Notes under the pieces: generated by a model
Seen by the model: only the letters and a program-made list of their open reading frames with translations
What the model was told of the DNA's origin: nothing
Databases searched by the model: none
Made by a program: the position numbers and the translations under genes
Shown here: positions 1 to 43,882 of the stretch, one piece after another
Numbering within the stretch: position 1 is the stretch's first letter
Layout of the letters: the number at the start of each line of letters is the position of its first letter
Assembly (NCBI GenBank): GCA_017505165.1
Contig: JAFVPU010000138.1
Location: 1-43,882, forward strand
From: Clostridia bacterium
Lineage (GTDB): Bacteria; Bacillota; Clostridia; Christensenellales; UBA1242
DNA length: 43,882 bases
Direction of reading: 5' to 3'

Positions 1-933
1 AATGAAGCCAAGTTCTTCATGAGCAAGAGTGGTGTCCGCATAACAAATTGCTATATCTCCAGGACGACGAGGAGCAATCACGTATTTTACCAAATCACCA
101 TTAACTTCGTTGAAAGTTGTAACAATATCAAGCACACTGTAACCATGACCTGTGCCTAGGTTATAGGTATGGATTCCGCCATCACGTCTCAACTTATCAA
201 CTGCAAGAGCATGACCATGAGCTAAATCGCATACGTGAATATAGTCTCTCACACCTGTGCCGTCTTTTGTTGGATAATCATTTCCAAAGATTGAAAGTTG
301 TTTCAATTTTCCTGTTGCAACTTTTGTGATATATGGCATAAGGTTATTTGGAATTCCATTTGGATCTTCACCAATAAGACCAGATTCATGTGCGCCAATA
401 GGATTGAAATAACGTAAAATTACGATATTCAAATCAGGATTTGAAACATGTTCATCTTTGAGGATTTCTTCAATGAATAACTTTGTTCTACCATAAGGAT
501 TTGTGGCACCTGTAGGGAAGTCTTCTCTAAGAGGCATTGTCTCATTTGTGCCATAAACAGTAGCAGATGATGAGAAAACAATGTTATTACAACCGAATTC
601 TTTCATAGATTTGAGCAAATTCAAAGTAGTCATAATGTTGTTTTCGTAATACATTACAGGTTTGCTTACAGATTCTCCAACAGCCTTGTATCCAGCAAAG
701 TGAATAACTGCATCAATTTTGTTTTTCTTAAATAATTTTCTTGTTTTATCATAATCTTTCAAATCAACTTTGACAAATTTGAAATCTTTGCCTGTGATTG
801 CCTTGATTTTGTCCACAACTTCAATTTTGCTGTTTGACAAATTGTCTGCAATGATAATTTCTTCACCTTTATTCAATAATTCAACAGCAGTATGACTACC
901 AATAAAACCTAAACCACCAGTTAATAAAATCAT
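1..933 (-). CDS. galE: UDP-glucose 4-epimerase, 3' end runs off the window
   Basis: Absent from the ORF track because no stop lies in the window. Minus-strand translation from ATG 933 gives MILLTGGLGFIGSHTAVELLNKGEEIIIADNLSNS (Rossmann GxxGxxG). At the window edge it reads PRRPGDIAICYADTTLAHEELGFI. Both are typical GalE. A GGGGGA SD lies just upstream. Confidence 0.85.
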   Translation of the reverse strand, partial: MILLTGGLGFIGSHTAVELLNKGEEIIIADNLSNSKIEVVDKIKAITGKDFKFVKVDLKDYDKTRKLFKKNKIDAVIHFAGYKAVGESVSKPVMYYENNIMTTLNLLKSMKEFGCNNIVFSSSATVYGTNETMPLREDFPTGATNPYGRTKLFIEEILKDEHVSNPDLNIVILRYFNPIGAHESGLIGEDPNGIPNNLMPYITKVATGKLKQLSIFGNDYPTKDGTGVRDYIHVCDLAHGHALAVDKLRRDGGIHTYNLGTGHGYSVLDIVTTFNEVNGDLVKYVIAPRRPGDIAICYADTTLAHEELGFI

Positions 934-946
934 ATTTCCCCCTATA

Positions 947-1135
947 TTAAGCATTCAATGCTTTTAATAATTTTTCTACATCTACTTCGTGAACCGAGCA
1001 TGCTTGTTCCAAGGTTTCCATTTGTGCGCAAGGACAATACAAGCAATGGAATCCAAAACTTGTCAAGATTTCTTCTGCTTTTGGATGTTTTTGTAGCACG
1101 TCAGCAATGATGTCTGTTTTTTTGAATTTTTTCAT
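947..1135 (-). CDS. small DUF1858-type redox/disulfide domain protein
   Basis: 62 aa with FGFHCLYCPCAQMETLEQAC, resembling the hybrid-cluster-associated DUF1858 family. GGAGGG SD upstream of the ATG. Confidence 0.55.
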   Translation of the reverse strand: MKKFKKTDIIADVLQKHPKAEEILTSFGFHCLYCPCAQMETLEQACSVHEVDVEKLLKALNA

Positions 1136-1309
1136 TTTCCCTCCGTTAATAAAAATTTTAACAAACTGAAATTGTCTAATAACAAAATTATATTATTTTT
1201 GATTTTTATAGTCAAGCAATTTGATTCACGTATAGATTTATTCAAGAGCAGAAAGTAATACATAAAATTGTTAAAATTTGACAACAAATCATCAAACATG
1301 ACAATTTTC

Positions 1310-1338
1310 TTGACAATTAAAATCCAAAAAGTTATTAT
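1310..1338 (+). promoter_or_regulatory. sigma-70-type promoter placing the TSS at or next to the ATG of the LtaS-like gene
   Basis: TTGACA 1310-1315, 17-nt spacer, TATTAT 1333-1338, then 7 nt to ATG 1346. No SD in between. Confidence 0.55.
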
Positions 1339-1345
1339 ACTTTAT

Positions 1346-3544
1346 ATGTTGAAAACATTCCTTAACAAAATTTGGTTGGTAATATATTTTGTTGTGGGGG
1401 CATTGATTCTTGAGGCTATTACATTTAGGATGCTTGGTCTTGGAATAATGCCTGAATATTTTTTCTATAATTTCGTCATTATTTTGAGTATCGGATTCTT
1501 GGTATACTTGATCCCAAACTATACCGCTCAATATGTTGTATTTACTGTAATTTTATTTATTCAAGCGGCATTTTGTTATGTAAATATATTGTTGCAATTT
1601 GCTTATCATGATTTGTTCTCAATCGAGATGGTACGCCTTATTTGGGCTGCAGGAAAAGCAATGACAACAAGTTTTGTGGACTTTTCTGGATTGTTGCAAT
1701 TGTTGTGTACATTCTTTGTTATTGCGATAGCAGGTGCTGGAATTAGAAGACTATGCAAAAGAGAAAAGATCGATAAAAAACAACATTTTTCAATCATTGT
1801 TATTGTCGTACTTATATTGGTTCAAAGTTATAGTTGGGCGTTTTATTTCAATCAACGTTCAAAGATAAATGATTTGGCGAATATAAAAAATAGCGATTAT
1901 ATTTCAAGTGATACATTCTTGCTTAATACCGAAATTATGAAAACAAACAGTTACAAGAAGTTTGGAACATATGGTTATTTATCGAATCTTATTGCCAATT
2001 ACAACAAGGGTATAGACCATGAAGTTAAGAAAGCTTGCATAGCGTACTTTGATGAGGGTGATATTTATGGTGCCAAAGATAATCGGAGTGCGGTTTTTGC
2101 AGTTGATGGTGTTGCTAAGAAGAATAATCTTATAATAATCATGATGGAATCTTTGGAGTGGTTTGCTTTTGGTGATGGAACGTACGATCCAAGTTTGAAT
2201 AATCTATCTGACGAATTGACACCGAATGTATATGAAGTAATATATGGTGAAGATAAGTCGAAGGGTACAGATGATGATTCTCTTGTAGCAAGCAACTTCT
2301 TTGCAAAATCAAAGACAAATATCTCGGAAGGATTTGCGATATTAGGCAATTATCCTGTGGGGAAATTGTTTAGAGATATCACCGGAAAAAGTTACGACGA
2401 TTCACTAGGTGCATTTGATTATTCGCTTCCTCATATTTTGAAAGACAAAGGTTATGTAACTAGTTACGTTCATTCAAATGAAATATCTTACTATCACAGA
2501 AGTTCAACTCACAACAATCTTGGCTTTGATAATGTTATCGGAAAAGATAAATTGAGGGATTCTCACGGAAACAAAATTTATTCAGGAAATGATCTTAATT
2601 GGAATCATTGGCAGAGTGAAGCAGAGTTTGTTGACAATGCAATGGAATACCTAGTTCCAGAAGGCGATAAACCTTTCATGACAATGTATCTCAATGTATC
2701 GACTCACGGACCTTATGATAATAATAAATATAATGAAGATTATGCTAGGTATAAGAATTATGTTATGTATGGTCCAAACAATTGTGAATTTGATGAGAGT
2801 CAAGAAAAATATATACTCAAATCAGGTGTTGAAGCAACCGAAAGTAATTATTCAACATGGTATAGAAATGTTGTGAATAATGAAAATTTCTCAGAATCTT
2901 TCAAGACCGAATTACTCAATTGGCAATGTGGAGTTATCGGTTTGGATGAAGGAATAGGAAAAATTCTTGATGAATTGAAGGTTCAAGGTAAGTACGATAG
3001 TACTGACATTTTGTTATATTCTGATCACAATGCATATTATGATAATATGTCGCTCAAGATCAAAGATCTTCCAGAAAGTGAAGTGTATGGTGTGGAGAAT
3101 AATACAATACCTTTTGTGTTGTCAAGTCCAGGACTCAAATCTCAATATCCTGGTCAATATGTCCTTACAGATAGATTCTGCTCAGCCTATGACATAATCC
3201 CTACATTGCTTGATCTTATGGGTATCAGTTTCAATGAAAATCTTTATTTGGGTAATTCCCTTTTCAAACCAATGGGTGATATATATTCATTAGGTGGCGG
3301 AACAAAGATAAATGATATGATTGTATATTATTCAAATACAGGTGGATTATATTCAAAGAATATGTATACATTTGATATGGAAAATTTCAATTATTACAAA
3401 TCAGATATTCCGGGCACAACTTCTGCCGAAAGACAAGAATTGCTCAATAGATTCAAATCTGTTGCTACAAAGACATTGATAAAAGTTAATTACTTGAACT
3501 TGTTGAACAAATATTATTTGTATCCATATCTTACAAACAAATAA
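1346..3544 (+). CDS. LTA synthase family protein (membrane-anchored sulfatase / phosphoglycerol transferase)
   Basis: N-terminal multi-TM region followed by a sulfatase-type domain (IIIMMESLEWFAF, YVHSNE, LLYSDHNAY). The track ORF starts at TTG 1268. ATG 1346 (MLKTFLNKIW) is preferred because of the promoter geometry. Confidence 0.75.
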   Translation: MLKTFLNKIWLVIYFVVGALILEAITFRMLGLGIMPEYFFYNFVIILSIGFLVYLIPNYTAQYVVFTVILFIQAAFCYVNILLQFAYHDLFSIEMVRLIWAAGKAMTTSFVDFSGLLQLLCTFFVIAIAGAGIRRLCKREKIDKKQHFSIIVIVVLILVQSYSWAFYFNQRSKINDLANIKNSDYISSDTFLLNTEIMKTNSYKKFGTYGYLSNLIANYNKGIDHEVKKACIAYFDEGDIYGAKDNRSAVFAVDGVAKKNNLIIIMMESLEWFAFGDGTYDPSLNNLSDELTPNVYEVIYGEDKSKGTDDDSLVASNFFAKSKTNISEGFAILGNYPVGKLFRDITGKSYDDSLGAFDYSLPHILKDKGYVTSYVHSNEISYYHRSSTHNNLGFDNVIGKDKLRDSHGNKIYSGNDLNWNHWQSEAEFVDNAMEYLVPEGDKPFMTMYLNVSTHGPYDNNKYNEDYARYKNYVMYGPNNCEFDESQEKYILKSGVEATESNYSTWYRNVVNNENFSESFKTELLNWQCGVIGLDEGIGKILDELKVQGKYDSTDILLYSDHNAYYDNMSLKIKDLPESEVYGVENNTIPFVLSSPGLKSQYPGQYVLTDRFCSAYDIIPTLLDLMGISFNENLYLGNSLFKPMGDIYSLGGGTKINDMIVYYSNTGGLYSKNMYTFDMENFNYYKSDIPGTTSAERQELLNRFKSVATKTLIKVNYLNLLNKYYLYPYLTNK

Positions 3545-3573
3545 ACGAACCTGATCATTGGTTCGTTTTTTTT
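3544..3573 (+). terminator. intrinsic terminator after the LtaS-like gene
   Basis: AACGAACC / GGTTCGTT stem with an 8-nt loop, followed by a T-run. Confidence 0.75.
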
Positions 3574-3678
3574 AGCATCATATAGAAGATGAGAATATAA
3601 TAGTAAACTACAAAAAATAAATTTATAAAAAATTTTATAAAAATGATTTAATTTTTTTGAAAATCTTTACAAAATCCG

Positions 3679-3707
3679 TTGACATTGAGAAAAAAATATC
3701 ATATAAT
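3679..3707 (+). promoter_or_regulatory. consensus promoter of tRNA-Asn
   Basis: TTGACA 3679-3684, 17-nt spacer, TATAAT 3702-3707, about 22 nt upstream of the tRNA 5' end. Confidence 0.7.
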
Positions 3708-3729
3708 AAACTCGTTGTCATCAACAAAT

Positions 3730-3804
3730 GCCTCGATAGCTCAATGGTGGAGCAACCGGCTGTTAACCGGTAGGTTACAGGTTCGAGCCCTGTTCGGGGC
3801 GCCA
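3730..3804 (+). tRNA. tRNA-Asn (anticodon GTT), CCA encoded
   Basis: 75-nt cloverleaf parsed by hand: GCCTCGA|TA|GCTC|AATGGTG|GAGC|A|ACCGG|CTGTTAA|CCGGT|AGGTT|ACAGG|TTCGAGC|CCTGT|TCGGGGC|G|CCA. One G-U pair in the acceptor stem. Confidence 0.9.
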
Positions 3805-3851
3805 AGAAGACTGCTTTGGCAGTCTTTTTTTGTTTTTACCTGGGCTCGAAC
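3784..3851 (+). repeat. direct repeat copy 1 (tRNA-Asn T-loop to CCA, plus terminator, plus about 20 nt)
   Basis: 68 nt, matches 3963-4030 at 66/68 positions. Confidence 0.9.
3807..3831 (+). terminator. intrinsic terminator of tRNA-Asn
   Basis: AAGACTGC / GCAGTCTT stem, TTTG loop, T-run. Confidence 0.8.
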
Positions 3852-3962
3852 CTTTTTTGGGGTCCCCACAAAACTTATGTTTTGAAGGGGGAAAGGAAAA
3901 ACTGAGTGAAGGCGAATGTGTGAGTTAAATCGAACACGAGCAAGAATCGAGAGTTTTGACGC

Positions 3963-4030
3963 CGAGCCCTGTTCGGGGCGCCAAGAAGACTGCTTTGGCA
4001 GTCTTTTTTTGTTTTTACTTGGGTTCGAAC
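3963..4030 (+). repeat. direct repeat copy 2 (orphan tRNA-Asn 3' fragment plus terminator copy)
   Basis: 68 nt, 66/68 identical to 3784-3851. The sequence upstream of it cannot form the 5' two thirds of a tRNA. Confidence 0.9.
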
Positions 4031-4139
4031 ATATATTGGGAGCCTAACAATATTTGAGTTTGAATAAATTAAAAATTTATCTTTTCAAAAGTTGAAAGAT
4101 TCTCATTTTTATGATATAATGAAAATATGGAGGGGATTT

Positions 4140-4556
4140 ATGGGATTTTTTAATGGTTTAAAGAATATTTCAAATAGGAATAAAGAAAGAAAAGCGAAAA
4201 AAGAGCAAAGTGCAAAACAAGTAAACAAAAACCCAACAGAAGAGCAATTGAAAAACAATAAAAAGGGTAAACTTGCGTATCTTTGGGCTGTAATAAGTAT
4301 TATTGTTTATGTTTTTGCTTTCGGTATGGTGGCAACAGCTTGGGAAGAAAATTTTGCGTTAGGAATATTAGCATTATTGCTTGTTTTGACGATAGCGCCA
4401 CTTCCGCATAGAAAAGCAATTTCGCTTGCAAAAGAACAAAGAGCGATTAATGGAAAAGGTTTGATAGCATTGTTATTTGCGTCATTTATACCATTGATTG
4501 TCCTTGCTGGTGGATTTTTCTTCTTTGTTTTTGGTGGGATGTATTTTTGGAATTAA
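4140..4556 (+). CDS. hypothetical membrane protein
   Basis: Basic N-terminus, then three or four hydrophobic segments. GGAGG SD 6 nt before ATG 4140. The track ORF begins at TTG 4092. Confidence 0.55.
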   Translation: MGFFNGLKNISNRNKERKAKKEQSAKQVNKNPTEEQLKNNKKGKLAYLWAVISIIVYVFAFGMVATAWEENFALGILALLLVLTIAPLPHRKAISLAKEQRAINGKGLIALLFASFIPLIVLAGGFFFFVFGGMYFWN

Positions 4557-4626
4557 TACTTGTCAAATAGATCATTGACAAAATAAGATATTTATGTTAT
4601 AATGACTAATGTTTTGAGGAGAACTT

Positions 4627-4902
4627 ATGGTTTTAAATGATACTGAAAAGAAAAAATTGAATTTGATAAATGAAAAGATTGTAAATACCAACAAACGTAT
4701 TATGAGCAGAATAGAAAAATTATATTGTAAATGTCCATATATAATTAAAGATGCAAATGATATTGATGTAGATAATATCAAGACAGATGATGAAAGATTG
4801 ATTCAACTTATCAAATATCGCAACAATCTTCGTGCGAAGTATAAAAGTATAGCAGGTCGTATTTGGGAAGAAAAATATAAAGAAGATAGTTATGAAAAAT
4901 AA
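4627..4902 (+). CDS. hypothetical small charged protein
   Basis: 91-aa ORF. TTGACA-17-TATAAT promoter at about 4576-4604 and a GAGGAG SD. No recognisable domain. Confidence 0.5.
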   Translation: MVLNDTEKKKLNLINEKIVNTNKRIMSRIEKLYCKCPYIIKDANDIDVDNIKTDDERLIQLIKYRNNLRAKYKSIAGRIWEEKYKEDSYEK

Positions 4903-5143
4903 AAATTCAGAAAATTTGGGTTACTTGAATAAGAAGCGAGAGACTTTGATAGAAAAGAAAAATACTCTAATTTCAAGTATGAGACAGACAAAACCTAGAG
5001 ATAAAGAAAAAGTTAATAAGTTTGACAAACGTATTGACAAAAAGGTTGAAGAAGTCAAGTTAATTTGTGATAAAATCCATAGAGAAATCAGACGAGCAAA
5101 GAATGCTGGTACTTGGGAAATAGAACTAGATAAGATGATATAA
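4892..5143 (+). CDS. hypothetical small K/E-rich protein
   Basis: 83-aa ORF overlapping the previous ORF by 11 nt, followed by a strong terminator. Confidence 0.45.
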   Translation: MKNKNSENLGYLNKKRETLIEKKNTLISSMRQTKPRDKEKVNKFDKRIDKKVEEVKLICDKIHREIRRAKNAGTWEIELDKMI

Positions 5144-5144
5144 A

Positions 5145-5173
5145 AATTGACACTAATTGTGTCAATTTTTTTT
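5145..5173. terminator. bidirectional intrinsic terminator
   Basis: AATTGACAC / GTGTCAATT hairpin flanked by an A-run and a T-run, between convergent genes. Confidence 0.75.
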
Positions 5174-5198
5174 GTTAATAACTATTTTCATGTTTTGC

Positions 5199-6002
5199 TT
5201 ATTTATTTTTTTCATATAGATTATAGATATAAGATTTCTGAAGTTTATATTTATCTTTCAATGTGCGGATTGCATCATTTTTGCTGTAATTTTTCATTAA
5301 ATCGTTCAGTTCTTCCAACAATTCAATGTCTGTTGGAACTTCTGTTGATTCTTTTTTATTGTGTTCTATTATTAAAACAAATTCTCCTTTGGGGTCTTGT
5401 AGTTCAAATGGTAAAGATACTTTCGTTACATTCTCATGTATTTTTGTAATTTCGCTTACAATAGCGACATTCACTTCGCCGAGAGATGAGTACAGAGATT
5501 TGAGATCTTTGTTGATATTGTATTTTGAAGAATAAAGAATCTTTGTTCCAACAAAATTCTTGATATTTTCGAGTTGGTTTTTCAACTCTTTGTTGTTCTC
5601 GCTCAAGAAGCCGAAGAAAGCAAATTGACTGGCATCAAATCCTGATAAAATCAAAGCACAAAGTCCTGCGTTTGCTCCTGGAATGATGGTGTATTTTATA
5701 TCGTTTTCATGCAGTTTCTTGGCCAAGATATTGCCGGGATCACTGATAACAGGCATACCAGCATCACTGATTACAGCCACATCTTTTCCATGTTTCAATA
5801 ATTCAATAATTCCATCTGCAGAGTTTTGTTCATTAAATTTGTGATACGAAATGGTTTTTGCTTTTATATCATAATGATCTAATAAAATTTTGCTATGTCG
5901 GGTGTCTTCACATGCGATCACATCTACTGACTTCAACACTGAAATAGCACGAAGACTGATGTCTTCAAGATTTCCTATTGGAGTAGAAACAAAATATATC
6001 AT
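5199..6002 (-). CDS. rsmI: 16S rRNA (cytidine1402-2'-O)-methyltransferase
   Basis: MIYFVSTPIGNLEDISLRAISVLKSVDVIACEDTRHSKILLDHY is the RsmI N-terminal signature. AAGGAG SD and a TTTACA-17-TATAAT promoter upstream. Confidence 0.9.
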   Translation of the reverse strand: MIYFVSTPIGNLEDISLRAISVLKSVDVIACEDTRHSKILLDHYDIKAKTISYHKFNEQNSADGIIELLKHGKDVAVISDAGMPVISDPGNILAKKLHENDIKYTIIPGANAGLCALILSGFDASQFAFFGFLSENNKELKNQLENIKNFVGTKILYSSKYNINKDLKSLYSSLGEVNVAIVSEITKIHENVTKVSLPFELQDPKGEFVLIIEHNKKESTEVPTDIELLEELNDLMKNYSKNDAIRTLKDKYKLQKSYIYNLYEKNK

Positions 6003-6131
6003 AATTACTCCTTAAATTTCTTTGATTATATAATGTTTTATATAAATTGTAAAGGAATTTGATGTGTGAAATCCTTGACTTTATGTATTTTCTATGTTAA
6101 AATTGCTGTGAGTTACATTAAAGGAGAATAT

Positions 6132-6542
6132 ATGAAGATAGAATTAGAACATCAAGATTCAATCGAATTTAAAAGCACTAGATATTTGGCAAAATTGAAT
6201 TCTAAGGAATACACTACACGTTATGAATGTGCAATTAGAGGTAATGAAGGACATACAATAGAGAATATTAATGCCGAATTTTTATTTGGTCAAATTTGTG
6301 GTGAGAAAAAGATTATGGCACAACGAGAAATAACAGATTATGTTGCACATTTGTTGGGATTTGATGTGTTGGAAGATACAAAAAACACAGATGGAATAGA
6401 TTTCACACAAAAATCTGATACTATACAAGTGAAAACAGATAAATTAGGGTTGATGTTGGAAATAAACGGAGCGGCATTTGATCCAGAAGAATTAAAGAAA
6501 GCAGCATTTTCGTATAAAGATGATATTGGAGTTACATTATAA
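6132..6542 (+). CDS. hypothetical protein
   Basis: AAAGGAG SD before ATG 6132 and a TTGACT-17-TAAAAT promoter. No recognisable domain. Confidence 0.5.
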   Translation: MKIELEHQDSIEFKSTRYLAKLNSKEYTTRYECAIRGNEGHTIENINAEFLFGQICGEKKIMAQREITDYVAHLLGFDVLEDTKNTDGIDFTQKSDTIQVKTDKLGLMLEINGAAFDPEELKKAAFSYKDDIGVTL

Positions 6543-6543
6543 A

Positions 6544-6575
6544 AAGAAGGAAGTTTGAACTTCCTTCTTTATTTT
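6544..6575. terminator. bidirectional intrinsic terminator
   Basis: 11-bp stem AAGAAGGAAGT / ACTTCCTTCTT with a TTGA loop. Confidence 0.8.
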
Positions 6576-7251
6576 AATTTTCTTTATTCTTAGTGATTCT
6601 GACACCTGGGTTGGCGCCTTTTGTTGCTTCGAATAGAGTTAAGTATGCTTCTTTGTCTCCATTGAAAATGAATTTCATGCGTTTGACTTCCATACCGTAT
6701 TTTGAACATAAAGCACATACTTCGGCCGATCTAGAAGCTAGGTGGACCATATAAAGTCTTCCTTTTTGTTTTAGTAATTCACTAGACTTTTTGATAATAT
6801 CTTCAAGAGTTGCTTCGATTTCATGACGAGAAATTGCAATTTCATATTTTTCATTTATTTTGCTATGTTCGTTTGCTTTGAAGTAGGGTGGATTGCATAT
6901 AATTACATCTACAGGCTTTTTGAAATCAGTTGGTTTCAATTCCTTTAGGTTGCAATTAAAGATTTTGCTACGTCTTTTGAAGTTGTTAAACTTAATGTTT
7001 TCTTCAATTATTTCACACATTTCTGCTTGTATTTCGTTGAAATATAGGTGATTGTATGGGCAAAGAGAATAAGCATAAAAACTTATAACTCCACTTCCTG
7101 CGCAGAGTTCGAGGACATCATCACTATGTTTGATATTGCAAAATTTGGCAAGCATTATTGCGTCTTGCGTGAATTTGTAATAATCTTCTGATTGGTAAAT
7201 TGAAATACCATTGTCGAAGTGTTCAAGTTTAAAGTTACAGATTTTGCTCAT
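6574..7251 (-). CDS. SAM-dependent N6-adenine methyltransferase (YabB / tRNA m6A37 TrmN6-like family)
   Basis: VLELCAGSGVIS (SAM motif I) and VIICNPPYF (NPPY motif). Sits in the conserved holB-yaaT-(yabA)-yabB-rsmI neighbourhood known from Bacillus. Confidence 0.75.
   Translation of the reverse strand: MSKICNFKLEHFDNGISIYQSEDYYKFTQDAIMLAKFCNIKHSDDVLELCAGSGVISFYAYSLCPYNHLYFNEIQAEMCEIIEENIKFNNFKRRSKIFNCNLKELKPTDFKKPVDVIICNPPYFKANEHSKINEKYEIAISRHEIEATLEDIIKKSSELLKQKGRLYMVHLASRSAEVCALCSKYGMEVKRMKFIFNGDKEAYLTLFEATKGANPGVRITKNKEN
7201..7251 (-). repeat. 51-bp exact direct repeat, copy at the true start of the methyltransferase gene
   Basis: Identical to 7306-7356. Encodes MSKICNFKLEHFDNGIS. Confidence 0.95.
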
Positions 7252-7305
7252 TAGTTCATCCTTTATTTCAATTTACACAGAAATTTGCTATAAATTTCTG
7301 CTAAA

Positions 7306-7356
7306 TGAAATACCATTGTCGAAGTGTTCAAGTTTAAAGTTACAGATTTTGCTCAT
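7306..7356 (-). repeat. 51-bp exact direct repeat, upstream decoy copy
   Basis: Identical to 7201-7251. Opens a 22-codon stub ORF (7288-7356, MSKICNFKLEHFDNGISFSRNL*) that starts 3 nt after the ricT stop codon. Confidence 0.95.
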
Positions 7357-7359
7357 ATA

Positions 7360-8142
7360 TTATCTCTTAAGTTCTTCAAGTGTATAAATTTTGATTTCTG
7401 TTGTTTCATCTTTTTCAAAAGATACAGTTACAGTTTCTTTCAAGAAATCGGTTGAGGTTACTTTGCCTTGTCCGTCTGGTGTCTTGATCATTGAATTGAT
7501 TTTTGGCATTCTTTCTTGCATTTTTGCATAATATTCATCTTCATATTTCAAACAGCATAAAAGACGTCCGCACATACCATTGATCTTTGTTGGATTTGGA
7601 GATATGTTTTGATTCTTTGCCATCTTGACTGAAATTTTGTCGAAGTCTGACAAGAATGCTTTGCAACATGTTTCTCGTCCGCAAACACCAAGGGCACCAA
7701 TCATCTTTGTTTCGTCGCGATTGCCGATTTGTTTCATCTCGATACGTGCTTTGTATTTTGAATTGAGGACACGCAATAAATCTCTGAAGTCAACTCGTTC
7801 TTCAGCAGTGTAATTTACGATAATTTTGCTTCGATCAAGATTGGTTGATATATTTCCAACTTTCATGTCAAGATTAAGCTTTTGTGCATCTTTTTTGATT
7901 TCTGCAAGCAGAGTTCTTGCATATTTGCAATTCTCACAATTTGCTTTTTTATCTTCGGTTGTTGCGATACGTATAAAATCGGCACGAATGCTATTGTCGT
8001 TTACTTTTTGTGGTTGTTTTGTGATACCTAATTCAAGGTTTCCATCAAGGCTAACTACCACAACAGTGTTTGGTTCAATTTTGTCATTGTTGATAAAAAC
8101 AGACATTGGGGAAGAGTATAGTAAAACTTCAATCATTTGCAT
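7360..8142 (-). CDS. ricT: PSP1 domain protein (YaaT/RicT family)
   Basis: RVDFRDLLRVLNSKYKARIEMKQIGNRDETKMIGALGVCGRETCCKAFL...GMCGRLLCCLKYE is the PSP1 C-terminal signature. Overlaps the holB stop. Confidence 0.85.
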   Translation of the reverse strand: MQMIEVLLYSSPMSVFINNDKIEPNTVVVVSLDGNLELGITKQPQKVNDNSIRADFIRIATTEDKKANCENCKYARTLLAEIKKDAQKLNLDMKVGNISTNLDRSKIIVNYTAEERVDFRDLLRVLNSKYKARIEMKQIGNRDETKMIGALGVCGRETCCKAFLSDFDKISVKMAKNQNISPNPTKINGMCGRLLCCLKYEDEYYAKMQERMPKINSMIKTPDGQGKVTSTDFLKETVTVSFEKDETTEIKIYTLEELKR

Positions 8143-9056
8143 AAAAATTTCTCCTTCAAAATATTGAACAATAAGTTGTCCAAAATGTAATTAAAATTCA
8201 CATTGGAATTTTGTTTAATATGTGCTTCTTCAATCATTTTTGAAGCTTTTATTAATACTGGTTTTGGGAATTTGAATCTAACAGTTGTGAGTAGTTTTAT
8301 ATCAAATTTTGTGCTCTTTTCATCAAGGCTTGCCAATACCACATCTTGCATACAAGCAAAGAAAGATTGTTTTGTTTCATTTGGTATGTTTGATACAATA
8401 ACAGGAATGTCGGCTGTTGTATTCAAATTTTCAAACATTTCACTCACGCATTTGATAGTGGCAGAATAATCTTTATTGCAAACCATATTTATCATTTCTG
8501 TAAGAGAAAGGTTGTTTTGTATAAGTTTTTGAAAATCAATATTTTTTTCTTTATATTCACTAGAAAGTAATGATCGGTCGTTTTCAGACAAATTGTCAAT
8601 ATAAACTTTGCTAACACGACTCAAAACAGTGGGTAAAATTTTATCCATTTTGGTCGTTGTGAGTATAAAAACATTGTTTTGATTAGGTTCTTCAAGTGAT
8701 TTTAATAACTTGTTTTGACTTATTTCATTCACAGTGTCAAAATTGAGAATCACAAAAACTTTTTTAGGTGCGGAAATTGGCTTTGTGTCAAGCTTTTCCA
8801 TCAATTTCTTCACATCTTCAACCTTAACACTTGTTTGATTGATGATATATAAATCGGGATGAGTATTCTTGGAAAACTGTTTGCATGCATCACACAGACC
8901 GCAACTCGAGTTTTCATTACAAATAAAACTACGAGCAAAAAACAAGGCAACCTCATCATTTTTTATCTTATCAGAAGAATAAAAAAGATATGCGTGCTTA
9001 TTTTTTTGCAATCCTAGTGATTTATAGCAGTCTAGATATCTTATACACTCAATCAT
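8133..9056 (-). CDS. holB: DNA polymerase III subunit delta'
   Basis: HAYLFYS...CGLCDACKQFSKNTHPDLYII (zinc module), FVILNFD and LLKSLEEP motifs. Position next to ricT. An alternative TTG start lies at 9059. Confidence 0.75.
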   Translation of the reverse strand: MIECIRYLDCYKSLGLQKNKHAYLFYSSDKIKNDEVALFFARSFICNENSSCGLCDACKQFSKNTHPDLYIINQTSVKVEDVKKLMEKLDTKPISAPKKVFVILNFDTVNEISQNKLLKSLEEPNQNNVFILTTTKMDKILPTVLSRVSKVYIDNLSENDRSLLSSEYKEKNIDFQKLIQNNLSLTEMINMVCNKDYSATIKCVSEMFENLNTTADIPVIVSNIPNETKQSFFACMQDVVLASLDEKSTKFDIKLLTTVRFKFPKPVLIKASKMIEEAHIKQNSNVNFNYILDNLLFNILKEKFLCK

Positions 9057-9157
9057 CAAGACGAATTATAACATAAAAGTATGAAATTTACAAATGTTTT
9101 TAATTAGTTGACAATAAAATAACTATATTATAAAATATAAATGCATAGGAGGTTGTT

Positions 9158-9667
9158 ATGAATAAGACAAAGAAAGGATTGTTGATGGCAGGTTCTATCC
9201 TTGAAATAATTACCGCATGTTTATTTGTTGGTCTTGGGATTTTGTTTATCTGCGCAACAGGTTTTGTTGATTTTGATGTTATCAAAGAAATTTTGACAGA
9301 AGAAGGGATTTCTCATACTGAAAATGATATCAATGATATATTAAAATATGGAAAAATTGCATGTATTATAATTGGGATTCTTACAATCATTGGTGCGATT
9401 GCACTTGGTGCAGTTTCAATCAATCTTCTCAATAAAACAAAGAAAAATATATACAGCAAAAAGCTTAATATAACATTATTAGTTCTCTCAATTTTGATTA
9501 GTGATATGTTGGTTATGGCATTTATGATTGCTTGTCTTGTGATCAAAGATGAAAAGCCAACTCTTGAAAATATCAAAGAAATAGGAGAAGAACATAATAT
9601 CACTGCAGATGTGTCTTCAGAAAATATCGACGAAGCGGTTGAAGACATTAAAGATGAAGAAAAATAG
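9158..9667 (+). CDS. hypothetical membrane protein with acidic C-terminus
   Basis: Four hydrophobic segments. AGGAGG SD and a TTGACA-17-TAAAAT promoter. Confidence 0.55.
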   Translation: MNKTKKGLLMAGSILEIITACLFVGLGILFICATGFVDFDVIKEILTEEGISHTENDINDILKYGKIACIIIGILTIIGAIALGAVSINLLNKTKKNIYSKKLNITLLVLSILISDMLVMAFMIACLVIKDEKPTLENIKEIGEEHNITADVSSENIDEAVEDIKDEEK

Positions 9668-9687
9668 TGGTTTTAATCAAAAGCAAC

Positions 9688-9718
9688 AAAAAACTCAACA
9701 AATCGGTTGAGTTTTTTA
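9688..9718. terminator. bidirectional intrinsic terminator
   Basis: CTCAAC / GTTGAG stem flanked by an A-run and a T-run, between convergent genes. Confidence 0.7.
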
Positions 9719-9720
9719 TT

Positions 9721-10191
9721 TTATTTAATTTTTTCAATTTTGTATTGCATAACACCAGCTGGAGTTTTAATGATTGCGATTTCGCCTGCTTTTTTGTTCA
9801 TAAGGCCAGCACCGATAGGAGAGATGTTGCTGATGAGACCGTTCATAGGGTCAGAATCTGTGTCTCCAACGATTTTGTAAGTATATGATTGTTTTGTTTT
9901 AACATTTGAAATAACAACTTCACAACCAATGCAAACCTTGCTACGTGAAACTTTCTTAGGGTCTATGATTTCTGCATTTTTGAGCTTTGTTTCCAATTCA
10001 AAAATTTCAGTCTCAACACTAGACTGTTCATCACGAGCAATGTCATATTCACTATTTTCGCTCAAATCACCATAACTTCTTGCTTCAGCAATTTTGTTGG
10101 CAACTTCTTGACGCTTGACTGTCTTCAAGTATTCGAGCCTACTTTTTGTTTTTTCATATCCTTCTTTAGTCATAAATTGTTTTTCTTCCAT
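9721..10191 (-). CDS. greA: transcription elongation factor GreA
   Basis: MTKEGYEKTKSRLEYLKTVKRQEVANKIAEARSYGDLSENSEYDIARDEQ is the GreA coiled-coil signature. AAAGGAG SD before ATG 10191. The track ORF is extended upstream. Confidence 0.9.
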   Translation of the reverse strand: MEEKQFMTKEGYEKTKSRLEYLKTVKRQEVANKIAEARSYGDLSENSEYDIARDEQSSVETEIFELETKLKNAEIIDPKKVSRSKVCIGCEVVISNVKTKQSYTYKIVGDTDSDPMNGLISNISPIGAGLMNKKAGEIAIIKTPAGVMQYKIEKIK

Positions 10192-10344
10192 AATATATTC
10201 TCCTTTTAGGTTTGTTTGGCATAATAAATAATTGCAATAGGATATTCCTACCACAATTATGCGATTATATTCAATTTTCGTTGCTTTTATTCCTTTTTTG
10301 CAACATTGTTATTATATATACTAAAAATGTTGTTGTCAAGTGTT

Positions 10345-11256
10345 TTAGTCAATTTTCAAAGCAGTTTCAAAAGTTTTCTTCACAAAATTGTCTCCGTCTA
10401 TACCAACACATAGGCCAGATTCTGATTTTGTAAGAGCATCTACTGCAATAATTCCGGCTGAATAGCCATATTTTCTGTCAAAAGCACTTGGTGTTCCGCC
10501 ACGTTGAATATATCCTAATATATGCGGTCTGAATTGAATTCGTGTTTTTTCTTGTAATGTTTTTGCAAGTTCGACGGTGTCAACATTATCTTCCAATACT
10601 AAAACAACCGGTTGAACATGATTTCCATCACAATGTTCTTTGATTTGTTTTGCCAATTTATCTGTATCAACCTTCTTTGTTTTGATCACGAACTTGGTGT
10701 GTATTGCGAGGGCAGTATCTTTGATCAATCTATCACAGGTGTTGCCCATAATTTTAATAACAGCGCCATAGTTGAAGGATGACAAACTATCAATAATTGC
10801 ATCTGTAGCATTGACGATATTGTTTGTTGCTGTATCAAATCCAAGAGTATATGAAAAATTCATATCATTATCAATGGTTGCAGGAATTGATATTATTTTA
10901 ACTCCTGCTTTCTTGAGTTTGATGGCTCCTTTTGTTGTTCCGTCGCCACCAATAATTATCAATCCGTCAATTTCATTAATCCTTAAGTTGTCAACGGCTT
11001 TATTCAAATTTGCAGTACGCAAAAATCTTTGACTTCTTGAACATTTGATAATGCTTCCGCCACGATTAAGTCGACCATCAAACATATCGAAAGTGGTCAG
11101 TTTGAAATTATTGTCAATGAGTCCATCGAATCCGCCCATAACGGCATATAAATTGATTTTCTTTTCTTGACAGGCATAAAAAGCTCCGAACAAAGCAGAG
11201 TTCATTCCAGGTGCATCACCACCGCTTGTGAGAATTGCTAAATTTTTAACTTTCAT
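10345..11256 (-). CDS. pfkA: ATP-dependent 6-phosphofructokinase
   Basis: LTSGGDAPGMN, IIGGDGT, TIDND and YIQRGG motifs. GGGGGA SD before ATG 11256. Confidence 0.85.
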   Translation of the reverse strand: MKVKNLAILTSGGDAPGMNSALFGAFYACQEKKINLYAVMGGFDGLIDNNFKLTTFDMFDGRLNRGGSIIKCSRSQRFLRTANLNKAVDNLRINEIDGLIIIGGDGTTKGAIKLKKAGVKIISIPATIDNDMNFSYTLGFDTATNNIVNATDAIIDSLSSFNYGAVIKIMGNTCDRLIKDTALAIHTKFVIKTKKVDTDKLAKQIKEHCDGNHVQPVVLVLEDNVDTVELAKTLQEKTRIQFRPHILGYIQRGGTPSAFDRKYGYSAGIIAVDALTKSESGLCVGIDGDNFVKKTFETALKID

Positions 11257-11275
11257 ATTTCCCCCTAAATACAAG

Positions 11276-11530
11276 TTATTTTGACAAATGTTCTAGCACA
11301 AATCTGTCAAAATTCACAGATTCAACAAAATCGTCTGGCTTGAAAACACACATATTGAAAAGATTGAAGTCATGTACGTGTTTATCAAGCAAAACGGGTG
11401 TTGGGATATTGAGATTCTGACACAAATCTTTCAACATATCGAAAAATGTTGTTGTTTGAGCATCTACTTCAATTGTCTTGTGTTTTACTATTCTCTCGTT
11501 CGAGAGAACTTTACCCCAAATTTTTATCAT
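11276..11530 (-). CDS. hypothetical 84-aa protein upstream of pfkA
   Basis: ORF MIKIWGKVLSNERIV... The start was chosen because TTGCTT-17-TAAAAT-7 nt-ATG fits a leaderless promoter. No domain recognised. Confidence 0.45.
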   Translation of the reverse strand: MIKIWGKVLSNERIVKHKTIEVDAQTTTFFDMLKDLCQNLNIPTPVLLDKHVHDFNLFNMCVFKPDDFVESVNFDRFVLEHLSK

Positions 11531-11659
11531 ATCTTTTATTTTATGTAAATAATTAAAAAAAAGCAAATGTTTAACGTAAAAAATGCAAAAATTTAGCAAA
11601 CTTTGACTATTTATCTGTTTTTGTTTGACAAAACGAGAGTTTTTTTATATATTCATTAC

Positions 11660-12820
11660 ATGAATAATTTGGTTTCACTTAAGTATCTAGATGATTATAG
11701 ATTGTCAGCAGTAAACAATGTTGTCAAGTCTTGTTTTGCAGACCTTAATATAAGCAGAATTTTAAAACCAAGAGCAAAAGTTTTGCTGAAAGTGAATATT
11801 CCAGGACCATATGCTCCAGATCAAGCAAAAACAACTCACCCTGACATTGTGAGAGGGATTGTTGACGCTTTGACTGAAATCAATGTGTCTGTTACGGTTA
11901 TTGATAGCCCTTATGGCAAGTTTTCACAAGCAGAACTTGATAATGTCTATTTGGAAACCGGTATGCTAGGTATGGCAAACAAAACAAAATGTGCCCTGAA
12001 TCATAATTTGCATACTTATACTCAAGAAATTCCAAATGGTAACAAATTGAAATTTGTTGAACTTTTGGAAGAAGTGAAAAATGCTGATTATATTATCAAT
12101 GTGGGCAAAATAAATGTTGATGACAGATTTGGTTATCTTGGCGCTGTCAATAATATATTTGGATTTGTGCCAGGGGATAGAAAATTGCAAATTATAAACC
12201 GCTTGCCAGATATTGATAGTTATAATGAAGCATTGCTTGATATATATTCGATTTTGAAAGATAAAATAGTGTTGAATATTGTTGATGGAGTGGTTGGTCT
12301 TCAAGCCAACCATGTTCAAAAAATGTTGAGTTTCATTGCAATGAGTGAAGATATCTTTTCTATAGATGCCGCTTGTCAAGATATTATCGGTTTTGATTTC
12401 AAAAAGTCAATACTCTCTATTGCTGAAGAAAAAGGATATTTTAATTCAAATAAACCATATAAAACAATTGGAGAAAATATTGATAGATTCAAGACATCAA
12501 GTTTTGTAACAAATATGGACAATATATCATTGCATAAAGACTCAACAAGTCAACAAAAATTGATGAAGAAATATCAAACAAGAGTTTCAATTCCAGAAAA
12601 TAGATGCAAAGGATGTTCGGTTTGTTCAAAGATATGTCCGGTTGGTGCTATAAATATGAAATATGACAAGAATGGTGATTTGTTTGCCAGTGTTGATATG
12701 AAAAAGTGTATTTTCTGCAATAAATGTGTGATTTCCTGTCCATATTCGGTTATTCAACTTAAACAACCAGCAAAAGATATAAAAATAACTAAGCAAATAC
12801 ATAAACAAAAAATAAAATAA
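11660..12820 (+). CDS. DUF362 domain protein with C-terminal 2x[4Fe-4S] ferredoxin domain
   Basis: DUF362-like N-terminus (KVLLKVNIPGPYAPDQAKTTHPDIVRGIVDAL). Two clusters: CKGCSVCSKICP and CIFCNKCVISCP. TTGACA-17-TATATT-6 nt-ATG. Confidence 0.7.
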   Translation: MNNLVSLKYLDDYRLSAVNNVVKSCFADLNISRILKPRAKVLLKVNIPGPYAPDQAKTTHPDIVRGIVDALTEINVSVTVIDSPYGKFSQAELDNVYLETGMLGMANKTKCALNHNLHTYTQEIPNGNKLKFVELLEEVKNADYIINVGKINVDDRFGYLGAVNNIFGFVPGDRKLQIINRLPDIDSYNEALLDIYSILKDKIVLNIVDGVVGLQANHVQKMLSFIAMSEDIFSIDAACQDIIGFDFKKSILSIAEEKGYFNSNKPYKTIGENIDRFKTSSFVTNMDNISLHKDSTSQQKLMKKYQTRVSIPENRCKGCSVCSKICPVGAINMKYDKNGDLFASVDMKKCIFCNKCVISCPYSVIQLKQPAKDIKITKQIHKQKIK

Positions 12821-12822
12821 AA

Positions 12823-12848
12823 GAACAGAGACTAATCTCTGTTTTTTG
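12823..12848 (+). terminator. intrinsic terminator
   Basis: ACAGAGA / TCTCTGT hairpin followed by a T-run. Confidence 0.75.
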
Positions 12849-12923
12849 TTTAAAAATTTGTAGATTCCGCTCAAATAATGGAATATTTTTTTTATTTCCA
12901 CAAAAACTATTGATGGAGGGAAT

Positions 12924-13364
12924 ATGGAAAAGAAAGAAATTGAATTGTTGAACAGGATGTATCAAGATGCAACTGTTGGAACATTAGCTATCAATAAAAT
13001 ATTGAAAAAATTGAATGATGAATCATTGAAAAAACTTTTCAAAAAGCAATTTGATATGTATGAAAAGTTTGCTGATAAATGTGAAGTGTTGGCGATCAAT
13101 AATGGAGTTGAAGTTAAAGAAAACAGTTTTTTCAAGAAAATGAAACAGACAGTTATGTTGTATTTTTCGCTCTGGACAGACAAATCTCCAAGACATATTA
13201 TTGAGATGATGATTACAGGTACGGTCATGGGTATTATAGATAGTATCAAGGCTGAAAAAGACCTCAAAACAAGCAATCTGGAATTGAACAATATGGTGGC
13301 GGAATTCAAGACAATGCAAGAAGAATTTTATGAAAAATTGAAAAAACAACTCGCAAAAGTTTAA
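12924..13364 (+). CDS. hypothetical helical protein
   Basis: 146-aa ORF with a GGAGGG SD. Predicted all-helical. Family not recognised. Confidence 0.5.
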   Translation: MEKKEIELLNRMYQDATVGTLAINKILKKLNDESLKKLFKKQFDMYEKFADKCEVLAINNGVEVKENSFFKKMKQTVMLYFSLWTDKSPRHIIEMMITGTVMGIIDSIKAEKDLKTSNLELNNMVAEFKTMQEEFYEKLKKQLAKV

Positions 13365-13387
13365 AAATTTAATAATGGGAGAACATT

Positions 13388-13579
13388 ATGTTTGATGAGA
13401 CAAAAGCATATATAGAATATCTGTCAAAATTTAGGTATATAAACAGACCTAAAATGCCAAAATTTGATGTATCAACATATACTGATAATGAATACCGAAT
13501 TGCCATTCATAGAATTGAAAAAGATTTTGAGAATGTTGACGATCTATATATCACAGAAAGATATCTAAAAGGAGAATGA
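13388..13579 (+). CDS. putative antitoxin partner of MazF (non-canonical)
   Basis: 63-aa ORF with a GGGAGA SD. Its TGA stop overlaps the mazF ATG (ATGA). Acidic C-terminus. No RHH or AbrB motif visible. Confidence 0.45.
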
Positions 13580-13926
13580 TGGAAGTCAATAGAGGAGATG
13601 TTTTCTATGCTGATTTGAGCCCTGTTGTAGGATGTGAACAGGGTGGTCTTCGTCCGGTTTTGGTGGTGCAAAATAATGTCGGAAATAAGTATAGCCCAAC
13701 AGTGATTATTGCGGCGATTACAAGTCAGTTAGACAAAGCAAAACTTCCCACTCATATTGAACTTAGCAAGATTCAATTTAATCTTAATAAAGACAGTGTT
13801 GTTTTGCTGGAACAGATCAGAACTTTGGACAAAAAAAGACTCAAAGATAAGGTGTGTTCGCTTGACGATATAACAATGCAAAAAGTAGACATTGCTATTA
13901 TGATTAGTCTAGGTATTACTGCCTAG
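13576..13926 (+). CDS. mazF: type II toxin PemK/MazF-family endoribonuclease
   Basis: [45 protein letters not shown] is near-identical in pattern to EndoA/MazF. Confidence 0.9.
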
Positions 13927-14027
13927 TTTTTTCTCTTGTAATATTTTACAAAATTGTACAATATTTTACAAAATTACTTTACATAAAAAATCTTTTATGA
14001 TAAAATTATTTTGAATGGTAGGTGAAT

Positions 14028-15104
14028 ATGACGCAAGAAGAATTGAATGAATTAGGGATCCATTCTTTGAGGAATTTGGCAAGAAAATCAGGAGTACATT
14101 CTCCAACGACCAAGAAAAAAGAAGAATTGATTCATGAGATAATTGAAATAGATCAAGGAAGACAGCAACCCTATGTATCCAAGACAAAACAAGGTAGACC
14201 TCCAAAGCGTGATGGGATGAATCTTGGTGGATCATTGTTGCATGGCATTCCTTTCAGTGCTTTACAATCAAGTGTGGCTTTCAAGCAGACTCCAATTGAA
14301 TTCAGTTATGAAGATTTCAAGACAATTCAGGGATATGTCGAGATTGTTGAGCACAATGCAGCTCTTTTATGGATAAGAAAAGGAACAAAATATGAAAGTT
14401 GTTATATTCCGAGTTCATTTGTAGAAGCATATAATTTGATGACTGGTGATTTACTTTTAACAAAGATTAGTATGTCAGACAACCAATTGATTGTAAGTGA
14501 TATTTTCAACATCAACAATTGTCCGATAAATAAGTATAACAAGAATCGACCAAGTTATTATTCAACAAATCATATAAGTCCTGCAAACTCGATTGAATTC
14601 AAAGATTTGAATTTTTCGAATCTTGATATAAAATTTGGTCAAAATATTTATTTTTATGGCAATAACAATGAGGAAAATACAAAAATTTTGTCAGATTTGA
14701 TAAATAGTTCTAATGCTGATCAAAAAATATATATAAATACAACAATCGTTGAGAAAAATAGAAACTGTTTAGATAATCTTCAAAATGTGGAAATTTTTGC
14801 CACAGATATCACTGAAGATATCAATGTTACAAAAAGACTCATTAATATAGCATCTGAAAGAGCAAAAAGGTTATATGAGATGGATAAATCAGTAATTATT
14901 GCTGTTGATGATGTGAGTTCATTGGCTCTTGCTGGTGATGACTTGTCTTGTGCTAGAAATGTTATGTCGCTCACAAAAAATAACGGAAATGGTTCAATTG
15001 GTATCTTTGCAATTATGTCAAAAGATAACAAATTTAATATTTTTGAACGTTTGGCAGACAAGAGATTTGCAATAGAAAACAATCAATTGTTTTTGATAGA
15101 CTAA
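14028..15104 (+). CDS. Rho-derived protein: Rho_N plus RNA-binding-like domain plus degenerate RecA-like domain without Walker A
   Basis: N-terminus LNELGIHSLRNLARKSGVHSPTTKKKEELIHEII resembles Rho_N. GYVEIVEHNAALLWIR...YIPSSFVEAYNLMTGDLL resembles the Rho CSD-like domain. FGQNIYFYGNNNEENTKIL sits where GQRGLIVAPPKAGKT is expected. ASERAKRLYEMDKSVIIAVDDVSSLA matches Rho [24 protein letters not shown]. Confidence 0.6.
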   Translation: MTQEELNELGIHSLRNLARKSGVHSPTTKKKEELIHEIIEIDQGRQQPYVSKTKQGRPPKRDGMNLGGSLLHGIPFSALQSSVAFKQTPIEFSYEDFKTIQGYVEIVEHNAALLWIRKGTKYESCYIPSSFVEAYNLMTGDLLLTKISMSDNQLIVSDIFNINNCPINKYNKNRPSYYSTNHISPANSIEFKDLNFSNLDIKFGQNIYFYGNNNEENTKILSDLINSSNADQKIYINTTIVEKNRNCLDNLQNVEIFATDITEDINVTKRLINIASERAKRLYEMDKSVIIAVDDVSSLALAGDDLSCARNVMSLTKNNGNGSIGIFAIMSKDNKFNIFERLADKRFAIENNQLFLID

Positions 15105-15111
15105 TCAAATT

Positions 15112-15134
15112 AACCACCTTATAGGTGGTTTTTT
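15112..15134 (+). terminator. intrinsic terminator
   Basis: AACCACC / GGTGGTT hairpin followed by a T-run. Confidence 0.8.
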
Positions 15135-15246
15135 CACGTTAAAATACAAAAAATTTCAAATCAAAGTTGTTTTGCTATTGAAAAAATACTCAACAATTAT
15201 TGATTTTTATTTTTTTATATGATATCATATAAGCATAGAGGTAAAT

Positions 15247-18200
15247 ATGGCAAATATCACTTATAAAGAAATAAAAACAAAAAGTATCACAGATACATTG
15301 TTTTTACACATCAAAGATGGAGATGTAATAAAGTATGTTTCGATCCAAGATTTGGCTATACAAGAAGGCAAAGGTATGATTGGGATTGACAGTCTTTCTA
15401 AGCTCAAAAAAGCGAATACAGAAGGACGACTTTTCACCAAGAAAAGCAATGGGGCGAAAGATAGACAAATTGTTTTGGTAGATGCCAATTTTTATGAAAG
15501 AGAAGTTCACAATGAATTCGCAGAGAATGGATCAGGATTTTTCATTTCAACAACTATTCAAGGAAACAAGGATGTTCCTGCTGGATGTCAACGTGCATTA
15601 AGAATTAAGACTAACAGTGATGGAAAGCAAATTGGTATCAAAAAGAAAAAAGACAAAGACCATTTGGAAGAAAGGGAATATTTGTTGGTTACTCTTAGCA
15701 ATGGTGATACCAAATATCTTTCAAGAAATGAAATTGTAAGTTCAAAATCAAAAAGACCTTTTGGTGCAAGAGAGCTCTCAAATCTAGCAGATGGCAAGAA
15801 GTTTAACATAGAAGATTTGGAAGGTAATAGGATTGAAAAGGTTGATATAACTCAAGCATATATGTTTGAAAATGCAACAGTTACTGACAAGAAGTTGCCA
15901 GCGAGAGAAACTTTTGATGGTCATAGACATATTACTTTGAAAACAGATAAAAATGGTAATATTGAAGAAGAAACTGAGATAATAGACAATGTATATACAG
16001 AACAAAGATACTTGAAAGACGAAAAGAAGCCAATTATTAGAATAACCAATTACGAATCAAACAGAAATGAAAATGGCGATTTTGTAAAAGTTGTTTTTGC
16101 AGGCGAATATACAGAAACTTTGTTGGATAAAAAAGAATTATTTTTAGACAGCGGATTGACAAAACCTGTAACCAATTTTTCAGATATGGTGGGAAAAGTT
16201 TTGTTTTCAAAGTCAAATGATGATGCTACTCATTTCAGGGTTACTCAACCAATAAGTGCTATTCAGGCGAATTATACATATACAAAGAAACAGTATCTTC
16301 AAGAAACAGATAAGAAAGAAGATATTTATTCACCTAACACTTATCTTAAATTGGAAAGTGGTAGTTATGTGAAAGAAACAGAATCTGTCAGACCTATATG
16401 CTACGAATACACGAAATTGGATGAAACTCCTGAAGTTTATTTGGCAAATGTTGTTGACGCTGTAAAAGGAGATATTTCAATAATAATTCCTGCCAGTGCG
16501 GTGAAAAAGAAAAACAAGTCCGAGACTTTTAAATATGGTTATTATACTATTTCAAAAGATAAGATTTTTGGATTGAAAAAATCAAATAAAAGAATGGCAG
16601 ATTGTGATGTTATACAAACTAGTACCGAACAGGATAAGCATCAGTCATGTCAGGTTCTTCGCACTGTTCAAAAATATGATGAAACAACAAAAGAAGCAAT
16701 TCGTGTAAACAAAGCAAATATTCAAGATATATTAAAGCAAGTTGGTGATGAATTCTTAAGAGATTACAAAGAAGGTAAATATATTATCAACGAAGTTTTG
16801 AATGCAAATGGCGAATATGAAATGATTATTAGAGGCAAGAGATTTGTTTTCACAGATCATCTTGATTTACCGGATTATTCAAATGGATATTCAGAATATT
16901 CTTGTATAAAACCAGATGGGCAATATAACCTCGGTGCTGGGTTGAAAAAAAGCTTCAAGAAATGGGGCAAAAAGACTTGGGAAAGAGGATACAAAGCATA
17001 TCTCATTGGTTGGCCTTTGCTTGTGATGAGTCCTGTTCTTGGAGGATTATTTTTGGGTGCGATAGCGGCATCTGCTCTCGCTGTGCCAATTTCAGAAATT
17101 GCAAAAGCAGGAAAGGTGAATAGTGCCAATACTTTGCTTAAAGACAAAACAAAATGTGTCAGCAAGTTAAACAAAAAGGATATTTTCATAGAACTCAAAA
17201 TAGAATATGAAAAAGCGATAAAGAAAGGTAATAATTTCACAAAAGAAGATCAATCTCGCTTCCTTGAAAGAATGGAGAAGTTGGAAGCTCAAACAAGTCA
17301 ACTTGCTGGTGGAAAAACCATTGCAGACTTTGAAATCAAAGGCGGAAAGAAGACCCCAATTGATGAATCAAATATTGAGGAATATAAGATATTTAAAGTC
17401 GAAATGCAAAAAGAAGAAGCTGATCTTAAAAAATTGCTCAAAGATATGAAAAGAGGCAAAATAACAAGAGATGAGTATAATGCAAAATTCGACGAACATC
17501 AAAAGCATTTGTACAATTATGTTGCAAAAGGTGTTATCAAACCAAAAGATGAAAAATATCAAGAAATAATAGATGCTATAAATACTGTCAAAGGATTTGT
17601 TATTGCAAAACAAGGTGAAATGCCCAAGGTTAGAAAGAAAGTTAGTCAACAAAGACAAGCTGAAATCAAAGAAAGTGTTGTGGATAAAGAGTTGAAAATA
17701 GGCAAGGACTTCAAGTGCACAATAGGAAAAATCAAAAAAGAAGAAAATGACAAGATAATCAGCGATTTGATTGATGTTGCAAGTGAAACAAGAGTTAATT
17801 ATGACGAAGTTATCACACATTCATATCACTCTGGAATGAATGACGAGAAGGAAAGAAAGAAACCTCAACCAAAAGCGAAAGAGGAAGAAGCAGTTGCAAC
17901 TCATGAAGATGTTAAGACTGAAACAAAAATTGCAGGATTAGACTTTGAGATTGCTGTATACAAAGAGGTTGAAAAAGCATCAAAAACCAATCCGGGAGCA
18001 ACAGAGATATCATTTAAACCAGTTGGTGTCGTTGAGGAAACATTAAGTGCAAATTCTGTAAAGAATATCAGAAAAGCGATTAAATTATTAGAAACTGATA
18101 ATGTTAGAGAAAACGATAGAAAATTGGTCAAAAAATATATAAAAACAAATTTGGAGAATTTCCTCAATATAAAAGGATTGAAGAAAGAGCAAGAAGAAAG

Positions 18201-18312
18201 ACTCAAAAAGATAGCAGAAAGCTATAATGATGTGATTCAAAAAGAAAAAGAAGCAAAGAAACAATCTCAAGAAGAAGCAGAAAAAAATAAAGAATCAACA
18301 AGTACAAAATAA
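15247..18312 (+). CDS. large orphan protein (1021 aa) with one central hydrophobic hairpin and a K/E-rich C-terminal half
   Basis: Long uninterrupted ORF with its own promoter (TGaTATCAT) and an AGAGGT SD. The only hydrophobic stretch is AYLIGWPLLVMSPVLGGLFLGAIAASALAVPI (16996-17091). No domain recognised. Confidence 0.7.
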   Translation: MANITYKEIKTKSITDTLFLHIKDGDVIKYVSIQDLAIQEGKGMIGIDSLSKLKKANTEGRLFTKKSNGAKDRQIVLVDANFYEREVHNEFAENGSGFFISTTIQGNKDVPAGCQRALRIKTNSDGKQIGIKKKKDKDHLEEREYLLVTLSNGDTKYLSRNEIVSSKSKRPFGARELSNLADGKKFNIEDLEGNRIEKVDITQAYMFENATVTDKKLPARETFDGHRHITLKTDKNGNIEEETEIIDNVYTEQRYLKDEKKPIIRITNYESNRNENGDFVKVVFAGEYTETLLDKKELFLDSGLTKPVTNFSDMVGKVLFSKSNDDATHFRVTQPISAIQANYTYTKKQYLQETDKKEDIYSPNTYLKLESGSYVKETESVRPICYEYTKLDETPEVYLANVVDAVKGDISIIIPASAVKKKNKSETFKYGYYTISKDKIFGLKKSNKRMADCDVIQTSTEQDKHQSCQVLRTVQKYDETTKEAIRVNKANIQDILKQVGDEFLRDYKEGKYIINEVLNANGEYEMIIRGKRFVFTDHLDLPDYSNGYSEYSCIKPDGQYNLGAGLKKSFKKWGKKTWERGYKAYLIGWPLLVMSPVLGGLFLGAIAASALAVPISEIAKAGKVNSANTLLKDKTKCVSKLNKKDIFIELKIEYEKAIKKGNNFTKEDQSRFLERMEKLEAQTSQLAGGKTIADFEIKGGKKTPIDESNIEEYKIFKVEMQKEEADLKKLLKDMKRGKITRDEYNAKFDEHQKHLYNYVAKGVIKPKDEKYQEIIDAINTVKGFVIAKQGEMPKVRKKVSQQRQAEIKESVVDKELKIGKDFKCTIGKIKKEENDKIISDLIDVASETRVNYDEVITHSYHSGMNDEKERKKPQPKAKEEEAVATHEDVKTETKIAGLDFEIAVYKEVEKASKTNPGATEISFKPVGVVEETLSANSVKNIRKAIKLLETDNVRENDRKLVKKYIKTNLENFLNIKGLKKEQEERLKKIAESYNDVIQKEKEAKKQSQEEAEKNKESTSTK

Positions 18313-18375
18313 ACTTTATAAAGTTGTGAAATTTGATTGACAAAATAATTTTATAACTATATAATTGTTATAATC

Positions 18376-18528
18376 CAATGAGTGAAGTGGCGATTCACTG
18401 GGAGATATTGAAAAGATATCCGTTCCTCTTGACGTAATAAGAAATTAAGGTGGGATTATCCAATTAGGGTGGAACCGCGGTAAGTAGATTTATCGTCCCT
18501 ATGCAATTAGTTTGCATAGGGATTTTTT
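18376..18528 (+). promoter_or_regulatory. T-box leader (glycine-type, short form) with terminator
   Basis: AATTAGGGTGGAACCGCGG (18462-18480) matches the T-box core. Terminator CCCTATGCA / TGCATAGGG plus a T-run at 18497-18528. TTGACA-17-TATAAT promoter at 18337-18365. A GGC triplet at 18389-18391 is a candidate specifier but was not assigned with certainty. Confidence 0.75.
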
Positions 18529-18681
18529 ATTTGAAATCAAAATCAAACTTGGTTGCAAAAATTCAAAATGAAAAAATAAATAGGAGGAATTTAAAATATC
18601 GAAGCAAGTTCGATATAATAAATCCTTAAATTTGCTTGCTATTACGCAAGCGCAACGCAAAACAAATTAAAGGAGAAAATT

Positions 18682-20046
18682 ATGGGAAGTTTTGACAAAA
18701 TAGTTAATTTATGTAAAAATCGTGGATTTATTTTTCCAGGAAGTGAGATTTATGATGGTCTTGCAAACACATGGGATTATGGTCCTGTTGGAGTTGAATT
18801 GAAGAATAATATCAAGCGTGCTTGGTGGAAGAAGTTTGTTCAAGAAGCAGACAATTCTTTCGGTGTTGATGCTGATATTTTTATGAACAGTAAAGTGTGG
18901 GATGCAAGTGGTCATACCGCGTCTTTTTCGGATCCAAAGATGGATTGTAAGTGTTGTAAAACTCGTCATAGAGCAGACAATTTGATTGATGCTCATAGCA
19001 AGAAGACTGTCAATCCAGATTTGATGAGTAATGAGGAAATGGAACAATATATTTATAACAACAAAGTTCCTTGTCCAAAGTGTGGAAAGTGTGATTGGAC
19101 CAATATTCGTAATTTCAATCTTATGTTCTCAACATCTCGTGGTGTAACAGATGAAGGACAAAATCTTATTTATCTTCGTCCAGAAACAGCACAAGGAGAA
19201 TTTGTCAATTTCCTTAATGTCCAACGTAGTATGAGAGCAAAAGTACCTTTTGGTATTGCTCAAATCGGTAAAGCGTTTAGAAATGAAGTAACTCCAGGAA
19301 ACTTCACTTTCAGAACAATTGAATTCGAACAAATGGAACATCAATGGTTCTGCAAGGCAGAAAATAGTCTTGCTGACTATGAAGTTTATAAGAAAAAAGC
19401 TTTGGATTTCTTGCTTTCAATTGGATTCAATCCAGAACATTTGCGTTATCATGATCATGATAAACTTGCTCACTATGCGAAAGCAGCTTGCGATATTCAA
19501 TTCTTGTATCCTATCGGTTGGGAAGAACTCAATGGTATCCACCACCGTGGAGATTGGGACCTCAGTCGTCATCAAGAATACAGTGGAAAATCAATGCTTT
19601 ATCTCGATCCATATACAAACGAAAAATATATTCCAAATGTAGTGGAATATTCTATCGGTGCAGATAGATTGACTCTCGCAGTATTGTGTGAAGCATATGA
19701 CGAACAAACTCTCGAGGGTGGTGATACACGTGTTGTTATGCATTTCCATCCAGCAATCGCTCCATACAAGGTGGCTGTGCTTCCGCTTCAAAAGAATTTG
19801 AGCGAAAAAGCAATGGAAGTTTATCGCAAACTTAGCAAGAATTTCATGGTAACATATGACGAAGCAGGTTCAATCGGTAAACGTTATCGTCGTCAAGATG
19901 AAATCGGAACACCAATGTGTGTTACAATAGACTTTGATACATTGGAAGATAACTCTGTTACAATTCGTGATAGAGACACAATGGAACAAATCCGTCTTCC
20001 GATTGAGAAGTTGGTTGAATATGTAAGCGAAAAGGTGCAGTATTAA
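18682..20046 (+). CDS. glyQS: glycine--tRNA ligase (homodimeric GlyQS type)
   Basis: FIFPGSEIYDGLANTWDYGPVGVELKNNIK, YLRPETAQG and FRNEVTPGNFTFRTIEFEQME motifs. AAAGGAG SD. Confidence 0.95.
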   Translation: MGSFDKIVNLCKNRGFIFPGSEIYDGLANTWDYGPVGVELKNNIKRAWWKKFVQEADNSFGVDADIFMNSKVWDASGHTASFSDPKMDCKCCKTRHRADNLIDAHSKKTVNPDLMSNEEMEQYIYNNKVPCPKCGKCDWTNIRNFNLMFSTSRGVTDEGQNLIYLRPETAQGEFVNFLNVQRSMRAKVPFGIAQIGKAFRNEVTPGNFTFRTIEFEQMEHQWFCKAENSLADYEVYKKKALDFLLSIGFNPEHLRYHDHDKLAHYAKAACDIQFLYPIGWEELNGIHHRGDWDLSRHQEYSGKSMLYLDPYTNEKYIPNVVEYSIGADRLTLAVLCEAYDEQTLEGGDTRVVMHFHPAIAPYKVAVLPLQKNLSEKAMEVYRKLSKNFMVTYDEAGSIGKRYRRQDEIGTPMCVTIDFDTLEDNSVTIRDRDTMEQIRLPIEKLVEYVSEKVQY

Positions 20047-20059
20047 GCACCTTTTTTTT
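20033..20059 (+). terminator. intrinsic terminator overlapping the glyQS stop
   Basis: AGGTGC / GCACCT hairpin with the TAA in the loop, followed by a T-run. Confidence 0.75.
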
Positions 20060-20120
20060 ATGAATATATTGACAATAAATAAAATATTTTGTAATATATA
20101 AATATATTTATGGAGGGTTT

Positions 20121-21806
20121 ATGGCTAAAACAAATGAAATTGTTAGACTTTCAGAAGGAAAAGGTGAAAATAAGGTGGTATATAGTTATACCGCTGATTC
20201 TATCAAAAAATACGTAAAAGAAGAACTTGTTTCAGCAGTGGAATCAGGAGAACAATCTCCACTGATGCGTTTGTTGCATCTCAGAAGAGGTAATCTCAAT
20301 TTTGTCAAGAAAGATTGTGCAGATGCAATTTTGGACAAAATCGAAGATTTCAAAAAGAGAGTAAAAACAGAAGTTAATGTTACTATCGAACATATTGATG
20401 GTGGATATGTAAAAACTATCAAAGATATTGTAGATGAATCTTTTGAGTCTTTGATGAAAAATGAAAATTTCATAAAAAAGATGATTGTGGAAAATCCTAT
20501 TCAAGTTATTGAAATGGGATTGTTCAAAGACTATATCAATAATGATAATAATATGTTTATACACTTATTTAATAGTTTATTGGCAAGCAAAGATCCAAAT
20601 GCTCGCATACTTGCTGATAAATTATACAACAAATATATTGTTAAAGATATTGACAAAATGATGATGATTGCAAAGAATCCAAAAGCAGAAAAATATGTTG
20701 ATGAAATTCTTTCTGGTGATCATATTCAAAACAAAACTCAATATGGCAAATTTGCCAAAATTGCAGTAAAGAATAATCCGGCAATATGGATTCGTGTTAA
20801 CGCAAAGAAAATGGCACCAGCAGATATATTGTCTATGGTGAAAACTAATATTTTGCATGTACCTTCTATAATGAACATGTTAACTCAACTTGATGCTGCT
20901 ACAGCAAAGAGATATCTCAAGATTATGATCAAACATTCAAATGCTTTGTTGCAAGCGAAAGTTGATGAAATTAACTCAATTGCAGATCCTCAAGAACGTA
21001 AACAAAAACAGGATCAATTGAAAGTTGAAATAAAAGATTATATCTCTGAATTTAGTGCTTCTGCCAAAACAGTAGCAGGATATGTATTATTCTGTGAATC
21101 TAATAAATTGCAAGAAAAAACAGATGAATTGAATTCTGAAGCACTCAAACTTCATGGAAATAGAGAAAATGAAATCAATTTGCAATATAAGAAGACCGAA
21201 GCAACTGCGACAAAGATTTTGGAACAACACAGAAGCAAAAAAGCTCTTGAAGCATTAGAAGTTGACACAGATGAACTCCGTTCATATATATTCATGGCTG
21301 TATCAAAAGATATGGGATTAAAAAATTTCCAAAAAGATGAATCAAAAACTTTCATGGAAGTTATGAAGGCAAGATTGAAAGAAATAGACAAGAAATTCCC
21401 TAAGGACGCATATCCTGACAATAATAAGGAATTGAAAAACAAAGTTGTTAGAGACACATTGAAAGATTTGTTGGCAGGAAAAGTAAAGACAAAATTGGGT
21501 CAAAAATTGCACAATTCATCAATTCCAAAACGTGAAGAAATAGCAAAGAAACTTACTGATGAAAGAGTTGGCATAATAGTTGATGAGAAATATTCAGAAT
21601 TGATAAAAGAGTTTGAAATTAAATATAACGAAGCACTTCAACATTATGCTGAATTGAGAGACAATAAGGTTGAAGCAAGCCTTGAGGTTGCTCAAAAACA
21701 AATTGATAAGAATGAGGCTTCAAAGAACAAGAAAATCGAAAAACTCAAAAAGAAAAGTGATGAATTGATTGATACTATAAAATCTGAAAATGATTTGGGG
21801 CTTTAA
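20121..21806 (+). CDS. orphan 561-aa helical K/E-rich protein
   Basis: Long ORF with a GGAGGG SD and a TTGACA-17-TAATAT promoter. No TM segment and no recognised domain. Confidence 0.65.
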   Translation: MAKTNEIVRLSEGKGENKVVYSYTADSIKKYVKEELVSAVESGEQSPLMRLLHLRRGNLNFVKKDCADAILDKIEDFKKRVKTEVNVTIEHIDGGYVKTIKDIVDESFESLMKNENFIKKMIVENPIQVIEMGLFKDYINNDNNMFIHLFNSLLASKDPNARILADKLYNKYIVKDIDKMMMIAKNPKAEKYVDEILSGDHIQNKTQYGKFAKIAVKNNPAIWIRVNAKKMAPADILSMVKTNILHVPSIMNMLTQLDAATAKRYLKIMIKHSNALLQAKVDEINSIADPQERKQKQDQLKVEIKDYISEFSASAKTVAGYVLFCESNKLQEKTDELNSEALKLHGNRENEINLQYKKTEATATKILEQHRSKKALEALEVDTDELRSYIFMAVSKDMGLKNFQKDESKTFMEVMKARLKEIDKKFPKDAYPDNNKELKNKVVRDTLKDLLAGKVKTKLGQKLHNSSIPKREEIAKKLTDERVGIIVDEKYSELIKEFEIKYNEALQHYAELRDNKVEASLEVAQKQIDKNEASKNKKIEKLKKKSDELIDTIKSENDLGL

Positions 21807-21826
21807 GATTTATATAGGGGGTATTT

Positions 21827-22069
21827 ATGAGTAAAATAAATGAAAAAATAGACAAAGCTTATGAGCAAATCGAGAAAGAAGTTGATGATATTATGACTCA
21901 AAAACAAAAGAAAGTAGTTGCTCCAAAACCAATCAACACAAAGATTAAACCTAGAGTTTACTTCCAAGAGAAAGAAAAGGAAGAAACATTGACAAAAGCT
22001 CAAACTGAAAAAGAAATTGAGGAAATCAAGAAAGAACTTTTCAAAGATATTTTCAAGAAAAAGAAGTAG
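21827..22069 (+). CDS. orphan 80-aa K/E-rich protein
   Basis: GGGGG SD. Lies 20 nt after the previous gene and shares its terminator. Confidence 0.5.
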   Translation: MSKINEKIDKAYEQIEKEVDDIMTQKQKKVVAPKPINTKIKPRVYFQEKEKEETLTKAQTEKEIEEIKKELFKDIFKKKK

Positions 22070-22075
22070 TAAACA

Positions 22076-22104
22076 AAAAAACCGCTTATAAAAGCGGTTT
22101 TTTT
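22076..22104 (+). terminator. intrinsic terminator
   Basis: ACCGCT / AGCGGT hairpin flanked by an A-run and a T-run. Confidence 0.8.
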
Positions 22105-22169
22105 GCTATGGTGTACTACCTGCTTGACACTGGCATGCATTTGCCATCTCGGTATTCCTAGCCATAGTC
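22105..22169. ncRNA. candidate structured RNA (GC-rich imperfect hairpin), class and strand unknown
   Basis: CTATGG...CCATAG closing stem and TGGCA-TGCATT-TGCCA apical hairpin. G+C is 32 of 65 nt by hand count, inside clearly AT-rich intergenic DNA. Confidence 0.3.
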
Positions 22170-22194
22170 TAACGTTAGATAATTATATTATAAA

Positions 22195-22237
22195 GACACA
22201 ATTGTGTTTTGTCAAGTAAAAAAGACATAAATGTGTC
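22195..22237 (+). promoter_or_regulatory. two related palindromic operator-like sites upstream of and overlapping the XRE gene start
   Basis: ACACAATTGTGT (22196-22207) is a perfect 12-bp palindrome. GACATAAATGTGTC (22224-22237) is a related imperfect palindrome. Confidence 0.45.
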
Positions 22238-22248
22238 AAAATATTTTT

Positions 22249-22473
22249 ATGAAGAAACCAGAAAGTATTTATAAAGTTTTTATGGAAAGATTGAAAGAAT
22301 TGATGGAAGACAAGAATATCAATATGAAAGTTTTGTCAGAAAATACAGCTATTCCTAGATCTACAATCAATAGTTGGAATTTGAAAGAAAGATTGCCAAG
22401 TGCCGAGTGTCTGTTTGCTTTGGCAGAATATTTTGAAGTTACTGTTGATTATTTATTAGGTAGAGAGAATTAA
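22249..22473 (+). CDS. XRE-family helix-turn-helix transcriptional regulator
   Basis: LKELMEDKNINMKVLSENTAIPRSTINSWNLKERLPSAECLFALAEYFEVTVDYLLG is a classic Cro/C1 HTH. Start is uncertain (ATG 22231, 22249 or 22282). No SD. Confidence 0.8.
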   Translation: MKKPESIYKVFMERLKELMEDKNINMKVLSENTAIPRSTINSWNLKERLPSAECLFALAEYFEVTVDYLLGREN

Positions 22474-22501
22474 AAAAACACAGATTAGTCTGTGTTTTTT
22501 A
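22472..22501. terminator. bidirectional intrinsic terminator
   Basis: ACACAGA / TCTGTGT hairpin flanked by an A-run and a T-run, between convergent genes. Confidence 0.8.
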
Positions 22502-23026
22502 TAGGTTCTTAGTTGTTTCGTTTGCTTTTTTGTCTAATTCATTAATTTCTTTTTCGTTAAGATGTCTTTTAGCATTTAAAATTAAGGTGTTTGTTTTAGA
22601 CATAGCAAGAGTTTTTTCAAATTTCAAATTTTCTATTTGTTTTTGTATTAAAGATAATTTTTCGCTATAAATTTTTTCATCAGATTTATTTTTTATTACT
22701 GATTTTAGATATGTTTCAATTGTGTAATTTTTATCTTTTCTTTCCAACAAGAAATTTTGCCACTCAAGAGAGTAATCGTCAAAATCACATTTTTTATTTG
22801 GATTATTTTTATACACTTGGAAAACATGGTCGGTGAAATACACGTTTAAGAATTTTTCATCAGTCATAAGATTGTCATAAACGATTAAGTTTGCTCCTTC
22901 TTCAAAGTCTATAAGTTCAGCTGTCTTTTTCTTGCTTCCAACAACAATTTTATCACACCATATCCAACCTAATTTTTCTATAAATACTTTTAAATCTTCT
23001 AAGTTAGCATATTTTATGTCGTTCAT
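22499..23026 (-). CDS. hypothetical 175-aa protein co-transcribed with rplI
   Basis: AGGAGA SD. Starts 9 nt after the rplI stop. C-terminal coiled-coil-like region. No domain recognised. Confidence 0.55.
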   Translation of the reverse strand: MNDIKYANLEDLKVFIEKLGWIWCDKIVVGSKKKTAELIDFEEGANLIVYDNLMTDEKFLNVYFTDHVFQVYKNNPNKKCDFDDYSLEWQNFLLERKDKNYTIETYLKSVIKNKSDEKIYSEKLSLIQKQIENLKFEKTLAMSKTNTLILNAKRHLNEKEINELDKKANETTKNL

Positions 23027-23035
23027 TTCTGTCTC

Positions 23036-23479
23036 CTATTTAATATTTACGTTTGCTATGATATCAACAGAAACTTCTTTGATGAATTGAAGTGTGATTT
23101 TATATTCTCCAACACCTTTGATTGGTTCAAAATCTTTGATCATATTCTTTTCAATTTTCAATCCATCTGCAATAAGTTTGTTTAAAATTTCTTGTTTTGT
23201 TACCGATCCGAATGCTTTTCCATTAGCGCCAACATTGAGAGTGAAATTATATTTTTTGTTTCTGATTCTGTCAGCTATTGCCTGAAATTCTTTCACCATT
23301 TCGCCATGATGGAAAGCTTTTGCTTCAACCTGACCTTTGTGGTCATTGAGGTTGCTTGCGTTTGCTTCTTTTGCAATACCTTGTTTGATGAGAACATTCA
23401 ATGCGTAGTTTGGATTAACGTCGATAATGTCTCCCGCTTTGCCTTTACCTTTGAGGTCTTTGATAAGAATAATTTTCAT
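23036..23479 (-). CDS. rplI: 50S ribosomal protein L9
   Basis: MKIILIKDLKGKGKAGDIIDVNPNYALNVLIKQGIAKEA is the L9 N-terminal signature. AAGGAG SD. Confidence 0.95.
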   Translation of the reverse strand: MKIILIKDLKGKGKAGDIIDVNPNYALNVLIKQGIAKEANASNLNDHKGQVEAKAFHHGEMVKEFQAIADRIRNKKYNFTLNVGANGKAFGSVTKQEILNKLIADGLKIEKNMIKDFEPIKGVGEYKITLQFIKEVSVDIIANVNIK

Positions 23480-23569
23480 ATTATCTCCTTTATGACTTAA
23501 TTCTACAAAAGAATTATCAAAATGTCAAATCAAAAGTATAAGTTTTATTTTTTATGGAAAAATATTCTT

Positions 23570-23884
23570 ATGGACGTAGTTTGTAGGAAATATAGTTGTA
23601 TCTATAATGAAAAATCAAAGTGTAGCAGAAAAAATCTCCAGATAGATAAGATCGCTTATTGTGATGATATAAAAATAGACAACAATAAAATTGTTGAAGA
23701 TGTTTCAAAAGATATGTTTTCACATGAACCAGATGTTGCTCCTTATCATCATTGTAAAAATATGAATATTATGTGTGAAGATAAAGATTGCATATTCAAC
23801 AAAAGTGGAGAATGCTTTTCAAATGGAATTTTTGTTGGAAGTGAGAAAAACAGAGCAGGGTGTAATAGTTTCGTAAAGAGATAA
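23570..23884 (+). CDS. DUF1540 domain protein (two Cys-rich repeats)
   Basis: VVCRKYSCIYNEKSKCSRKNLQI...YCDD and CEDKDCIFNKSGECFSNGIFVGS...AGCNSF fit DUF1540. Start is uncertain (track ORF 23522). Confidence 0.6.
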   Translation: MDVVCRKYSCIYNEKSKCSRKNLQIDKIAYCDDIKIDNNKIVEDVSKDMFSHEPDVAPYHHCKNMNIMCEDKDCIFNKSGECFSNGIFVGSEKNRAGCNSFVKR

Positions 23885-23923
23885 TAAAACTTCACAAAAA
23901 ATTTTTTCTTGAGTGTAAATTTG

Positions 23924-23952
23924 TTGACAACAAATTATCTTTGTGATATTAT
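23924..23952 (+). promoter_or_regulatory. consensus extended -10 promoter of the leuS leader
   Basis: TTGACA 23924-23929, 17-nt spacer, TGaTATTAT (-10 at 23947-23952), then 6 nt to ATG 23959. Confidence 0.65.
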
Positions 23953-23958
23953 GTAAGC

Positions 23959-23994
23959 ATGAAAATAAGAAATTCAGCATTACTATTGCGTTAG
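23959..23994 (+). CDS. candidate leuS leader peptide MKIRNSALLLR*
   Basis: 11 codons, with TTA CTA TTG (three consecutive Leu, three different codons) at 23980-23988. The stop abuts the first hairpin of the leader. No SD, so it would have to be translated leaderless. Confidence 0.4.
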   Translation: MKIRNSALLLR

Positions 23995-24040
23995 GGTGCC
24001 TAGATTTAGGCACAGTTTTTGGTTGTGCTGAAAATATAGT

Positions 24041-24068
24041 TTGACAGCACAATCGCTGTCAATTTTTT
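24041..24068 (+). terminator. attenuator terminator in the leuS leader
   Basis: TTGACAGC / GCTGTCAA stem, ACAATC loop, TTTTTT run, 20 nt upstream of the leuS ATG. The 5' arm overlaps an alternative hairpin TTGTGCTG (24023-24030) / CAGCACAA (24045-24052). Confidence 0.7.
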
Positions 24069-24087
24069 ATTGAACAAAGGAGTTCTT

Positions 24088-26496
24088 ATGAAAGAATACA
24101 AACATATTGAGATTGAGAATAAGTGGAGAAAATATTGGGAGGACAATCAAACATTCAAAACTGATGTTTGGGATTTTTCTCGTCCAAAATTTTATGCATT
24201 GGATATGTTTCCTTATCCATCAGGTTCAGGTCTTCATGCAGGACACCCAGAAGGTTATACTGCGACAGACATTGTTTCAAGAATGAAGAGAATGCAAGGA
24301 TACAATGTATTGCATCCAATGGGATTCGATTCGTTCGGTCTTTCGGCTGAACAATTTGCTTTGGATTCAGGCAAGCACCCAGGAACATTCACAGAATCTA
24401 ATATGGCATATTTCATTAATCAGCTCAAAAATTTGGGATTTTCTTTTGATTGGGATAGATGTATTTCAACTCATCAACCAGAATATTATAAGTGGACACA
24501 ATGGATTTTCAAGCGTTTGTATGACGACGGTTATGCAAAATTTATAGACATGCCTGTGAATTGGTGTGAAGAACTTGGTTGTGTGCTTGCCAATGATGAA
24601 ATTGTTGACGGTAAGAGTGAAAGGGGCGGTTTCCCGGTTGTCAAGAAAAATATGAGACAATGGGTTATTGATACGCCTGCTTTTGCAGAAAGATTGCTCA
24701 AAGGTCTTGATGAAATTGATTGGCCAGAATCAACAAAAGCTATGCAACGAAATTGGATTGGAAAATCTGAAGGTGTTGAAGTTGACTTCAAACTTGAACT
24801 TGGTGGAAAACTTTCAATATTTACTACTTGTATAGAAACTATTTATGGAATAACTTTCATGGTGCTTGCTCCAGAACACAAACTTGTTCAAAAATTGAAA
24901 GATCATATTGAAAATTGGGATGAAGTACAGGCATATATTGATGAAACAAACAAAAAATCAGATTTGGAACGTACAGATTTGAACAAAGGAAAATCAGGTT
25001 GTGAACTTAAAGGAATCTATGCGATCAATCCTGTCAACAATAAACGTGTGAAAGTGTTTATTGGAGATTTTGTTTTGGCTTCATATGCTGATGGTGCAGT
25101 TATGGCAGTGCCAAGTCATGACCAAAGAGATTTCGAGTATGCTATTGCTCATAATATTGAAATGATTCAAGTCATAGATGGTAGAGATGTGAGTGAATCT
25201 GCTTTTGAAAAGCAAGATTATCTTGGCAAAGGTTGCAAGTTGATCAATAGTGAAGAGTTTACTGGTCTCACTGTCGAAGAAGCAAAAGTTGCAATCACAG
25301 AGAAACTCGAGAAGATGGGTATAGCAAGAAAGAAAGTGAACTATCGTATTCATGAATGGATATTTGCTCGTCAAAGATATTGGGGAGAACCTGTTCCGGT
25401 GGTACATTTTGAAGATGGTACGACTAAGTCTATCGGTGATGATGAGTTGCCACTTCTTCTTCCTTATATTGAAGACTACAAACCAGCAAAAGATGGAAGC
25501 AGTCCATTGGCAAAGAAAGATGATTGGGTCAATGTTATTGTTGATGGAAAACCTGCAAAAAGAGAGACAAGTACTATGCCTGGTGCAGCTGGATCAAGTT
25601 GGTATTATTTGCGTTATATAGATCCGCATAATGACAAAGAATTGGCAAATCCAGAGTTGTTGAAACATTGGATGCCGGTAGATCTTTATATGGGTGGACC
25701 TGAACATGCTGTAGGTCATTTGCTTTACTCAAGAATGTGGAATAATTTCTTGTATGAAAAAGGTATTTCACCATGCAAAGAACCATTTAAAAAACTTGTT
25801 CATCAGGGCATGATTCTTGGCGCAAATGGAATAAAGATGGGTAAGAGATATCCAAAATATGTGGTAGATCCAAATGATATTGTTGAGAAATATGGTGCAG
25901 ATACACTTCGTTTGTTCGAAATGTTTATGGGGCCTATCGAGGCTTCAAAACCTTGGGACGATAATGGAGTTGCAGGATCAAGAAAATTCTTGGATAAGAT
26001 ATATAGAATATATCAAGAAAAACAAATCGTAGATCAAGAAAACAAAAATCTAGATCTTGTGTATCACCAAACAGTGAAAAAGGTTACTGAAGACTATGAA
26101 ACACTCAATTTCAATACAGCTATTTCTCAAATGATGATATTTATCAATGCATTATCGAAGGAGACTATTTTCCCAAGAGAATATGCAGAAGATTTTGTGA
26201 AGTTGTTGAATCCAATATGTCCTCATATAACTGAAGAATTGTGGCAAGAATTGGGACACACAGGTACAATTTCCTATGAAGCATGGCCTAAATATGATGA
26301 AACAAAAATGATTGTTGATGAAGTTGAAATTCCTATTCAGATCAACGGAAAATTGAGAGGAAAAATCACTGTCAACAAGTCTGCATCAGAAGGAGAAATT
26401 AAAGAAAAAGCTTTGATTGAAGTTGCTTCTTATGTTGAAGGTGGATATAAGAAAATTATTTATATTCCAGGAAGAATTTTCAATATAGTTGTATAA
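24088..26496 (+). CDS. leuS: leucine--tRNA ligase
   Basis: YALDMFPYPSGSGLHAGHPEGYTATD (HIGH region), the CP1 editing region, and KMGKR in place of KMSKS. AAAGGAG SD before ATG 24088. Confidence 0.95.
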   Translation: MKEYKHIEIENKWRKYWEDNQTFKTDVWDFSRPKFYALDMFPYPSGSGLHAGHPEGYTATDIVSRMKRMQGYNVLHPMGFDSFGLSAEQFALDSGKHPGTFTESNMAYFINQLKNLGFSFDWDRCISTHQPEYYKWTQWIFKRLYDDGYAKFIDMPVNWCEELGCVLANDEIVDGKSERGGFPVVKKNMRQWVIDTPAFAERLLKGLDEIDWPESTKAMQRNWIGKSEGVEVDFKLELGGKLSIFTTCIETIYGITFMVLAPEHKLVQKLKDHIENWDEVQAYIDETNKKSDLERTDLNKGKSGCELKGIYAINPVNNKRVKVFIGDFVLASYADGAVMAVPSHDQRDFEYAIAHNIEMIQVIDGRDVSESAFEKQDYLGKGCKLINSEEFTGLTVEEAKVAITEKLEKMGIARKKVNYRIHEWIFARQRYWGEPVPVVHFEDGTTKSIGDDELPLLLPYIEDYKPAKDGSSPLAKKDDWVNVIVDGKPAKRETSTMPGAAGSSWYYLRYIDPHNDKELANPELLKHWMPVDLYMGGPEHAVGHLLYSRMWNNFLYEKGISPCKEPFKKLVHQGMILGANGIKMGKRYPKYVVDPNDIVEKYGADTLRLFEMFMGPIEASKPWDDNGVAGSRKFLDKIYRIYQEKQIVDQENKNLDLVYHQTVKKVTEDYETLNFNTAISQMMIFINALSKETIFPREYAEDFVKLLNPICPHITEELWQELGHTGTISYEAWPKYDETKMIVDEVEIPIQINGKLRGKITVNKSASEGEIKEKALIEVASYVEGGYKKIIYIPGRIFNIVV

Positions 26497-26512
26497 AATC
26501 AGGAAAAATAAT

Positions 26513-26543
26513 GAAAAAACTAGCAAAGTTGCTAGTTTTTTTA
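26513..26543. terminator. bidirectional intrinsic terminator
   Basis: ACTAGCA / TGCTAGT hairpin flanked by an A-run and a T-run. Confidence 0.8.
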
Positions 26544-26545
26544 AA

Positions 26546-27148
26546 TTATTTAGATTTTTTTGAATTTTGTGCTTTCAACAAATCTCTTATTTCTGTCAAG
26601 AGTTCTTTTTCACTTGGGTTTTTGAGTTTTTCTTCTGCTTCAAGACGTAACTTTTCTTCCATTGCCAACTTTGCTTTTTCTTGTTTGATTCTTTCTTGTT
26701 CTGCGAGATGTTCTTTCCACAAAATTTTGAATTTCTTCTTTTCTGCTTTTGCTTGTGCTTTGATTATTTTCTTTTGCTCACGAATTTCTTTTTTAGATTG
26801 CATTTCAAGGAATTCGTTCAAATCTTTCAATCTTTCTCTAGAAGCATTTATCACCTTTACCATCATAAACACAGAGAATGCAATAATCAAAAAGTCGATT
26901 ACGGTTTGGATAAAATTACCATATGCCCATGTCAGAGTAGGAGCGCCAGAAGCATCACGTCTGAGAACGATACTCAAAGCGGACAAACTTGACTTTCCTG
27001 TAGAATAAGTAATAAGTGGCATAATCAAATCATTAACCAAACTTGATACTATTTTATTGAAAGCTGTAGCAATAATTAAACCAACAGCCAAATCAATCAC
27101 ATTACCTTTTGATATAAAAGTTTTAAATTCTTTAAAAAATTTTTTCAT
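26546..27148 (-). CDS. mscL: large-conductance mechanosensitive channel with expanded charged linker
   Basis: FKEFKTFISKGNVIDLAVGLIIATAFNKIVSSLVNDLIMP and a C-terminal ELLTEIRDLLKAQ helix match MscL. 200 aa, against roughly 130-150 aa usually. Confidence 0.85.
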   Translation of the reverse strand: MKKFFKEFKTFISKGNVIDLAVGLIIATAFNKIVSSLVNDLIMPLITYSTGKSSLSALSIVLRRDASGAPTLTWAYGNFIQTVIDFLIIAFSVFMMVKVINASRERLKDLNEFLEMQSKKEIREQKKIIKAQAKAEKKKFKILWKEHLAEQERIKQEKAKLAMEEKLRLEAEEKLKNPSEKELLTEIRDLLKAQNSKKSK

Positions 27149-27399
27149 AATTACTTCCTTTTTATTAGTCTAACACATAAAAAAATATTTTACAAATGAA
27201 TTTACTAAGGTATAAATATATTTAAAAAATGTTTTGTATCGAAAAAAATAGTAAATATGGTAATTTTTGTCATAAAAAATGTAGATAAATGTCGTAAAAT
27301 TGTTTGACTAATTAATAATAAATTTGTTATTATTAAGACAAGATTAGTGGCAAATAAATTTTGAATACAATTTCATAATGCTTATTAAGGGGGAAAAGT

Positions 27400-29841
27400 A
27401 TGATAGAAATTAAAAATTTAACTAAGACATATCATAATCATAATCAAGATTTCGAAGGCTTGAAAAATGTTACTTTGACATTGCCAGACGAAGGCTTGAT
27501 TTTTATTACGGGTGAAAGTGGAAATGGTAAGAGTACACTTCTTAATGTCTTATCAGGTCTTGACAGTTATGACAAAGGTCAAATATTAATTAATGGTATT
27601 GATCTTAATTCTTTGACAGATTCTGAAATGTTTGCTTATAGAGCAAATTATTCAAGTTTTATGTTTGAAGATAACAATCTCATTGAGGATCTTAATGTTA
27701 TCGAAAATATTAAACTTGGTGCAGAATTTAATGGAAAGAAATTGAGTGATGATACTATCACTAACATTCTTGATGTTCTCAAGATTGGGGATAAGAAATT
27801 GTCAAAACCGAACGAACTCAGTTGTGGACAACGTCAAAGAGTTTGTATGGCAAGAGCTTTAATAAAAGAACCAAAAGTTTTCTTCGTTGATGAACCATCT
27901 GGACACTTGGACAAAGAAAATGCTGAATTGATTTGGCAAGTGCTCAAGAAGTTGAGTGAAGATATTTTAGTTGTGGCTGTTTCACATGATGACACTGTTG
28001 TGAAAAAATATGCGGATAGAACAATCAAACTTAAAGAAGGTAAGGTTGATGCTGATTCTGATCCAATTCCTACAACAAGAATCAAGAGTAAAGACGTGAA
28101 ACCAATGTCTTTTGATAGATATGGAAGAATTGGAAACAAAAACCTTATGAAATTATCATTTGGTAACTTGAAATTGAGAATGTTTAGATCAATCATTTGT
28201 ATAGTTTTGTCAATTGTTTCACTCTTGATGTTTAGTACATTCTATATTCTTCAAAGTTATGACGGATATGATGTTCAAGCAAACTTCACACATGAAAGTA
28301 AAGTAAAATACATATCTTTCACAGATGATGGAAAAATAACGAACGAAGATTACAGTAAAATTTATGACAAAATGAGTGGATATCAATTCTACAAAAATAC
28401 TCAAACAAATTTACCAATCGGTATTCAAACTGAAACAAACAAACATGATCCAAACACTTCAAAAGCAATTATTTCAAGTGTAATGGAAGTTGAAAATGTA
28501 TTGATTGATGGAAAGAATACATTTGGTCAAAGATTGGTATATGGTGCATATCCAATCGAAGACAAAGTATCTGGAATTGTTGTTTCTGATTATATAGCAG
28601 ACTTGATTTTGAAATACGGTTCATATGTAAAAACGACTACAGAACAAGAATCTTTCAAGGTGTTGAATTCTTATAATGATTTTGCCACACATCGAATTCA
28701 GATAGGTGAAAAAACTCAATACGTTTACATCACAGGTGTATACGAAACAAATTATAAAGATTATCTCAATTCTGATTTTGAACTTAAAAAGGGAGCAGAT
28801 AAAACAGAATATGAATACTTCTACAAGAATTTATATACTGTAGGACATGTTAAAGGTGGAGAAGATGGATTTGTTAACGCATTGGTATCTTCTGTGAACC
28901 GAATTGATAATATCAATATTGTTATAACACATGCAACTTATGGTGATGTTGATTTGACTGCTGAAACGTTCAAAAAATCAGATTCGTTAGGAGGAAATAA
29001 AATCAGCATTCCTTATACAGTTTACAATGATATATTCAAACCAGAAACTGCACTTAATGTTGATTACTTCGGTGGTCAAGATTCAAAGTCAATTGGTGAT
29101 GTGTTTAAAGATACAGGAAAGAGCAATACAACTATACACATCAGTGTTGCTGGTGGAGAATCAAAGAGATATGAAATTGTTAGTGTAAATAATACAGACA
29201 GTGTATTCGAAGTTTCTGCTGACATGTTTACAGGTAAACCTTATGCTGCAATTGATGAAACTATTTACGAAGGTGTTGTAAGAGATAGTATGTATCCTAC
29301 AACAAGTGTTGTGGTATCAACTGCAAAAGTTAAAGAATTGTCTGACATGATCAGAATTATGACAAACAATGGTTATGAATATAGCTCTCTTGCAAGTGAA
29401 GATATAGATGATTTTACAAGCAAGATTGAAACCTTCTCAAGTGCATTGTTAGTGTGTGCAATTATTACAGCTGTGTTCTCAACTGTTTTGATGTATACAT
29501 TCATTAATAATATCATTGAAGATAGAAGAAAGGATAATGGATTGTTATTGTCTCTTGGTGCAACAAAAGGCGATATTATGAAGATATTCTTGATGACTGC
29601 TATGATGGTTGCTGGAACAGTATTCATTGGTGCTAGCCTTATGACTGGTGTGATGAGTGCTATACTTAATAGCAAAGCTGTTACAGGATTGGTGTTCAAT
29701 ATATTCAATGTAAACGCTTTGAGTTTCTTGTATACATTTGGATTGACAGTGTTGGTTGTTGGAATAGCTGTACTTGTTCCAATGATTCAATTCTCAAAAA
29801 GACGTCCAATTCAAATCATGAAAGATTCAAAAATTCGTTAA
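27400..29841 (+). CDS. fused ABC transporter ATPase/permease (MacB/FtsX-like)
   Basis: N-terminal ATPase with GESGNGKST (Walker A), LSCGQRQR (signature) and FFVDEPSGHLD (Walker B). Then one TM segment, a large extracytoplasmic domain, and a C-terminal FtsX-type 3-TM domain. Confidence 0.8.
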   Translation: MIEIKNLTKTYHNHNQDFEGLKNVTLTLPDEGLIFITGESGNGKSTLLNVLSGLDSYDKGQILINGIDLNSLTDSEMFAYRANYSSFMFEDNNLIEDLNVIENIKLGAEFNGKKLSDDTITNILDVLKIGDKKLSKPNELSCGQRQRVCMARALIKEPKVFFVDEPSGHLDKENAELIWQVLKKLSEDILVVAVSHDDTVVKKYADRTIKLKEGKVDADSDPIPTTRIKSKDVKPMSFDRYGRIGNKNLMKLSFGNLKLRMFRSIICIVLSIVSLLMFSTFYILQSYDGYDVQANFTHESKVKYISFTDDGKITNEDYSKIYDKMSGYQFYKNTQTNLPIGIQTETNKHDPNTSKAIISSVMEVENVLIDGKNTFGQRLVYGAYPIEDKVSGIVVSDYIADLILKYGSYVKTTTEQESFKVLNSYNDFATHRIQIGEKTQYVYITGVYETNYKDYLNSDFELKKGADKTEYEYFYKNLYTVGHVKGGEDGFVNALVSSVNRIDNINIVITHATYGDVDLTAETFKKSDSLGGNKISIPYTVYNDIFKPETALNVDYFGGQDSKSIGDVFKDTGKSNTTIHISVAGGESKRYEIVSVNNTDSVFEVSADMFTGKPYAAIDETIYEGVVRDSMYPTTSVVVSTAKVKELSDMIRIMTNNGYEYSSLASEDIDDFTSKIETFSSALLVCAIITAVFSTVLMYTFINNIIEDRRKDNGLLLSLGATKGDIMKIFLMTAMMVAGTVFIGASLMTGVMSAILNSKAVTGLVFNIFNVNALSFLYTFGLTVLVVGIAVLVPMIQFSKRRPIQIMKDSKIR

Positions 29842-29871
29842 TATAATCTGATTCAGTAAAATTTTAATTTA

Positions 29872-29906
29872 AAAAAACACTTTGCGATTTTGCAAAGTGT
29901 TTTTTA
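29872..29906. terminator. bidirectional intrinsic terminator
   Basis: CACTTTGC / GCAAAGTG hairpin flanked by an A-run and a T-run. Confidence 0.8.
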
Positions 29907-29908
29907 TT

Positions 29909-32900
29909 TTATCTTTTGATTTTAATAGTGATTTGTTCGTCGCCTATTTCAATAGTACTTGAATATTCTGAATCGTCAAATACTGCAATTTCTTTAATCA
30001 AAAGTTCTGATTTGATTTTGTCCATGTATTTATTTAATATTTCGTTCAAATCAGTTCCATTTGTTGAGAATTCAGCAATAATTCTATCTTCAACATTGAA
30101 TCCAGCATCTTTTCTCATTACTTGAGCAGAGCGGATAAGCTCACGAGCCAAACCTTCAAGCATCAATTCACGATCGATTGTGATATCAAGAACGACTGTA
30201 ATTTCATTTTCATTAGAAATTACAAATTCATCTTTTGCTTTAGTGTTAAGAGTGAATAATTCGCTGGCAAGATTTGTGAATTCGTGTATATCAACACTAC
30301 CATTTTTATAACCAGCTACCATTTTTGACATTTCATCATCAGTTGCATTTGACAAATAGTTCTTCACTTTTTGTACATCACCTTTAAGCACAGCGCCAGC
30401 TTTACGGAAATCAAGGCCTAAGAATTCGATATTGAATTTTGAATTATCTTGTTCCATAACAACATTTTTGATATTGAGTTCACTTTTAATGATATCACGG
30501 TACAATTCAACAGCACGAGCAACATCTTCATTACCATTGATATACATAGTTTTAAGTGGTTGTTTCACTTTGATTTGATTTTCATTTCTGAGTTTGCTTG
30601 CCATTGTGAATATATCACGAACATAGTCTGTCAAGAGAGTATAACCTTCGTCTTTTACTTTAAATTCTGCGATTGCATAGCGGTGTAGTGCAACACTTTC
30701 TTCAGCGTTATTGTCAAGAGATTTCACCGCATTTTGCCACAAATATTCGCTTATAAATGGTATGATTGGGAACATAACCATAGATATGTTTTTGATTGCA
30801 TAGTGCAAGCAGAAATAAGCGTTCATTGTGTCGATATTGTCTTCGCTCTTGTAGAATCTACGACGATTGTTTCTGATATACCAGTTTGTCAATTCGTCAA
30901 CAAGCATTTCAAAATCTTTGCTAACTCCACCAAAATCTTGATTTGAGTAACAATTGTGAGCATTTTCAGTGAATTCGTTTATGCGATTGATCAACCATTT
31001 GTCCATAAATGTCAAACTGCTTTCATCAGGAGTGAAATTGGTCAAATCTGGCTTATCAATGCAAGCATAAGTATTCAAGAAAATGTACGCGTTCCACAAA
31101 CCTAATATTTTGCGTTTTACTTCATCACATGTGTCTCTTCCGAATTTTACGTCATTGATGAGAGGAGTAGCAACAAAATTGTATCTGATAATATCTGCAC
31201 CAATTTCTTCAAATGCAGTATCAAGTGGAATGTTGTTAGGACTTGATTTACTCAATTTCTTTCCGTCTTGAGCAAGGAGCATAGGAGTGCATCCGATACG
31301 TTTGTATGGTGCTTTTCCGGTGAGAACAACACTCATAACCAACAAAGAATAGAACCACAAACGAACTTGCTCTTTTCCTTCAATTACACATTCCACAGGG
31401 AAATTCTTTTCAAAGAAATCTTTGTCAGTGAAATATTTCTTTGTACTAAATGGAGTGATACCAGCATCAAGCCAGCAATCTCCAACTTCTTTGATACGTT
31501 CGACTTTGCTTCCGCAGTGAGGACAAGTGATTTTGATTTTATCAATATAAGGTCTATGAAGATGTGGTAATGATTCAACTTCTTCAGCGCTAGACAATTT
31601 TTTAAATGTTTCGAGACTGTCAACAACAGTCAATTCTCCACATTCTTTACAAGGGTAGAATGGAAGTGGTAGACCATAATAACGAGAACGACTGATTGCC
31701 CAGTCTCCCATATTATTCAACCAGTCCAACATACGCTTTTTCATAAAGTCAGGACTGAATTTTACAGGTTCAATTGCATTGATGAGTTGAGGGCGAAGTT
31801 CGTCCATTTTGATAACCCATTGATCAACAAGGCGGAACAACAATGGATTTTTACATCTCCAACAGTGAGGATAAGCATGTGTATATTTGTGAGTGTAATA
31901 CAATTTGTTACGTTTTTTCATTTCTTCGAATACGAAATCACGCAATTCATCCGTGTTGGCATTTCTGCCAGCAAATATTCCAAAGTTGCTGTAATAAATA
32001 CCAGCTTCATCAATTGGCATTACGTTTGGCAAGCCTAATTGTTTTCCAAGTTCAAAGTCGGCATCACCACATCCAGGAGCGATATGTACAGCACCTGTAC
32101 CTTCGCTTGAATCAACCAAATCCCAAGCAACAATTTTGTGCTCAAAGTTTTGTTCGCTGAGCTCAGGGAAGCATGTATCATAAGTCAAACCAACCAATTC
32201 GCTACCTTTTATAGTCTTTACAACTTCAACAACGTCATCTTTTAAAACTTTCATAACGTTTGCGCAAACAATGACGTTACGATCACTTGATTTTATTTTG
32301 ACGATATTATAATCAAGTTCAGGATTTACAGCAATGGCCACATTTGCTGACAATGTCCATGGTGTAGTGGTCCATACCAACATATCGTTGTTGCTATCTT
32401 TGATTGGGCATTTGAAGAAAATTGCAAGGCAAGTTACGTCTTTATAAGCATCTTGATCACTCATTTCGTGATCGGATAAACTTGTTCCACAACGAGTACA
32501 CCAACGCATAATACGATGGCTGTTTGAAATATAACCTTTGTCTTGACATTTTTTGAGGAAATGCCAGATGGTGGTGATATTGTTGTCGCTGTTTGTATAG
32601 TAACTGTCATCCCAATTCATCCATTGTCCAAGACGAATAGAACTTTGAGTTTGACTTTTTGAGTATTTATCAACGGTTTGCAAGCATTTCTCAACAAATT
32701 TGTCTATGCCATAGGCTTCAATATCTTTTTTGCTGTTTAAGCCAAGTTCACCTTCTACACGGAGTTCGACAGGGAGACCATGTGCGTCGAAACCATTTTG
32801 GAAATGTTCATCACAACCATTTATCGCAGCGAACTTAATCATAGCATCTTTGAAAGTTCTATTATATGCATGATGAAGACCCATATTATAGTTTGCTGTG

Positions 32901-33043
32901 ATTGGGCCATCAAGGGTGGCAAAAAATTTGCCTGTACGCTTGTTTTGTTCTTTTAATTTTTCAAAGATTTTCTCATCCTGCCAAAATTTCAAAACTTGAT
33001 TTTCCATCTCGACATAATTAAGGTTTCCTTGTTCTTTTTTCAT
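29909..33043 (-). CDS. ileS: isoleucine--tRNA ligase
   Basis: WTTTPWTLSANVAIAV, GTGAVHIAPGCGDADFELG, YPHCWRCKNPLLFR and KLSKS motifs. ATG 33043 is preferred over the track's TTG 33079. Confidence 0.9.
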   Translation of the reverse strand: MKKEQGNLNYVEMENQVLKFWQDEKIFEKLKEQNKRTGKFFATLDGPITANYNMGLHHAYNRTFKDAMIKFAAINGCDEHFQNGFDAHGLPVELRVEGELGLNSKKDIEAYGIDKFVEKCLQTVDKYSKSQTQSSIRLGQWMNWDDSYYTNSDNNITTIWHFLKKCQDKGYISNSHRIMRWCTRCGTSLSDHEMSDQDAYKDVTCLAIFFKCPIKDSNNDMLVWTTTPWTLSANVAIAVNPELDYNIVKIKSSDRNVIVCANVMKVLKDDVVEVVKTIKGSELVGLTYDTCFPELSEQNFEHKIVAWDLVDSSEGTGAVHIAPGCGDADFELGKQLGLPNVMPIDEAGIYYSNFGIFAGRNANTDELRDFVFEEMKKRNKLYYTHKYTHAYPHCWRCKNPLLFRLVDQWVIKMDELRPQLINAIEPVKFSPDFMKKRMLDWLNNMGDWAISRSRYYGLPLPFYPCKECGELTVVDSLETFKKLSSAEEVESLPHLHRPYIDKIKITCPHCGSKVERIKEVGDCWLDAGITPFSTKKYFTDKDFFEKNFPVECVIEGKEQVRLWFYSLLVMSVVLTGKAPYKRIGCTPMLLAQDGKKLSKSSPNNIPLDTAFEEIGADIIRYNFVATPLINDVKFGRDTCDEVKRKILGLWNAYIFLNTYACIDKPDLTNFTPDESSLTFMDKWLINRINEFTENAHNCYSNQDFGGVSKDFEMLVDELTNWYIRNNRRRFYKSEDNIDTMNAYFCLHYAIKNISMVMFPIIPFISEYLWQNAVKSLDNNAEESVALHRYAIAEFKVKDEGYTLLTDYVRDIFTMASKLRNENQIKVKQPLKTMYINGNEDVARAVELYRDIIKSELNIKNVVMEQDNSKFNIEFLGLDFRKAGAVLKGDVQKVKNYLSNATDDEMSKMVAGYKNGSVDIHEFTNLASELFTLNTKAKDEFVISNENEITVVLDITIDRELMLEGLARELIRSAQVMRKDAGFNVEDRIIAEFSTNGTDLNEILNKYMDKIKSELLIKEIAVFDDSEYSSTIEIGDEQITIKIKR

Positions 33044-33091
33044 AATTAAATCATTGCTCCTTTTTTTATTTGTTGTCAAACTGATTACTAC

Positions 33092-33120
33092 AAAAAATGT
33101 CAGCGCTTTGCCGACATTTT
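33092..33120 (-). terminator. attenuator terminator in the ileS leader
   Basis: RNA AUGUCGGC-AAAGC-GCUGACAU (8 bp including one G-U) followed by UUUUUU, about 50 nt upstream of the ileS ATG. Confidence 0.65.
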
Positions 33121-33158
33121 GTAATTTTTATTTAATTCATGACAGGCAAAACGCACAT

Positions 33159-33230
33159 CTACTTCTTTTTAGATGGTAAAATAATATTGCCTATAATAAT
33201 AGTATATATGATTATGCTAAATAATGTCAT
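33159..33230 (-). CDS. candidate ileS leader peptide MTLFSIIIYTIIIGNIILPSKKK*
   Basis: 23 codons, 8 of them Ile (ATA, ATC and ATT all used). The ATG lies 7 nt after the -10 box and has no SD. An in-frame ATG at 33236 would add MT. Confidence 0.4.
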   Translation of the reverse strand: MTLFSIIIYTIIIGNIILPSKKK

Positions 33231-33237
33231 TGTCATA

Positions 33238-33266
33238 ATTTTATCAAACCATTCCGCATTTGTCAA
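33238..33266 (-). promoter_or_regulatory. consensus extended -10 promoter of the ileS leader
   Basis: Minus strand: TTGACA 33266-33261, 17-nt spacer, TGaTAAAAT (-10 at 33243-33238). Confidence 0.65.
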
Positions 33267-33287
33267 TAAATTTTCGATATATTTTCA

Positions 33288-33953
33288 CTAGATTTGCCAA
33301 TCGATTGGTTGGAGATTGTTTTTAGTGAGGAATTCGTTGGTTTTGCTGAAATGCTTATTACCAAAGAATCCGTTATATGCTGAGAATGGACTAGGGTGAG
33401 CAGAAGATAAAACCAGATGGTTTGGATTATTGAGAATTGGCAAGAAAGATTTTGCATGATTTCCCCATAGAAGAAACACTATTGGCTGGTTGAGTTCGTT
33501 GATTATTTTCACAACTTCTGTCGTGAATTGGTGCCAAAGTTTGTTCGAATGGCTGGCTGGCAAATGCTCGATTACACTCAAACTTGTATTGAGAAGAACA
33601 ACTCCTTGTTTTGCCCAAGGACTAAGGTCGGTTGAACTTGACATTTCGATGCCTAAATCATCATGAATTTCTTTGAAAATGTTTCTCAGACTTGGTTGAG
33701 GCGTGTTGTTATGACAACTGAAAGCAAGACCATCAGCTTGACCTTTTGTATGGTATGGGTCCTGGCCGATAATGACAACCTTTATATCTTTTGGAGAAAC
33801 GAAATTAAGTGCATTAAAAATTTTTTCTTTTGGTGGAAAAATTGTTTTTGTATTATATTCATTTTCTAACCAAGAGAAAAGTTCTCGTTTGTATTCCATA
33901 GGAAAACGATTTGAAAGTATTTCGCTCCAATCTTTTGATAAATTGTAATTCAT
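33288..33953 (-). CDS. ung: uracil-DNA glycosylase (family 1)
   Basis: VVIIGQDPYH, GVVLLNTSLSV and HPSPFSA motifs. TGgTATAAT lies 6 nt upstream of the ATG, with no SD. Confidence 0.9.
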   Translation of the reverse strand: MNYNLSKDWSEILSNRFPMEYKRELFSWLENEYNTKTIFPPKEKIFNALNFVSPKDIKVVIIGQDPYHTKGQADGLAFSCHNNTPQPSLRNIFKEIHDDLGIEMSSSTDLSPWAKQGVVLLNTSLSVIEHLPASHSNKLWHQFTTEVVKIINELNQPIVFLLWGNHAKSFLPILNNPNHLVLSSAHPSPFSAYNGFFGNKHFSKTNEFLTKNNLQPIDWQI

Positions 33954-34127
33954 GAGATAATTATACCATAAAATTATTCAAAAGTCTAAAAATTTCTGTA
34001 AAACAATTACAAATTTTTTTGATATACGAGCGAAGATTGATGTAAAAATATTGTCGATTTTTTTATAAAACAGAGTAAGACAGATTTTTGCTTGCTTTTT
34101 TATAGAAATATTTTTATACTAATATTG

Positions 34128-34910
34128 ATGATATTGCACTTTACACCAAAAAATGAGTTGTTTTCAATAGGGAATTTGACCATTACAATGTATGGTCTTC
34201 TTTTGGCACTCGGAATGGTGGCGGGGCTATTGATGACCTGTTATTTGGCAAAAAAGAGAAATATAAAATCTGATGATATTGTTGTGCTTGCTTTGTATGT
34301 TTTCCCTTTGGCAATTTTGGGCGCTAGAATATATTATTGCATATTTTACTTTCAAGAAATATCATTTTCTGAATTCTTCAAATTTACTGATGGTGGACTT
34401 GCTGTGATTGGCTCAATTATAGGTGGAATTATAGGTGGATTGTTGTATTCGCTAATACACAAAAAAAGCTTTTTGAACTTATTTGATATTGTTGTTGCGG
34501 GACTTGCTTTGGGTCAGGCGATTGGAAGAATAGGATGTTATTTTGGAGGGTGTTGCTTTGGTGAAATAGTAACACAAGAAAGTCTCCAATTTTTCCCGAT
34601 AAGTATTCAGATTGATGGTATTTGGCATTATGCAACATTCTTTTATGAAAGTGCATGGAATATTATTGGTTTTGCTATGCTTATATTTGTGTTTAATAAG
34701 ACAAAATCACTTGGAATTCCAACGGCAACATATTTGATATGGTATGGTGTAGGAAGAAGTTTAATTGAAGGAATAAGAGGAGATTCTTTATATCTAGGTA
34801 ACACAAATATAAGGATTTCACAATTGTTGAGCATTGTTATGATTGTAATAGGTGTTGCGATAATTGTATTCAACATTATCAAAACAAAAAAGGAGAAGAA
34901 AAATGGGTAA
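34128..34910 (+). CDS. lgt: prolipoprotein diacylglyceryl transferase
   Basis: FSIGNLTITMYGLLLALG, GARIYYCIFY and GQAIGRIGCYFGGCCFG are Lgt signatures. Start ATG 34128 gives a typical Lgt N-terminus. TTGCTT-17-TATACT-7 nt-ATG. Confidence 0.85.
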   Translation: MILHFTPKNELFSIGNLTITMYGLLLALGMVAGLLMTCYLAKKRNIKSDDIVVLALYVFPLAILGARIYYCIFYFQEISFSEFFKFTDGGLAVIGSIIGGIIGGLLYSLIHKKSFLNLFDIVVAGLALGQAIGRIGCYFGGCCFGEIVTQESLQFFPISIQIDGIWHYATFFYESAWNIIGFAMLIFVFNKTKSLGIPTATYLIWYGVGRSLIEGIRGDSLYLGNTNIRISQLLSIVMIVIGVAIIVFNIIKTKKEKKNG

Positions 34911-35406
34911 GAAGTCGAAGATATTATATTTTTCAATACTTGGCGTGAATTTGGTATGTTTTATTCTTGATTTATTGCCAATAAATTTCCCGTTTTTCAG
35001 AATCAGTTTTTCTGTAACAATGATGCTTATTGGTGCCTTGCTTATTGCACGTGCTGTAACGCTTAAACTTGATAGTAGTATGTTCCTTGGAATAGCATTT
35101 TTCTTATGTGGTCTCTTGAATGGACTTTTATATTTCGGAGGAGTGTATTTTGGCTGGAGTGCTAATGAATTCTGGCCTTATTATATTTTTGCTTTCTCAT
35201 TTGCGAGCTTGTGTACTGCAATTTATTTCAAAGAAAAAGTTATGCTTAAGGTATTCTTACTTTTGCTTGGATTCGGAGCGATAACATTGTTGTATTCATT
35301 GGGTATAATCAAATTTTGGCTTATGATAACATTGCTGATAGTGTGGTTCGTTCTATATTTCACGTTCAATACACTTGTGCATAAAAAAAGGAGTAATAAT
35401 GGATAG
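34903..35406 (+). CDS. hypothetical polytopic membrane protein
   Basis: AAGGAG SD. Overlaps the lgt stop by 8 nt. Five or six hydrophobic segments. Confidence 0.55.
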   Translation: MGKKSKILYFSILGVNLVCFILDLLPINFPFFRISFSVTMMLIGALLIARAVTLKLDSSMFLGIAFFLCGLLNGLLYFGGVYFGWSANEFWPYYIFAFSFASLCTAIYFKEKVMLKVFLLLLGFGAITLLYSLGIIKFWLMITLLIVWFVLYFTFNTLVHKKRSNNG

Positions 35407-36040
35407 ACGAGAAATAGAATTTAACAGCAAAATTGCTGAATTGCAGAATAGAATAGCAGAACAAAATGATACTATTGAAAAACTTACTGCTATTATTGAA
35501 GATTACAAGAGTAAAGAGCAATCAATTTCAAATGCAATTATTGCAAGTATGGAACATGCAAATCAGCTTGAAGCGAGTAGAAAAAAATTATACTCATTGG
35601 ATATTCAAAGAAGTAGATTGATGTATCTTAGAATGGAACAAATTATCAATGAACTATATAGACGATATCCAGAACTAAAAAATGATACGAATTTAAAAGA
35701 TATGTCTGATAAATTCAGATCAATGGTATTTAGTGATTTGAATGATAGAAAAAATGTTTTATCAGTTGATGTAAAACCTCAAGTGGTTACAGATGATCCG
35801 ATCAAAAAACTTTTGCACAATATTATTGATTGTTTTGAAACAAAAAAGGTAGATACTGAAAGAAAAACACGAGAAATAAAATCTCAAACAAGACCAATTC
35901 CAACAACTCCATCAGTTATGAACAGTGTCTCAAAGAGTGGATTTGATTTCAATGAAGCGTTGAATCCAACAATGGGTCTTGATGAAATCATGAAGGCTTT
36001 CAATATCAATGGAGACAAAGATAAGAAAGATAAAAAATAA
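35399..36040 (+). CDS. coiled-coil protein, DivIVA-like central region
   Basis: AAGGAG SD before ATG 35399. EDYKSKEQSISNAIIASMEHANQLEASRKK resembles the DivIVA core. The assignment is weak. Confidence 0.4.
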   Translation: MDRREIEFNSKIAELQNRIAEQNDTIEKLTAIIEDYKSKEQSISNAIIASMEHANQLEASRKKLYSLDIQRSRLMYLRMEQIINELYRRYPELKNDTNLKDMSDKFRSMVFSDLNDRKNVLSVDVKPQVVTDDPIKKLLHNIIDCFETKKVDTERKTREIKSQTRPIPTTPSVMNSVSKSGFDFNEALNPTMGLDEIMKAFNINGDKDKKDKK

Positions 36041-36085
36041 TTGAATATTTTGGCTGCAGATAAACATACTAATTTTGAGGTGAGT

Positions 36086-36337
36086 ATGAGATTTGCAGCT
36101 TTTTTATTATCATGTTTGGGTGGAATCAACTGGTTTATGATAGGGGTTTTGCAATATGACTTTATTGCAGGAATATTTGGTACGCAAGCTAATATTTTCA
36201 GCAGGCTCATATATGCATTTATAGGGGTAAGCAGTATTTATATATTAGCAGTTACGACCTTTTCAAAGGGTAGATTGAAACTTTTCAACTATAAACAAAA
36301 ACAACCAAAAATCAAACGCGAAGTCGAAGATTTTTAA
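36086..36337 (+). CDS. DUF378 family small membrane protein
   Basis: LSCLGGINWFMIGVLQYDFIAGIFG is the DUF378 signature. GAGGTGAG SD before ATG 36086. Confidence 0.65.
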   Translation: MRFAAFLLSCLGGINWFMIGVLQYDFIAGIFGTQANIFSRLIYAFIGVSSIYILAVTTFSKGRLKLFNYKQKQPKIKREVEDF

Positions 36338-36391
36338 TATGCACGTATGTGCAAATGATAAATTAAAATTATAGATAATAAATAAAAACTA

Positions 36392-36616
36392 TTGACAATT
36401 CAAATTTCAGGTGAAATAAATATTGTTGATTTCTTGTCAGCTTTGTCTATAATTAAGTCGAAAAGTGAGGCGAGAAGATTGATAGAACAAGGCGGAATTG
36501 TTATAGATGAGCAAAAGAAAAACAATGCAAATGAAATGTTCAATTTGAAGAATAATCAAGAAGTTATTGTTAAAAAAGGTAAGAAAACTTTTGTAAAAGT
36601 AATAGTAAAAATTTAA
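36392..36616 (+). CDS. stand-alone S4 RNA-binding domain resembling the C-terminus of tyrosyl-tRNA synthetase (possible gene relic)
   Basis: SKSEARRLIEQGGIVIDEQK...VIVKKGKKTFVKV matches the TyrRS C-terminal S4 module. The only in-frame start is TTG 36392, with no SD. No catalytic domain lies upstream. Confidence 0.4.
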   Translation: MTIQISGEINIVDFLSALSIIKSKSEARRLIEQGGIVIDEQKKNNANEMFNLKNNQEVIVKKGKKTFVKVIVKI

Positions 36617-36648
36617 TAAAAAACACACTAGTCAGTGTGTTTTTTTAT
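36617..36648. terminator. bidirectional intrinsic terminator
   Basis: ACACACT / AGTGTGT hairpin flanked by an A-run and a T-run. Confidence 0.8.
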
Positions 36649-39600
36649 TATTTAACTACAATGTTCTCTTTGTCTAGGATTGTTTCTAGTTCGTATATCA
36701 AACTTTCGCGTATGTTGACAAGTGTGCTCATTTTGAAAGCTTGATTAGAGCCAGAATCTTTGACATAAACTTCACTTGTTCCGCTATAATCACTTAGAAT
36801 TTTCTTGACAGCTTCGTGTATTATTCCATCAGCCACATTGTATTTCAAGAACAATCTTTTTGGTTTTTCGATTTCGATTTCGACAGGAAATTCTTCTATC
36901 AAATTTTCTTCAGTCGATTCCGCGTTATTGAGAAGTTCAATATTGTCAATGGTTATGCTTGGTGGATGTCCTTCACGGAGTGTAAATCTACCTTTGATTG
37001 ACACAAGTTCGTCATTGGCAAGTATGTCTTTGAATTTTTCGTAAGTTTTCGGGAACATGACACAATCAAACGTTCCTGTAAGGTCTTCAATAGTTATGAA
37101 TGCCATCTTTGTTCCGGATTTGGTTTGCAAAGGTCTGAATTCGCTTATGACACCTCCACATGTAACGATATCTCCATTTTTGAGACCACCATAGAGTTCA
37201 TCATTATCTTCAACAATTGAATTAAAGTCATTTTCCATTGGATTTTCTTCATCTTCAATCTCATTTGATGGCAACAAACTTGAAGTGAAAGTATAGTTCT
37301 TAATTATGTCCATATGTGCATCTAAAGGGTGTCCAGAAAGATATGTGCCTGCGATTTCTTTTTCGTACTGAAGTTTGACAGAACTTATATATTCGTTCAT
37401 TTTTGGCCATTCTTCTTCCTCGAAAAGGCTGGTATCTTCAATAATATCGCCAAACAGATTCATCTGACCATCACTGAGTTCGCTTCTTCTTGAAAGAGCT
37501 CGATCTACAATGATAGGGAAGACTGTCATCAATTGACTTCTGGTCTTGCCAAAACAGTCAAATGCACCAGATTTAATGAGTGATTCAAGACAGCGCTTGT
37601 TGAGTGCTTGGTTGCTTGCACGAGAAACAAAATCTGTGAAATCTTTAAATTCTCCATTTTCGTTTCTTTCAGCAATAATTTCTTCCATCACGTTGATACC
37701 AACATTTTTGAGAGCACTGAGACCGAATCGAATTGTTTTTCCATCTGTTGAGAAGTATACTTGACTTTTGTTGATATCAGGTGGCAAAACTTCGATTTTT
37801 TCAGATTTTGCATAGGCAATGTAATACTTCAATTTATCAGTTTTTGTAATTCTATCATTAAGAGTTGCGGTGATAAATTCAGGAAGATAATAAGTTTTCA
37901 AATATGCTGTTTGATAGGTTAAAAGCGAATATGCTGCAGCATGAGATTTGTTGAATGCATAAGAAGCAAATCCTTCCATTTCGTTCCAAATCTTGTTGGC
38001 AATTTCTTCACTTACTCCACGGTTGATCGCTCCGTCAATAGCTGGATTAAACTTGCCATGATCATCAGTAAATGCTTCACGACCATGCAGGAAAGCTTCC
38101 TTCCATTTGAGCATTTCAGCAAGTTTCTTTTTACCCATTGCACGACGAATCATGTCTGCTTGGCCAAGTGTAAATCCTGCCATTTCTTGACATATTTTCA
38201 TAACTTGTTCTTGATAAACGATACAACCGTAAGTAACCTTCAAAATAGGTTCAAGGATAGGGTGGTCATATGTAGTATCTTCAGGGTGATGCTTGTTGTG
38301 AACGTATCTTGGAATACTATCCATAGGTCCTGGACGATAAAGCGACACTGCAGCCACAATATCTTCTATACAAGTCGGTTGAAGTTCTTTCATAAACTTC
38401 TTGAAACCGGCAGATTCTATCTGGAATATACCATCAGTGTTTCCTGTTGAAATAAGTTTGAAAACGTTAGGATCATCATAGTTTGATTTGTTGAAATCAA
38501 TTTCGACACCATGATTTTCTTTGATATATTTGATTGCATTTTTGATATCCGACAAGTTGACAAGGCCCAAGAAGTCCATTTTCAAATGTCCCAAGTGTTC
38601 CATTTCAACACCTGTATATTGAGTGGTAATATCTTCGCCATTTCTTGCAAGTGGAACGTGCTTATCAAGTACGTCGGCACCAATAATAACACCACATGCA
38701 TGAGTTGAACTCTGACGAGGGAAGTCTTCAACCTTGATTGCAATATCAATGATCTTCTTGACTTCTGGATCAGAATTGTACATTTCAATAAGCTCAGGAA
38801 CAGCATAAACTGTACCAAAATCTTTGTCTCCTTCTTTTGGAATATGGAAACCAAAAGCTTTCGGCAAAATAGGACTTTTATACATAGGTATAAGTTTGGA
38901 AATTTTATCACAAGTAGCATAAGGAACACGCATTACTCGACCAACGTCTCGAACAGCATTTTTTGCTTTCATAGTTCCAAATGTAACTATACGTGCAATA
39001 TGATCTTCACCATACTTGCGTTTTACATATTCAATGACTTCTTCACGTCTGGTATCTTCAAAGTCGATATCAAAGTCTGGGGCAGAAACACGTTCGCTGT
39101 GCAAGAATCGTTCAAAGAACAAATCGAATTTAAGTGGGTCAATGTTGGTGATACCGATAGTGTAGGCAATCAAAGATCCTGCACCAGATCCTCGTCCTGG
39201 ACCTACAGACATGCCCATTTTTCTTGCAGCGTTGATATAATCCCATACGATAAGGAAATATTCAATGAATTTTTGAGTTTCAATGACGTGCATTTCGGTT
39301 TCGATACGTTTGGTGATTTCTTCAGTATAACCACCATATTTTTCTTTGACACCTTTGTCAATAAGGTTCATGATATATTCTTTTGGTGTGTTTCCAACTT
39401 CGTCGTTGTATCCACCTTCAGGCACATAGTGAGGGAATAAGTATTTTCCATATTCAAAAGAATAATTACATTTGTCTGCAATTTCAAGCGTAATATCTAG
39501 TGCTTCTTGATCGTTTGGTAAACCCTCCAACATTTGATCATATGTTTTCAAATACAATTCATCAGTTGGAAATTTTAGTCTGTCGGGGTCATCAACAAAT

Positions 39601-40271
39601 TTTTGCATAGCAACACACATCAATACATCTTGCATTTCAGCATCTTCTTTATTGAGGTAGTGTACATCATTTGTTGCAACGTTTTTTATGCCAAACTTCT
39701 TTGCATATTCTCTCAATTTTTCATTTACAATCTCTTGTTCTGGAATGCCATTATGTTGAATTTCGAGATAATAATCATCTTTGAACAAATTTTTGAACCA
39801 AAGGATAAGTTGTTCGGCTTTTTCATATTGTTGTTCAAGAATAAGTCTTGGAACATCACCAGCCATACAGGCAGAAAGACAGATAAGTCCTTCGTGGTAT
39901 TGTTCAAGAGTCTTGTGGTCGATTCTTGGTTTGTAATAGAATCCATCTCTATATGCAATAGTGTTAAGCATGCTCAAATTTTTGTATCCTGTCTCGTCTT
40001 TTGCGAGCAAAACTAGGTGAGCAAGTTTTTGTTTGCCATTTTTGTTATACAAATCGTCAGCAACATAGAATTCTGTACCAAAAATAGGCTTGATTCCAGC
40101 ACTTTCGCATGCATCAAAAAATTGAACTGCACCATACATATTTCCATGGTCAGTGATGGCAACTGCAGGCATATTGTATTCTTTGCACATTTTGACCAAT
40201 TTTTTGATTCTAGTGGCACCATCAAGCAAAGAGTATTCAGTGTGTAAGTGTAGATGGACAAATGGCTTCAT
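36648..40271 (-). CDS. dnaE: DNA polymerase III alpha subunit (DnaE type)
   Basis: FVHLHLHTEYSLLDGA (PHP domain), GPGRGSGAGSLIAYTIGIT, FDIDF and MDFLGL motifs. 1207 aa. Confidence 0.95.
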   Translation of the reverse strand: MKPFVHLHLHTEYSLLDGATRIKKLVKMCKEYNMPAVAITDHGNMYGAVQFFDACESAGIKPIFGTEFYVADDLYNKNGKQKLAHLVLLAKDETGYKNLSMLNTIAYRDGFYYKPRIDHKTLEQYHEGLICLSACMAGDVPRLILEQQYEKAEQLILWFKNLFKDDYYLEIQHNGIPEQEIVNEKLREYAKKFGIKNVATNDVHYLNKEDAEMQDVLMCVAMQKFVDDPDRLKFPTDELYLKTYDQMLEGLPNDQEALDITLEIADKCNYSFEYGKYLFPHYVPEGGYNDEVGNTPKEYIMNLIDKGVKEKYGGYTEEITKRIETEMHVIETQKFIEYFLIVWDYINAARKMGMSVGPGRGSGAGSLIAYTIGITNIDPLKFDLFFERFLHSERVSAPDFDIDFEDTRREEVIEYVKRKYGEDHIARIVTFGTMKAKNAVRDVGRVMRVPYATCDKISKLIPMYKSPILPKAFGFHIPKEGDKDFGTVYAVPELIEMYNSDPEVKKIIDIAIKVEDFPRQSSTHACGVIIGADVLDKHVPLARNGEDITTQYTGVEMEHLGHLKMDFLGLVNLSDIKNAIKYIKENHGVEIDFNKSNYDDPNVFKLISTGNTDGIFQIESAGFKKFMKELQPTCIEDIVAAVSLYRPGPMDSIPRYVHNKHHPEDTTYDHPILEPILKVTYGCIVYQEQVMKICQEMAGFTLGQADMIRRAMGKKKLAEMLKWKEAFLHGREAFTDDHGKFNPAIDGAINRGVSEEIANKIWNEMEGFASYAFNKSHAAAYSLLTYQTAYLKTYYLPEFITATLNDRITKTDKLKYYIAYAKSEKIEVLPPDINKSQVYFSTDGKTIRFGLSALKNVGINVMEEIIAERNENGEFKDFTDFVSRASNQALNKRCLESLIKSGAFDCFGKTRSQLMTVFPIIVDRALSRRSELSDGQMNLFGDIIEDTSLFEEEEWPKMNEYISSVKLQYEKEIAGTYLSGHPLDAHMDIIKNYTFTSSLLPSNEIEDEENPMENDFNSIVEDNDELYGGLKNGDIVTCGGVISEFRPLQTKSGTKMAFITIEDLTGTFDCVMFPKTYEKFKDILANDELVSIKGRFTLREGHPPSITIDNIELLNNAESTEENLIEEFPVEIEIEKPKRLFLKYNVADGIIHEAVKKILSDYSGTSEVYVKDSGSNQAFKMSTLVNIRESLIYELETILDKENIVVK

Positions 40272-41143
40272 TAGTTTTCTCCTTTCAATTCTTTGTACAT
40301 GTCGATTATTTTATCCAAGCGGTATTTTATTCCAGCACGACTAAGGTTATTGTTGAGCAATGTTTTCAATTCGCCTAGTGATACATCAGGGTTTGCAAGG
40401 CGAACGAGTGCTATTTCTCGCAAATTTTCATCAAAATAATCGATTGAAAATCTGTCGATAATATAATTTATTGCTTCAAGTTGCAGTTTGCTGGCACTGA
40501 GTGTCTTGTCAAGGTTGGATTCAAAACAATTATTTTGTCTATTTGTTGTGTTTCGAATTTCTCTGATTGCAAGACTATTTTGTACATCAAGGGCAGAGTA
40601 GCTGGCACCTAAAAATACCAGCAAATCACTTATTATATTGCTGTTCTTGGAATATAGAGAAATCCACAAAGATTTTCTCTTTTTTCTTAATTCAAAACCT
40701 GATTCAATCAAAATATTATTGCAAATATCACACAATTTTTCGTCTTTGAAATTGATTTCAAGTGAATATCCTTTGCTGTTTTGATTGTTGTCGGGGTTAT
40801 AATAGAAATTTCCATTCAAAACAAAAAATGTCTTTACAATAGTAGCTTTGTCGCAAGCATTTTCAAACAAATTGATGAAAGATGAATCGAAAATATATTC
40901 TTTTTCAAGTTCGAGATTTTCATCTTTGACAATCAAAAAATCATCAACAATACTCATGCTGATGTTTGGATAGAAATTCCTTATAATTTTGATAATTTTG
41001 TTGATAATTTCTTTTTTTGCACTGATTAAATAAGAATTTTCCTGTTTAATAGCGCAAGAAAGAAGCACAGAGTTAATGAAAGCATGACTGCAACAATTGT
41101 TGTCAGGTATACTAGATAAGATTTGTGATTTGCAGTCTAGCAT
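40271..41143 (-). CDS. whiA: DNA-binding protein WhiA
   Basis: N-terminal ...NNCCSHAFINSVLL..., degenerate LAGLIDADG-like middle region, and C-terminal HTH LANPDVSLGELKTLLNNNLSRAGIKYRLDKI. Its stop overlaps the dnaE ATG (TAATG). Confidence 0.8.
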   Translation of the reverse strand: MLDCKSQILSSIPDNNCCSHAFINSVLLSCAIKQENSYLISAKKEIINKIIKIIRNFYPNISMSIVDDFLIVKDENLELEKEYIFDSSFINLFENACDKATIVKTFFVLNGNFYYNPDNNQNSKGYSLEINFKDEKLCDICNNILIESGFELRKKRKSLWISLYSKNSNIISDLLVFLGASYSALDVQNSLAIREIRNTTNRQNNCFESNLDKTLSASKLQLEAINYIIDRFSIDYFDENLREIALVRLANPDVSLGELKTLLNNNLSRAGIKYRLDKIIDMYKELKGEN

Positions 41144-41146
41144 TTG

Positions 41147-41923
41147 TTAACTCCTTTTCTTTAGTTTATCCTTTTTGAGAGTTGGAAGGCTATTATAATT
41201 GACAACAGCACTGTCAGGGATTCGAAGTCTAAGACATGCTTCGAGACCTCTGTGGCATTCTCCAACACGCTTTGGTGAATGTGCGTCGCTGTTGATCACG
41301 AATTTACAACCAAGTTCATAACATTTCAAGATTTCTTTGTCGCTCATTCCGAGTCTTTTGCCGTTGAGTTCGATCAAAGTATTTGTTTCTTTTGCAACAC
41401 GTGCAACTTTTTCAACATCAACCTTACAACAATGATTTAGGTGAGTAATGATGTCAATATCATGATTTCTCATAGCATTGATGTAAGCATTTGTGTTTTT
41501 CTCACGTTGGCGCTTGCTTGTGTGATGGAACAAACAACATAAAATGTTTTTGAATATGAAACCAAATTGTTCGCGTTTGCTGTTTGATTTCACGATTTTA
41601 TGGAAACCGCAGAGCACAATATCCATTTTTTTGATATCATTGCTGTCCAAATCTATATCTCCTTTACTAGAAATAAGATTGGCTTCAATTCCAACCAAAA
41701 TGTCTATTGGATACCTTTCACGCATTTCTTCAATTTCTTCAATCACACGGTCAAAATCTTTTCTTCTGACACCGTAGAGTGGTTGATTGAATCCATGGTC
41801 AGTGATGGCTATCTGACGAAGACCTTTCGCACATGCTGAACGAACATTTTCTTCAATACTACCTTTGCCATGACCATGACGTGAAAATTTTGTATGAGTA
41901 TGATAATCTGCAATGAGTCCCAT
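41147..41923 (-). CDS. PHP domain metal-dependent phosphoesterase
   Basis: IADYHTHTKFSRHGHG, IAITDHG and SDAH motifs. AAGGAG SD before ATG 41923. Confidence 0.75.
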   Translation of the reverse strand: MGLIADYHTHTKFSRHGHGKGSIEENVRSACAKGLRQIAITDHGFNQPLYGVRRKDFDRVIEEIEEMRERYPIDILVGIEANLISSKGDIDLDSNDIKKMDIVLCGFHKIVKSNSKREQFGFIFKNILCCLFHHTSKRQREKNTNAYINAMRNHDIDIITHLNHCCKVDVEKVARVAKETNTLIELNGKRLGMSDKEILKCYELGCKFVINSDAHSPKRVGECHRGLEACLRLRIPDSAVVNYNSLPTLKKDKLKKRS

Positions 41924-42034
41924 ATTTTCTCCTTGGCTCATATTATAACACTAGTTCAAAAATAAATCAACCTAACTAAAGAAGTTTTAAAAAATAAATT
42001 TTTTAATAAAACTCAAATTTGTCATCTTTTTAAT

Positions 42035-42069
42035 AAAAAAGAAGAAATCAATGTATTAGTTGATTTCTT
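42035..42069 (-). terminator. intrinsic terminator after murB
   Basis: Minus-strand hairpin GAAATCA / TGATTTC followed by a U-run. Overlaps the murB stop. Confidence 0.6.
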
Positions 42070-42946
42070 ATTTCTTGACGATTTCAATTTCTCGCTCAAT
42101 CTGAACGTTTTTTGTGTCAAAAATACGTTTTTCAATCAGGTTTATTAGTTCAATTACGTCTTTGCTAGTTGCATTGCCAGTATTGATTATGTATCCAGCA
42201 TGTTTTGGAGAAATCATAGCTCCCCCGATTTTTAGACCTTTTAGTCCTAATTCGTCTATAGCTTTCGCTGGTATTATTTTACCACGTTTGAAAATACTTC
42301 CAGCACTCGGAAAGTCCAATGGTTGAGAAGAATTTTTACGTTTGATTGCATAGATTATATCTTTGCTGATTCTGTTCTTCGTTTCATGAGGTAAACTAAA
42401 TTTTGCACTCAAAATCACAAAATCGCCAGACTGAAAGATACTTTTTCGATATCCGAATTTGCAATCTGTTTTTGGGATTTTTATTATTTTTGACGGGTTG
42501 TTTTTGTTGATCGCTACGACATAATCAATATAATCAGATATTGATGAATTGAAAGCGCCAACATTATTAACGATCGCTCCGCCAATTGTGGCAGGTATTC
42601 CTGCCAAATCACTCATTCCAGACAATTCGAGTGATGCACATTTTGATATAAATTCACTCAAATTCATACCAGACGAAACATATATTGAATTGTCTTTTTT
42701 GATAAACCTATTGGATCTATTTACGATAATTATTTTGTTGGTTTGTTTGAAATCGAACAATAAGTTTGCACCGAGTCCTATTACCTTGAAATTTTTCTTA
42801 TTTTCAGTGCAATAATTGATCAGATCAATGAGATTTTGTTTCGATTTTGCAATATAAAGATGTTTTGCAATTCCACCGATACGGAAAGTGCAATAATTTC
42901 TTAAATCTTGATTTTTTCTATATTCTATTTTTTTTATTTTTTTCAT
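42068..42946 (-). CDS. murB: UDP-N-acetylenolpyruvoylglucosamine reductase
   Basis: YCTFRIGGIAKHLY, GLGANLLF, IPATIGGAIVNNVGA and PSAGSIFKRG motifs. Confidence 0.9.
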   Translation of the reverse strand: MKKIKKIEYRKNQDLRNYCTFRIGGIAKHLYIAKSKQNLIDLINYCTENKKNFKVIGLGANLLFDFKQTNKIIIVNRSNRFIKKDNSIYVSSGMNLSEFISKCASLELSGMSDLAGIPATIGGAIVNNVGAFNSSISDYIDYVVAINKNNPSKIIKIPKTDCKFGYRKSIFQSGDFVILSAKFSLPHETKNRISKDIIYAIKRKNSSQPLDFPSAGSIFKRGKIIPAKAIDELGLKGLKIGGAMISPKHAGYIINTGNATSKDVIELINLIEKRIFDTKNVQIEREIEIVKK

Positions 42947-43851
42947 TCAAATACTCTAGCGATTTTGCAATTGAAAATCGCATTTTCCATGTCATTATAT
43001 ATGCCGGATGAATATATTTTGTTATTCAAAACAGAGAATAAGGAATATTCTGTGAGTTTGTTTTGATATTCACTTGATAAGCTCATTTCAACAAATTTTT
43101 CAATCAAAATATCGTGGTTTGTTATTCCTATATATTGAATCAAGTCGGTGAAAGAGTCAAGCGGTGTGATAGAGGCATTGAGTCTTCCGATATCGTTGAG
43201 ATTGTTTACTCTAAATAGATCCCTAGCAGTGCCGAGAAGGTTTGATTTTTTGTCATAAATAAATTTTTTATAGGCTTCGTAACTAGATTCTTCTTTTATT
43301 GCACTTTGTGCTGAATTAAGTGTATTTTCTGGGTGAACGAAATCTGAGTGCCCAACCAAATATTTGTCAGATTTCACGCCATGAGTAAAATATGCATATC
43401 CGCTGGCAATGTATGGGTAGGCATATATTTTATTGTTAAACATTCCTGAATTGAGCATATTTTCCTGAATTGAGAATGTTTTTGTGTTGTTTGTCAAATA
43501 AGGCAATACAATTTTTCCAACTCCATGACCGAAAGATATAATGTCTGGCACTTGCTTTGACAAAATAGAATCCAAATCTTTTGGATTGATTGATTTGATC
43601 ATAAAAAGATTGCCGGAATTTTCTTTTTCAAGAACTCTTGCGATAGAATTGAGAAATTGTATTCTTGCTTTGCCTCCGCCTTCAAAAGTCTCGACATGAT
43701 AAACGCTATATATTCTAGTGTTTAGTTGAGGTTCTTTGTATATTTCATAATCTCTGGCAGATTTTATTGCGAAGCAGGGGACGTATATTAAAATAAAAAC
43801 AATAAGGAATATTCCAATAATTTTAATCCAATGTTTTTTCAAAGTTTTCAT
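42943..43851 (-). CDS. hypothetical membrane-anchored protein
   Basis: N-terminal TM or signal-anchor segment (WIKIIGIFLIVFILIYVPCF). Its stop overlaps the murB start (ATGA). No domain recognised. Confidence 0.55.
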   Translation of the reverse strand: MKTLKKHWIKIIGIFLIVFILIYVPCFAIKSARDYEIYKEPQLNTRIYSVYHVETFEGGGKARIQFLNSIARVLEKENSGNLFMIKSINPKDLDSILSKQVPDIISFGHGVGKIVLPYLTNNTKTFSIQENMLNSGMFNNKIYAYPYIASGYAYFTHGVKSDKYLVGHSDFVHPENTLNSAQSAIKEESSYEAYKKFIYDKKSNLLGTARDLFRVNNLNDIGRLNASITPLDSFTDLIQYIGITNHDILIEKFVEMSLSSEYQNKLTEYSLFSVLNNKIYSSGIYNDMENAIFNCKIARVFE

Positions 43852-43882
43852 ACCTAACTTATGAAATTGTTGGACAAAATAT

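Follow-up and report, generated by a model that had tools for sequence, protein, structure and literature searches.

A probable leader-peptide transcription attenuator, predicted to be leaderless, upstream of leuS in an uncultured Clostridia lineage

In Firmicutes, leuS and other aminoacyl-tRNA synthetase genes are usually, and almost universally, controlled by T-box leaders (RF00230). Among the classical attenuators of enterobacteria, pheST is the aminoacyl-tRNA synthetase example. The leaders of this class have a 5' untranslated region with a Shine-Dalgarno site before the ORF, and the enterobacterial leu leader draws on rare CUA codons. Leaderless translation is uncommon in Firmicutes.

Seliverstov et al. 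2005 (PMC1262725) predicted that leuS of Streptomyces has an attenuator whose leader peptide, LeuL2 (MRAVRLLLSEPR), is leaderless. The transcription start of leuL2 was mapped in S. lividans by RNA-seq, and leaderless mRNAs are common there, with 17% of primary transcription starts (PMC8079986). According to the 2005 study, classical attenuation was not known from any aminoacyl-tRNA synthetase gene of Firmicutes (PMC1262725). Leader-peptide attenuators have since been reported for this phylum, one with His codons ahead of hisZ and of hisS paralogues in bacilli (PMC2965389) and a Leu-rich one in the ilv-leu operon of S. aureus (PMC5794164).

The leader analyzed here is about 110 nt long and precedes leuS in a stretch of 43,882 nt from a Clostridia bacterium (the window, meaning this whole stretch). 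The original prediction had described a mini-ORF with Leu codons at the predicted transcription start, mutually exclusive hairpins and a terminator, and no T-box. All the strings that it named were found at their positions when checked against the window, and its core reading is supported by the comparative data given below. The features are as follows, in window coordinates.

23924..23929, + strand: -35 hexamer TTGACA (string check and promoter scan; same in 11/11 leaders)
23944..23952, + strand: extended -10 element TGaTATTAT, with TG at 23944-45 and TATTAT at 23947-23952 (scan)
23959..23994, + strand: mini-ORF MKIRNSALLLR*, 11 codons, predicted leaderless (ATG at 23959, TAG at 23992-23994)
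23973..23985, + strand: S0 (segment 1), UUCAGCAU-U-ACUA, within the ORF, predicted to pair with S3 as anti-antiterminator (full-length MFE fold)
23980..23988, + strand: putative regulatory Leu codons TTA CTA TTG
23996..24013, + strand: hairpin 1 (S1:S2), GUGCCUA-GAUU-UAGGCAC, then a U-rich stretch (folding and scan)
24020..24032, + strand: S3 (segment 2), UGGUUGUGCUGAA, with S0, S2 (GGCACA/UGUGCU) or S4 as partner
24021..24054, + strand: antiterminator S3:S4, 10 bp, GGUUGUGCUG (24021-24030) with CAGCACAAUC (24045-24054) (MFE fold)
24041..24068, + strand: intrinsic terminator S4:S5, UUGACAGC-ACAAUC-GCUGUCAA plus U6, the 5' arm overlapping S4 (scan and folding)
24077..24082, + strand: Shine-Dalgarno site AAGGAG of leuS
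24088..26496, + strand: leuS, leucyl-tRNA synthetase, 802 aa, the gene proposed to be regulated (Pfam)

The identity of LeuRS was assigned by Pfam (tRNA-synt_1, tRNA-synt_1_2, which is the LeuRS editing domain, and Anticodon_1). The arms of hairpin 1 in DNA letters are GTGCCTA (S1, 23996-24002) and TAGGCAC (S2, 24007-24013), and its stability is about -10.7 kcal/mol. In the original prediction S3 was given as TTGTGCTG (24023-24030) and S4 as CAGCACAA (24045-24052). The terminator has an 8-bp G+C-rich stem, with TTGACAGC/GCTGTCAA as its arms in DNA letters, followed by T6 (24041-24068). CAGC is common to the S4 arm of the antiterminator and the 5' arm of the terminator, and the two helices are thus mutually exclusive.

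The region 23800-24200 was scanned against Rfam. No family was found in the leader at its gathering score and none was accepted at E ≤ 10; the enterobacterial Leu, Thr, His and Trp leader families were not among the matches at E ≤ 10. The T-box model had no match at either threshold in this region, and none in ten homologous leaders (see below). As positive controls, the same model scored 48.6 bits at 18369-18503 of the window, upstream of a glyQS-like gene, and in the leuS leaders of two more distant relatives it reached 117 bits (L036) and 104.6 bits (L022); T-boxes were also recognized by eye upstream of leuS in L005, L023, L087, L091 and others. Stem I, a specifier loop and a GGUGGNACCGCG-like core are all missing from the leuS leader. 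A resemblance of TTAGGGTG to the start of a T-box core had been pointed out in the original prediction; it is present in the window, and it is not conserved and is absent in the relatives. The accompanying claim that this is not a T-box agrees with the missing RF00230 match, the missing core and a length of 110 nt, too short for a T-box Stem I. Judged by its sequence, the leuS leader is not a T-box. It resembles T-box leaders in its position 5' of leuS, in an output that is decided between terminator and antiterminator, and in the proposed signal, the charging of tRNA-Leu. It differs from them in its proposed sensor, which would be a translating ribosome and not direct tRNA binding, and in its 110 nt against about 200 nt or more.

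Like Streptomyces leuL2-leuS, the locus has leuS as its gene and a short ORF, 11-12 codons long, in which three Leu codons follow one another and which begins at the 5' end of the transcript (here a predicted one); hairpins for antitermination and termination come next, with a U tract. The two are from different phyla (Actinobacteria, high GC, in the case of Streptomyces) and have no evident sequence relationship; when the published LeuL2 peptide was compared with MKIRNSALLLR, the LLL run alone was in common. The present element also adds hairpin S1:S2 between segments 1 and 2, after the stop codon. The likeness is probably one of design, and an independent (convergent) origin is likely.

The enterobacterial trp, leu, his and pheST leaders likewise encode a peptide rich in the cognate codon and end in an intrinsic terminator; in them, too, a segment that overlaps the regulatory codons can capture the 5' arm of the antiterminator (1:2), in competition with helices 2:3 and 3:4. 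Unlike in these classical leaders, the ORF here is predicted to be leaderless. In the present leader, moreover, the loop of the 1:2 pairing contains hairpin 1, from which S2 can pass to S3 as a second partner; with this chain of several hairpins it is more like his than like trp. With the Firmicute leaders of PMC2965389 and PMC5794164, the present one would share attenuation by a ribosome in a phylum where T-boxes prevail, and in the hisS case a T-box of a synthetase-family gene was replaced by a leader peptide (PMC2965389). Those leaders serve different genes and have no evident sequence relationship to the present one, and the available text of the two papers does not describe them as leaderless.

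In a simple scan, the promoter matched the consensus at 11/12 positions and had the TG of an extended -10. Between TATTAT and ATG there are 6 nt, GTAAGC. The mini-ORF is predicted to be leaderless because its ATG sits at the predicted transcription start; were transcription to start a few bases further upstream, the ORF would lack a 5'-terminal AUG as well as a Shine-Dalgarno site. Among the Leu codons in the genes of the window, CTA accounts for 5%, CTG for 2% and TTA for 13%. The leuS leader draws on rare Leu codons, as does the enterobacterial leu leader. A lone mini-ORF with LLL is not rare (2% of the small ATG ORFs in the window have LLL), and this one was judged to be beyond chance because it is conserved in ten other distinct leaders.

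These homologous leaders were found 5' of leuS in ten further distinct metagenomic relatives with LeuRS about 77-87% identical, giving a set of 11 with the window (L081, L086, L166, L167, L169, L171, L173, L175, L178 and L181). The leader was present in nine of the 12 LeuRS clusters that were looked up, and in L086, which was found by a metagenome scan. An HMM and a covariance model recovered all 11 leaders and nothing else comparable. The consensus promoter, hairpin 1, antiterminator, and terminator with U tract are common to all of them, the -35/-10 spacer is always 17 nt, and the -10 element is 6 nt from the ATG in 10/11 leaders and 7 nt in L181. No Shine-Dalgarno site precedes the mini-ORF in any of the 11, while leuS itself always has an AAGGAG-like one. 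The fixed spacing between -10 and ATG and the missing Shine-Dalgarno site are signs of a leaderless start.

The mini-ORF begins with ATG in all 11 leaders and has 10-11 codons, length differences being multiples of three. The peptides of the homologues are MKINSLALLLL, MKINTLALLLL, MKINALALLLR, MNKQTLALLLR, MNKSLALLLL, MLNKLLALLL, MKSLNLLLTI and MKKNIFKALL. The terminal Leu run consists of three to four codons in ten leaders and of two in L086, and the codons swap synonymously across relatives (TTA, TTG, CTA, CTG, CTC), including the third and fourth ones, which are outside any predicted helix. The stop codon lies 1-4 nt 5' of the hairpin-1 core (10/11 leaders). The ATG, ORF length, frame, stop position and synonymous Leu changes are signs of coding constraint; for the first two Leu codons, coding and pairing constraints are not fully separable. 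Loss of the Leu triplet or of the reading frame in relatives had been named beforehand as grounds for giving up the prediction; the relatives give no such grounds.

Every occurrence of the element lay immediately 5' of leuS, and the genes preceding it fell into four different contexts. GTDB species-representative genomes contained no homologous leader (best LeuRS match only 77% identical); the nearest representatives had no leader (L025, L077, L026) or T-boxes. The metagenome scan with the LeuRS N-terminus returned only L086 with a related leader, the rest having T-boxes or no leader. In a LeuRS subclade marked by 'PKYYALD' (P0002 and P0003: L082-L085) and in P0088 (L177), leuS had a plain promoter and no attenuator.

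The leader folded far better than its shuffled versions (z = -4.4), and the surrounding 1-kb region contained four terminator-like sites against 0.3 expected from shuffles. Both sites with a hairpin followed by T residues were reported by the simple scan. Hairpin 1 with its U run was rejected as a first terminator, since the run is 3-6 nt away from the stem, which makes it a poor one; it is plausible as a pause site of RNA polymerase. The chain of mutually exclusive hairpins in the original prediction was upheld, but its five segments were incomplete, as a sixth one, S0, and its pairing with S3 had been overlooked. S0 spans the first two Leu codons together with the Ala codon, which is invariant. 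When it pairs with S3, hairpin 1 is enclosed and the terminator can still form.

MAFFT alignments (A1, A2) misaligned the ORF of L175, L178 and L086 as well as the terminator of the L081 group, which is shifted there, and they were replaced by anchor-based tables and a covariance-model alignment, the latter biased towards the structure on which it was built. In alignment A5, the S3:S4 columns were shifted in L166 and L167, and hairpin 1 of L175 and the terminator region of L081 were imperfect; covariation was therefore counted on the terminated conformer only (S0:S3 + S1:S2 + S4:S5). In this conformer, 90.8% of cells were paired and 15/27 pairs changed on both sides, which was reached by none of 500 shuffles; slid controls were 31-49% paired. 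The cores of S0/S2/S4 and S1/S3/S5 are nearly invariant, and the covariation therefore stems mostly from helix flanks and from differences between subgroups, in a set of only 11 related sequences.

Of the single helices, S0:S3 was 91.6% paired across the family, in the same register with covariation in ten leaders and in another register in L178. The ORF:S3 duplex was stronger than with shuffled ORFs in 7/11 leaders (z = -3.6 for the window) and no better in L169, L171, L173 and L178 (z = -0.7 to -1.2). The inner pair of hairpin 1 changes in a compensatory way (UA/GC/AU). In S3:S4, both partners differ between leaders at two pairs (UA/GC and UA/CG), and its core positions pair in nine to ten of 10 leaders. 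The terminator is present in all 11 leaders, with both-sided changes at 7/8 pairs, and L178 has matching changes in three arms, U>C in S3, A>G in S4 and U>C in S5.

In equilibrium folding with the ORF left free, the terminator stem had a probability of 0.83-1.0 in the window, L169, L171, L173 and L181. Masking the Leu codons over the length of a ribosome lowered this value to 0-0.34 in the same five leaders, and S3:S4 took over. A clean switch was absent at equilibrium in the other six: the L081 group (L081, L166, L167) was antiterminated even when free, L178 and L086 were terminated in every state, and L175 barely changed. In length-by-length folding, S3 paired with the G of the Ala codon once made in 10/11 leaders with a free ORF, and with S4 in all 11 when masked. 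For the six leaders that do not switch at equilibrium, the model would depend on co-transcriptional order, to which these sequential folds point.

The position of a ribosome relative to hairpin 1 was estimated for the ten close leaders, the core positions being recomputed for L181 and L175. Relative to the nucleotide that is first in the P site, the core of hairpin 1 begins at +11 to +14 when the A site is occupied by the final Leu codon of the run, at +13 to +24 for earlier Leu codons, and at +7 to +11 for the stop codon. A core at +11 to +24 during a Leu stall would thus lie at or outside the mRNA entry site, and a ribosome at the stop codon alone is predicted to reach into hairpin 1. As the stalled ribosome would stop short of hairpin 1, stalling would favour the antiterminator, which is the expected response. 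A concern in the original prediction that stalling would favour the terminator, with the wrong sign, arose from assuming that a Leu-stalled ribosome covers S1, and the estimated geometry disagrees with it.

We therefore favour, with a probability of roughly 75%, a ribosome-mediated (leader-peptide) transcription attenuator that tunes leuS to the supply of charged tRNA-Leu. Its pairing logic would be the classical, trp-like 1:2 / 2:3 / 3:4 one, with the expected sign. The strong consensus promoter would start the transcript at, or 1-2 bases from, the A of the AUG, and MKIRNSALLLR would be translated as a leaderless message. The RNA would act through six segments, S0 to S5 (S5 being followed by U6), built on alternating GCAY-like and GUGC motifs. 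When Leu-tRNA is plentiful, the ribosome would run to the stop codon and open the base of hairpin 1, freeing S2, and its release would free S0. S3 would then be captured by S0, with hairpin 1 enclosed, or transiently by S2, and S4, left free, would pair with S5 to form the terminator and stop transcription before leuS. When Leu-tRNA is scarce, the ribosome would stall with a Leu codon in the A site, masking S0 and stopping short of hairpin 1, in which S2 would stay locked to S1. S3, now without an upstream partner, would pair with S4 once this is made, and the 10-bp antiterminator would block the terminator and let RNA polymerase read into leuS.

Part of this chain would also operate if the ORF's own sequence had no role and only a terminating ribosome mattered. 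Such an attenuator, with the five segments drawn in the original prediction, would be ON by default, with S1:S2 and S3:S4 giving read-through on untranslated or stalled transcripts; a ribosome opening S1 would free S2 to capture S3, and S4:S5 would terminate. In line with this, pairing of the S2:S3 core (GGCAC/GUGCY) is possible in 11/11 leaders, the S3 changes in L175 and L178 strengthen it from G-U to G-C, and the stop codon is kept at its short distance ahead of hairpin 1. A mask on the stop codon made S2:S3 and the terminator dominant in the window, L173, L181 and L166 (P(term) 0.53-0.75), but left L171, L167, L081 and L169 mostly antiterminated. The S2:S3 core is also without double-sided covariation, its flanks pair in only 6-7 of the 11 leaders, and it has only 5-6 bp against the 10 bp of the antiterminator. 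Since it further leaves the invariant Ala codon and the ORF:S3 complementarity (significant in 7/11) unexplained, we regard this account as unlikely; S2:S3 is likely a second, transient lock inside the main attenuator model rather than an alternative to it.

Two accounts dispense with translation as the signal, and both have less in their favour. The mini-ORF might be untranslated and the RNA a switch that is read by a protein binding GUGC/GCAC, for example LeuRS itself (compare E. coli thrS), or by tRNA-Leu in the manner of a much-reduced T-box. The highly conserved, alternating GUGC/GCAY motifs could be protein-binding sites, leaderless translation is unusual among Firmicutes, and a UGGU before S3 in 8/11 leaders is in principle a possible partner for the ACCA end of tRNA-Leu. 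This UGGU is, however, replaced by UGCG in the L081 group, and the T-box model has no match at E ≤ 10 on the leader, yet finds true T-boxes elsewhere. As the fixed ATG, the kept frame and stop, and the synonymous Leu changes outside helices would remain unexplained, a switch of this kind seems quite improbable. The idea of no regulation at all appears very improbable. The unit would then be a small RNA in its own right, about 110 nt long, or a leaky terminator that keeps leuS at a constitutive level or shields it from transcription arriving from upstream. The unit does have its own strong promoter and terminator. The best Rfam match was to the streptococcal sRNA SSRC10 (28 bits, half its gathering score of 56; E = 0.0023), but it is on the minus strand, is explained by the near-palindromic hairpins and was rejected. 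The restriction of the element to sites directly 5' of leuS in four gene contexts speaks against this reading, and a conserved antiterminator with compensatory changes would be purposeless for a constitutive terminator.

The attenuator may not be alone in this genome. The ileS gene (29909-33079, minus strand) has a TTGACA-17-TAAAAT promoter, followed after 7 nt by an Ile-rich ORF, MTLFSIIIYTIIIGNIILPSKKK*, and a terminator; equilibrium folding of this leader with ribosome masks gave no clear switch. The glyQS-like gene in the same window keeps its T-box. Tentatively, and with somewhat less than even odds, this uncultured low-GC Firmicute lineage of gut or rumen may have swapped the T-boxes of its branched-chain synthetase genes for leaderless attenuators with cognate codons, including a 'double lock' on leuS. 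If this is true, the stalled ribosome would hide S0 and the intact post-stop hairpin would hide S2, and termination would be unlocked only by a ribosome that reaches the stop codon.

The leuS leader is a further example of a kind already known from the leaderless LLL leaders of Streptomyces leuS and from Firmicute leader peptides, and it reveals no new regulatory principle. The element would be annotated by no Rfam model, and gene callers mis-extend leuS through the attenuator, which gives rise to clusters of 830-aa 'LeuRS'. For the biology of the lineage, the finding would mean that a T-box can give way to a leader peptide that senses the ribosome on leuS, and apparently also on ileS of this genome; the two kinds of device read one signal, the charging of tRNA. 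As a compact, well-conserved and probably leaderless attenuator of 110 nt from an uncultured lineage, it would lend itself to clean tests of leaderless translation among Firmicutes and of the effect of a post-stop hairpin on attenuation.

The promoter, mini-ORF, hairpin, terminator and leuS signals described in the original prediction were all found, in the order listed below.

Elements of the leuS leader in the window (segments as originally drawn)
23924-23929, plus strand: -35 hexamer TTGACA, with a 17-nt spacer to the -10
ending at 23952, plus strand: extended -10 TG-n-TATTAT, followed by 6 bases and the ATG
ATG at 23959, plus strand: mini-ORF ATG AAA ATA AGA AAT TCA GCA TTA CTA TTG CGT TAG (MKIRNSALLLR*)
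23996-24013, plus strand: hairpin 1, GTGCCTA/TAGGCAC (S1:S2)
24023-24030, plus strand: segment TTGTGCTG (original S3)
24045-24052, plus strand: segment CAGCACAA (original S4)
24041-24068, plus strand: terminator TTGACAGC/GCTGTCAA + T6 (S4:S5)
24077-24082, plus strand: leuS Shine-Dalgarno AAGGAG
ATG at 24088, plus strand: leuS, 802-aa ORF (Pfam: leucyl-tRNA synthetase)

A consensus scan recovered both hairpin-plus-T sites and the leuS promoter, which matched at 11/12 positions and has the TG, and counted four terminator-like sites in the 1-kb region vs 0.3 expected. The leader folded far more stably than shuffled sequences (z = -4.4). LLL was present in 2% of the small ATG ORFs of this window, so the mini-ORF is unremarkable by itself and the case for the leader depends on relatives.

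The window has a G+C content of approximately 32%, and rplI (minus strand) and a small DUF1540-like gene are located 5' of leuS. The small ORF (104-120 aa; 23522-23884, plus strand) was kept directly 5' of the leuS leader, between rplI and leuS, in many relatives, and its relatives gave faint DUF1540 matches. Between this ORF and the leuS promoter there was no clear terminator, just A6T6 at ~23897-23908. The minus strand of 23991-24082 gave a below-threshold match to the Streptococcus sRNA SSRC10 in Rfam (28 bits vs gathering score 56, E = 0.0023). On that strand, TTGACA-18-TATATT resembles a promoter, and the same palindromic hairpin can be read as a terminator; all these signals were judged a by-product of the hairpins.

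No close relative was found among species-representative genomes (best LeuRS match 77% identical), and those matched had leuS without the leader or with a T-box. In a large protein collection, LeuRS at 76-87% identity formed at least 120 clusters, of which a few carried the name 'MAG: Clostridia bacterium'. DNA was examined for 12 clusters: a homologous leader was present in nine (P0001, P0007, P0009, P0014, P0021, P0027, P0039, P0068, and P0106; loci L081, L166-L176, and L178-L185) and absent from three (P0002 and P0003 of the 'PKYYALD' subclade, and P0088). A metagenome scan added one more divergent copy (L086), the other inspected loci from the scan (L087-L130) having T-boxes or no leader. 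A profile HMM run over every fetched locus, including L131-L165, gave no additional leader; the HMM (all 186 sequences, 790 kb) and a covariance model (15 sources, 112 kb) each returned exactly the same 11 distinct leaders among the loci searched. Six '830-aa LeuRS' clusters (P0069, P0070, P0073, P0075, P0076, and P0079) had a 28-residue N-terminal extension, MSAHCLVVLKRFFDSITAVNFLLILGEY, which is the translated S2-S5 (hairpin 1, antiterminator, and terminator) of an L181-type leader with a GTG start (compare L181 1417-1500). These clusters carry the leader too; the attenuator misleads gene callers, and the extension is an artefact. At L167/L168 1173-1300, the stretch that separates the DUF1540-like gene from the leuS promoter contained a direct repeat in tandem (~64 nt, ACTAATTTACTTCGCTTTGCTTGTAAATTGAGTTTGTTATGTT...), which the other leaders lack.

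Both the Leu run and the reading frame, the conservation of which was in question, were kept in the 11 leaders. The peptides were MKIRNSALLLR (window), MKINSLALLLL (L081, L167), MKINTLALLLL, MKINALALLLR (L169, L171), MNKQTLALLLR, MNKSLALLLL, MLNKLLALLL, MKSLNLLLTI, and MKKNIFKALL. All started with ATG and had 10-11 codons, lengths differed by multiples of three, and the stop codon was 1-4 nt 5' of the hairpin-1 core in 10 leaders. The Leu codons varied synonymously (TTA, TTG, CTA, CTG, CTC), including the third and fourth ones, which are in no predicted helix. These features are signs of coding constraint, and so is the preference of the leader for Leu codons that are rare in the genes of the window (CTA, CTG, and TTA make up 5, 2, and 13% of Leu codons there, respectively). 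TTGACA, 17 nt, and a -10 hexamer preceded every mini-ORF, the -10-to-ATG distance being exactly 6 nt in 10/11 leaders and 7 nt in L181. A Shine-Dalgarno sequence was found upstream of none of the 11 mini-ORFs and upstream of leuS in every case. Since fixed -10 spacing, strict ATG, and no Shine-Dalgarno match the expectation for a leaderless ORF, the start is probably leaderless.

Each leader was folded from the ATG to the U tract. The ORF itself paired with S3, a pairing absent from the original list. In the window, this ORF segment, S0 (UUCAGCAU-U-ACUA, 23973-23985), includes Leu codons 1 and 2 and, before them, the invariant Ala codon, and S3 extends to UGGU-U-GUGCUGAA (24020-24032). With hairpin 1 enclosed in the S0:S3 helix, S4 remains available to form the terminator with S5. 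The helix was found in the same register in 10/11 leaders, and both positions preceding the Ala codon covary (A-U/G-U/G-C at one, C-G/U-G/U-A/A-U at the other); in L178, which has no Ala codon, Thr-Ile codons (CACAAUU) pair with GGUUGUG instead. The ORF:S3 duplex outperformed shuffled ORFs in seven leaders (z <= -2.2; <= -2.9 in six) and was unremarkable in four. In the covariance-model alignment of 11 leaders, which is fitted to structure and leans towards this conformer, S0:S3 + S1:S2 + S4:S5 had 90.8% of cells paired (31-49% when partners were slid 1-3 columns), two-sided changes at 15/27 pairs, and 0/500 shuffles as good. In anchor-based tables of 10 leaders (L086 could not be anchored), the antiterminator S3:S4 core paired in 9-10, with double-sided changes at two positions. 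A three-way change in L178 (S3 U>C, S4 A>G, S5 U>C) keeps both S3:S4 and S4:S5. The originally proposed S2:S3 pairing was possible in 11/11 leaders, but through an invariant core, and is regarded as a putative second, transient lock.

Folding gave a clean equilibrium switch in five leaders (the window, L169, L171, L173, and L181): with the ORF free, terminator-stem probability was 0.83-1.0, and under a ribosome-sized mask with a Leu codon in the A site it decreased to 0-0.34, S3:S4 replacing it. At equilibrium, L081, L166, and L167 were antiterminated even with a free ORF, L178 and L086 were terminated in every state, and L175 barely switched; for these six, the model therefore depends on transcription-time folding order. 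When folded length by length, S3 paired with the Ala-codon G once transcribed in 10/11 free leaders, and with S4 in 11/11 masked ones.

Published ribosome helicase work places the boundary at the mRNA entry site of the ribosome at +11. Counted from the first P-site nucleotide, the hairpin-1 core begins at +11 to +14 when the last Leu codon of the run occupies the A site, and further out with earlier Leu codons. The core of hairpin 1 would thus be at or outside the entry site of a Leu-stalled ribosome, and S2 would therefore stay locked to S1. This geometry, which predicts read-through, removes the concern that stalling would favour the terminator. When the A site is occupied by the stop codon, the core begins at +7 to +11, and the hairpin base would have to open. 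With S0:S3 added and the sign resolved, the original interpretation is otherwise supported. The leader would act as a trp-type attenuator, with S0, S3, S4, and S5 as segments 1 to 4 and hairpin 1 as an insert within the 1:2 loop. A stalled ribosome would cover S0 while S2 stays hidden, allowing S3:S4 and read-through; a finishing ribosome would release S2 first and then S0, so that S3 is captured, S4:S5 + U6 forms, and transcription terminates. Termination is also predicted with no translation at all.

Much of the data would also fit a five-segment version without S0, which nevertheless leaves the Ala codon and the ORF:S3 complementarity unexplained. A non-translated RNA switch, sensed by protein or tRNA, is disfavoured by the coding signatures of the mini-ORF. 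As originally stated, the leader is no T-box: the T-box model gave nothing at E <= 10 on it, which argues against a tRNA-read switch, and the same model does detect a short T-box 5' of the glyQS-like gene in the window and full T-boxes 5' of leuS in two other loci (L036 and L022). An unregulated sRNA or leaky terminator would account neither for the conserved, covarying antiterminator nor for the leader being always directly 5' of leuS in four distinct upstream gene contexts. The predicted function, with a probability of about three in four, is ribosome-mediated attenuation of leuS in response to Leu.

Other features were observed in the window. A leader of similar layout (33266-33091, minus strand) precedes ileS (29909-33079, minus strand).

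Elements of the ileS leader
33266-33261, minus strand: TTGACA, then 17 nt
33243-33238, minus strand: TAAAAT, then 7 nt
ATG at 33230, minus strand: Ile-rich ORF MTLFSIIIYTIIIGNIILPSKKK* (23 codons, 8 Ile), stop at 33161-33159
33117-33091, minus strand: terminator AUGUCGGC-AAAGC-GCUGACAU + U6

The leuS covariance model matched it weakly (E = 0.1), and masked equilibrium folding gave no clean switch. A short T-box-like leader with a GGGTGGAACCGCG core and terminator (18369-18503, plus strand), 5' of a class II synthetase gene (18682-20046), scored 48.6 bits (E = 8e-10) against RF00230; this is below the gathering score of 93, and a default Rfam scan therefore does not report it. The leader is probably a T-box of the glyQS type, indicating that T-boxes are still used in this genome for at least one synthetase gene. 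Two long ORFs, 15247-18312 (plus strand, 1021 aa) and 20121-21806 (plus strand, 561 aa), matched no Pfam family at E <= 0.001, and 5' of the former is a clean terminator hairpin of the preceding gene (AACCACCTTATAGGTGGTT + T, ~15113-15136). The window has a single tRNA-Asn (GTT) gene (3730-3804, plus strand) and no tRNA-Leu gene.

Classical attenuators 5' of Streptomyces leuS were predicted in 2005, in a paper according to which classical attenuation was not known for any Firmicute aminoacyl-tRNA synthetase gene (PMC1262725). The closest known design is that of S. lividans leuS, which RNA-seq later showed to be preceded by a leaderless leader of 12 codons, MRAVRLLLSEPR, and by a hairpin and U stretch (PMC8079986). 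This design belongs to an unrelated high-GC phylum and has no evident sequence relationship to the present element. Leader peptides are also known from Firmicutes, where they precede hisS paralogues of bacilli (PMC2965389) and the ilv-leu operon of S. aureus (PMC5794164). The leuS leader has every sequence-level feature of the leader-peptide attenuator class and lacks those of the T-box family; most likely, it has replaced the leuS T-box independently. The regulatory principle is textbook knowledge, and the interest lies in the gene and lineage concerned, in the probably leaderless mini-ORF, in the hairpin that follows its stop codon, and in what seems to be a second case 5' of ileS in the same window.

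Follow-up and report, generated by a model that had tools for sequence, protein, structure and literature searches.

A predicted leaderless isoleucine leader-peptide attenuator upstream of ileS in a Clostridia bacterium, in a slot where a T-box would be expected

Introduction

How does a clostridial genome sense the supply of charged tRNA-Ile at ileS when the leader of that gene has no recognizable T-box? Synthetase genes in Bacillota are textbook T-box riboswitch territory. A comparative study found no Firmicutes synthetase genes under classical attenuation (PMC1262725). The window analyzed here, the whole of a 43,882-nucleotide stretch of contig JAFVPU010000138.1 (assembly GCA_017505165.1, Clostridia bacterium, ~32% G+C), has between ung and ileS a short reading frame rich in Ile codons, placed directly after a promoter and followed by an intrinsic terminator.

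From a computational study of its features and its relatives we conclude that the ileS leader is very probably a classical ribosome-mediated transcription attenuator, tuned by the supply of charged tRNA-Ile. The type of mechanism is already known, and the ileS leader is a new instance of it. We describe the layout of the leader, its RNA switch and the T-boxes found at orthologous loci, and weigh other explanations of the same features.

Sequences and comparisons

Comparisons used 44 ileS loci from related genomes, with 43 leaders for promoter layout, 40 distinct small ORFs (sORFs) and 37 leaders for helix pairing. All relatives are metagenome-assembled genomes. T-boxes were sought by covariance-model scans with RF00230. 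RNAalifold, applied to the leader alignment, gave just the top of the terminator, which is expected for a switch, and the helices were therefore tested one by one, each against slid controls. Features of the leader are collected in Table 1.

Table 1. Features of the ung-ileS interval and of ileS, in window coordinates
Feature	Position	Strand	Basis	Remarks
-35 hexamer TTGACA	33266-33261	minus	read from sequence; promoter scan	
Extended -10, TGaTAAAAT	33246-33238	minus		17 nt past -35
Leader ORF, MTLFSIIIYTIIIGNIILPSKKK*	33230-33159	minus	homologous Ile-rich sORFs in 44 relatives	no Shine-Dalgarno
Ile run 1, ATA ATC ATA	33215-33207	minus	direct sequence reading	codons 6-8
Ile run 2, ATT ATT ATA	33200-33192	minus	aligned with conserved III run of relatives	codons 11-13
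Segment 1, AUAGGCAA	33194-33187	minus		candidate anti-antiterminator 5' strand; codons Ile13-Gly14-Asn15
Ile run 3, ATT ATT	33185-33180	minus	sequence reading; alignment of relatives	codons 16-17
Inner hairpin CAUCUA...UAGAUG	33175-33156	minus	folding	around stop UAG (33161-33159)
Segment 2, GCGUUUUGCC	33154-33145	minus		antiterminator 5' strand; begins 4 nt after stop codon
Partner of segment 1, UUGCCUGU	33149-33142	minus		overlaps segment 2
Intrinsic terminator, AAAAUGUCGGC / GCUGACAUUUU, then U6	33120-33092	minus	folding; relatives	
Segment 3, GGCAAAGCGC	33112-33103	minus	pairs with segment 2	antiterminator 3' strand
ileS Shine-Dalgarno GGAG	33060-33057	minus	sequence	SD-like motif in 44/44 relatives
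ileS	33043-29909	minus	NCBIfam ileS, 730 bits	1044 aa

Layout of the leader

The promoter, ORF, terminator, Shine-Dalgarno (SD) sequence and ileS start codon lie on the minus strand where a preliminary description of the locus had placed them. The promoter scores 11/12 plus TG, the top promoter-like site within 32500-34200, and only 7 nt separate the end of its -10 from the leader ATG at 33230. TTGAC[AT], a spacer of 16-17 nt and TAnnnT are present in every one of the 43 related leaders examined. Between the -10 and the ATG, 25 of these leaders have 6-7 nt and 14 have 9-11 nt; four have 0-1 nt, each with a second in-frame ATG 6-7 nt downstream. An SD-like motif precedes the sORF in 3/43 leaders, as against 44/44 for ileS itself.

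The window leader has the arrangement taken here as a proxy for leaderless mRNA, a -10 about 6-7 nt before the ATG without an SD. Transcription is predicted to start at A33231 or A33230, so the leader mRNA would be leaderless, and promoter spacing thus suggests leaderless initiation of the leader ORF. Two full-length genes of the window share the arrangement in which the promoter abuts the ATG.

Ile takes up 8 of the 23 leader codons, with ATA, ATC and ATT all in use. It had been cautioned that Ile-rich frames arise easily in AT-rich DNA; however, among 528 ORFs of the window (ATG-started, 12-40 codons, all six frames) this one is alone in reaching 34.8% Ile with six or more Ile codons. Across the 40 distinct homologous sORFs the Ile content is 38.3%, compared with 7.5% in the large proteins of the window; the two alternative reading frames of the sORFs give 2.7% and 7.4%. 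Leu makes up 9.1% and Val 4.3% of the same 40 peptides.

The same layout, with a promoter-abutting ATG, sORF, terminator and antiterminator, stands upstream of ileS in 44 Onthoplasma/Christensenellales genomes, which supports the original proposal of an apparently leaderless Ile leader-peptide attenuator. These genomes preserve the sORF, the reading frame and the Ile runs, with synonymous changes among the Ile codons. The related ORFs have 14-25 codons, are encoded on the ileS strand and upstream of that gene, and outside the Ile runs their peptides diverge strongly (e.g. MFKAIIIRNIIINI, MKTINANIIINIIIA and MGILSFIFAVIIISKIILPIKL). Class A leaders, to which the window leader belongs, keep a C-terminal ILP(I/S)K(L/M/K) motif.

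The IleRS of the window is of the long type, with MupA/MupB the nearest after the ileS model. Where 1.2-2.3 kb separates ung and ileS in relatives, the leader remains adjacent to ileS; its terminator likewise travels with ileS and not with ung.

These data bear on a different reading of the sORF: a gene in its own right, equipped with promoter and terminator, for a hydrophobic membrane peptide (resembling a type I toxin, or another small protein), while ileS is transcribed separately, for example from the TTGACA at 33079-33074. We consider it improbable. The window peptide is hydrophobic and ends in a KKK tail, and class A relatives conserve a C-terminal ILPIK(L/M); but in many relatives the peptide is just 14-17 residues long and abounds in Asn, Ser and Lys, which makes it both too polar and too short for a membrane span. 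It is the Ile runs that are conserved, not the peptide sequence, and Ile is what is enriched (38%), not hydrophobic residues in general (Leu 9%, Val 4%). The element is also always directly upstream of ileS, even with genes between ung and ileS. The diversity of the peptides and this strict linkage led us to reject a type I toxin or small membrane protein.

This reading finds some encouragement in a promoter-like site past the terminator (TTGACA, 18 nt, AATGAT) and in another on the opposite strand at 33168-33197. The former, spanning 33079-33050, was rejected as the ileS promoter: its -10 is poor, transcripts from it would begin right at the ileS start codon, without the SD conserved in 44/44 relatives, and by eye it is not seen in the spacers of relatives. 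For the antisense RNA of a type I toxin system, the opposite strand offers only a -10-like hexamer, present because ATT-ATA codon pairs reverse-complement to TATAAT. A terminator-like match on the plus strand at 33297-33312 was also discarded, as it lies inside ung and the number of such matches is within chance (2 found, 0.9 expected).

T-boxes at ileS and elsewhere

The preliminary description had noted that the ileS leader lacks a T-box core and that the glycyl synthetase gene of the same window has one, and both statements hold. Scanning 32800-33500 with the T-box model (core AGGGUGGNACCGCG) gave no match at E <= 10. The glyS leader matches at 18369-18503 with 48.6 bits (E 8e-10). As positive controls, the same method finds a T-box at seven ileS loci, with 34-89 bits. 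T-boxes occur in the ung-ileS slot at 14 orthologous ileS loci, and at two T-box ileS loci (L006 and L057) IleRS identity is 81-85%. The scans support the absence of a T-box at ileS in the window, where the slot in which one would be expected appears to hold a leader-peptide attenuator.

A search at the Rfam gathering threshold had indicated no T-box anywhere. This was a false negative, as the E-value scans recovered real T-boxes; the glyS T-box was missed because this Rfam release sets the cutoff at 93 bits. None of the Rfam amino-acid leader families (Thr_leader, Leu_leader, His_leader and others) matched the window leader at the gathering threshold, the best being Thr_leader with 14.3 bits (E 7.5), where the cutoff is 55.

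The RNA switch

The terminator hairpin begins 38 nt past the leader stop. It folds with -16.3 kcal/mol (z = -5.3, with 0/200 shuffles as good) and is 92.9% paired in 37 leaders, as against 31-49% for slid controls; true covariation is slight, at one pair.

Segment 3 runs from the upper part of the terminator 5' arm through the loop into the start of the 3' arm. Its pairing with segment 2 makes an antiterminator of 10 bp and -14.3 kcal/mol that is mutually exclusive with the terminator. This helix is 93.2% paired in the 37 leaders (26-69% for slid controls). It has nine doubly changed cells and 0/500 shuffles reach the observed score; these covariation counts rest on related sequences, and such kinship makes shuffle counts overstate significance. 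Compensatory change is seen, for example, at alignment pair 69:125, which is UA in 22 leaders, UG in 6, AU in 5, GC in 1 and GU in 1. Segment 2 has the motif GCG(U/A)UUUGCU, conserved among relatives. Tested without an alignment, complementarity of the spacer to the terminator top has a median z of -3.5 over the 37 leaders; in the window the spacer:terminator duplex is worth -19.6 kcal/mol against a shuffled mean of -6.6, and 0/200 shuffles do as well.

The antiterminator first put forward for this locus was a different one, in which AGAUGUGCG pairs with CGC-ug-ACAUUU. That helix exists, with nine pairs and a 2-nt bulge, but by itself it is worth only -2.7 kcal/mol, and nothing beyond its GCG:CGC pairs is shared with the conserved helix. 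The outer portion, AGAUGU:ACAUUU, is unsupported across relatives (67.8% paired, slid controls 64-77%); we keep it only as an extension specific to the window, where it can lengthen the conserved antiterminator.

The candidate anti-antiterminator pairs segment 1 with a partner that overlaps segment 2. It appears in the minimum free energy (MFE) fold of the window, is worth -7.5 kcal/mol and is 76.4% paired in the 37 leaders (slid controls 36-60%), with a different register in class B; GGC/GCC in the window replaces AGC/GCU elsewhere. It is the weakest element of the proposed switch. The CATCTA/TAGATG motif of the inner hairpin is found in class B relatives too.

Ribosome position selects the structure in folding. 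With the ribosome set on the Ile codons, the antiterminator is the MFE structure; with it set at the stop, so that the first 13 nt past the stop are masked, the terminator forms. The logic originally suggested, in which the antiterminator strand is hidden by a ribosome at the stop and freed by one at the Ile codons, carries over to the corrected helix, 33154-33145:33112-33103.

Proposed mechanism

From a strong promoter of the sigma-70 type, the transcript would begin at the AUG of the 23-codon leader ORF or 1 nt before it, so that the ORF would be translated as a leaderless mRNA. With plentiful charged tRNA-Ile, the ribosome would reach the stop codon and cover segment 2. Segment 3 would then be left with segment 4 only, the terminator would form, and transcription would end before ileS. 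Under scarcity, the ribosome would stall at Ile run 2 or 3 and cover segment 1, leaving segment 2 free to pair with segment 3 once that is transcribed; with the terminator blocked, RNA polymerase would enter ileS. If the leader is not translated, segments 1 and 2 would pair and the terminator would again form. We infer both the stalling at Ile codons and its regulatory outcome from the leader sequences.

A variant of this scheme would keep the RNA attenuator but take its signal from the nascent peptide: on sensing a small molecule or antibiotic, the peptide, for example through its ILPxK C-terminus, would arrest the ribosome, as in TnaC or Erm systems. The conserved ILP(I/S)K(L/M/K) C-terminus of class A, window included, is what speaks for such an arrest, which we regard as quite unlikely: class B and group C are without the motif but retain both the Ile runs and the RNA switch, and arrest close to the stop would hide segment 2 and promote termination, the reverse of what an inducing arrest does. 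The ILPIKL codons also overlap the conserved hairpin around the stop (UUCUAC...GUAGAA), so conservation of the motif is explained at the RNA level; it could still reflect a peptide-level role in class A beyond the overlapping hairpin alone. Least credible is that the ORF arose by chance in AT-rich DNA, with the hairpin, which does lie downstream of ung, as the ung terminator and with the strong promoter driving constitutive ileS expression across a long 5' UTR: low G+C notwithstanding, only 1/528 window sORFs is this Ile-rich, conservation of the ORF, frame and Ile runs in 44 genomes already contradicts it, the terminator goes with ileS rather than ung, and a strong terminator ~140 nt past a strong promoter would permit no ileS expression unless termination were relieved.

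Independent instances

At the group C loci (L030-L034 and L063) the architecture of the attenuator is rebuilt with unrelated sequence, and ACGCUAUAUG pairs with CAUAUAGCGU.

In the window leuS has an analogous, apparently leaderless Leu leader (MKIRNSALLLR), and an analogous Leu leader is found in five relatives. A metagenome scan with LeuRS returned mainly distant relatives and one leader only (L077); closer leuS relatives were gathered through protein look-ups. Several distant leuS relatives show T-box-like cores upstream.

Comparison with known systems

Phrase searches of the literature for an ileS leader or attenuator returned nothing relevant. Outside their reach lies the work of Lopatovskaya et al. 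2010 (Mol Biol 44:128), which reportedly treats attenuation of amino acid and aminoacyl-tRNA operons.

Among synthetase operons the nearest parallel is E. coli pheST with its pheM leader, a leader-peptide attenuator with cognate codons and a terminator/antiterminator switch (also PMC1262725). That system is proteobacterial and SD-led, reads Phe codons and does not resemble in sequence the one described here, which is apparently leaderless, clostridial and attached to ileS and leuS. The ilvBNC operon of Corynebacterium glutamicum (IlvL) is similar to the proposed ileS switch in its leaderless leader peptide, branched-chain codons and three-hairpin switch of anti-antiterminator, antiterminator and terminator (PMC11857589), and differs in being an actinobacterial biosynthetic operon that reads Ile, Val and Leu codons jointly, with unrelated sequence. 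The T-box of ileS (RF00230) has the same goal, terminator read-through at uncharged tRNA-Ile, and the same position at the related T-box loci. It works without translation, by direct binding of uncharged tRNA, whereas the window leader encodes an Ile-rich peptide.

Within Firmicutes, His-leader attenuators of the B. cereus group, Peptostreptococcaceae and Erysipelotrichales are lineage-specific leader-peptide attenuators, predicted by comparative genomics, that stand in for a T-box or HisR (PMC9413887). They control his biosynthesis operons rather than synthetases, and are not known to be leaderless. The polycysteine sORFs of mycobacteria are also leaderless, rich in one residue and cis-acting by the supply of that amino acid (bioRxiv 10.1101/834739; PMC4633059); they are actinobacterial, use Cys codons and belong to cysteine-related operons, and the likeness is drawn at the level of the sORFs. 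A small translated CDS before ileS has been seen by ribosome profiling in Caulobacter crescentus ('ileS leader CDS' CCNA_03934; PMC4117421). That alphaproteobacterial CDS served as a mere control in the study, with no mechanism described, and is likened here by annotation.

Discussion

We incline, by a little, to the view that Onthoplasma and its relatives, a reduced-genome gut lineage in the Christensenellales family UBA1242, rewired several class I synthetase genes, ileS and leuS, from T-boxes to leaderless leader-peptide attenuators. Under this reading at least two unrelated RNA designs would have arisen for ileS, and T-box and leader versions would alternate in the ung-ileS slot at IleRS identities above 80%. 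If so, there would have been recent and repeated turnover between two mechanisms for sensing one signal.

That, within a narrow clade, some orthologous ileS genes have a T-box and others what appears to be a leader-peptide attenuator runs counter to a long-standing generalization about Bacillota. The leader peptides, together with at least two full-length genes, are a pointer to leaderless translation in a Clostridia lineage. Leader ORFs of 14-25 codons and RNA switches of this kind escape standard annotation pipelines and Rfam. A clade with both devices that sense uncharged tRNA would offer a natural comparison of why and how one replaces the other.

Leader elements upstream of ileS

Between ung and ileS, the minus strand of the window carries the promoter, Ile-rich open reading frame (ORF), terminator, Shine-Dalgarno (SD) sequence and ileS start that a preliminary description had placed there. 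The promoter is the top promoter-like site of 1.7 kb scanned (11/12 plus TG), and the Ile codons of the ORF fall into runs of 3, 3 and 2, with ATA, ATC and ATT all used. The caveat that Ile-rich frames arise cheaply in AT-rich DNA fails here: the six window frames hold 528 ORFs of 12-40 codons with an ATG start, and this one alone reaches at least 34.8% Ile with at least six Ile. Folding gives the terminator -16.3 kcal/mol (z = -5.3; as good in 0/200 shuffles). An Rfam scan of 32800-33500 returned nothing significant and, as had been claimed, no T-box even at E <= 10; the top leader-type score, that of Thr_leader, was 14 bits where the cutoff is 55.

Features of the ileS and leuS leaders, and of genes and T-boxes compared with them
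Feature	Position	Strand	Remarks
ung	33953-33288	-	gene upstream of leader
ileS leader -35 TTGACA	33266-33261	-	17 nt before -10
ileS leader extended -10 TGaTAAAAT	33246-33238	-	ends 7 nt before ATG 33230
ileS leader ORF MTLFSIIIYTIIIGNIILPSKKK*	33230-33159	-	8 Ile codons
Predicted anti-antiterminator	AUAGGCAA 33194-33187 with UUGCCUGU 33149-33142	-	-7.5 kcal/mol; in minimum free energy (MFE) fold
Predicted antiterminator	GCGUUUUGCC 33154-33145 with GGCAAAGCGC 33112-33103	-	10 bp, -14.3 kcal/mol
Terminator hairpin + U6	33120-33092	-	38 nt past leader stop
ileS SD GGAG	33060-33057	-	from sequence
ileS	33043-29909	-	ATG 33043
leuS leader -35 TTGACA	23924-23929	+	17 nt before -10
leuS leader TGaTATTAT	-10 at 23947-23952	+	6 nt before ATG 23959
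leuS leader ORF MKIRNSALLLR*	23959-23994	+	three consecutive Leu codons, TTA CTA TTG
leuS post-stop hairpin	23995-24013	+	
leuS candidate antiterminator strand GGUUGUGCUG	24021-24030	+	complementary to CAGCACAAUC (24045-24054)
leuS terminator GACAGC-ACAAUC-GCUGUC then AAUUUUUU	24043-24068	+	contains CAGCACAAUC
leuS	24088-26496	+	gene below leader, 23924-24068
glyS T-box leader (gene 18682-20046)	18369-18503	+	48.6 bits, E 8e-10
Gene, full length, 732 aa, ATG 1346	promoter region 1309-1348	+	TTGACA-17-TATTAT-7, without SD
Gene, full length, 386 aa, ATG 11660	promoter region 11626-11662	+	TTGACA-17-TATATT-6, without SD
ileS T-box, locus L006 of a relative	2129-2339		IleRS 81% identical to window's
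ileS T-box, locus L057 of a relative	942-1152		IleRS 85% identical to window's

The IleRS of the window (29909-33043, minus strand) is of the long form, 1044 aa. Second to the ileS model it matches the mupirocin-resistant MupA/MupB models (about 579 bits, under their cutoffs), so mupirocin may be unusable as an inducer in the native host.

Leader peptides in relatives

Querying with the IleRS protein and taking one genome per species gave 76 loci, most with 56-89% IleRS identity and most from metagenome-assembled genomes labelled Candidatus Onthoplasma, Christensenella or uncultured Clostridia. Family UBA1242 of the Christensenellales, to which Onthoplasma belongs, is a gut lineage whose genomes measure about 0.76-0.92 Mb (PMC12306168). 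When the ileS upstream regions were compared, the Ile-rich ORF proved conserved, with 14-25 codons on the same strand, at 44 of the 76 related loci. The peptides sort into class A (e.g. MGILSFIFAVIIISKIILPIKL; the window is a member), class B (MFKAIIIRNIIINI, MLNTIIITNIIISI, MSFSTIIIGKIIISSKF) and group C (MKTINANIIINIIIA), and diverge strongly except at the Ile runs. Over 40 distinct leaders the residues are 38.3% Ile, 9.1% Leu and 4.3% Val, as against 7.5% Ile in four large window proteins and 2.7% and 7.4% in the other two frames of the leader DNA. The Ile positions vary synonymously (172 ATT, 52 ATA, 46 ATC).

A gene of its own, for a type I toxin or a small membrane peptide, would likewise be a short hydrophobic ORF, and a promoter-like match, TTTAGA-18-TATAAT, lies opposite the leader ORF (plus strand, 33168-33197). 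This reading is unlikely: many homologues have just 14-17 residues and contain Asn, Ser or Lys, conservation is limited to the Ile runs, and the ORF always sits next to ileS. The plus-strand match is spurious, since the reverse complement of an ATT-ATA codon pair reads TATAAT; spurious antisense -10 boxes are to be expected from Ile-rich leaders generally.

Three side observations concern the surrounding DNA. At four loci (L001, L005, L007, L011) the terminator-to-ileS spacer is 100-330 nt, with palindromic repeat-like insertions (GTCACCCTGAGCG ... CGCTCAGAATGACA; GTCATGTTGAGCGAAGTC ...) that resemble small mobile or REP-like elements placed downstream of the attenuator. Locus L071 has neither T-box nor Ile leader in the 300 nt upstream of ileS and has several repeated units there, e.g. 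ATGAAGTCGT / CTTCATATG and TTAAGGCG...CGCCTTAA. In a distant clade (L036-L060), whose IleRS falls under 60% identity, the opposite strand carries a large SRP RNA gene about 1-1.5 kb upstream of ileS (e.g. L052 1460-1729, minus strand).

Leaderless layout

All 43 examinable leaders have TTGAC(A/T), a 16-17 nt spacer and TAnnnT, with the extended TG in most. From the end of the -10 to the leader ATG there are 6 nt in 24 of them, 7 nt in one, 9 nt in 11 and 11 nt in three; the other four, the window's included, have an additional in-frame ATG within the promoter and a second ATG 6-7 nt past the -10. An SD-like motif precedes the leader ORF in 3/43 and ileS in 44/44. Bacterial transcription usually starts about 7 nt past the -10, so the predicted 5' end of the leader mRNA is the AUG itself or a position a few nt away, which in the window should be A33231 or A33230. 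Because two full-length window genes share the layout, leaderless initiation appears normal for this organism, and leaderless mRNAs are probably common in it, judging by promoter layout. The leader peptide of the Corynebacterium glutamicum ilvBNC attenuator (PMC11857589) and mycobacterial Cys ORFs (bioRxiv 10.1101/834739; PMC4633059) are leaderless, as proposed here.

Alternative RNA helices

In nearly all leaders of classes A and B the stop codon is followed by GCG(U/A)UUUGCUG and then by a terminator, AUGUCAGC-loop-CGCUGGCAUUUUUU; the former is the reverse complement of the terminator top (5' arm end, loop and first 3' arm bases). We number the strands 1 (anti-antiterminator), 2 and 3 (antiterminator, 5' and 3') and 4, with 3 and 4 forming the terminator. 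In the window the terminator core has -13.3 kcal/mol against -14.3 for the antiterminator, and segment 1 sits within the ORF at codons Ile13-Gly14-Asn15.

Pairing was counted in an alignment of 37 leaders (A1) with slid helices as controls; these figures overstate independence because the sequences are related. Paired cells make up 92.9% of the terminator (controls 31-49%; one pair changed on both sides), 93.2% of the antiterminator (26-69%) and 76.4% of helix 1:2 (36-60%), where class B uses another register. Three antiterminator pairs (nine cells) are changed on both sides, a score reached by 0/500 shuffles; pair 69:125, for example, is UA 22, UG 6, AU 5, GC 1 and GU 1. The window itself has a linked change: segment 1 reads GGC instead of the AGC of most relatives, segment 2 GCC instead of GCU, and segment 3 GGC instead of AGC. 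An alignment-free comparison of the stop-to-terminator spacer with the terminator top, with shuffled spacers as control, gave a median z of -3.5 over the 37 leaders, at most 5/200 shuffles being as good in 33 of them; for the window the duplex has -19.6 kcal/mol against a shuffled mean of -6.6 (0/200 as good). Group C rebuilds the architecture from different sequence: ACGCUAUAUG pairs CAUAUAGCGU within the terminator ACUACCAUAUAGCGUAUAUGGUAGU, and directly after comes a strand pairing back to the Ile-codon region. Group C and the leuS leaders are two unrelated instances that compensate for the kinship of the class A and B sequences. Structures, conservation and geometry of the ileS leader are shown computationally, helix 1:2 being the weakest of the three helices.

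The antiterminator first proposed, AGAUGUGCG (33160-33152) with CGC-ug-ACAUUU, is the edge of the true helix. Its GCG:CGC pairs belong to the conserved antiterminator; the core was missed. By itself it has merely -2.7 kcal/mol, and its outer part, which in the window can stack on the conserved helix into a 16-bp antiterminator with a 2-nt bulge, is 67.8% paired across relatives, no better than slid controls (64-77%).

The conserved ILPxK tail of class A might instead be read as a nascent-peptide arrest sensor. This does not fit class B and group C, and the tail overlaps an RNA hairpin that surrounds the stop codon.

Proposed switch

Masking the RNA to 33168 or 33180, which models a ribosome stalled in Ile run 3 or 2, makes the antiterminator the MFE structure (-20.3 and -22.5 kcal/mol) with the full terminator sequence included. 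Masking through 33147 (ribosome on the stop) leaves only the terminator, -16.6 kcal/mol; segment 2 begins 4 nt past the UAG and hence lies inside the footprint of that ribosome. The ribosome-free full leader pairs segments 1 and 2 and forms the terminator. Ribosome position thus switches the fold in the direction originally expected.

We infer stalling, transcription coupling and a regulatory outcome as follows. When charged tRNA-Ile is scarce, the ribosome would stall at the Ile codons, the antiterminator would form and polymerase would continue into ileS; a ribosome reaching the stop codon would mask segment 2, and the terminator would form. The trp, his and pheST attenuators are the classical form of this logic, pheST being an established case of synthetase control in E. 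coli. Since IleRS itself charges tRNA-Ile, the loop would be homeostatic, as is T-box control. The leader is very probably an Ile-responsive attenuator of ileS.

T-boxes and the ung-ileS slot

The Rfam T-box gathering score in the release used is 93 bits, so scans at that threshold miss real T-boxes, and E-value thresholds were applied. The glycyl-synthetase T-box that had been reported in the window was recovered; its core reads AGGGUGGAACCGCGG, and its terminator ends at about 18528. Seven ileS loci gave T-box matches of 34-89 bits, and an HMM built from them found seven more, 14 in total, with an AUC specifier (UAUCAC) as judged by eye.

In an approximate IleRS tree (neighbour-joining, 550 residues) the outgroups have a T-box or an ileS abutting the upstream gene, and a large clade of at least 74% identity has leader peptides almost throughout. 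Two T-box loci, L006 and L057, are nested within that clade, and two other members (L055, L062) have no leader; group C forms a separate leader-peptide clade beside T-box lineages. At 44 loci ung lies upstream of ileS, T-box loci L006, L057, L051 and L052 included, so both devices share one syntenic slot, with apparent turnover between them at orthologous loci. Where 1.2-2.3 kb of other genes separate ung from ileS the leader remains beside ileS, and the hairpin is therefore not merely the ung terminator; a chance ORF before such a terminator is contradicted by conservation and synteny.

A leuS leader

In layout, the sequence upstream of leuS is a second, analogous candidate attenuator. The terminator of this leader is less stable than the antiterminator, and we tentatively infer a five-segment scheme that includes the post-stop hairpin. 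Homologous Leu leaders occur at five relatives (L077, L158-L161: MKINALALLLR, MNKSLALLLL, MKSLNLLLTI, MNKQTLALLLR, MKKNIFKALL) and are absent at four other close ones (L157, L162-L164). In all four of the Leu leaders from exact protein look-up, 6 nt separate the -10 from the ATG.

Relation to known systems

A comparative study has Firmicutes synthetase genes under T-box regulation, 'and none by classical attenuation' (PMC1262725). His-leader attenuators are predicted for Firmicutes lineages without T-box or HisR control (PMC9413887), and a small 'ileS leader CDS' is named in Caulobacter with no mechanism given (PMC4117421). In the literature covered, outside which Lopatovskaya et al. (2010) falls, no leader-peptide attenuator of ileS or leuS was found described for Bacillota, and no Rfam family matches the ileS leader (32800-33500). 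The mechanism, a classical leader-peptide attenuator, is already known; the interest lies in which genes are targeted and in which phylum, in the conservation of the leaderless layout and in an apparent turnover with T-boxes at orthologous loci.
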